A DNA stretch of 48,531 nt, from positions 1 through 48,531 of the forward strand of contig NW_021834450.1 of NCBI RefSeq assembly GCF_006345805.1, read 5' to 3'. The stretch is from Octopus sinensis. Lineage: Eukaryota. A model generated the notes under the pieces. That model ran no database searches and was not told the origin of the DNA. It saw only the letters and a list, made by a program, of their open reading frames with translations. This document shows positions 1 through 48,531 of this stretch, piece after piece. The stretch's first letter is position 1. Each line of letters starts with the position of its first letter. The translations under genes were made by a program, and so were the position numbers.

Positions 1-268
1 GTTGCTTATTTTGATTATATATATATATATATATAATATATATATATATATTATATATAATATATATATAATATATACGATGGGCTTCCTTCAGTTTCTG
101 TCTCCCAAATCCACTCACAAGGCTTTGGTCGGCCCGAGGCTATAGTAGAAGACACTCGCCCAAGGTGCCTCGGGCAAAACAAAGCCTTGTAAGTGGATTT
201 GGCAAACGGAAACTGAAAGAAGCCCGTCGTATATATAGTTCTATATATTATATAATAAATATATATAT

Positions 269-314
<46 letters not shown>

Positions 315-318
315 ATAT

Positions 319-482
319 AGGTGGAGGAGTAGCTGTGTGGCAAGAAGCTTGCTTAACAACCACATGGTTCAGGGCTCAGTCCAACTCTGTGGCACCTCGG
401 CAAGTGTCTTCTACTATAGCCTCGAGCCGACCAAAGCCTTATGAGTGGATTTGGTAGTCGGAAACTAAAAGAAGCCCGTCGT
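319..482 (+). mobile_element. tRNA-derived SINE family A (CORE-like ggcaccttgggcaagtgtctt, AT-repeat tail)
   Basis: Interspersed ~165 bp repeat. Other copies or fragments at about 78-230, 6755-6916(-), 6934-7091(-), 8075-8204(+), 26609-26759(-), 31113-31245(-), 31299-31407(-). Confidence 0.8.
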
Positions 483-599
483 ATATATGTATATATATAA
501 TTCCTCCTCCAGTGGCACACCCGCCGAAGGAGCATCGGGACACGCTGGTAGCGACACCACCATCTTACCAGACACCCAGACATTAAGACTGATACTTAC

Positions 600-845
600 C
601 ATATAATTCTTGTATCCCAGCTATATCATCTTGGTGCAGCTTCAGGTCTTTCACGTAGCCTCGGTACATTGGGTACATCACCGCCGACGAGTCGTCGCTG
701 TGTTCGATACCAAGCGCATGTCCGATCTCGTGTAGCATCACTCCGTACAAGTCCGTTTTAGAAGAGACATTGACTCCCCAATCTTCATCGTCATCGAAGT
801 GAATGTCACCGGTCCTCGGGTAAAAAGCATGTGCCAAAACGCCAC
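600..845 (-). CDS. MMP coding exon 6: active site (GVLAHAFYP..GDIHFDDDE..HEIGHALGIEHS..AVMYP..IQELY)
   Basis: Acceptor ttgttttttag, donor GTAAGT at 599, 246 bp, phase 1 to 1. HExxHxxGxxH at 700-732 and Met-turn AVMYP. Confidence 0.95.
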
Positions 846-854
846 CTAAAAAAC

Positions 855-885
855 AATAATAATAATAATAATAGTAGTAGTAGTA

Positions 886-935
<50 letters not shown>

Positions 936-1609
936 CATAATAATCATAATATTAATAGCAGTAATAATAATAATAATAGTAGTAGTAATAGTAATAATAA
1001 TAACAATAATAGTAATAATAATAATAATAGTAATAATAATAGTAATAATAATATTAATAATATTAGTACTAATAATAATAACAAGATAATAGTTAGTAGA
1101 TAATAATAATAATATATAAAAATAATAATAATAATAATAATAATAATAGTAATAATAGTAGTAGTTGTAGTAGTAATAGTAATAATAATAATAGTAATAA
1201 TAGTAATAATAATAATAATAATAATAAGAGTAATAATAATAATAATAATAATAATAGTAAGAGTAATAATAATAATAATAATAACAATAATAATAATAAT
1301 ATTAATAGTTATAGTAATAATAATAGTAATAATAATAGTAATAATAGTAATAGTAATAATAATAATAATAGTAATAATAATAATAGTAATAATAATAATA
1401 ATGATAATAATAATAATTAAATAATAATTAAATAATAATAATAATAATGATAATAATAATAATAATAATAGTATAATAATAATATTAATAATAGTAGTAG
1501 TAGTAGTAATAATAATAATGATAATAGTAATAATAGTATAAAATAATAATAATAATAATAATATAATAATAATAATAATAATAAAATAAAAATAATAATA
1601 ATAACAACG

Positions 1610-1647
<38 letters not shown>

Positions 1648-1680
1648 TATAATAATAACAACGATTATAATAATAATAAT
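855..1680. repeat. Degenerate (TAA)n microsatellite
   Basis: Direct reading. Source of the poly-N/I/L/Y ORFs; abuts the exon 6 acceptor and the 5' end of an R4-type LINE. Confidence 0.97.
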
Positions 1681-4467
<2,787 letters not shown>

Positions 4468-4476
4468 TAATAATAA

Positions 4477-4835
4477 ATTTTCCCTGATGCAGTACCAGAC
4501 AGTGGCTCTCGTGGCTTCTGATCTTAACTGATTGGAAGTGTTATCATGTACATTGTTTTGTCTTGGTATAAAAGATGGGCTACAGTTAATATTCTGCTCA
4601 ATACCATAGATTTGCTTCTCGGTTGTTTGACCGTAACCAGTTGAGCATGTCCCTTAGTGGCTGGCGATATGTGCATCTCTGATCAAGAGCACAAGTAGTG
4701 ATGGAGCATCATAGCTGTGTGTTGAAAGGAATTCTTAGAGGTTTGAATCATTCACCTTTGGAAATATGTGTGATTCGTTCAACATCCTTAAAAAACCCTT
4801 ATTCAGGGACCTTTTGAGTGGGGTGGGTTACTCAA
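4477..4835 (+). repeat. Interspersed non-coding repeat X, (AAT)n-associated
   Basis: Homologous to about 14372-14758(-) and 35167-35640(+); each copy abuts AAT repeats or an AAT-like tail. Confidence 0.8.
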
Positions 4836-4854
4836 TAATAATAATAATAATAAT

Positions 4855-4888
<34 letters not shown>

Positions 4889-4935
4889 CAACAACAATAA
4901 TAATAATAATAATAATAATAATGTGGAATTCTTAC

Positions 4936-5078
4936 TTGGTCCATCGAAATCGCTTCCATCATTATGGGCCTTTTTGTAAAAATTTATTTTAAAATTAGCT
5001 TCTGTTGTCCCACTTACTTCTGTAAAAGTCAATTGTGTTTGCCTCTCCCACTCGTCAAATGCTCTTTTGAACTCCGTT
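4936..5078 (-). CDS. MMP coding exon 5: catalytic domain (TEFKRAFDEW...HNDGSDFDGP)
   Basis: Acceptor tttcctgacag, donor GTAAGA, 143 bp, phase 2 to 1. AF..W and H.D...FDG structural Zn/Ca motifs. Confidence 0.93.
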
Positions 5079-5174
5079 CTGTCAGGAAACGGAATAGAAA
5101 CAAAAAAAAGGTGAAAATTGAAAATGTCTCTTAATCTGCGTAAGGTCGGTTCATGTAAATTTATATAAGCTATA

Positions 5175-5497
5175 TATGAGGGTGAGTCAAAAAGTAAAGC
5201 CATTTTGTTTAGGGCATGTATAATTACCAACACGGGAACATGCATCATACATCAAAATGAAGCTGGTCCTCTGTGGATCACATCTCTACATCTCAACATA
5301 GTCACCGTTTCTCTCAATAGCAATGTTCCACTTTCGAATGCGAGTATGTATGAGGGTGAGTCAAAAAGTAATGCCGTTTTGTTTAGGACAGGTATAATTA
5401 CCAACACAGGAACATGTATCATACATCAAAATGAAACTGCTCCTATGTGGATCACATCCCTACTTCTCAACGTGGTCACCGTTTCTCAATGTTTCCC
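5175..5497 (+). mobile_element. Two tandem ~174-bp mariner-like terminal fragments in MMP intron 4
   Basis: Units start tatgagggtgagtcaaaaagtaa at 5175 and 5349, resembling the TIR of the mariner at 44034. Confidence 0.55.
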
Positions 5498-5527
5498 GTA
5501 ACTTAGTAAAGAAGCAATACAATTTAC

Positions 5528-5606
5528 CTTTGTTGGTCTTGTGTGAGTTGATTGGTAAAGCTCTCAATTTTGAAGGTCAGGTCTTTTTTATCCCACTTTA
5601 TATCAT
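5528..5606 (-). CDS. MMP coding exon 4: start of catalytic domain (YDIKWDKKDLTFKIESFTNQLTQDQQ-R)
   Basis: Acceptor ttttatctttacag, donor GTAAAT, 79 bp, phase 1 to 2. KW.K..LT motif. Not in the ORF track. Confidence 0.92.
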
Positions 5607-6446
5607 CTGTAAAGATAAAAGCCCAGTAAATATTAACAGGATAATATGTCAGGTCAATAAATTCGTAGATGCATTTATGCATACAGACTACTCATACCTA
5701 CTTACATTTTAATTATGTATGTAACCCCCCCCCCTACCAGAGCCTCGTGGAGCTTTAGGTGTTTTCGCTCGATAAACACACACAACGCCCGGTCTGGGAA
5801 TCGAAACTGCGATCCTTCGATCGCGAGTTCGCTGCCCTAACCACTCAGCCATTGCGCCTCCACATCTTAATTTTGTATGTAACACAATTTTTAATCTTCG
5901 GATTTTAAAATATGCTAAGCCACTGGTTTTAATTAATTAGCATTAATTTCTACCCTTATTATTTAATTTTAAATAAAAAATGTTCACTAACCGGTAAATT
6001 GGCTGCTGGAATTTATTAACAGCAGAGTAATTTCCGGCCTCAGCGAGCCAAAGTGAAGGCATTTGAAAAAATACACCCGAATATAATTTGTAGAACTTTA
6101 TACCTGATCGATTTCCGTTGAGCGTTCTGTATCTAGTTCTGGAAATTGTGTTTTGTAAGCGACAGACTATGCTGATGATCTTGCAGATATTCATGTATTT
6201 ATATATGTGGATATTAACAAGTGAAACCATGGTACATAGGTAATCGTTTTTTATTTCGTTTATTTTCATTTGTCTTGCTCATTTTTACATTTTGGCGTTT
6301 TCTTCGTGATAATAGCGATTTGATGTCTATGTTTAGCATATAGCGTGTCCACTTTAGTGGTCATTCATCCTAATTTTGTACATACATACACAAATATACG
6401 CATGCATACGTACATACATATATACGTACATATATATATGCATATG

Positions 6447-6478
<32 letters not shown>

Positions 6479-6486
6479 ATATACAT

Positions 6487-6707
6487 ACTCTTTTACTTAT
6501 TTCAGTCATTTGACTACGGCCATGCTGGAGCATCGCCTTTAGTCAAGAAAATCGACCCCAGCACTTATTCTTTGTAAGCCTGGTACTTATTCTATCGATC
6601 TCTTTTGCCGAACCGCTAAGGCACGGGGACGTGAACACTCCACCATCTGTTGTCAAGCGATACTGGGGGGGGGGGGGAACAAACACAGACACACAAGCAT
6701 ACACACC

Positions 6708-6710
<3 letters not shown>
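6487..6710 (-). mobile_element. SINE family D 3' part (tail ggcggtgctccagcatggccgcagtc..gactgaaacaagtaaaagagt)
   Basis: Homologous copies at about 26361-26600(-), 26800-26905(-), 26935-27164(+). Confidence 0.75.
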
Positions 6711-6747
<37 letters not shown>

Positions 6748-7089
6748 ATATATACGACAGGATTCTTTCAGTTTCTGTCTACCAAATCCACTCACAAGCC
6801 TTTTTGGGTCCGAGGCTATAGTAGAAGACACTTGCCCAAGGTGCCACGCAATGGGACTGAACCTGGAACCATGTGGTTGGTAAGCAAGCTACTTACCATA
6901 CAGCCACTCCTGCGCCTATATACATATATAAAACGAGATTCTTTCAGTTTCCATCTACCAAATCCACTCACAAGGCTTTGGTTGGAACGATGCTTTAGTA
7001 CAAGACACTTGCCCAATGTGCCAGGTAGTGGGAATGACCCGGAACCATGTGGTTGGTAAGCAGCTACTTACCACACAGCCACTCCTACA

Positions 7090-7196
<107 letters not shown>

Positions 7197-7433
7197 GTAT
7201 ATACATATATATATATATAACTATGTGCACATATACATGCTTGCATACATAATTACGTACGTACATACAGACATACATACGTATATACATACATATATCC
7301 ACACATACATACATACATACATACATACATACATACATACATACATACATACATGCATACATACATACATACATACATATATACATACATGCATACATAC
7401 ATGCATACATATATGCATATATACATACATATA

Positions 7434-7905
7434 AGTTCCCACAGTATGGTAGAAGTTATAGCAGCTTATAACAAAAATGATTACTGGTAGAATGTACCAG
7501 TGAAGACCTCAATAAAATGTAAGCACAACAGACCTGATATAAAGATTTTAGATAGAGAAGATAAACTGTTCAATTGTGGAAATTAGCTGCCCAGCGGATG
7601 TTAACGTAAAGCTGAAAATTAGTGAAAAAGAGAACACCTATGCCGATCTATTGAGAAATCTGCAGTTACTCTATCCAGATTACAAGTTCAGGTTTATACC
7701 TGTAATTATTGGGGCCCTGGGATATGTAACACACTGCCCAAATCTTGAGAAATTAGGCTTCTCAGAACCAGAAAGAAAGCTTATTCGAAGACTACAGATC
7801 GAATCCATCACAGGAACTATAAAAATTTGTAAAACTTTGCAGGAGTTTATCATTTCAGTATATATGAACATGTCTAGGTATGCAAGTATATGCACATATA
7901 CATAA
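7434..7905 (+). mobile_element. 3' fragment of a second REL-endonuclease LINE family flanked by (TACA)n
   Basis: KHNRPDI ... VEISCPAD ... KENTYADL ... FIPVIIGALG; (CATA)n on both sides. Confidence 0.75.
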
Positions 7906-7969
7906 AACATACGTACATACATACATATAATATCTATATCTATAATTAGCAAAATATCTGTGTATCTGT

Positions 7970-8206
7970 GTGTCTGTGTGTCTTTTATATAAACCACAGT
8001 TTTTCACGTAAAAGGCTCGCATTTTCTATGGGCTTTCAAAACTGTCTGAGGGTGGTCGAGAAGATCTCCTTTGCTTACGAACCACATGGTTCCGGGTTCA
8101 GTCCCACTGCGTGGCACCTTGGGCAAGTGTACATTACTATAGCCTCAGGCCGACCAAAGCCTTATGAGTGGATTTGGTAGACGGAAACTGAAAGAAGCCC
8201 GTCGCA

Positions 8207-8254
<48 letters not shown>

Positions 8255-8273
8255 TATATATATATTATATATA

Positions 8274-8346
<73 letters not shown>

Positions 8347-8995
8347 ATGGCAATATGACCATTCCGAAATATAACAATATATATATATTGTTATATTTCG
8401 GAATGGTCATATTGCCATATATATATGAACGGCACTATGTCTGTGTGTCCTTTATACAAATCCACAGTTTTTCACGTAAAAGGCTCACATTTTCTATGGG
8501 CTTTCAAATCTCTGAGAAGGTGGTCCTGCTTGTCTTTTCATTTCCCCAGTCACCCCAGAAAGCCATTAAAAATCTTTCGAAAGATTTTTGATCTTATGAT
8601 TTAGGTAACGAAATTCTTTAATACAAGGGACGTAACTCAATCCAGCGGTCTAATATAAACATATTAAACCAATGTAAGGGAAATAACTCTTTAAAACTCC
8701 GCATTTTCCTCCCTTTCTTATGCATCACACCTTTATATTGTGCCAGACCAATTTATTAATTTTAGGACCGGAACTGTTCCGGATTTCTGGAGAATTTCTA
8801 AACGTTTCCTTAAAATCTGTACATTATAAACCGCAAAATGTCTGTGTATTTGCGTGCCTGTGTGTCCTTTATACAAATTCACAGTTTTTCACGTAAAAGG
8901 CTCGCATTTTCTATGGGCTTTCAAAACCGTCTGAGTGTGGTCGTGAAGATATTTTCATTTCCCCAGTCACCCCAGAAAGCCATTAAAAATCGATA
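7970..8995 (+). repeat. Three dispersed copies of a ~90-130 bp unit (cacagtttttcacgtaaaaggctcgcattttctatgggctttcaaa)
   Basis: Copies near 7970, 8440 and 8850. Confidence 0.75.
8339..8426. repeat. Perfect 88-bp palindrome
   Basis: ggcaatatgaccattccgaaatataacaat-atatatat-attgttatatttcggaatggtcatattgcc with matching AT flanks; position sums are constant at 16765. Confidence 0.95.
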
Positions 8996-10405
8996 AACCG
9001 ACACGTTATGCTCATACGTTATGGCCATATCCATTCAAAATCGCTAAAACATAGAAATTTGAACGTCATGCGTGCGTACAGCTAGATACACCAATAGACT
9101 GCCAGCTGTTTTTTGATTGGACGGAGATAACTTTACCCTTCACAGTTGAATGCGCGTGCGCATTTGCAGACAGTCTGTATGACTGAGTACATTTTTGTGT
9201 TTTGCGAAGACGCGTTATCATGTGTTTTGGCTTTCAAACGTGCACACTTTTTTGATTTGAGAAATGCAGGGAATAATTAACGAGTTAGACCGAGTGAATG
9301 ACAAGAGAGCAGGATTTTCATGTGAGACCAAATATGCCTGACTGGCACCAGACCCAGCAACGCCGGGTCATAGTACTAGTCAATATCTATAAAGCTGAAA
9401 TGCAAAAAAGTTGTTTGATCTCTTGGTTATTTGTCTCATTTTGGGATGGAAACGGTTTAAGGGTGGTAGATGGGGTCGGAATGGCGCCAAAATCTACACC
9501 GGGGGTAAAATGTGGTGGGCAATGGCGAAAAGAGGGTTGCAAGTCGCTCGGGGCTACTGTTTGGCTGCCATGGTGAGGAATATGGGAAAAATTGAGTTTT
9601 ATGGGATAGACAGGTTACGCTGTTTCAATAATGGTGGCTTTTCGTGTTGCTGGAGGGGCTAGAGGCGGTTATTTTTAATTGTGGGTGTAAAAAATTGGGG
9701 GATTTTAGAAAAGGGGATAAAATTTTTCCACTTTTAAAAATAGTAAACTTTTGCCCTATTTTTAGATTTATTTTTTTTCTGTTTGCATTATTTGGTTGCC
9801 ATGAGTAAAAATGGCATTGTGTTAAAGGTCAAAATTTTAGCTTTCATTTGCATCATGAACCGTCAAAATATATCAGAAAAAAGTATCAAATTTCACAAAA
9901 TTTTAAGTAATTTTGAATTATTTTTGTGATTTTACATGCACGCGTAAAAGTGCAATTATTTTGTCGACTTGGACGCGGCCAAGCTTGCTTTGGTTATCGG
10001 CTTTTTTCTCTCCTTAATTCTTTCATATTTTTCTACCAATTTGTATTCTGAATTTTTTTATGCTATTTAACATGTAGTTAGAATAGATTTTTATAATTAA
10101 AACCAATTTTGATGTCTTCCCGACTCAATTATTTGGGGTTTGGAGATAAGGCTACAGAAGGCTTCTTTCTAATCGCAGGCACACGTGGGTTTTTTTGGGG
10201 ATGCCATCAGCTATGAAGATGAGGAGAAGGAGAAGGAGAAGCGAAAGAGTGGAAGAACAGAAAGAAGATAAATAAAAAATAAAAAATAAGAAAAAGAAGA
10301 GGACAATAAAAAGAACCAGGCAAAGAAGACGAACAAAAGAAGAAAGGGAAAAGGAGACAACACCACCACCAAAGCCAGAGCGAAGCACGGGTCAAAATAG
10401 CTAGT

Positions 10406-12890
10406 CTAATCTATAAAATGACGAAGGCGAACGTTGATACAAATTGGATTTTTCTGTAAAAAGGGGTCTAAAAAGGACTGGAGGGGATTAAAATTTACAA
10501 GAGAGGGCGTGTTTAGAAATTCTACGTTACATCAAGCTACAAAATTTGCGCCAGCCTTCAAATCGCCAATGTCTTGCCGTCCGTCATGAAGAAGTTTTGA
10601 ATGCCTGCCTGGTGAGTCTACTGTCGTGAGAAAGAATCACTTCAAAACTTGGTGTTTAGGAATTTGCTTTTACAAAAGAAAAGTTTCAAGCTTTGTACTA
10701 TCAGCATGCAAAACTAAATGCAATATCCAATAAATACACTGGACCTGGAGGGATTGCAATCCCAGAGGCACAATCAGTGCGAGACCTGGGTATTTACATG
10801 AGTGATGATGCAACCTTTCATGTGCATGTTGCTAAATTGGCAATGAAATGTAGGCGGCTGACCGGATGGAATCTTAGAGCCTTTAGAACAAGAGACCAGG
10901 AAACCATGATGGTCCTCTGGAGGACGCTTGTCCTAAGCCACTTTGACTATTGCTCTCAGCTATGGTCACCAACCAGTGTCAAATTAATCTCAGAATTGAG
11001 ACAATCCAACGAAGCTACACGAAGAAGATAGCCTCTGCGCAGCATATAAGCTATTGGGAAAGACTCAAGAGATTGAGACTCTATTCCTTAGAGCGTAGGC
11101 GAGAAAGATATGCCATAATATACATCTGGAAGATCCTGGAAGGACTTGTACCTAACTTTGGCATCGAGAGATACACAAATACCAGAACTGGGCGCCACTG
11201 CATAGTGCCAAGGACTCCAAATTTGCCATCAAGCTGTAGGACAAGATACTGCAATAACCTGGGCTTCAGAGGTTCACAGCTCTTCAATATCCTCCCGAAG
11301 AACCTGAGAGACCTGCATGGGGTGGATGTAGGTGTCTTCAAAATAAAGCTGGACCTCTTTCTGTCAGGTGTCCCAGATGAACCAACTTCACGGCAGGAGG
11401 TGCAGATGAGGGCAGCTGCATTAAACTCTCTCATGCACCAAATGTCAATTGCTAAAAAACATTCGTGAAGTAAAATCATGTAGCAACACCAAATGGCGGT
11501 GCCTCAGCATGGCCACAGCTCGTGCGCTGAAAAAACCCCATCAAGTTCAAAATTTTGCGCTAGCTATTAAACAGCCAGTACGTTACTGTCCGTCATTAAG
11601 AAGTTTTGAATGCCAGCCATGGTGAGTTTACTATCCACAGATTCTATCCCTTCAAACTTTGGTTTCTAATATTTTTAAATTTTTATTCAGCTCGCAAGTT
11701 CGTCTGTCCCTTTTAAATGTTAGTGTTTTGCTGTCCGCCTTGAAGCAGACCTTTCCGTTGTCACTGCCTGATATTTATGATTGATCTTTCAAAATATTTT
11801 CGTTCTCAACTTTCTCAAAATCTTTTGTTTTTTATAAACGTGAGATAGACAGATAGAGAAAGATAGAGAGTAAGAGAAAACGAGGGAGAGTCCGGGAGAA
11901 AGGAAGAGTAAGAGAGTGGCAAACTGAGAGAGAAAGGAGAGAGAAACAAAGAGGGTGAATGTGGCGATAAGAAACAGAAAGGAAGCAACAGAAAGTAACA
12001 AACACACCCTCACCCACGCGTAGAGCGAGTGACCTTAAGCTAGTCTCTATTTATAAAATGAAGAAGGTGAACGTTGATACAAATTAGATTTTTATGTAAA
12101 AAGGGGTCTAAATGGGGCTGGAAAGGGATTGAAATTTACTGAAGGGGGTAACTTGAGGTGAGAAATTGATTGGGAGACGTTTTGGGGTGCTACAGTGGTT
12201 GCTTTTTTACTGTGAAAACGGGGATTTCATTGATTTTTGGGGCCACCTGGGGGTCTAGATTGGACACCTTTGGCCCGATTTCAATCAAATTTTCAACATG
12301 GTAAAGTGTAAGTGGATTTGTAATTTAAGCGCGGAAAATGGGTTCGAAATTTTGAAAATTAAGGCAAGATATTTGAACTTGAAAAAAAAAATTCTCATTA
12401 TTACATATTTTTTATTGTTTACAGTTTTCATTTTTTCTGCAAGAAATTTACAGCTGCATGTAGCCCATGTTTAGAGCATTCATTTGCATAGTCAATCGTC
12501 GAAAAATTCCCAAATTAAATACTAAATTTAATAAAGAAATCCTTTTTTTCCTTATTTTTAATCGCTCAACTAGTGGCATGTACAAAAGGCAAGCGTGATT
12601 TCCGTTGTCACTGCCTGATATTTATGATTGATCTTTCAAAATATTTTCTTTCTCAACTTACACATGATCTTTTGTTTTTTATAAATCGGAGAGAGATAAA
12701 TGGAGAAAGATAGAGAGTAAGAGAAAGCGAGGAGAGTCCGAGAGAAAGGAAGAGTAAGAGAGTGGGAAAGTGAGAGAGAAAGGAGAGAGAAACAAAGGGG
12801 GAGAATGTGGCGATTAGAAACAGAAAGGAAGCAACAGAAAGTAACAACCACACCCTCACCCGCGCGTATAGCAGGTCACCTTAAGCTAGT
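10406..12890 (+). mobile_element. Tandem non-autonomous Helitron-like units
   Basis: Repeated junctions ...GCTAG|TCT(A/C)..TATAAAATGA at about 10405 and 12047. Unit ends cc(a/g)cgcg..accttaagCTAGT. 11760-12050 is duplicated at 12600-12890. Confidence 0.6.
10690..11535 (+). mobile_element. CR1-group LINE 3' fragment
   Basis: FRTRDQETM..LWRTLVLSHFDYCSQLWSP and LYSLERRRER; same family as 27590-28960. Confidence 0.85.
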
Positions 12891-12952
12891 TTATTATAAA
12901 GTCGAGGTTTCGTAAAGCAGGCCTTCGCAGAATGAAGTATAAGTGTACTCAC

Positions 12953-13071
12953 ATAACGAATATTCCTCAGGGAGGATATCTGGAAATCCACATCGACTTT
13001 TGTTCATAAAATTTCGTGTTTCTTGTGTGAATATGCCAGTTACTGTCAAATTGAATTTTTGTTGAAAGAAT
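12953..13071 (-). CDS. MMP coding exon 3: propeptide with cysteine switch (FFQQKFNLTVTG...KSRCGFPDILPEEYSL)
   Basis: Acceptor tttttttatttag, donor GTGAGT, 119 bp, phase 2 to 1. FQ..F.L..TG and RCGxPD motifs. Confidence 0.93.
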
Positions 13072-13454
13072 CTAAATAAAAAAAGTAGAACCAACACAAA
13101 ATCTATTTAAATATGGATTACAAATATTGGCACAAGGCCAGAAATTTCGTGAGAGCGAGTAAGGCGATTACTTCGACCCCAGAGCTCTGCAGGTCGTTAA
13201 CGTATCGAACCGAAATGATGAAAATTAAAGCCGTGCTCGGAGGAATTTCAACTTGCTTCTCTCTTTAACTGATCAATAACTGCGTGACACCTTGAAACTA
13301 TATACCTCGGGCAAGGCCTAGTGCTGCCAACTCTAGCTAAGATTATCATGTGCCGATGAACCCAGAAACCATTAGCCTGCAGGTACCGTTAAAGGCTGTA
13401 TGGGGAGATTAGTTCCCTAGTTCGAGAGCCATAGGGACGCAGTTGTGGGCCGAT

Positions 13455-13982
13455 TGCCGATTTATAGTAGCTTACCTTTCGACTTATTTTAGAACATAGT
13501 TGAGTCCATAAAATAGGATTTGACTACACCTCCATTTAGAGCACAGTTTAAGCTATATTTTCGTGGAAGAAGGTTTATGTTCCTATAACATGTGTTAATT
13601 TTGTAACCCTTTAAAATGGAAAATAAGAAAGTTCATTTTCGGCACTTGATGCTTTGGGAACCAAACAAAAATTGCTGCAGCTTGGCTGAGATGTGTTACC
13701 CCACCCTTCATATTCACCAGATATTGCTCCTTCGGATTTTCACTTATTCAGGTCTCTGCAGAATAGTCTTAATGGTAAAAATATAAAGAGATACCTTGAT
13801 GAATTCTTTGCTATGAAATCACCTCAATTCTGGGAAGAGGGTATTTTCAAGTTAAAGGAAAGATGGAGACGCATTGTGCAACAAAATGGTTCATATTTGG
13901 TTGATTAAAAATGTAAGGGAAATATTTATTGACCTTTTTCTTTACTTTAAAAATTGGCACGAACTTTCCGAACAACCCAATA
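13455..13982 (+). mobile_element. Internally deleted mariner transposon
   Basis: N-terminus MENKKVHFRHLMLWE fused to C-terminal HPSYSPDIAPSDFHLFRSLQ; right TIR ...gaactttccgaacaacccaaTA. An inverted copy of the 3' end lies at about 14132-14370. Confidence 0.8.
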
Positions 13983-14784
13983 CCTCGGGCAAGATCAAGT
14001 GCTGCCATCTCAAGCTAAGATTATCATGTGCCGATGAACCCAGACACCATTAGTCTGCAGGTACCGTTGAAATCTGTGTGAAGACATTAGGACTAATTAT
14101 TTTTCTCCTTACGAGATCAGGGACTGCGTCACTTTAAAACTAATGGGTTGTCCTGAAAGTTCACGCAAATTTTTAAAGGAAAGAAAAAGGTCAATAAATA
14201 CTTGACATTACATTTTTAATCAACCAAATATAAACCATTTTATTGCACAATGCGTCTCCATCTTTCCTTTAACTTGAAAATACGCTCTTCCCAGAATTGA
14301 GGTGGTTTCATGGAAAAGAATTCATCAAGGTCAATAAATACTTGAACTTACATTTTTAATCAACCAAATAGAAAGATAAACAGCGCATGACCTTGCAGGT
14401 GGGGCCCAGTTAGAATTTTCTTCTGGTCGAGTAGCCCATCCTGCTCAAAATGTCCCTGAATGAGGGTTGTTGAAGGATGTTGAACGAACCACCCATATTT
14501 CCAAAGGTGAAGACTGCTTCTCAACACATGGCTATGATGTTCCCCACTACTTCTGCTCGTGATCAGAGATGCACATATCGTCAGCCACTAAGGGACATGC
14601 TCAACTGGTTAAGGTCAAACAACTGACAAGCAAATATGTGGTATTGAGCAGAATATTTGCTGTAGCCCAACTTTTATACCAAGACAAAACAATGTACATG
14701 ATAACACTTCCAATCAGTTAAGATCAGAAGCCATGAAAGCCACTGTCTGCTACTGCCTCTATTATTAATTTTATTATTATTTTT

Positions 14785-16317
14785 TTTTCTTTTTCTTCAA
14801 ATTTTCTTCCGTTTCTCGCCGGGTATTTTCCGTACACCTAGGGCAGAGAAGCTCATTGTATGCATTCCCAGATTACACATGCGAATTCACAGGTAAAATA
14901 TGTTTTAAAAAAAATTATTAAATGAATAAATTCATGAATGGATGTTGTTTTCACAGCCTTAATGCTCTTCTCAGTACATGAGCCGTTCCAGCTAACACGA
15001 TTTTTTGCACTTTCTGTAGGGATAGTAAGTCTGGTATCATTTTCAAATAGGTTTCAGTACCTTTTTTTATCATTCCTAGAGATCTCACAATCACTGGTAC
15101 TGTAGTCGCCTGATGTTTTATAATAAGATCCGGTTTATTAGCTTTTATAGTCTTGTCGGTCTGTACGCGGAAGTCCCATAGAATCGACACATTTTCTCCC
15201 TCAGTCACAGCTTCAGGACGGTGTTTATTCCATTTGTCAGCGGTTTTGATTTTATAATGCCGACATATTGTCCAGTGCAAATACTGGCCGACTCTGTCAT
15301 GTCTTGCTTTATATCCGACAGGTGCTAAGACTTACCTTGAGATTAGGTGGTCTATTGTTTCAATCTCATCGTTACAGAATCGGCATTTTGGGTCAGCTCC
15401 ATTTTTTATCACATTGGCTTGGTAGTTCCGAGTTAATAAGCTTTGATCTTGAACAGCTAATATGAAGCCTTCACTCTCCGCTTTTAGCCCTGAGCTTCGT
15501 AACCATTGGTGCGTGTGTTTCTGGTCGACATCAGCTCGTTTGCTACGGGCCACATACTTGCCATGCAGAGGTTTCTGTTCCCATCTGCTAGCTAATTTTT
15601 CATGCGCTTTTGTCTTTGCAATTAATTTTATTTTCTTTGCAGCTGCAGTTGGCGCATTTCCTTCAGCCTGATCAATCTGGTGGATATCTCAGAGATCAGT
15701 AGCGGATTTTTTGCTTTCTTTCAGAATAGAGTGAAGTTTTTTCGGTGTTTCATGCTTTTCAACAAGTTTTAGCATTCAATCGCTGGTTGTTTCAAGGTTT
15801 AGCCAGTCCGATTGTGGTGGTTTTGTATGTAAGTTCAAGCTGGATCAAACCTCGACATCGCCGAGCTCTGGGAAGGTTAAGATGATCCACGTCTGCCTTT
15901 CGATGGTGCATCTTATTACAAGTCAGCAGCTTACGGATTTTTATGTCAATTTGCATTAACAACTGGGACTGCTAAGGAATGTATGGCTAACACCTTATTA
16001 TATGCATTCAGCTCAGACTTCAGGATTGTTCGAACTCTTCTATAACATTCCTTCCTAACCTTCTCCTTCCTGGTTGCATTCTGGATACCTGAGCCTTCAT
16101 TTATTCCTAAGTATTTATAGGTTTGTTCCTGCTCAAGTTCCTTTATTACTGTTTCGACATCTAATTCGATTGAACTTGACTTTACCAATTTCCCTTTCTT
16201 AAAAGTGGCTTTGGCATACTTTTCAAGGCCAAAATCCATCCCGATATCATCACTGAATCCTTTCACAGTATGTAAGAGTCCTTCAAGCTCTTCATCATCT
16301 TTGCCATATAGTTTTAA

Positions 16318-16320
<3 letters not shown>
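14785..16320 (-). mobile_element. 5'-truncated R4/Dong-type LINE
   Basis: LKLYGKDD, KYLGINE, GLKAESEGFILAVQDQ, CRFC..HLIS, NKPD; bounded by AAT repeats. Confidence 0.88.
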
Positions 16321-16800
<480 letters not shown>

Positions 16801-16815
16801 TGATACAATCCTTAC

Positions 16816-16883
16816 CTTATTGCTCTTTGTAATTGTGCATCTGTGGCGTTAGGCTGCAGGTATCTATACTGTACGAGGTATTC
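16816..16883 (-). CDS. MMP coding exon 2: propeptide start (EYLVQYRYLQPNATDAQLQRAI-R)
   Basis: Acceptor tttctctatatttcttgcag, donor GTAAGG, 68 bp, phase 0 to 2. YL..Y.YL motif typical of MMP propeptide helix 1. Not in the ORF track. Confidence 0.9.
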
Positions 16884-17185
16884 CTGCAAGAAATATAGAG
16901 AAACAGGTTTACACACACTCGTGTACAATCTATTATAATAGATGCATCATTCTGTCTGTCCCCTTCCTCGTGTCTCAGCTTTCATTTGGTCTACATTGAC
17001 ATATTATACCTTACAAAAAAAAAAAAAGACGAAGACGTGTGTGCAAACGACAAACAGATGTATTAATTTAACGCTCGGGAAGTGAGAAAGTCTTTTTTAC
17101 GTTTCGAGCCAACGATCTTCAGCAGAAAAGAACGCAGAAATAATCAGGGAGAGAAAATAAAAAAGGTTTAGCGGCTAGCGATCAG

Positions 17186-17648
<463 letters not shown>

Positions 17649-20048
17649 ACGTGCGCCGTGCCGGGTAGGAGTATCCATGACAACCTCCATCTGATGCGCT
17701 ACATCATACACAGGGTAGTTAAGGATCCTGGCATGGGTGGAGCCCTGATGAATTTGGATCAATCAAAAGCCTTCGATAGGGTAGACCATCACTACTTGGA
17801 GGCTGTCCTTAAAGCGGTTGGTTTCGGTCCAGTTTTCCGCGGTTGGATCGCTGCCTTATACAGCGGCATCCGCTCGGTAGTTCGCGTAAATGGTCATCTA
17901 TCCAGACCTTTTAACATCATGCGTTCGGTCCGTCAGGGATGCCCCCTCTCATCGCTGCTGTATGTATTGACTCTTGAGCTACTACTGCGGAAACTGGCGA
18001 CGCTGAGGGGCATCCCACGAGAGCCTGGATGCGGGAAGAGCGTGTCTGCATACGCGGACGACGTCACTATCATAGTGTCGAGCCACAAGCAGATCGACCT
18101 GGTCGGCGAGACACTAAAAGAATACGAAGCGGTAACGAGAACAAAAATTAACCGGGAAAAGTCAGTGGGCTTGTGGCTCGGCACCTGGAGAAGCAAGCCC
18201 ATGCCGTCCAACAGCGTTTCCATCGACGGACCTGTTAAATTGCTCGGAGTCTGGTTCGGTCCGGACCTCCAAATGGAGAAGAACTGGGGCGAAATAACGA
18301 CTAGGGTGGCCACTCTCACCCAGCAATGGGCTGAGAGAAAGCTATCCCTAAAAGGTCGGGCGGAGGTGGCGAACGCGTACATCGCATCCGTCATCGAGTA
18401 CCTATTTCTTTACTACCCACAAGGGGCTAAACATAGAAGGGACAAACAAGGGCAGACAAACGGATTAAGTCGATTATATAGACCCCAGTGCGTAACTGGT
18501 ACTTATTTAATCGACCCTGAAAGGATGAAAGGCAAAGTCGACCTCGGCGGAATTTGAACTCAGAACGTAGCGACAGACGAAATACCGCTAAGCATTTCAC
18601 CCGGCGTGCTAACGTTTCCGCCAGATCACCGCCAAATGGAGAAGAACTGGGGCGAAATAACGACTAGGGTGGCCACTCTCACCCAGCAATGGGCTGAGAA
18701 AAAGCTATCCCTAAAAGGTCGAGCGGAGGTGGCGAACGCGTACATCGCATCCGTCATCGAGTACCGTCTGACCGTCGTGTCTGGTCCCGACCCTACCATC
18801 ACCAAACTGGAACGCATACTCTTCCGCTTCCTGTGGAAGGGAAGCGTTCCGATGGTTAGGCGATCCATTTGCTGTCAACACCCGTTAAATGGAGGGCTAG
18901 GCATGCCGTGGTTGATGATGCGCAGACATACGCTGAGACTGTGACATCTCCGGCGCTTCATAGACGACGGTGAACAGGTGTGGTCACCTTTTGTGCAACG
19001 CGCTTTCCCGCAGCTCGTCTCCTTGGCCGAACTACAATCGTAGATCAAACAGAGATCGAGACTAGGCGAATGGCACCGCAAGTGTCGCGTTGCTCTCAAG
19101 CAACTCTGCCATCCGGTGCCAAACTTGTGCGACTTCATTACAACAAAGGCATTCTATAGAGGATTAGTGGAGGGGAGGTGCGACGACGTCCTCGGGCAGA
19201 ATCTGGGCGTCGACGAGGAACACCTGACCCACCTGTTCAGGACAACTTTCGGGCCGGGACCTATGGACAATCACTAAAGATCCCTGGCCTGGCATGCTAT
19301 CGAGAAGCATTACCTGTTCGAGATAAGCTCTACAGGCACGGTTCGAGACACACTGGACCGACTTGCCCGAGATGCGGTCAGAGCGACGAAACCGTTCTGC
19401 AAGCACTCGTGCAGTGTCCAACAATTTCCGACCTGTGGGCTTATGCCGAACGCTGCTGTCACGTGTGGGACGAGTCCGCCTGTCGACCGAGTCTATCGTG
19501 AAAATTGCTCCGCCTTCTTCCCTCGACCGGAAAAGCAAGGCTGTTTTCATCGTACAGGTGGCCATGGTGAAAGAATGTGCGTGGTGGACTCGAGCGAAAG
19601 GATTAGAGACCAACACTTACCTCTCTGACCAATCGCTCATCAACTTTTTCAAGTACCACTTGAAAAGGAAGGTGAGAATGGAGAGGCAGGTTTTCTCTCG
19701 TGAAATTTAAAAAAGAAAGGTGGGTGAATGTAGCAAAGATAGTGCTCGCGAGTGACGAAACCACTTTGAGCATGATCCTGTAAATCGAAAAAAGAGAGAG
19801 ATAGCACTTTGCTCTCATGTGTTTACCTGAGGTTACCGTGGTCTTTTCTGTAGGCTTTTCTTTCCACGGATGAACCTAATCTTATTTCTTACTTGTTAAA
19901 AAAGCTCCTTCTGTGAGACACGATCCCTTTTCATCGGAATTTTACATTTGTTCCCTTTTTTCCTTTTTCTTTTCCATTTTCGAAAAGAAAAGCTCTACAT
20001 TTGTATTTGTCCCCTCTGTATTCAGCCCTGTGTGGCCAATGAAGAAAG
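17649..20048 (+). mobile_element. 5'-truncated Tx1-clade LINE (RT to 3' UTR), interrupted by a SINE
   Basis: TCAVPGRSIHDN, LDQSKAFDRV, RQGCPLS, AYADD, CPRC..ETVLQALVQC; (TCTA)n on both sides. Confidence 0.88.
18403..18624 (-). mobile_element. tRNA-derived SINE family C (central gcctttcatcctttc.gggtcg..aaataagtaccag)
   Basis: Homologous to tandem copies at 30331-30560 and 30561-30744(+). The central block resembles the MetaSINE domain from memory (unverified). Confidence 0.8.
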
Positions 20049-20135
<87 letters not shown>

Positions 20136-20158
20136 CTATCTATCTATCTATCTATCTC
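20049..20158. repeat. (TCTA)n spacer between the two Tx1 copies
   Basis: Direct reading. Confidence 0.97.
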
Positions 20159-20342
20159 GGCTCCAAGTAAGTTGGCAACTTTTACATGTTTAAAACTCCT
20201 TGTTGTCAAATATTTGTTTTAATCGTTGTGCAAATTCATTCACTAAAAAACCTGAGAATTATTCACGTAGAATTCCGCCCCTGTATGGGCGAATTACAAA
20301 AAAACTTTCAAAACTTCGTGGGTTTTTTAGCCATTTTTCATT

Positions 20343-22250
20343 TTGAAAATGGCAACTAGAAACCACGTGGCTAGCCCGCCAGTCATGCAGAACGGTAGCA
20401 AAACACTATTGCTACCACTAGCTGCTAAACATCGCAGCGTGAACACCTGTCACCACCATCACCACCACCAACAACACAACAACAAATCTAACGTCGCATT
20501 CACCATCGCCGCGACCAAAGACATTAACTTAGATTTCCCCTCACTCCCCACACCACTTGTTGATGATAAAGGGACAGAGAAAGGGATTTCAAAAATGAAT
20601 ACAAACGAAAACATGAATGCCAGCACCACCACCATCACCACCAACAACAACAACAACGAAATTGGCACAAAGCCGCCTACCAAAGACAACACCGCCAACA
20701 CCAACACCACTACTACGACGTCAAATGCTACATCCAAGCCTTCTGCTGCTAATACCGCCAACCCAACACACCACTACCATGACTTCAATTAACACTGCCA
20801 CAATTAACACTTCTACTGCCAAATTCAAAACGAATTTTGCGGACGTAACAAAACAAAAAAGAACAATTGTAACATTCACCACACAAGAGATAAACCGCAC
20901 AAAGGCACTCTTCTCCAAAGAAGGAGACAAATTGCACCTTCATATTCCACAACACATCGTGGAAAACACGCAAAAAAAAACAATAATTTATAAAGTAATA
21001 AACAAAAAAACAAGAAGAACAGAAAATGCACCGCAGGAAAAAATCGATAAATGCCTTCGTCCTGTATGGGACTCCTAGGAATATATCAGTTGGGGAAACA
21101 AATTTGGTACAGTCCAAGTACGTTTCCTCAACGAAAGTTTAGCAAAACGTTTTTCCACATTGGAGCTACATTCGGACGACTTGGTAATGATACCAGTCTA
21201 TTTAAACAAAAGGGTCACGAAAGTCCAAATAAAAAACATACCATTTGATGTCGAAACACAATGGGTGGTCTCTGCCATCTGCTTTGAAATGTCAGAGACA
21301 ATGTCAGAGACAAACATCCTGGAAATCGCGGTTCTAGGAGAGAAAGACTATGTGGGCAAATCAATCGAATTCCTGCTTCAATTGGATGAAGCAGCAAGAG
21401 AGAAGATACCCACCGCTATAGAACTGCCAGGAGGCTACAAACTCTATATAGTGGTAGAGGGCAGGCGACCACGCTGCTATTTGTGTGGAAGCGAAACACA
21501 CTTGAAAAAGACGTGCCCAACCACTGCACACAAGAGCAACAACAACAACCACTACCACAACCAAAGCACTCCGGAAAAAAAGCTCTACTACCCACACCAC
21601 CATCAACACAGAAGACGACAAGAGAAGCACACCAAGCTAATCCGTCATCAACCAAAAACCACTCGACACCTGGAAAAATACCAACACTACCATCAACAGC
21701 AAAACCCAAAGGAACAGAAAAACAAAGAAAACACACACAAACTGATCCCCCATCCCTTATACCGCACTCAACACACACAAACACTCAACAACCAACAACA
21801 ACGAAAACAACAACACAACCACTTACACAGACATACATAGAAGCCCCTACCCCCTTCTGATTCCTCAGAAATTTCGTCGGAAGACGAAACCAGTGAGGAA
21901 TGGCAAATAGCTACAAAAAGAAGGAAAATAAAGAGCAGAAACACAACCAAACCAAATGCAAACACGAACAAAGCAGGGGGAAATACATCTCCCGAAGACA
22001 TTTCAAAACCCAACGCAAACAACAGCCACACCAACACCACAAAAACATATACAGCAAACATGCTCACAGCCATAGACACCAAAAACACAAATTTGATGGA
22101 ATACATCCAATCAAAAACAAACATAACAGAAGATGACATAAAAACAAACAACACACCCATACACAACACCACCAGACCACATCAAAATAATACACATCTC
22201 CAAAAGTCTGCACCACACACTCAAAGGCATTTTCCCCAGTGCGGTTGGTA
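20343..22250 (+). pseudogene. Tx1 ORF1 (nucleic-acid-binding protein, CX2CX4HX4C), frameshifted
   Basis: Split over ORFs 20343, 20617, 21160 and 21483; RVTKVQIKNIP and VVEGRRPRCYLCG motifs. Confidence 0.7.
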
Positions 22251-22370
22251 AATGCCAAAAATATCTCACAAAGAAACTGTACTGGGATCTTCTCGAGGAC
22301 AAACCAACGGAGGAGAAAGCAAAAACTTTCGAGCAGTAAGTAACCCTCTGTATTCTAATTCATTAGAACT

Positions 22371-25300
22371 ATGATCAAGATTGGTTGTGTAAATGCGCGT
22401 GGCTTGGGGTCCCCTTGGAAACAAGGGTACCTCTTAAATGACATAAAGTCACATAAGTTAGAAATCATAGCCATAAGCGAGACCAGACTCCACAATCCGC
22501 GGGCCCTAAAGACCATGTTTGGCGGACAGTTCAACATTTATTTTTCCCCCTGTCTGCCGAGAATGGGCGGTAGTGGCACCGCGGTACTTTTTCACAAGAG
22601 TCTGGATCTCAATGTAAGGACAATATTCGTAGACCCGGAGGGTAGACTGGTCGTCCTGGATGTCGACGGCAGCAATGGGTGCGCTTTTCGGCTCGTATCA
22701 GTTTACGCACCGCCCTTAACAGGTCGGGCGGATTTCTTTCAACGTCTAGAAGTTTTCTGGGAACGTCTCGTCCTTTACTCTTAGTGGGGGATTGGAATGC
22801 TACCTTGGACACGCATGTAGACTACGTGGGTAGAGATAGGAATAGACGGGGATGCAAATGCCTCAGAGACCTGCTCAGACGCTTTCAACTGTCTGACAGG
22901 TTTCGACTAGACCACCCGAATGCGCCAACGTGGACATGGAGCAACCGCATCGGGTCGTCGAGATCGTATCTAGATAGGATACTGTGTAGGACAGTAGATA
23001 GAGATAGCATAGGATGTCCACAATTCCACATAGTCAGCTACACGGATCACAAACTTGTGACATGTACGCTAGACTTAGGTAAGACACTTAGGCAGGGTCC
23101 CGGATACTGGAAACTAAACGCGTCTTTCCCATCGAGACAAGTTTTCAGAGACCGGATTAGCACACTAGTAAAGAGGGCTTTGACGGGAGCCATCATCAAC
23201 AACAAATGGTGGTTTGCCCTCAAGAGAGCAGTAAAAGCAGAAGCGATTAGGTACAGCAAAGCACTAGCCATAGATAGAAATAGAGTAGAGGGTGAGCTAG
23301 TTAAGAAGCTAGAAGAGGCAATTAGAAGCGGCATCGCATCCGACGTTTTGGCGGCGAGGTTGGCCCTCGACCAACACTTCAACGCCAAACACGAAGGATG
23401 TGCTGTCAGAGCTAGGATGCGTGCTCTAAGGAACGAAGGTGTTGGAGCCGCGAGAGAGGCCCGGGTGGCAGAGGCGCAACAGGGCAACAAAGCCACCATT
23501 CGGTCACTGGTAGATGAACAGGGGCGCGAATTGCTCGAGCCAAGTAAAATGTGTGAGGCCTTTCAGCAGCATTTTGCCCGACTGTTCGGAACGAGTGGAG
23601 GGCAAGAACGTAGGGTGGACTTCAGTGCCTACCTACATAGCCTACCACGACTCTCGACAAGAAAGGCAGGGTGCTGCGAAGGTGCCATCACGGCGGCGGA
23701 AGTGCGGGAAGCGATGGCAGAATGCTCGAGGGACAAATCACCGGGTTTGGATGGTCTACCCTACGAGCTTTACAATTGTATGCCAGACTTGTTTGGAGAT
23801 CTCTTGGCGGCGGTGTACTGCAACTGGCAGCAAAACGGGAGCATTCCTGGTTTTGTGAGCCGAGGAGCCGTAACACTGCTGAAGAAAGATCTAAACAAGG
23901 GAAATGTAATAGATAACTTTAGGCCCATCACTCTGCTTAATGCAGACTTGAAAATTTTGGCCAAGGTGCTAGCCAAGAGGTTGGCGCTTGTCATCGAGAA
24001 ACTGGTCGACAAGGCGCAAACATGCGCCGTGCCAGGCCGGACCATCCATGACAACCTCCATCTGATGCGCTACATCATAGACAGGGTAGTTAACGAACCT
24101 GGCATGGGTGGGGCCCTGATCAACTTGGATCAATCAAAAGCCTTTGATAGGGTAGACCATCGATACTTGGAGGCAGTCCTGAGAGCGGCTGGTTTCGGTC
24201 CCGTCTTCCGCGGCTGGATAGCTGCCTTGTACAGAGGCATCCGTTCGGTAATTCGCGTAAATGGACATCTATCGAGACCTTTCGACATTGCACGTTCGGT
24301 CCGTCAGGGATGCCCCCTCTCGGCGCTTCTATACGTATTGACTCTTGAGCCACTACTGCGGAAGCTGGCGACTCTAAGGGGCATCCCGCGAGAATTGGGA
24401 TGCGGGACGAGCGTGTCTGCATACGCGGACGACGTCACCGTCATAGTGTCAAGCCACGAGCACATCGAGCTGGTCGGCGAGACACTGAAAAACTACGAAG
24501 CGGTGACAGGAGCGAAAATCAACCGGGAAAAGTCAGTGGGCTTGCGACTAGGCACCTGGAGAAGCAAGCCCATGCCGTCCACCAGCGCCTCCGTCGTGGG
24601 ACGCTGGACCGACGGCCCGGTTGAGTTGCTCGGGGTCTGGTTTGGTCCGGACCTCCAAGTGGAGAAGAACTGGAACGAGATAACGAGTAGGGTGGTCACT
24701 CTCGCCCGGCAATGGGCCGAGAGGAAACTGTCCCTAAAAGGTCGAGCGGAGGTGGCGAACACGTACATCGCGTCCGTCATCTACTACCGCCTGACCGTCG
24801 TACCTTGTCCCGACCCTACCACCACCAAACTACAACGCATCCTCTTTCGCTTCTTGTGGAAAGGATGCGTCCCGATGGTCAGGCGATCCATTTGCTGTCA
24901 ACACCCGTTAAAAGGAGGGCTGGGCATGCCGTGGTTGATGATGCGCAGACACGCGCTGAGACTGCGACATCTCTGGCTCTATGTAGACGACGGTGAACAG
25001 GTGTGGTCGCCGTTTGTGAGGCACGCTTTCCCGCAGCTCGTCTCCATGACCGAACTGCAGTCGTGGATCAAAAAGAGGCCGAGGAAGGGCGAATGGCACC
25101 GCGAGTGTCGCGTTGCTCTCAAGCAACTCTGCCGTCCTGGGTCGACCTTAAGTGACTTCAACACAACCAAAGCATTCTATAGGGGTTTAGTGGAGGGGAG
25201 GTACGACGACGAGCTCGGGGCGAACCTGGACGTCGACGAGGAGTACCTGACCCGCCTGTTCGGGACGACTTTCGGGCCAGGGCCCATGGACAACTTCCAG

Positions 25301-25807
25301 AGATCCCTGGCCTGGCAGTGCTACCGAGAAGCGCTACCCGTTCGGGATAAGCTCTACAGACACGGCTCGAGAAACACGGGGCCGACCTGCCCGAGATGCG
25401 GTCAGAGCGACGAAACCGTTCTGCACGCACTCGTTCAGTGTCCAACAATTTCCGACCTGTGGGCTTGTGTCGAACAACTGCTGTCACGTGTGGGACGAGT
25501 CGGTTTATCAGCTGAGTCTATCGTCAATATTGTCACGCCTCCTTCCTTCAAACGGGAAGGAAGAGCTATTTTCATCATCCTTGTGGCTATGGCGAAAGAA
25601 TGTATCTGGTGGACGCGTCTGAAAGGATTGGAGACAAACACTTTCCTCTCTGGTCAATCTCTCATCAACTTCTTCAAGTACCACTTGAAAAGGAAAGTGA
25701 GAGTAGAGAGGCAAGTTTTGTCTAGCGAATGTTTTAAAAAAAGATGGGTGAATGTAGCAAGAATGGCACGTATGAATGACGAAGCCACCTTGAGCATAGT
25801 CCTATGA
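22371..25807 (+). CDS. Tx1 ORF2: APE endonuclease + reverse transcriptase + CCHC, one frameshift near 22755
   Basis: MIKIGCVNARGL, AISET, GDWN, YLDRI, SDH-like TDH, KSPGLDGL, FRPITLLN, SAYADD, CPRC..HALVQC. Confidence 0.9.
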
Positions 25808-27168
25808 CCCAAAAAATCAAAAACAGAGAGTTGCTTATTTGCAAAAAAAAAAAAAAAAAAAAAAGAAATATAAAATGTGACTTCATTGACCGAGGTTACC
25901 GTGGTCTTTTCCGCAGGCTTTTCTTTCCACGGGTAAACCTCACCTGTCCTCCCCTTTACACTTCATATTGACATTTCTGTGATAACGATCCCTATTGATC
26001 ATTTTTTTCTTCCTCTCCCCCCCTTTTTTTTTTTTTTTTTTTTTTAACCCCCTTATTTTTGTCCTCTTTCTCTCCTTTTACGATCCCTTTTGATCGAACC
26101 TCCCCTTCATTTTTTTTTTTTTTTTTTTTTTTAATACCTTCAAAAGAAAAGCTCTACCTTGTAATTTGTTCTATCTGTGTGCAGCCCTGTGTGGCTAATA
26201 AAGAAACATATCTGACCTCACCCACCGTATCTCAGCTTTCATTTGCCCCACATTGACACATTATACCTTTTTGGAATCAGCATGATCCGGTGATTGAAAA
26301 TTTGCCCTTCGCTTAGTCGTCGAAGGTTCTGGAAGAGTATTTCGTTACATGTGAGCTGTTACTCTTTACTCTTTTACTTGTTTCAGTCAGTTGACTGCGG
26401 CCATGCTGGAGCACCGCCTTTAGTCGAGCAAATCGACCCCAGGACTTATTCTTTGAAAGCCTAGTACTTATTCTATCGGTCTCTTTTGCCGAACCACTAA
26501 GTTACGGGGACATAAACACACCAGCATCGGTTGTCAAGCGATGTTGGTGTGACAAACACAGATACACAAACATATACATGCACATACATACATATATATA
26601 CATATATACGACGGGCTTCTTTCAGTTTCCATCTACCAAATCCACTCACAAGGCTTTGGTCGGCCCAAGGCTATAGTGGAAGACACTTTCCCAAGGCGCC
26701 ACGCAGTGGGACTGAACCCGGAACCATGCGGTTCGTAAGCAAGATACTTACCACACAGCAAATTTTAAAATAACTCCAAAAATTGGTGAACTGTTTTGCT
26801 GTTTTACTCGTTTCAGTCATTTGACTGCGGCCATGCTGGAGCGCCGCCTTTAGACGAGCAAATCGACCCCAGGTCTTATTCTTCGTTAGCCTAGTACTTA
26901 TTCTAAGAAACTGAAAAATATATGTATTATATGTATGTGTGTGATTGTGTGTCTGTGTTTGTACCTCTCCCCCACACAACATCGTTTGACAACCGATGCT
27001 GGTGTGTGTACGTCTCCATACTTAGCGCTTCGGCAAACGAGACCGATCGAATAAGTACTAGGTTTACAAAGAATAAGTCCTGGGTCGATTTGCTCGACTA
27101 AAGACACTGCTCCAGCATAGCCACAGTCAAATGACTGAAACAAGTAAAAGATTAAAAGAGTAAAGATA

Positions 27169-27563
27169 TCTTTATATATAAAAGTCAAGTTGTGTGTCTG
27201 TCTCCAACGATTTAGATTCCTAACTACTCCCACATTTTGCGGTGCAGTTTAACCAAAACCGGGTATCTTATAGTCGTGATTCATATCGAGCCCTTCTGGG
27301 TATTAGTGCGCGTCTACGATGAGTCTACGATTAAAAAAAAAATTTACCATCATTTTTTTCCATTTTAATGCATTTTTTCGCTATTATATAAGAGAAGTAA
27401 CTCTCTAAAAATGTCTACGATGAGTCAACGATTTAAAAAAAATTTACCATCATTTTTTTCCCATTTTAATGCATTTTTGGCTATTTTTTGGCTATAACTC
27501 TCTAAAAATGCTTATATAGTTATTTCCCTTACAAACCCGAGCAACGCCGGGCGATACTGCTTG
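27169..27563 (+). mobile_element. Non-autonomous Helitron
   Basis: A|TCTTTATATATAAAAG start; subterminal hairpin cccgagcaacgccggg; CTTG|T end. Confidence 0.75.
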
Positions 27564-27584
27564 TATATATATATATATTTATTT

Positions 27585-28960
27585 TATCTAGTTTCAGCGC
27601 ACGAGTTGTGGCCACGCTGGGGCACCACCATTTGGTGTTGCTACATGATTTTATTTCACGAATGCTTTTTAGCAATTGCCATTTGGTGCATGAGAGAGTT
27701 CGATGCAGCTGCCCTCATCTGGGATACCTGACAAGAAGAGATCCAGTTTCATTTTAAAGACATCTGCATCCACCCCATGCAGGTCTCTTAGGTTCTTCGG
27801 GAGGATATTGAAGAGCTGTGGACCTCTGAAGCCCAAGCTATCACAGTATCTTGTCCTACATCTTGAAGTCAAATTTGGAGTCCTTGGCACTATGCAGTGG
27901 CACACAGTTCTAGCATTTGTGTAACTCTCGATGCCAAAGTTTGGGACAAGTCCTAGGATCTTCCAGATGTATATTATGGCATATCTTCTCGCTTACGCTC
28001 TAAGGAATAGAGTCTTAATCTCTTGAGTCTTTTCCAGTAGTTATATGCTGCACAGAGGCTATCTTCTTCGTGTAGCTTCGTTGGATCGCCTCAAGTTCTG
28101 TGATTGACACTGGATGGTGACCATAGCTGAGAGCAATAGTCAAAGTGGCTTAGGACAAGTGTCCTCCAGAGGACCATCATGGTTTCCTGATCTCTTGTTC
28201 TAAAGGTTCTAAGAATCCATCCGGTCAGCCGCCTACATTTCATTGCCAATTTAGCAACATGCACACGAACGGTTGCATCATCACTCATGTAAATACCCAG
28301 GTCTCGCACTGATTGTACTTCTGGGATTGCAATCCCTCCAGGTCCAGTGTATTTATTGGGCATTCCATTTAGTTTTGCATGCTGATAGCATAAGGCTTGA
28401 AACTTTTCAGCATTGAACTGCATGCTATTCTTTTCAGCCCACTTGTATATTTTGTCCAGCTCACATTGCAGGTGCTTAGTGTCTTCAGGGTTCTGTATTG
28501 CCTGTGAAACTTTTGTATCATCTGCATAACTTGTGATCATGGCTCTCTGCGTGACTGAGGGCATGTCTGAGAGGGCCATTATGAACAGTAGTGGTCCCAA
28601 AACAGTGCCTTGCGGAACACCGCTCACTATTTGCGTGTTAATGGAAGTGGCCCCATTGGCTACTACCACCTGGCTTTTATCCTTCAGAAAGTCATGAAGC
28701 CATTCTCCCAATTTTCCAACTATGCTAAGATCACGCAGTTTGTGACATATCATTCCATGATCGACTTTATCAAAGGCCTTTGCAAAGTCGAGATATATGA
28801 CTTCCACATTTGAGTGGTTGAGCAGTCGTTTCAGCACCCAGTCATAGTGTTGTAGGAGCTGAGTTAGGCAGTTTCTTCCTGGTCGGAAACCATGTTGGGT
28901 GTCAGGCAGCAAGTCATTTTCTTCAAGGAAGGTGATTAGTTTCCTTCTGACTATTCGATT
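27585..28960 (-). mobile_element. CR1-group LINE, RT to 3' end, 5'-truncated
   Basis: QHGFRPGRNC, YLDFAKAFDKVDH, SGVPQGTVLGPLLF, YADD. A smaller copy lies at about 34372-34675(-). Confidence 0.9.
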
Positions 28961-29345
28961 TAGGAAAGGTCATGTTGCCAGTTTAGCCAATAAATGTTTG
29001 GTGTTACTTTGCTTCAGCCTTATTTACTTTTTACATTAATCTTAATCTTATTTCGGCCAGAGTTCTTTCGTCACACTTCTCTGACCTCATTAGTGGTCCT
29101 TTGCTTTCTTCTTTCTTATTTGTGTGTCTCTTCTTACTAAGAAAATAGCTCATCGGTTCTGTACCAGCACGCCGAGCAGGAACACGGGGGCCCCTCTCAA
29201 AAACATAGAAGCTAAAATATTGTCCACACATAGAACAGACGCAACAATTAGACAAATTACAGAAGCTACACACATAATAGAAGATAAACCTAACCTGAAT
29301 AGGAAACTGGAATGGAACATTAGCACCCAACACAACATATGACAG
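28960..29345. mobile_element. Penelope-like remnant: GIY-YIG C-terminus (+) and an opposed pLTR-like segment (-)
   Basis: AKILSTH..IRQITEATHII..PNLN..EW resembles PLE endonuclease tails; hammerhead-like motif at 29051-29093(-). Confidence 0.55.
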
Positions 29346-29533
29346 AAGAAGATCCCCATAAACTGGTAACAAACTGCTGTGTCGCCATTTTTCGTTGTAT
29401 TTCAACCAGAAAAATGTTCACTTAAAGGGAATAACATCTACATAATGCAAAATATTTACTTTTAAAAAATTCCAATTCTGAAGGGCCGAAACAAACCCGA
29501 GCAACGCCGGGCGATACTGCTCTTTATAATATA

Positions 29534-29917
29534 CTAGCAGTATCACCCGGCGTTGCTCAGGTTTGTAAGGGAAATAACTATAAAACATTTTTAGAGAGTT
29601 ATAGCCAAAAAATAGCAGAAAAATGGAAAAAAAAATGATGGTAAATTTTTTTTGAGAGTTAAAAAAGGTGGAGTTGCGTCCCCAGACGGTCTGTGGTTTG
29701 GGTTTCTGATTCTCGACCCCATGTCGAATTTATCGATTTTTTTCAGAACTGGGGGAACTTTTCAAAATTTTCGCTGCGTTAGTTTTGAATTATGACATTG
29801 GGCTATGTGTGTGTCAAGTTTCATCAGAATCGGTTGAAAGCCGTGGTCAGAGTGAGGGTACGAGAAAACAGACACACAGAAAACGCACAGACAAACTGCC
29901 GTTTATATATAGAGAGA
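29534..29917 (-). mobile_element. Non-autonomous Helitron
   Basis: On the minus strand: A|TCTCTCTATATATAAA start, hairpin, CTAG|T end. Tail-to-tail with another Helitron 3' fragment at 29367-29521(+). Confidence 0.75.
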
Positions 29918-30941
29918 TTTGGGAAGATTACTTCCCAGCCACAGGAATGAGGCATTCAAATTAACGGAACTAAAGTGAACTCTCAAAATTTCATTGATAT
30001 AAATACATAATTACTTCCCTTAATTCGGAATTATCAAGTGTGGATTCTACGTTATTCGCAAGAGATAGCCATTATTAATTTTCGCCGGGAAAGAACCACA
30101 AATATATAAGTTAACTTTTGTCTCGTTTATTATTTTAATTTTTATTTCGTATATTTTATTCGTATTTTATTCCTTAAATTTTCAAGGTTCATTCATTATT
30201 TTTATTTTTGTTCATAAATTTGTTTAGTAAAAGTATCTTGGTTTTTAGTCAAATAATTTCAATTATCATAGAGTTAGACCGGGCGATGTGTGTGTTTATG
30301 AGCGAAACAGCTAAGCTCCACGCGAAAAAAGGCGGTGAGCTGGCAGAAACGGTAGCACGCCGGCCGGAATGCTTAGCAGTATTTCGGCTGCCGTTACGTT
30401 CTCAGTTCAAATTCCGCCGATGTCGACTTTGCCTTTCATCCTTTCGGGGTCAATAAATTAAGTACCATTTACGCACTGGGGTCTATGTAATCGACTTAAT
30501 CCGTTTGTCTCTCCTTGTTTGTCCTCTCTGTGTTTAGCCCCTTGTGGGTAGTAAAGAAATAGGTATTTCGTCTGACGTTACGTTTTGAGTGCAAATTCGG
30601 CCGAGGTCGACTTTGCCTTTTATCCTTCGGGGTCAATAAATTAAGTACCAGCTACGCACTGGGGTCGATGTAATCGACTTAATCCGTTTGTCTCTCCTTG
30701 TTTGTCCCCTCTATGTTTAGCCACCTGTGGGCAATAAAGAAATAAGAAACAGGAAGAAAAAGTGAGAGAAAGTTGCGATGGAAGAATACAGCAGGTTTCG
30801 CCGTCACCCACTTCAAGATCTTTAGGTGTTTTCGCTCAATAAACACCCACAATGCTCGGTCTGGGAATCGAAACCACGATCCTGCAACCGCGTATCCGCT
30901 GCCCTAAATACTGGGCCATTGCGCCTCCACTGGTATGTAGA

Positions 30942-30972
<31 letters not shown>

Positions 30973-31243
30973 AGCTACACCAATGACCGAACGGGATGAC
31001 ACTGCAGAGTGCAAAGGTCCCAGCAACGCCATCGCGCTTCAGGTCCAGTTACCGCAACAGCCTGGGTTTCAAGGGCCCACAGCTTTTTAATATTCTCCCA
31101 AAGAGCCTAGAAAATCCACTCACAAGGCTTTGGTTGGCCCGAGGCTATGGTAGAAGACACTAGCCCAAGGTGCCACGCTGTGGGACTGAACTCGGAACCA
31201 TGTGGTTGGTAAGCAAGCTACTTACCACACATCCACTCCTACA

Positions 31244-31297
<54 letters not shown>

Positions 31298-31508
31298 CAC
31301 GACGGGCTTCTTTCAGTTTCCGTCTGCCAACCCACTCACTAGGCTTTGGTCGGCCCGAGGCTATAGTAGAAGACTCTTGCCCAAGTTGCCACGCAGTGGG
31401 ACTGAAGCCATGATGCCCGGTCAGGGAATCGAAAGCGCGAACCGGTTACCGTGAGGCCGCTGCCCCTAACCACTTGGCCATTGCGCCTCCACTCGTACGT
31501 AAATAAAT

Positions 31509-31899
31509 CTCTCTATATATAAGTTGACGTTGTCTGTGTATGGTAGGTTTGGTAGCCTTCAACTAATAATATTTCCTCCGAGACCCTTCGACGCAAGTTG
31601 ACCAAAATTGAGAGTATGTTAGAAGAAGGCTTGCTCTTCCTTCCGTAGAAGAAAGAATTCAAATCGGACCATGTTAACACCAAAAATTATTTACATCAAA
31701 AAGGTGCTTTTTTTCTATGAATTACCTATTTTTTTACGATTTTTCTGACGGCTGTGTCGCCATTTTTCGGTGTATTTCAACCGGAAAAATGTTCACTTAA
31801 AGAGAATAACAAACTACATAATGCAGAATTTTTACTTTTCAAAAATTCCAATCCTAAAGGGTCGAAACAAACCCGAGCAACGCCGGGCGATACTGCTAG
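31509..31899 (+). mobile_element. Non-autonomous Helitron 72 bp from the exon 1 donor
   Basis: TCTCTATATATAAG start; cccgagcaacgccgggcgatactgCTAG|T end. Confidence 0.78.
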
Positions 31900-31970
31900 T
31901 AAATAAATGAATATATAGACAGCGCTGAGAACTACAAGATGGAGGAAGAAAAAGATTTTTAAAAACTTAC

Positions 31971-32063
31971 CACAAGATCCTTTTGTCCAGTGCTAAGCAT
32001 CATGGAGTGCAAAACCGTAACTAAAGACAGAAAGGTAACAAATACCAACATTCGCAAATTCAT
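31971..32063 (-). CDS. MMP coding exon 1: signal peptide (MNLRMLVFVTFLSLVTVLHSMMLSTGQKDLV)
   Basis: ATG at 32063, 93 bp = 31 codons with a hydrophobic core, then a GTAAGT donor in phase 0 that joins exon 2 in frame. Not in the ORF track. Confidence 0.85.
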
Positions 32064-32163
32064 TTTGAAAAATAACAGAATTCAATTCTTCTCTTAGCCT
32101 TTGTATATTTGTATATATATGTATGTATATGTATAAATATATATATATATATATGTACACTCG

Positions 32164-32199
<36 letters not shown>

Positions 32200-32756
32200 C
32201 GTCTATGTGTGTCGGTTTGTGCGATTCTCTGTATATAGGAAATTTTCTCGCTTTCTTTTAGAAGCCTCGTATGTTCTACGATCCGGCGAAATTAACGTTT
32301 ATGACTACCATATCATAAATACATATATATATGTATGTATGTATGTATGTGTGTATGTATGTATGTATGTATGTATGTATGTATGTATGTATGTATGTAT
32401 GAATGTATGTATGTATGTATGTATGTATGTATGTATGTATGTATGTATGTATATATGTGTGTTCTTTGGATGGGAACACGAATAATTTAATGGTTTATTT
32501 ACGTGCACTTTTATTTACTCACGCATACACACACACATATATATGTATGTATGTACATGTATATGTATGCGTGTATATATGTGTGTTGTTTGGGTGGGAA
32601 CGCGAATAGTTTAAGGCTCCATTCACGTGCACTTTCCCTCACACTCACACACACACACACATATATACACACAAAAAACCTGTTTAACTTCGTAAACACC
32701 TGATGAAACATTCACGCGCCTTCATACATACATATATACGTACACACACACACACG

Positions 32757-32806
<50 letters not shown>

Positions 32807-33767
32807 ACACACACACACATATATATATATATAAATATATATATACATATGTACACATATGTATTTATAGGATAAAACGGGACAAGTGATGAATGTATTG
32901 TACATTACGTTGCCCGTCTCGTTTCTCTGATTTTTTCGTTGTTCGAAAAACTTCCTTTTCCAGGTTTTTGTCTTTTATGTTCTCATTTTCCACTTTGTTC
33001 ACGTTTTTTCGACGTCCTGTACCCCTATATGTATGTATATATATATATATGTGGGTATGTACATGTATGTAAGTACATATGCATATATATATATTTTCAA
33101 TTATTGGGTAATATTACTTCCGAGTACACAGGAAAAAGACATTCAAATTAGATGTACTAAAATGAACATCTCTCAATGTTTAAATCGTATAAATATATAA
33201 AAGTAGTTTTAGAGACAGAACCACCTTCAACTCAATCAACTTTGAAAGATTTTATACCCGACCACTCCATAAAATGTTAAATATTAAATCTTATACTATT
33301 CTGAATCCCATATTTTCCGTTTATTAGAATACTCGTGTTTCATGAAAGTACGTCGGTATTGATTAGATACGAGGTTTCTAGTTTCAATACGTACTCGGGT
33401 TGACATACTCCCAATCTGCAGGTCTGGAGTTTTATGGGATAGACAGATTGCGCTGTTTGAATGATGGTGGCTTTTCGTGTTGCTGCAGGGGCTAGAGGCG
33501 GTTATCGTTAATTGTGGGTGTAAAAATTTGGGGATTTTGGAAATGGTGGGAGCACCAGCTATGGAGATGATGAAGAGTGGAAGAAGACAAAGAAGAAAAA
33601 GAAGATAAGGCGAAGAAAAATTAAAAAATAAGAAAAGAAAAAGAAAAAGAATCAGGCAAAGAAGACGAACAAAAGAAGAAAGGGAAAGGAGACAACACGC
33701 ACAAAACAACACCACAATCAAAACCCGAGAGAAGCACGGGTCAAAATAGCTAGTATGTATATAAAAG

Positions 33768-34745
33768 TAATTTTAGAGACACAACCAACTTCAACTTAAC
33801 GCTGAAAGGTTTTATACCCGACCACTCCATAAAATGTTAAGAATTAAATCTTATACTAACTATATTCTATTCTGAATCCTGTATTTTCCGTTTATAAGAC
33901 TACACGTGTTTCTTGAAAATACGTCTGTATTGATTAGATACGTGGTATCTAGTTTCAATACTTAATCTAGTCGACATACTCCCAATCTTCAGGTCTGGAT
34001 TCCTCAACATGTTTCACTATCCCTAACTCTATATCTTCAATATAATCTTATTTAACATGTACAAATGAATCGAAATACAAATAATAAATAAAAATAATAA
34101 CTGAATATTAAAAATTTAAGGAGTAAAAATTTAAGGAATAAAAAAACAACGAATAAACATTTAAGAAAAAACATTTAAGGAAAAAAATTTAAAGAGAAAA
34201 AATACGAGTAAAAATTACGAATAAACGTTCTTAATAACGAATAAAGAATTGCGAATAAACAAATACGAGATAAAAATGAAATAATAATGAAATGAAAATT
34301 TTTTCCGTAAATGTTTATTCCGTGAGTTTTTATAAACGGAAAACACAGGATTCAGAATAGATATAGTTAAATCCTTCAATCCTTAAAAATGTTTCAGCCC
34401 GAAAGCTGCGGCCTTGCTCATCTCTGATACGTGGCACTTGGTCAACAAGGGAGTTCGACGCCGCTGCCCGCATCTGTGTTTCCTGCCGAGAAGTAGGTTC
34501 ACCTGGAACCCCTGACAAGAAGAGATCCAGTTTAGTTTTAAAGAAACCCACATCCACACCATGCAGGTCTCTCAGGCATTTAGGAAGGATATTGAAGAGC
34601 TGTGGCTCCCTGAAACCCAAGCTGTTGCAGTATCTGCTCCTGTATTTTGATGGTGATATTGGGATCTTTGGCAACTAATATTTAATTTTTAACATTTTAT
34701 AGAGTGGTCAGGTATAAAACTTTTCAGAGTTGATTACTTTTATAT
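33768..34745. mobile_element. Foldback element with imperfect long inverted ends; CR1 fragment inserted in the right arm
   Basis: 33770-33900 is matched in reverse by 34330-34370 plus 34680-34745. A related left end lies at 33190-33420. Confidence 0.6.
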
Positions 34746-34774
34746 ATGTGCATATAATAATAATAATGACAATG

Positions 34775-34847
<73 letters not shown>

Positions 34848-34855
34848 TGATGATG

Positions 34856-34897
<42 letters not shown>

Positions 34898-34907
34898 TAA
34901 TGATGGA

Positions 34908-34944
<37 letters not shown>

Positions 34945-34990
34945 TAATAATAATAATAATAATAATGATGATGATGATGATAATAATATC

Positions 34991-35037
<47 letters not shown>

Positions 35038-35048
35038 TAATAATAATA

Positions 35049-35079
<31 letters not shown>

Positions 35080-35080
35080 C

Positions 35081-35167
<87 letters not shown>

Positions 35168-35732
35168 CTTGGTATAAAAGATGGGCTGCAGCAAATATTC
35201 TGCTCAATACCACAGATTTGCTTGTCAGTTGTTTGACCTTAACCAGTTGAGCATGTTCCTTGGAGGCTGATGATATGTGCATCTCTGATCACGAGCAGAA
35301 GTAGTGGGGGAGTATCATAGCTGTGTGTTGAAAGGAATTCTTAGAGGTTTGGATAATTCACCTTTGGAAACATGGGTGATTCGTTTAACATCCTTAAACA
35401 ACCCTTATTCAGGGACCTTTTGAGTGGGATGTGTTACTCGACCAGAAGAAAAATTCTAACTGCACCCCACCTGCAAGGTCAAGCGCTGTTTATCTCGATA
35501 TGAGATCACCATGTCGCGCACATATGGTTGCGATGCATTTGCCTAGTGTACCCCTATTAGACGGGTAGTCATGATGGGTATACTGGGCTTCGTATATTTT
35601 ACCCCAGTGTCACTTGGCATGTACTGCTCTCTCACTCAATAATAATAATAATATGAGGGAATAATATTCCAAAATTACAGGGAAAAATTAAATTTAGAGA
35701 TACTAAATGAAATTTCACAAAATATAATATAT

Positions 35733-35779
<47 letters not shown>

Positions 35780-35965
35780 TAGAAAAAAACACCTTTTATC
35801 AATTCAATAATGAAAAATTAAATTACACCATTTAGAAAACTTTTATCTTATAGAAAGATTAAATTACGATAAAACATATAACAATGATTAATTAATGAGC
35901 AAAATATTAAGTAAAACGTATATATTATTATTATCATTATCATTATTATATTATTATTATTATTA

Positions 35966-36054
<89 letters not shown>

Positions 36055-36058
<4 letters not shown>

Positions 36059-36830
36059 TTTTTTTTTTCTTCTTTCAAATTTTCTTCCATTCTTGCCGAG
36101 TGTCTTCCCGACTCCTAGGGCAAAGAAACTCATAGTGTATATTGGTAGGCCATTAAACCAAACTCAGTAGTTCGTTAATTTTTTAAAATTTTTTTTTTTA
36201 AAGTTAAATTAAAATACATGAGCAGCAACAGTTCTCACATCGACAATGCTCTTCTCAATACGTGTGATGTACCAGTTAAGACGATCTTTTGCACTTCTTG
36301 CAGGGATGGTAAGCCAGGGATCATTCTCATATAATTTTCGGTTCCCTTCTTGATCATTCCTAGTGCTCCTACGATCACTGGTATTGTAACCGCCTTGAGA
36401 TGCCACATTTTCTCAATTTCAATGAGTAGGTCTTTATATTTTCTGAGCTTGTCAAACTCTTTCGCTGATATATTATGATCACAGGGGATGCTCATGTCGA
36501 TCAATAAGCAAACTTTATTGTTTTGGTCTTTCACAACAATATCTGGTTTATTGGCCTTGATGGTTCGGTCTGTATGTACTGGAAAGTCCCACAGAATGGT
36601 TACATTTTCTCCTTCAGTTACAGCCTCAGGGTGGTGATTATACCACTTGTCGGCAGTTTTGATATTGTAATGCCGACTTATTAGCCAGTGGAGATATTGG
36701 CCAACTCTGTCATGTCTTAATTTATACTCCACTGGTGCTAAGACTTTACATCCAGAGATTAGGTGGTCCACTGTTTCAATCATGTCGTTGCAGAATCGGC
36801 ATTTGGGTCTGCTCCATTTTTCATCACATT
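36055..36830 (-). mobile_element. 5'-truncated R4/Dong-type LINE (REL domain)
   Basis: ETVDHLISGC, RHD, NKPD..IDMSIP, K..KY; 3' UTR shared with the 14785 copy; (TAA)n on both sides. Confidence 0.9.
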
Positions 36831-36840
36831 ATTATTATTG

Positions 36841-36877
<37 letters not shown>

Positions 36878-36950
36878 ATTATTATATTATTATTATTATT
36901 ATTATTATATTATTATTATTATTATTATTATTTATTATATTATTATTATT

Positions 36951-37003
<53 letters not shown>

Positions 37004-37028
37004 TATTATCATTATCATTATATTATAT

Positions 37029-37078
<50 letters not shown>

Positions 37079-37083
<5 letters not shown>

Positions 37084-37245
37084 TATGTTTGACTTTTGCT
37101 TTATATTTGTACAAGTTGGCTCCAAGTCTCACCCAGAGACCTCAAGGGACAACAGGCTGGAAGTTCATGTTGTTGTTATGCCTAGTGTGCCATATATTTG
37201 GGGGGTGGGGGTGTTGTACTAATGAATGTCTAAAAAAAAAGTTTA
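37079..37245 (-). mobile_element. 3'-UTR-only copy of the R4-type family at 1681-4356
   Basis: ggtctctgggtgagacttggagccaacttgtacaaatataa matches 4298-4340; (TAA)n on both sides. Confidence 0.85.
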
Positions 37246-37248
37246 TTA

Positions 37249-37316
<68 letters not shown>

Positions 37317-37375
37317 CATTATTATTATTGTTATATTTTAAAAAAAGATTGACGTAACTCTTCACAAAGGTAAAC

Positions 37376-40300
37376 AGTCAAGACGAAGAGCACGATTCGA
37401 TTGTAAGTTATTTTATTGAACGATATTTCAACAGTATGTCTGTCTTTGTCAAGATCAAAATAAGCAGTGATAAAAATTCAGAAATTGAAACGTAAAGTAA
37501 ATTTAAACGTGAGCAAGTAGCGTCCACTCGTTGATGGAATGACATCATCAGTTTTTATGTCTTTAACAGGCGAAAAGAAAGAAAAAATAACAGAAAAAAG
37601 AAGACGACAGAAAAAAGGGAAAAAGGAAAGAAAAACAGAGAAAGAAGAATATTTAATCAAACAGCTTTGTATAAGTTTGATGATATTCTCCTGTTATTTG
37701 TTTCATTCTTCCAGGGCGTGATGTTAATAACCTGCAAACATATTTCTCCTCATACATTCTGAGAAGTGAAAGCGAAGTAAATTCAGAATATTTTCTGAGA
37801 ATATGCACTTTCAAGTCTTCTTCAAATTTGCAGCCGCTTGAAACAAAATGTTCAGCAAGTTCTGTCGAACTACTGTTATTGTGGCTGACGTCGAATCTGT
37901 GCCCATTAAACCTTTTGTTTAATTGTTCCGTTGTACAACCAACATAAATTAAGTTGTGTTTCGTGCATTGTGCAGCATACACCAAATGGGAATCTTTACA
38001 TGTTCCACCTTCTGTATAAATCATAACATTTCTGTTATCATTTCTGATGGAATTCACTTCACTCATGTTGTTGCACAATGAACAGGGCTTACCTCTCTTG
38101 CAGCTGTTCTTTAAGGTACAGCGTGTAGATACTCCAATGTTCGTTTTCTTGGAGTCAGATATAGAGGTCAATAATTCTCTTATATTCTTATTCCGTCTAA
38201 AAGCTACAATAGGTGGCTGAGGAAATATCTGTTTGAAACGAGGATATTTTTTCGCCCCATGCTGGTAACTTTCATGAAACACTTTTGAAATGCCAGCGAA
38301 ATGTCGGTGCCAGTTAATCACTAAAGGAATTCTGTCTTCTATTGTATTGTGTTTGCTAAAATTATGCGTATAGGTTTGACCATCTTTGCCAATTTTAGCT
38401 ATTTCATTTGCTATTTCCTTTAATTGTGATTCACTGTAACCACGTTTGACATAATGACATACAAAACCATTTGCATGTTTTCAGTAGTCCCCTATGTCAG
38501 TACAAATGCGTTTTATCCTCCAAAATTGGTATTTCGGATTTGACCGAATAAGATGATGTGGATGATCGGAGCAGTGGTGGAGATAAACGTGAGATGACGT
38601 GGGCTTGCAAAATAATCCTGTCGTTATTCTGCCTCCAGAAAACTTGACTTTTGTGTCAAATAATTCAACGCTAGATTTTGAAAAACTAGACGTAAATTTT
38701 ATGCTGGACTTGAAGCCATAGTTTCTAGCATAACAGTCACAGAAATGCAAGAAGTCCATTAAACTATCCTGTGATCCTTCCCAGACAAAAAATACATCGT
38801 CAATGAACCGTAACCAAAGTATTGGTTCATGACCATGAAAGGATTTGAATGTCTTCAGTAACTGTGTCTCGAATTTCGTCATGAAGACATTAGCGAAATT
38901 AACTGCCATGGGGGTACCCATGGCACAACCCTTTGTCTGGTGGTAAAATCTTTGTCTAAACTTCATTGTGTTACTCTCTAACACAAACCTCAATAATCTA
39001 CAGAGAAATTTTGATGGAATACTTTTGTTTGACCGCTTTTCGAAGTATCCATGCATGCTTCTACCCCTTCATTGTAGTCAATATTGGGATATAAGGAAGA
39101 AACATCCATGGTTACCAAAAAACAGTTCTCAATATGGCCTCGGTGCTTGAAAAAGATTGATTTTAGATACAAAATCAAAGGTATTCCGAATATAGGAACT
39201 TGATCGTTTTGCGGCGGGGACTAGAAAGCCATCCAGCCATTCCGAAATTTTGGCCGTGCGACATTCATATCTGCTGCAAATTGGGCGCATTGGAGGAAAT
39301 CTTTCGAACTTTTTGTGTATTTTAGGGAGACCATAAAATACAGGTGTTCTTCTTTCTGACCTTAAAATCTTAGATTCAGCCTTATTAACGAAATTGCTTC
39401 CTCCATTTCCAGAATTATTTTGTCAAGCTCCTCTCTGTAATTGGGGTTTGGATCGACAGGTAATTCTTCATATGAAGTTTTGTCATGTAAAGCTTCTTCA
39501 CAAGCCGAAATATACTCACTTTTGTCCATAATTACAATAGCCCCTCCCTTATCCGCCATCTTAATAACAATAGAATTGTTATTAGCTAGACGTTGGAGTG
39601 CGTAACCTTGGGAATTTGTGAGGTTGTTCCAGGTGCTTGTGAACATCCATCCCGAACTTTATCTGGACACCAATTGGGATTCTTTTCAATCCAATTATGC
39701 CAGATTCGATCATCATCATTTTTATTTTTTGTAAACATAGGGTTTTCTGACTCCTTGTGACTAGTTTTTTCAAAAAAATATTCTTTCAGCTTGTGACGCC
39801 GGACAAACTGAAATAGCCCTTGAGCTAGTTTATTCTTGTCGAAATTCTTAGTGCTTGGGCAAAAACTCATTCCAAGCTCTAAGACTGAGACATCATCGGG
39901 CGAAAGTTTTAGTTTAGATAAATTTATAACCGACTTATTCTCTAGTATGATGGTCTTTCTCGGGCAAGTGGTTTTCAGAATCTTTTTCTCATTAGATTCC
40001 TGACTACTTTTTGGGCTTTGCTCGAAATCTTCACATAAAGCACGAAACCTATTGGGCGATAAAGTTTGTTCTGTACGTTCATGAGAGAAGTTATAATTTT
40101 TAGTCGTCTTTCTAGGGGCAATCCATTTCTGGGTGGTTTGATAGAAAGTGAGTGACTTCAGTGGTTTTTGTAGGCATTTGAAAAACCTCTACTTTCGGGA
40201 AAGGAACAAATCTATTGTTTTTGAGGCAAAAATCTTAAGTGTGCTCGCATTTTTGACTGATCAAATAGAAACTTCTCTGGAGTGTTTCCAATGACCAGTT

Positions 40301-41517
40301 CAAATGCATAAGCTAGGGCAAAAAGGCCACAATCATATGTGCCAGCTTCGGGATTAATTATTTGAAGTTGTTGAATTGTAGGAACAATGTTTGCTTGTGG
40401 TGAGTACAATGTTGTTATTTGTGCCATTAGTTCCTGCGAAACTGGTAAATTCAAACTGTCATAAATATAAACATTTCCGAAAAAATTAGTTGACAAAACA
40501 AAATGATTGTTCGTGGTGTGATGAATAAACAGTGTGCGGTGTGGATTGTATTTTAGAAATTCCGTGTGAGAAAAAATGGTTGGTTGTATTGGAATTTCTG
40601 GAAAATTTTCCGTTTCTATTTTCAACCCGGCGTCAATGAGTTTATCACATAACATTTGTCCTGAAAGTAAAAACGACTTCTCGTATTTCAAAGCAAATCT
40701 TATCAACCAAAATGCTCCCTTGTCCACTGGCTCAGAGGAATGCTTTTTCAGCTTCTTTTCTTTTTTTGTCTTCAGGGCCGAGATTTTTTTTTTTCAAAGT
40801 TCAGCAAACATTTAAACAAGAAATTCAAACGATTTTTTGAAAAACATACCTTTTCAAGGACACTTGAAATCTCTTTGATGTCTGCATCGAGCAGTGTTAA
40901 TTTTGAACGATAGTGTTCAATAACAGCTTCCATTATGTTAAATGAATTGCTTTCACCAATTAATTAAAACTTTTGAAGCATGAATCGTCAGGCTTTGATG
41001 CACACATTGGTATATTCGATGTAAGACCGTCCGGCATAACTTTCTCTTGCTTGCATGTCTCCAGAAATGACAGAAATTAAGAAGAAAGTGCATATTCTCA
41101 GAAAATATTCTGAATTTACTTCGCTTTCACTTCTCAGAATGTATGAGGAGAAATATGTTTGCAGGTTATTAACATCACGCCCTGGAAGAATGAAACAAAT
41201 AACAGGAGAATATCATCAAACTTATACAAAGCTGTTTGATTAAATATTCTTCTTTCTCTGTTTTTCTTTCCTTTTTTTCCCTTTTTTCTGTCGTCTTCTT
41301 TTTTCTGTTATTTTTTCTTTCTTTTCGCCTGTTAAAGACATAAAAACTGATGATGTCATTCCATCAACGAGTGGACGCTACTTGCTCACGTTTAAATTTA
41401 CTTTACGTTTAAATTTCTGAATTTTTATCACTGCTTATTTTGAACTCGACAAAGACAGACATACTGTTGAAATATCGTTCAATAAAATACAATCGATTCG
41501 CGCTCTTCGTCTTGACT
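37376..41517 (-). mobile_element. Penelope-like retroelement (RT + C-terminal GIY-YIG), degraded, with inverted pseudo-LTR
   Basis: FLETC..VMPDGL N-terminus, VINLS..LELGMSFCP, MDVSSLYPNI, GCAMG, WLRFIDD, VYAAQC..YVGCT..RFNGH. 37376-37812 is repeated in inverted orientation at 41084-41517. Confidence 0.92.
40200..40727 (-). pseudogene. Ulp1/SENP (C48)-like cysteine protease domain within the PLE reading region
   Basis: NNHFV ... YDSL ... DCGLFALAYA ... FDQSKMRAHL gives His-Asp-Cys in CE-clan order and spacing. Judged by eye, no HMM run. Confidence 0.7.
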
Positions 41518-41546
41518 ATTATTATTGTTATTATTTATATTATTGA

Positions 41547-41592
<46 letters not shown>

Positions 41593-41598
<6 letters not shown>

Positions 41599-42665
41599 TA
41601 GTTTTATTTTTATAGCGTGCTTTCACTTCACTACCGAGCGCAGCTCTGTGTGCCTTGGGTATGTGCTGTGATTTGTTTTGATGCTCTGATGGATATTGTA
41701 TGGAAAGTGTTCTGCGTAGGATGTGTGCAGTGCCTAGTAGTGCAATTTTCTGTATGTTATATGTGTTTGTAAGTCCTGGTGTTTTTGTTATGTATTTGTC
41801 TGAATATTTTTTTATCATGCCTAATGCATCTACTATGATAGGAATTGTTTCTGTTTTCAGGTTCCACATTCTAGTTATTTCTATTTCCAGGTCTTTGTAT
41901 TTTGAGAGTTTCTCCATTTCTTTTAGAGACACGTTGTCATCTGCCGGTATTGATACATCAATTAGAAAGCATTTTTTTTCTTCATGATCTCTGGCAACTA
42001 TATCTGGTCTGTTGGCCTTAATTTCTCTATCTGTGTGTATCGGCATATCCCAGAGTATGGTTGCTTTCTCGTTTTCTGTGACCTTTTCTGGTGTGTGCCT
42101 ATACCATCTTTTTTCTGTTGTTATTCCATAATGTTGGCATAGCTTCCAATGTATGTAGGTTCCAACTCTGTCATGTCTGTGAATATATTCCTTCTTAGCC
42201 AGGACTGGGCAGCTAGAGATAATATGATTTATTGTTTCTTGTCCATCTCCACATATTCTGCAGTTACTTGTAATATTTCTTTTCATTACATGTTTTTGGT
42301 AATTTCTGGTGGGGAGGCTTTGGTCTTGTGCTGCAATTAAAAATCCCTCTGTTTCTGCTTTGAGTCCTGAGCTTCTCAACCATTGCTGGGATTTTTCTTT
42401 GTCTATTTCTTTTGCGTTTAGTTTAGTGCAGTATTTACCATGAAGGGGCTTTTCTTGCCATCGTTTTATCATGGCTCGTTGCTGTTCTATTTTTAGTTTG
42501 ATTTCATTTGTTTTATAGCTTTTGTTGTTTCTTCATCATCTTCTTCTTCTTCTTTGTGTTTATTAGGTGGTATGATTTCTTGTTTGTATTTGTCAGCTTC
42601 CTTAAATACTGAGAACAGCTTTTGTTTTGCTCGTGTTTTGCTGCTATCTGGATCAGTTTTCCTTC
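41593..42665 (-). mobile_element. 5'-truncated R4/Dong-type LINE (third subfamily)
   Basis: GLKAETEGFLIAAQDQ, CRIC..HIISSC, RHD, RPD..IDVSIP, K..KY; distinct 3' UTR; (TAA)n on both sides. Confidence 0.9.
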
Positions 42666-42666
42666 C

Positions 42667-42734
<68 letters not shown>

Positions 42735-42739
42735 TTATT

Positions 42740-42828
<89 letters not shown>

Positions 42829-42830
<2 letters not shown>

Positions 42831-43170
42831 CGGAGACCCCCTTCGGTCACGACACAGACCATGGGATTGTACCTAGAAAGTTACCCTCGTAGACACAAGT
42901 CCGGGCGAGGTTGTTTATGGAAGACCAGCAGTCGCCCATGCATACCGGCCTCCCCTCTCCACGCCACCAGTGTTATCCAAGGGAAAGACAAAGGTCGATA
43001 CAGCTTGGCACCAGTGATGTCGCAACTCATTTCTACAGATGAGTGAACTGGAGCAACGTGAAATAAAGTGCCTTGCTCAAGAACACAACACGCAGCCCGG
43101 TCCGGGATTCAAGCTCACAACTTCACGATCGTAAGCTCGATGCTCTAATCACTGAGCCATGCGCCTTCAC
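42829..43170 (-). mobile_element. tRNA-derived SINE family E with (AAT)n tail
   Basis: A-box-like tggctcagtg, B-box-like gcttgaatcc, CORE-like cttgagcaaggcactt; embedded in AAT repeats. Confidence 0.75.
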
Positions 43171-43183
43171 ATCATCATCATCA

Positions 43184-43253
<70 letters not shown>

Positions 43254-43499
43254 CATCATTATTATTATTGTGATTATTACTATTATATATTATTTATATA
43301 TAGATTTTATACATTTTGTGATCTAGTTATATTTTATTTTTTATTTAAGTTTTGGTTTATGTCTATCATTGTTTGAATCGCATGATAGTGGTTTTTTCTC
43401 TAATTTATATTTTATATAATTATATAGTGAAATTTGATTTAATAATAATTGAATCTTTCCCTGTAAGTTTGGAGTTATACTCCCTAATATTATGATATA

Positions 43500-43615
<116 letters not shown>

Positions 43616-43622
43616 AATATAT

Positions 43623-43681
<59 letters not shown>

Positions 43682-43993
43682 GTGGAGGCGCAATGGCCCA
43701 GTGGTTAGGGCAGTGTACTCGCGGTTGTAGGATCGCAGTTTCGATTCCCAGACCGGGCGTTGTGAATGTTTATTGAGCGAAAACACCTAAAAAGCTTAAC
43801 GAGGCTCCGGCAGGCGATGGTGGCGATCCCTGCTGTACTCTTTCGCCGCAATTTTCTCTCACTCTTTCTTCTGTTGGCCTGCTCGCTTTGCCAGCGGGGT
43901 GGCGTCATTTGAAGGCTAAAACAATGCGAAGCGCATTGTGACCAGCGATGTGTAGCAACATCTGATAACCTGGTCGGTCACGTGATCACGTGA
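43682..43993 (+). mobile_element. tRNA-derived SINE family B
   Basis: A box TGGCCCAGTGG, B box GTTTCGATTCC. Copies at about 5725-5863(-), 30745-30931(-), 31408-31491(-). Confidence 0.8.
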
Positions 43994-44033
43994 TATATAT
44001 ATATATATATATATAGACATACTTATATATATA

Positions 44034-45303
44034 CGAGGGGCGTTCAATAAGTAATGCCCCTGACCCACTTCCCATAGCAGTAGAGCAACGGAACTTGGCA
44101 CAGTTATTGGTCTTTTTCTACATAGGAACCACTCAGAGTTACGCATTTCTCCCATCGTTTGATCCAGCTCTGGAGACCGTTTTTGTAAAAGACCCCAGCT
44201 TGGTCCTCCAACCACGACGTGACTTTAGAAATCAAGGCTGCATCATCTGGGAAATGCTTTCCTTTCAAAAACAACTTCATGGCTGGGAAGAGGTGAAAAT
44301 CAGAGGGTGCAAGGTCAGGAAAGTAGGGGGGTGATGGAGGAGTTCATAGCCGCACGCCTGTGCTTCTGATCTGGCGACACGCGAGTTGTGGACCGGAGCG
44401 TTGTCCTGCAGGAAGAGGATGCCTTCGCTGATCTTGCCCCGCCTCTTCATTTTGATAGCTTCTCTTAATTTCCTCAAAAGTGAAGCATAATAGGCTCCTG
44501 TAATTGTGGTACCCTTTGCCAGGAAATCTGTCATCACTACTCCGTCCTGGTCCCAGAAGACTGTGAGCATGACCTTGCCAGCAGAGGGCTGCACCCTTGC
44601 CTTCTTTGGAGGAGGTGAGTCACGGTGCTTCCACTGCATTGACTGGGCTTTGGTCTCTGGATCATAGTGATGGACTCAGGTTTCATCCTGTGTAATCAGT
44701 CTTTTGAAAAGGTTTGACTCATCTTCTTGGTACGTCTCCAAATTCATCCTCGAGCACTCGACGCGTTCTTGCTTCTGGAAAGGTGTGAGCAACCTGGGAA
44801 TCGATCTGGCAGACACCTTTTGCATATGCAAATGGTCATGAATGATAGTTTCCACTGACCCGGTACTAATCTTGACCTCATGCGCTATTTGGCGAATAGT
44901 TATGCGTCGATCTTCCAAAATGGCAGCCTCAACTTGACGGACAGATGCCTCATCAATGACAGAAGGGGATCGACCAGATCTGGGAGCTGTTTCCACAGAG
45001 TTCCGACCATGTTTGAATTCACGATGCCAGCGTTTTACAAGGTCATATGATGGGGCATCATCATCATAAGTTACTTTCATTTCATAAAAAGTCTCCCGTG
45101 GTGTGCGTCCTTTCAAATACAAAAACCGGATCACTGCTCGACACTCAACAGGCTCCATTTCACACTTGACTCACTTCAAACACCTGTAATTCAGAAACCA
45201 CAATTAATTCACTATAGAGAAATAAATAATTGCACATGCAAAATTTCAGCTAGATCAAACAAATGCAAGTGGGTCAGAGGCATTACTTATTGAACGTCCC
45301 TCG
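44034..45303 (-). mobile_element. Full-length (1270 bp) mariner transposon with TIRs and TA duplication; transposase disrupted
   Basis: TIR cgaggg(g/a)cgttcaataagtaatgcc.ctgacccactt at both ends with flanking TA. HTH, DET, QDNA and PDLAPSDF motifs; one TGA at 44676 and one frameshift near 44320. Confidence 0.93.
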
Positions 45304-45360
45304 TACATATATATATATATATAAAAGTTGAGTTGTGGGGTATCGCACGAGTGGGATTAT

Positions 45361-46204
45361 ATATGAAAAAAGGTTTGAAAATGCAATTTAAACGATGTTT
45401 ATTTACTTAACCGGTTTCACTCTTTGGTAAAAGATTGTCAAAAGTAACATTGAATATTATGGGTTCAAAAAAAGTTTTTTACATAATTGTCACATTGAAT
45501 ATTATGAATTCAAAAGACATAAGGAAGTGTAATAGTTTGGTGAGAAAGCTTGTAATATTGACAGAGAAAATTAAAATGGATATTTTAGACATCTCAGAGT
45601 AACATTGAATATTATGGGTTCAAAAAAAGTTTTTTACATAATTGTCACATTGAATATTATGAATTCAAAAGACATAAGGAAGTGTAATAGTTTGGTGAGA
45701 AAGCTTGTAATATTGACAGAGAAAATTAAAATGGATATTTTAGACATCTCAGAATATTTTGAATCGAAGGCGAGAATTTGTTTTTTACTGACCTGTTTGT
45801 TTTAGCAGAAAAGTTGAATTGAGAGAAAAAAAGATATGTACCCATATGTAACATGTCCTTTCTACCAAAGACTGTATATATATACATGTAATGTGACAAT
45901 TTGCGACAACCAATAATTAACGCAACCAAATTTCCAATAATATATTTGTTTTATTCTTTTCTGCCAATTTTTTCAAATATTCTCATCACACTATTGAACT
46001 TTTTTATACTATATTTATCATGTAATGTGACAATTATGTAAAAAAAACATTTTTGAATTCATAATATTCAATGTGACAATTATGTAAAAAACTTTTTTTG
46101 AACCCATAATATTCAAGTTACTTTTGACAATCTTTTACCAAAGAGTGAAACCGGTTAAGTAAATAAACATCGTTTAAATTGCATTTTCAAACCTTTTTTC
46201 ATAT
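45361..46204. mobile_element. Foldback element with ~155-bp inverted ends and an internal 155-bp tandem duplication
   Basis: 45361-45515 is the reverse complement of about 46050-46204; 45444-45598 is repeated at 45599-45753. Confidence 0.8.
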
Positions 46205-46213
46205 ATATATAAT

Positions 46214-46249
<36 letters not shown>

Positions 46250-46338
46250 AATATATATATATATATAATATATATATATATATGTGATATATATATATAT
46301 ATATTATATATATATATATATATATAGTATATATTATG

Positions 46339-46407
<69 letters not shown>

Positions 46408-47085
46408 TATATATATATTATATATATAATATATATATTATTATATATATATATATATTATGTATATATATACATGTATATATATATATATTTCCCTTTC
46501 AGAATTGCAACTATTAGTGTTTTGGAGTTTTAACTGCTCTTTCTAGTGAGTCAGATATCCTATTATTGGTTATCTCTTATGTGTTTGAATGCACACTGTA
46601 TTCTTCTATGAAAAATGTATAGTCTATTGACTAAATTTTTCCTTCTCTCCAGACCTCTGGTAACAAAGAATTTTTCTATAAATATTTTTGCTATTCTAAG
46701 ATTCTTTAATTAATGATAAAAGGTTTTTGGCTAATTTATTTACTGCTGGATTGTTCCGCATTTGCGCAGAGGATTCGAAAGATTACAACATATAGACACA
46801 TGGCATGTTACTTATCCCCTCGTATCTATATGTTGATCCCTGGCATACTACTGACGAAGCAGCGCCAGATATAAATTTAAATTAGTTTCTTTTAATTTAT
46901 ATAAGATTGCAGAAACTATGCATAGTCTAAGAAAAATAGGGTAAATGTTTTTTATTTTTCATTCCCTTTCAGAATTGCAACTATTAGTGGCTTGGATTTT
47001 AACTGCTCTTTCTAGTGAGTCAGATATCCTATTATTGGTTATCTTTTATGTGTTTGAATGTACACTGTATCATATATATATATAT

Positions 47086-47493
47086 ATATTACATACATAT
47101 AAAAGGGATGACCTGTAAGTCGACATCCATTATGCTAGATGTATACCCCATATGGTCTGACCACTAAGAAAAGATTGTTCTCAAGAAAATTCAGCAAACG
47201 CCAGAACGGAAGCGAGCAAGACAAATGAATAATGAAAAATATATTTTGCTATGACGGTTACTGTGATGAGTTGCGGACATTTACGTAAGTATTACGTAAT
47301 TGGTAACAATGAAACCGAGTTTGTGACTAATCTGTACGTTTTGCATTTTACATTTGCCTTACTTGCTTACGTTCTGACGTTTGCTGAATTTTCTTGAGAA
47401 CAATCGTTTCTTAGTGGTCAGACCTTATGGAGTCTACATCTAGCATAATGGATGTCCACTTAGTGGTCATTCCCTCTTATATGTATGTAATAT
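47086..47493. mobile_element. MITE-like foldback with ~150-bp imperfect inverted arms
   Basis: The left arm ...ggtctgaccactaagaaa..ttctcaagaaaattcagcaaacg is mirrored at 47375-47430. Confidence 0.75.
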
Positions 47494-47969
47494 CATTTTT
47501 CTGAATCTTCAGATTTATTCAATATGCTAGGCCACTGTTTTTTTAAATTGATATTAATCAAATTAATATTCAGTTGTTCACCCGAAACCCTCCTGTCACA
47601 ATCTGGGACCTTGAAGACTGCTTTAATGCAAGAAAGTATACTAGTCCCTTAATATTTAATATTTGATATTCAATATTTCATCAATTCAATAAGACAATCA
47701 ATACTTCATTTCATTTTACTATATATATATATTATTTATACTATATATTCTTTATTCTACATTAACATTATAAAGAATATAAATAAAACATAAAAAACAG
47801 AGTTGGAATTCCTTTGAACAATATATATCCCTCTATACACAATCATACAAACCCTTTTATATATATATAAGGATAAGATCGTTAATTTAAAATAAAATAA
47901 CGATCTTATCAAGTGGCCAGCATGGAAAAAATAACCTTCAAAGGTAATAATTATTATAATTATACATTA

Positions 47970-48221
47970 GGGTATCTACGAGATACCACTATGCTGAAAA
48001 TAGCAGCCACGACCTGACTCTAAAACCACTTTAAGTGTACATATAGCAACATGGAGAGAAGACAAAGAGACAGGATGAAACTAGTAAATTATCCAGTAAT
48101 ATTTTACTATTTTCATCTTGTCTCTTTGTCTTCTCTCCATGTTGCTATATGTACACTTAAAATGGTTTTAGAGTCAGATCATGGCTGCTATTTTCAGCAT
48201 GGTGGTATCTCGTAGATACCC
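47970..48221. mobile_element. MITE-like foldback (252 bp, ~120-bp arms, TA flanks)
   Basis: TA|gggtatctacgagatacc ... ggtatctcgtagataccc|TA with a 14-nt spacer. Confidence 0.8.
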
Positions 48222-48531
48222 TAAGTCATAAACACGCCGACGGGAAATAACATCATTAGGTGAGACAAGCTGACTGACAGGTGACGGTCGTTTAGAAAAG
48301 GCGCGGGCTAAAACTACGCGCCTTCACTAGTCAGTTAAGGTGAGACAGTGTCACGTGACAACTTGCTGGGGATGCCTGCTGGAGACTATGCGGCAGGTAT
48401 TAAAGGGAAAAATTTGACAAGACAGTCAGTCACCGGCTGACACTCGCTGACGATACATCGAAGAGGCCAGGAACAGAAGATGGAAGAAGAAGAAGACATG
48501 CACCCAACACCAGAGCTGAAGACACCTCCGA

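Follow-up and report, generated by a model that had tools for sequence, protein, structure and literature searches.

The DNA examined here raises the question of whether a retroelement of the Penelope-like class can encode a protease of its own. Of the major classes of eukaryotic retroelements, the Penelope-like elements (PLEs) are the least understood, and the usual account gives them a reverse transcriptase (RT) and a GIY-YIG nuclease only. We analysed a stretch of 48,531 nt from Octopus sinensis (contig NW_021834450.1, positions 1 to 48,531; hereafter the window) in which a Ulp1/SENP-like cysteine protease had been predicted to lie between two PLE motifs, inside the element's polyprotein rather than next to it.

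On the minus strand, the locus in the window is a PLE copy that is dead and has lost its 5' end. Its parts, and the sequences that adjoin it, are as follows.

36801 to 37340, no strand: (ATT)n/(AAT)n microsatellite that borders the main copy at its 3' end; target-site context
37376 to 41083, minus strand: main PLE copy, decayed, starting at the N1 motif, without the leader/2A region and the start of the ORF
37376 to 37655, minus strand: 3' UTR of the main copy
37656 to 38102, minus strand: CX5CX2C zinc-finger-like linker and GIY-YIG endonuclease (EN; PF01541, E=4.9e-5)
38400 to 39637, minus strand: RT (PF00078, E=1.9e-7)
39634 to 39939, minus strand: PLE pre-RT region (tblastn 39939-39634, and HMM), with VINLSKLKL at 39904-39930 and LELGMSFCPS at 39853-39882
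39940 to 40190, minus strand: linker, with the conserved NRFxxL as NRFRAL at 40036-40053
40191 to 40739, minus strand: Ulp1/SENP-like (CE clan, C48-type) cysteine protease, with a frame change near 40230
40750 to 40981, minus strand: helical K-rich segment (HMM match 40754-40981, E=3.7e-10)
41023 to 41076, minus strand: N1 motif FLSFLETCKQEKVMPDGL (family consensus SHRFFLxxCxxxxIxPKGx)
41084 to 41517, plus strand: inverted, 5'-truncated partial copy, 434 nt, with the final 50 EN-region codons and the 3' UTR
41518 to 41600, no strand: (ATT)n microsatellite that borders the inverted fragment at its 3' end

The order of parts in the main copy is that of a PLE with a protease between its N-terminal module and its RT. 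On the minus strand the N1 motif is followed by the helical K-rich segment, the protease, the NRFxxL linker, the pre-RT region, RT and GIY-YIG; every motif that the original prediction had listed was present on that strand and in that order, no more than about 2 nt from the positions it gave. A full-length HMM built from 14 relatives, with the window excluded, aligned collinearly from about position 77 to position 1266 of 1267 (window positions 41121-37659), and tblastn against intact relatives gave the same collinearity. A second HMM for the N1/helical region, also built without the window, matched 40918-41073 (E=1e-5). The RT is of the PLE type, with an RVT_1 match, a DKG motif, and the pre-RT and N-terminal motifs; its recognizable motifs are ADKGG (39542-39556), FYGLPKIHK (39312-39338), VTMDVSSLY (39089-39115) and RFIDDVFF (38787-38810). 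GIY-YIG lies C-terminal to RT, as in the relatives, after the zinc-finger-like linker CKRGKPCSLC (38073-38102), and includes LVYAAQC (37965-37985) and LIYVGCT (37932-37952); the ORF ends in KLFD at 37656-37667. Decay of the copy is extensive: there are at least eight reading-frame changes (the HMM follows frames -0, -2, -1, -2, -0, -2, -1, -2 and -1 in succession), an in-frame stop at 38481-38483, and a degraded version of the KWxxPK(K/R) motif that precedes NRFxxL in relatives.

The insertion has the hallmarks of PLE integration, namely a partial inverted copy, 5' truncation and microsatellite flanks. The inverted fragment adjoins the main copy head-to-head, and the resulting inverted repeat (37373-37812 and 41084-41520) is 97.1% identical across 442 aligned columns; comparison of its two arms was used to set the 3' end of the main copy. 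An ORF at 41055-41243 on the plus strand contains the second occurrence of the C-terminal peptide HILRKYSEF...KLFD. Such an 'inverted pLTR-like' arrangement is typical of PLEs. Among relatives, L001 has a 58-nt terminal overlap that implies a tandem unit of 4635 nt, and L002 ends in (TA)n; both agree with these hallmarks. The (ATT)n tract at 41518-41600 also extends into a LINE fragment, at its tail (minus-strand ORF, 41591-42472). A hammerhead motif in the terminal repeat is common in canonical PLE clades and absent in Naiad and Chlamys. We found no Rfam hammerhead match at the gathering score in the window or in L001, none at E<=10 in the 3' region of the window, none at E<=1 in L001-L003, and no loose CTGANGA...GAAA pattern in the 3' UTR.

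The embedded domain is a genuine member of the CE clan (family C48), as judged from a family profile and a predicted structure. In the window copy, the predicted catalytic His (CAT, 40503-40505) is in NNHFV, Asp (GAC, 40458-40460) in YDSL, and Cys (TGT, 40329-40331) in DCGLFALAYA, followed by DQSKMRAHL (40236-40262) and, after the frame change, CLKNNRFVPFP (40196-40228). The domain was 40% identical to the modelled domain of the intact relative P0011; tblastn against intact relatives gave E=1e-31 to 1e-37, and phmmer matched a protein of Octopus bimaculoides at E=4e-71, whose label, 'ubiquitin-like protease family profile', comes from the PROSITE ULP_PROTEASE profile. Chance cannot account for similarity of this degree. 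A check against C48 had been proposed, and its outcome depended on the method. The Pfam scan of the window protease, the N-terminal and the linker segments found no C48 match, PF02902 did not match the window domain (E<=1) or any of the 10 intact PLE proteins (E<=0.1 or 0.01), and a single-sequence PDB search with the window protease found nothing. The family profile, on the other hand, matched SENP1 in the PDB at E=1.6e-5, along with a Ulp1-like SUMO protease, SENP5 and SENP8. For the AF2 model of the protease from P0011 (pLDDT 89.7, pTM 0.88), the 24 best Foldseek matches in the PDB were SENP1/2/3/5 and deSUMOylases of the Ulp1 type; for most of these TM was 0.63-0.73 and the probability 1.0. 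The failure of PF02902 to see this domain may explain why it is missing from annotation; current labels for the elements name RT or DUF only. PF02902 does match the stand-alone relative P0005 (E=6.4e-6, 26.6 bits, cut-off 20.7).

The catalytic residues align with those of SENP1, in the order His-Asp-Gln-Cys. The window copy keeps His, Asp and Cys, and has Glu (GAA, 40347-40349) at the position of the oxyanion Gln, which is Gln in 14 of 14 aligned relatives. Given the invariance of Gln elsewhere and the eight or more frame changes of this copy, we agree with the original prediction that the substitution reflects decay of this copy. By eye, the first Trp of the Gly-Gly 'tunnel' of SENPs appeared not to be conserved, so specificity may differ from SUMO.

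Intact relatives carry the protease in a single open reading frame with the same parts in the same order. We found at least 10 families, more than 50% divergent from one another, with uninterrupted ORFs of 1111-1461 aa. P0011 (1245 aa) was 37% identical over 100% of the query; P0012 and P0013 are further intact, collinear ORFs, and eight more proteins of 980-1461 aa, in separate 50%-identity clusters, have the protease at residues ~170-480. The frame joining N-terminus, protease, RT and GIY-YIG that had been proposed as a check exists in these proteins, all of which come from metagenome and Logan contigs and none from the genome of the window; L005, for example, is from a marine metagenome record (project PRJEB4352). 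Pfam found RVT_1 and/or GIY-YIG in the intact relatives, with PF01541 in seven of the 10 scanned. The distance from N1 to the pre-RT motif is 395-613 aa in protease-bearing elements, versus 137 aa in one protease-less PLE. Upstream of the protease, the helical segment of relatives was modelled as a three-helix bundle; a model of the N-terminal half of one relative (pLDDT 83, pTM 0.79) had long helices, and the bundle had no significant structural analogue in the PDB.

The protease has evolved together with the rest of the element and under constraint. His, Asp, Gln and Cys are invariant across all intact members, and pairs of elements have a mean identity of 0.45 in the protease, against 0.48 in RT and 0.34 in EN, with the identities of protease and RT correlated over 105 pairs (r=0.69). 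Three near-identical intact copies of 3738 nt, all of one family and coming from two or more separate sequencing runs, gave dN/dS of 0.03-0.21 for the protease; for the linker it was ~1.3 in two of the three copy pairs, and the third pair had no synonymous differences. On RT, protease-bearing elements were monophyletic in 99 of 100 neighbor-joining bootstraps, in a tree whose comparison set was eight protease-less PLEs from the search, with no curated clade references. Based on the divergent intact ORFs, their collinearity, RT monophyly and purifying selection, we conclude that the protease is an integral and ancient part of this lineage, has a complete set of catalytic residues in intact members, and lies inside the polyprotein and not beside it, as originally proposed.

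We therefore read the locus, with a probability of about 0.85, as a single insertion of a PLE from a lineage with a native, ORF-embedded C48 protease, most likely an isopeptidase for ubiquitin-like modifiers in retrotransposition. In this lineage the protease follows the N1/helical module and precedes the pre-RT motif in the single ORF; during retrotransposition, it would most likely strip SUMO or another ubiquitin-like modifier from its targets. Candidate targets are host factors for chromatin silencing or DNA repair where the element integrates, or the protein of the element itself. The predicted role would parallel that of the Ulp1 and OTU domains acquired by other classes of transposon.

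A different use of the same enzyme, acting in cis to cut the N-terminal module from RT-EN, is in our view improbable but has some points in its favor. The CE clan includes polyprotein-processing enzymes, adenain of adenoviruses and the pS273R protease of African swine fever virus (ASFV), and viral members are among the weaker structural matches to the model (ASFV pS273R, TM ~0.5; adenain, 0.39). In addition, the domain is placed between two modules of one long ORF, and the linker that follows it is poorly conserved and predicted to be disordered (pLDDT <50, model residues 359-382), as a cleavable tether might be. However, the best matches in sequence and structure are cellular deSUMOylases and not viral processing proteases. 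There was no conserved Gly-Gly cleavage site in the aligned polyproteins, and no other candidate site was conserved in at least 75% of members across the polyprotein. Close relatives of the domain, moreover, are small stand-alone C48+PHD proteins (PF02902 and PF00628) that have nothing to process; these are its nearest relatives outside PLEs.

It is much less likely still that the domain is a passenger, a structural or binding module such as a SUMO-binding pseudo-enzyme, or a YopJ-like acetyltransferase. In favor of such a role, Pfam C48 scores are below threshold, the residues of the substrate tunnel appear unlike those of SENPs, and the distant stand-alone relative P0005 has a weak match to the YopJ family (E=0.002). 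The invariance of the four catalytic residues in intact members and the low dN/dS of the domain argue against it, and the structures of YopJ and PopP2 match at TM ~0.3, compared to ~0.7 for SENP/Ulp1.

Finally, we give almost no credence to the idea that the segment is separate DNA, either a transposon or a host exon, that landed in or was assembled beside an ordinary PLE at this locus: the subfamily does occur outside PLEs (in C48+PHD proteins, at the C-termini of polycystin-like gene models, and beside YqaJ- and transposase-like regions) and the window copy does shift frame on either side of the protease, but at least 10 independent and divergent uninterrupted ORFs share the order of parts, the N1/helical and the NRF/pre-RT segments on both sides of the protease in the window keep their homology and collinearity, and protease and RT co-diverge. 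A nested insertion is effectively refuted, as there were no repeats or termini around the segment and collinearity with the intact ORFs was complete.

A PLE with its own isopeptidase-like domain resembles several known systems and differs from each. Canonical EN+ PLEs (Neptune, Nematis, Penelope/Poseidon) resemble the window element in being truncated at the 5' end, in having a partial copy in inverted or tandem orientation, and in their microsatellite target. The CX2-5CxxC linker typical of Neptune and Nematis (PMC8557442) is present as CX5CX2C in the window copy, P0013, P0047 and P0079 and absent from the other members, one subclade of protease-bearing elements having lost it. In contrast to canonical elements, those described here have about 260 or more additional residues between the N1/helical module and the pre-RT motif, made up of the C48-type protease and a conserved KWxxPK...NRFxPL linker, and relatives of the window copy add a 2A-like NPGP leader; a hammerhead ribozyme was not detected in the sequences searched. 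An earlier case of a PLE ORF with an accessory motif of the deubiquitinase type is Chlamys-1_cBra, whose Josephin-like motif has also been reported in Dualen LINEs (PMC8557442). That motif, however, belongs to a different protease family (Josephin, with weak homology only), forms a C-terminal extension, and has been reported for a single family of plant-lineage PLEs with an N-terminal EN.

The original prediction correctly placed Ulp1-type proteases in NeSL-type LINEs and some DNA transposons. NeSL/Utopia LINEs likewise combine target-primed reverse transcription with a Ulp1-like protease upstream of RT in the same polyprotein, but they belong to another class of retroelement, whose endonuclease is restriction-like and whose RT is of the LINE type, and their protease is terminal whereas the one described here is embedded between element-specific motifs. 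Ginger1 (Ulp1, sometimes with PHD), Mutator-like (KI-MULE) and Crypton DNA transposons also carry C48/Ulp1 domains (PMC2836005, PMC3212892), indicating, as here, recurrent capture of C48 by mobile elements. The pairing of C48 and PHD in Ginger1-9_HM recurs in the nearest non-PLE relatives of our domain. In these DNA transposons, however, the protease is fused to or beside a transposase, and in the PLEs it is part of an RT-EN polyprotein that has no PHD finger. The literature that we searched contained no description of a PLE with a Ulp1, C48, peptidase, SUMO- or ubiquitin-like protease or with 2A, in line with the background given in the original prediction.

Intact relatives also have a putative recoding signal at the start of the ORF. 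In 10 of 10 N-terminally complete relatives, xDP(S)(V/I)ExNPGP or IELNPGP follows a hydrophobic stretch, within residues 17-153; the window copy lacks this region because it is 5'-truncated. The ORF begins with a short hydrophobic leader and a 2A-like DxxxExNPGP 'StopGo' motif that would free the leader co-translationally. 2A-like StopGo sequences at the N-termini of APE-type non-LTR retrotransposon proteins were described by Odon et al. 2013, as cited in PMC13405545 and PMC12338488; there, too, the short leader at the N-terminus precedes a motif of the D(V/I)ExNPGP type. In the literature searched, 2A is reported for LINE ORF1p and ORF2p and one Ty3-like element and not for PLEs, unlike the relatives described here.

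A fuller version of our reading is speculative, and we consider it doubtful as a whole. It holds that these elements form an undescribed and widespread clade of PLEs of marine animals, the first with an enzymatic protease; that the isopeptidase is needed for transposition and deSUMOylates host silencing or repair factors at the site of integration or transcription, as a counter-defence against SUMO-dependent, piRNA-guided heterochromatin; and that 2A StopGo releases the hydrophobic leader.

Based on these results, a whole clade of PLEs keeps a Ulp1/SENP-type protease that has all of its catalytic residues, is under purifying selection, and is about as conserved as RT. The natural intact copies provide a direct handle for testing what the protease does. 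The conserved 2A-like leader, as predicted from sequence, would extend StopGo recoding to PLEs. After NeSL/Utopia, Ginger, MULEs and Cryptons, this would be a putatively independent uptake of ubiquitin-like-modifier chemistry by another class of transposon, and such repeated uptake points to a general interface between hosts and transposons at SUMO and ubiquitin.

The window carries a single Penelope-like element (PLE) on the minus strand, at 37376-41083, with a protease-like domain inside it. Three-frame translation and motif mapping gave the order of parts listed below. The original prediction had described such a domain within a PLE, and this was borne out, as were its placements of the catalytic His, Asp and Cys, whose codons are at 40503-40505, 40458-40460 and 40329-40331, respectively. 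A Glu codon (GAA, 40347-40349) occupies the site expected for the oxyanion Gln. RVT_1 (E=1.9e-7) and GIY-YIG (E=4.9e-5) were detected in this copy with Pfam.

Parts of the Penelope-like element in the window (N1, NRFRAL, pre-RT, RT, CX5CX2C and GIY-YIG placed by motif mapping)
41023-41076, minus strand, PLE N-terminal (N1) motif FLSFLETCKQEKVMPDGL
about 40750-40981, minus strand, helical, K-rich stretch
40191-40739, minus strand, protease-like domain
40036-40053, minus strand, NRFRAL
39853-39930, minus strand, VINLSKLKL...LELGMSFCPS, the PLE motif ahead of the RT (pre-RT)
39556 down to 38787, minus strand, RT motifs ADKGG, FYGLPKIHK, VTMDVSSLY and RFIDDVFF
38073-38102, minus strand, CX5CX2C motif
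37932-37985, minus strand, GIY-YIG
37656, minus strand, end of the ORF

Relatives of the window copy supported the central interpretation of the original prediction, that a Ulp1/SENP-like protease is integral to the PLE polyprotein. A search whose query was the polyprotein conceptually translated from the window copy, with X at each break, found uninterrupted ORFs that match it from end to end. They are P0011 (1245 aa, 37% identity, 100% coverage), P0012 (1358 aa) and P0013 (1111 aa), and none of their contigs, of 3.8-4.9 kb, has another gene. A protease-only profile, searched exhaustively, matched 7449 proteins at E<=1e-3, of which 108 reached E<=1e-30, counted as representatives of 50%-identity clusters. 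At least eight further top matches of 980-1461 aa (P0025, P0026, P0028, P0032, P0033, P0038, P0043, P0047, P0079) have the protease ~170-480 residues from the N-terminus, and the N-terminally cut P0060 and P0134, together with many shorter fragments, share the same beginning. The order of parts in the relatives is constant (N1 motif, helices, protease, KWxxPK...NRFxPL, pre-RT, RT, GIY-YIG), and Pfam detected RVT_1 and/or GIY-YIG in the long protease-bearing proteins. The spacing from N1 to pre-RT is 395-613 residues in protease-bearing elements, compared to 137 in one protease-less PLE. The key result supported by these comparisons is that the protease belongs to the PLE polyprotein.

The window domain by itself had no match in a direct Pfam scan or a single-sequence PDB search. 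Homologue searches with it recovered, as best match, an Octopus bimaculoides protein whose source name is 'ubiquitin-like protease family profile' (73% identity, E=4e-71) and distant stand-alone relatives that carry PF02902. A profile of 11 domains matched SENP1 (1.6e-5), a Ulp1-like SUMO protease, SENP5, the CE-clan deubiquitinase OtDUB and SENP8 in the PDB, with the catalytic His, Asp, Gln and Cys lined up. The protease domain of an intact relative was modeled with AlphaFold2 (pLDDT 89.7, pTM 0.88). SENP1/2/3/5 and deSUMOylases of the Ulp1 type made up the best 24 Foldseek matches of this model, mostly at TM 0.63-0.73 and with probability 1.0; its matches to viral processing proteases of the CE clan and to acetyltransferases of the YopJ type were far poorer. 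Based on these profile and structure matches, we conclude that the embedded domain is a predicted cysteine protease of the CE clan, C48-like and divergent.

The intact members keep a catalytically complete protease under purifying selection, as shown by an alignment of 15 sequences and by substitution rates. In the alignment, His, Asp, Gln and Cys were invariant in every intact member, and the Glu of the window copy was the sole exception. In P0011 these residues are His258, Asp273, Gln310 and Cys316; its protease domain spans residues ~185-364, and domain plus helical bundle 31-364. Mean pairwise identity was 0.45 in the protease, 0.48 in the RT, 0.34 in the EN (GIY-YIG endonuclease) region and 0.23 in the N1/helical part. 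Over 105 pairs, protease identity rose with RT identity (r=0.69), in keeping with joint evolution of the two in one ORF. The P0011 family has three near-identical intact copies on different contigs, each with an indel-free ORF of 3738 nt; one is from a marine metagenome record (project PRJEB4352) and one from a Logan assembly (run ERR1726888). Among these copies dN/dS was 0.19-0.33 overall and 0.03-0.21 in the protease, the latter from small counts (4-10 synonymous differences per pair). For the linker, two pairs gave ~1.3, and the third pair had no synonymous differences there.

In an RT neighbor-joining tree with eight protease-less PLEs from the search, the protease-bearing elements were monophyletic (99/100 bootstraps), and the window copy grouped with P0047. 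With those eight as the comparison set, rather than curated clade references, this monophyly favors a single gain of the protease by the common ancestor of a separate PLE lineage. A zinc-finger-like CX2-5CxxC motif upstream of GIY-YIG, a trait of Neptune and Nematis PLEs, is kept in only some members (the window copy, at 38073-38102, P0013, P0047 and P0079) and lost in the others. Both states of a character used to separate PLE clades thus occur within this one lineage.

All ten N-terminally complete relatives have a conserved leader, MxDLxxYRxRIGxF, followed by a hydrophobic stretch and, just upstream of the N1 motif, a 2A-like StopGo motif with the consensus NDPS(V/I)ExNPGP or IELNPGP. Leader and motif are at about 380-590 in the contig of P0011 (L001), where the ORF reaches upstream of the called start, and at 118-310 in the contig of P0012 (L002); proteins with this region are P0012, P0023-P0026, P0028, P0030, P0032, P0033, P0038, P0043, P0047 and P0079. 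The window copy lacks it because it is truncated at 41083. Similar 2A-like peptides of APE-type LINEs and of one Ty3-like element are in the literature; the searchable literature held no report of them in PLEs.

The closest sequence and structure relatives of the embedded enzyme are cellular deSUMOylases, and for this reason we infer that it would deconjugate SUMO or some other ubiquitin-like protein. Two further observations favor deconjugation and make it unlikely that the protease processes the polyprotein in cis, the main functional alternative, which has on its side a downstream linker that is fast-evolving and predicted to be disordered: the aligned polyproteins have no conserved Gly-Gly or other candidate cleavage site, and the nearest non-PLE relatives of the domain, small C48+PHD proteins, have nothing of their own to process. 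In the putative deconjugase, an aromatic residue (F/W/Y) still follows the catalytic His, and the first Trp of the SENP tunnel, judged by eye from the alignment, is apparently not conserved. In the N-terminal half as modeled with AlphaFold2 (pLDDT 83, pTM 0.79), a three-helix bundle is packed beside the protease; this bundle has no significant structural analogue in the PDB.

The small C48+PHD proteins (220-312 aa; P0005, P0186-P0190; locus L004, 8001-8729) are on large eukaryotic contigs, and one of them neighbors a DUF1759-bearing gene and RT-bearing fragments. Ginger1-9_HM is reported with the same pairing, Ulp1+PHD. The C48+PHD family may have been the donor of the PLE protease domain. The same protease subfamily, with a Cys/His-rich PHD-like tail, also forms the very C-terminal end of some long polycystin-like proteins (P0101, P0113, P0126, P0128; PLAT, Polycystin_dom and PKD_channel in P0101 by Pfam). 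Either these proteins represent a domesticated fusion, or their gene models are chimeric and take in a downstream transposon.

The main copy in the window is dead, a fossil. A full-length HMM of the family, made from sequences other than the window copy, matched it collinearly, in frames -0, -2, -1, -2, -0, -2, -1, -2, -1; there are at least 8 frame changes and an in-frame stop at 38481-38483. The N1 motif is directly preceded on its 5' side by an inverted copy of the last 434 nt of the element (41084-41517, plus strand; the end of the EN coding region and the 3' UTR; 97.1% identity to the 3' end of the main copy). The insertion is therefore two 5'-truncated copies joined head-to-head, and an (ATT)n microsatellite adjoins the 3' ends of both. 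It resembles a PLE insertion: PLEs are described as having 'complex tandem/inverted insertions' and a bias to microsatellites (PMC8557442). Likewise, L001 has a 58-nt terminal direct overlap (1-58 and 4636-4693, 98%), which implies tandem units of 4635 nt, and the 3' end of L002 is (TA)n, features consistent with the tandem arrangement and microsatellite targeting of PLEs. Neither Rfam nor, in the 3' UTR, a loose core pattern detected a hammerhead ribozyme in the window element. The repeat arms (37373-37812 and 41084-41520) are 97% identical despite the frame changes in the ORF of the main copy; either the source copy was already defective at insertion and was mobilized in trans, or the arms were homogenized. 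About 45 nt at 37331-37375 (GTTTACCTTTGTGAAGAGTTACGTCAATC TTTTTTTAAAATATAAC, minus strand) separate the 3' end of the main copy from the (AAT)n repeat, have no counterpart at the 3' end of the inverted fragment, and are a target remnant, a 3' extension or a later insertion.

The remainder of the window is a transposon graveyard, with a nearly intact LINE ORF2 and other LINE and mariner fragments. (AAT)n/(ATT)n arrays adjoin each of three C-terminal LINE copies, and the PLE pair is in microsatellite between two of these.

Other transposon remains in the window
21160-25807, plus strand, nearly intact LINE
21160-21840, plus strand, ORF1-like frame of 226 aa ahead of the 1042-aa ORF, no Pfam match
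22679-25807, plus strand, LINE ORF of 1042 aa with Exo_endo_phos, RVT_1 (E=9e-31) and zf-RVT
17382-18557, degraded RT fragment related to the nearly intact LINE
36235-36783 (minus), 41591-42472 (minus) and 3101-4163 (plus), three diverged C-terminal copies of another LINE family, with a zf-RVT-type Cys motif and the end ...KYKDLEIEI...AHILRR
44676-45158, minus strand, N-terminal fragment of a mariner-like transposase (160-aa ORF) with Mos1-type HTH_48 and HTH_32 domains

Among mobile elements, Ulp1-like proteases have been described from NeSL and Utopia LINEs (PMC4640811), from the DNA transposons Ginger1, in some cases together with PHD, and Mutator-like elements (PMC2836005), and also from Cryptons (PMC3212892). 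For PLEs, the main recent survey reports PHD and SAP as accessory domains, as well as a gag-like zinc knuckle and, in one Chara family, a weak Josephin-like motif (PMC8557442). A PLE with a C48 domain is described nowhere in the full-text literature searched. Repbase or Dfam may already hold consensus sequences for elements of this kind in which the domain went unnoticed, and we claim no priority. Pfam did not detect PF02902 (Peptidase_C48) in the window copy or in ten intact PLE relatives, a failure on every PLE-embedded example tested that we attribute to the divergence of the domain, and precomputed annotations of the PLE-embedded proteins list only RVT_1, GIY-YIG, DUF8422 and HTH_animal. 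This blind spot would conceal the protease-bearing PLE architecture from routine annotation pipelines, and the value of the finding is in the lineage that it reveals rather than in the fossil copy in the window.
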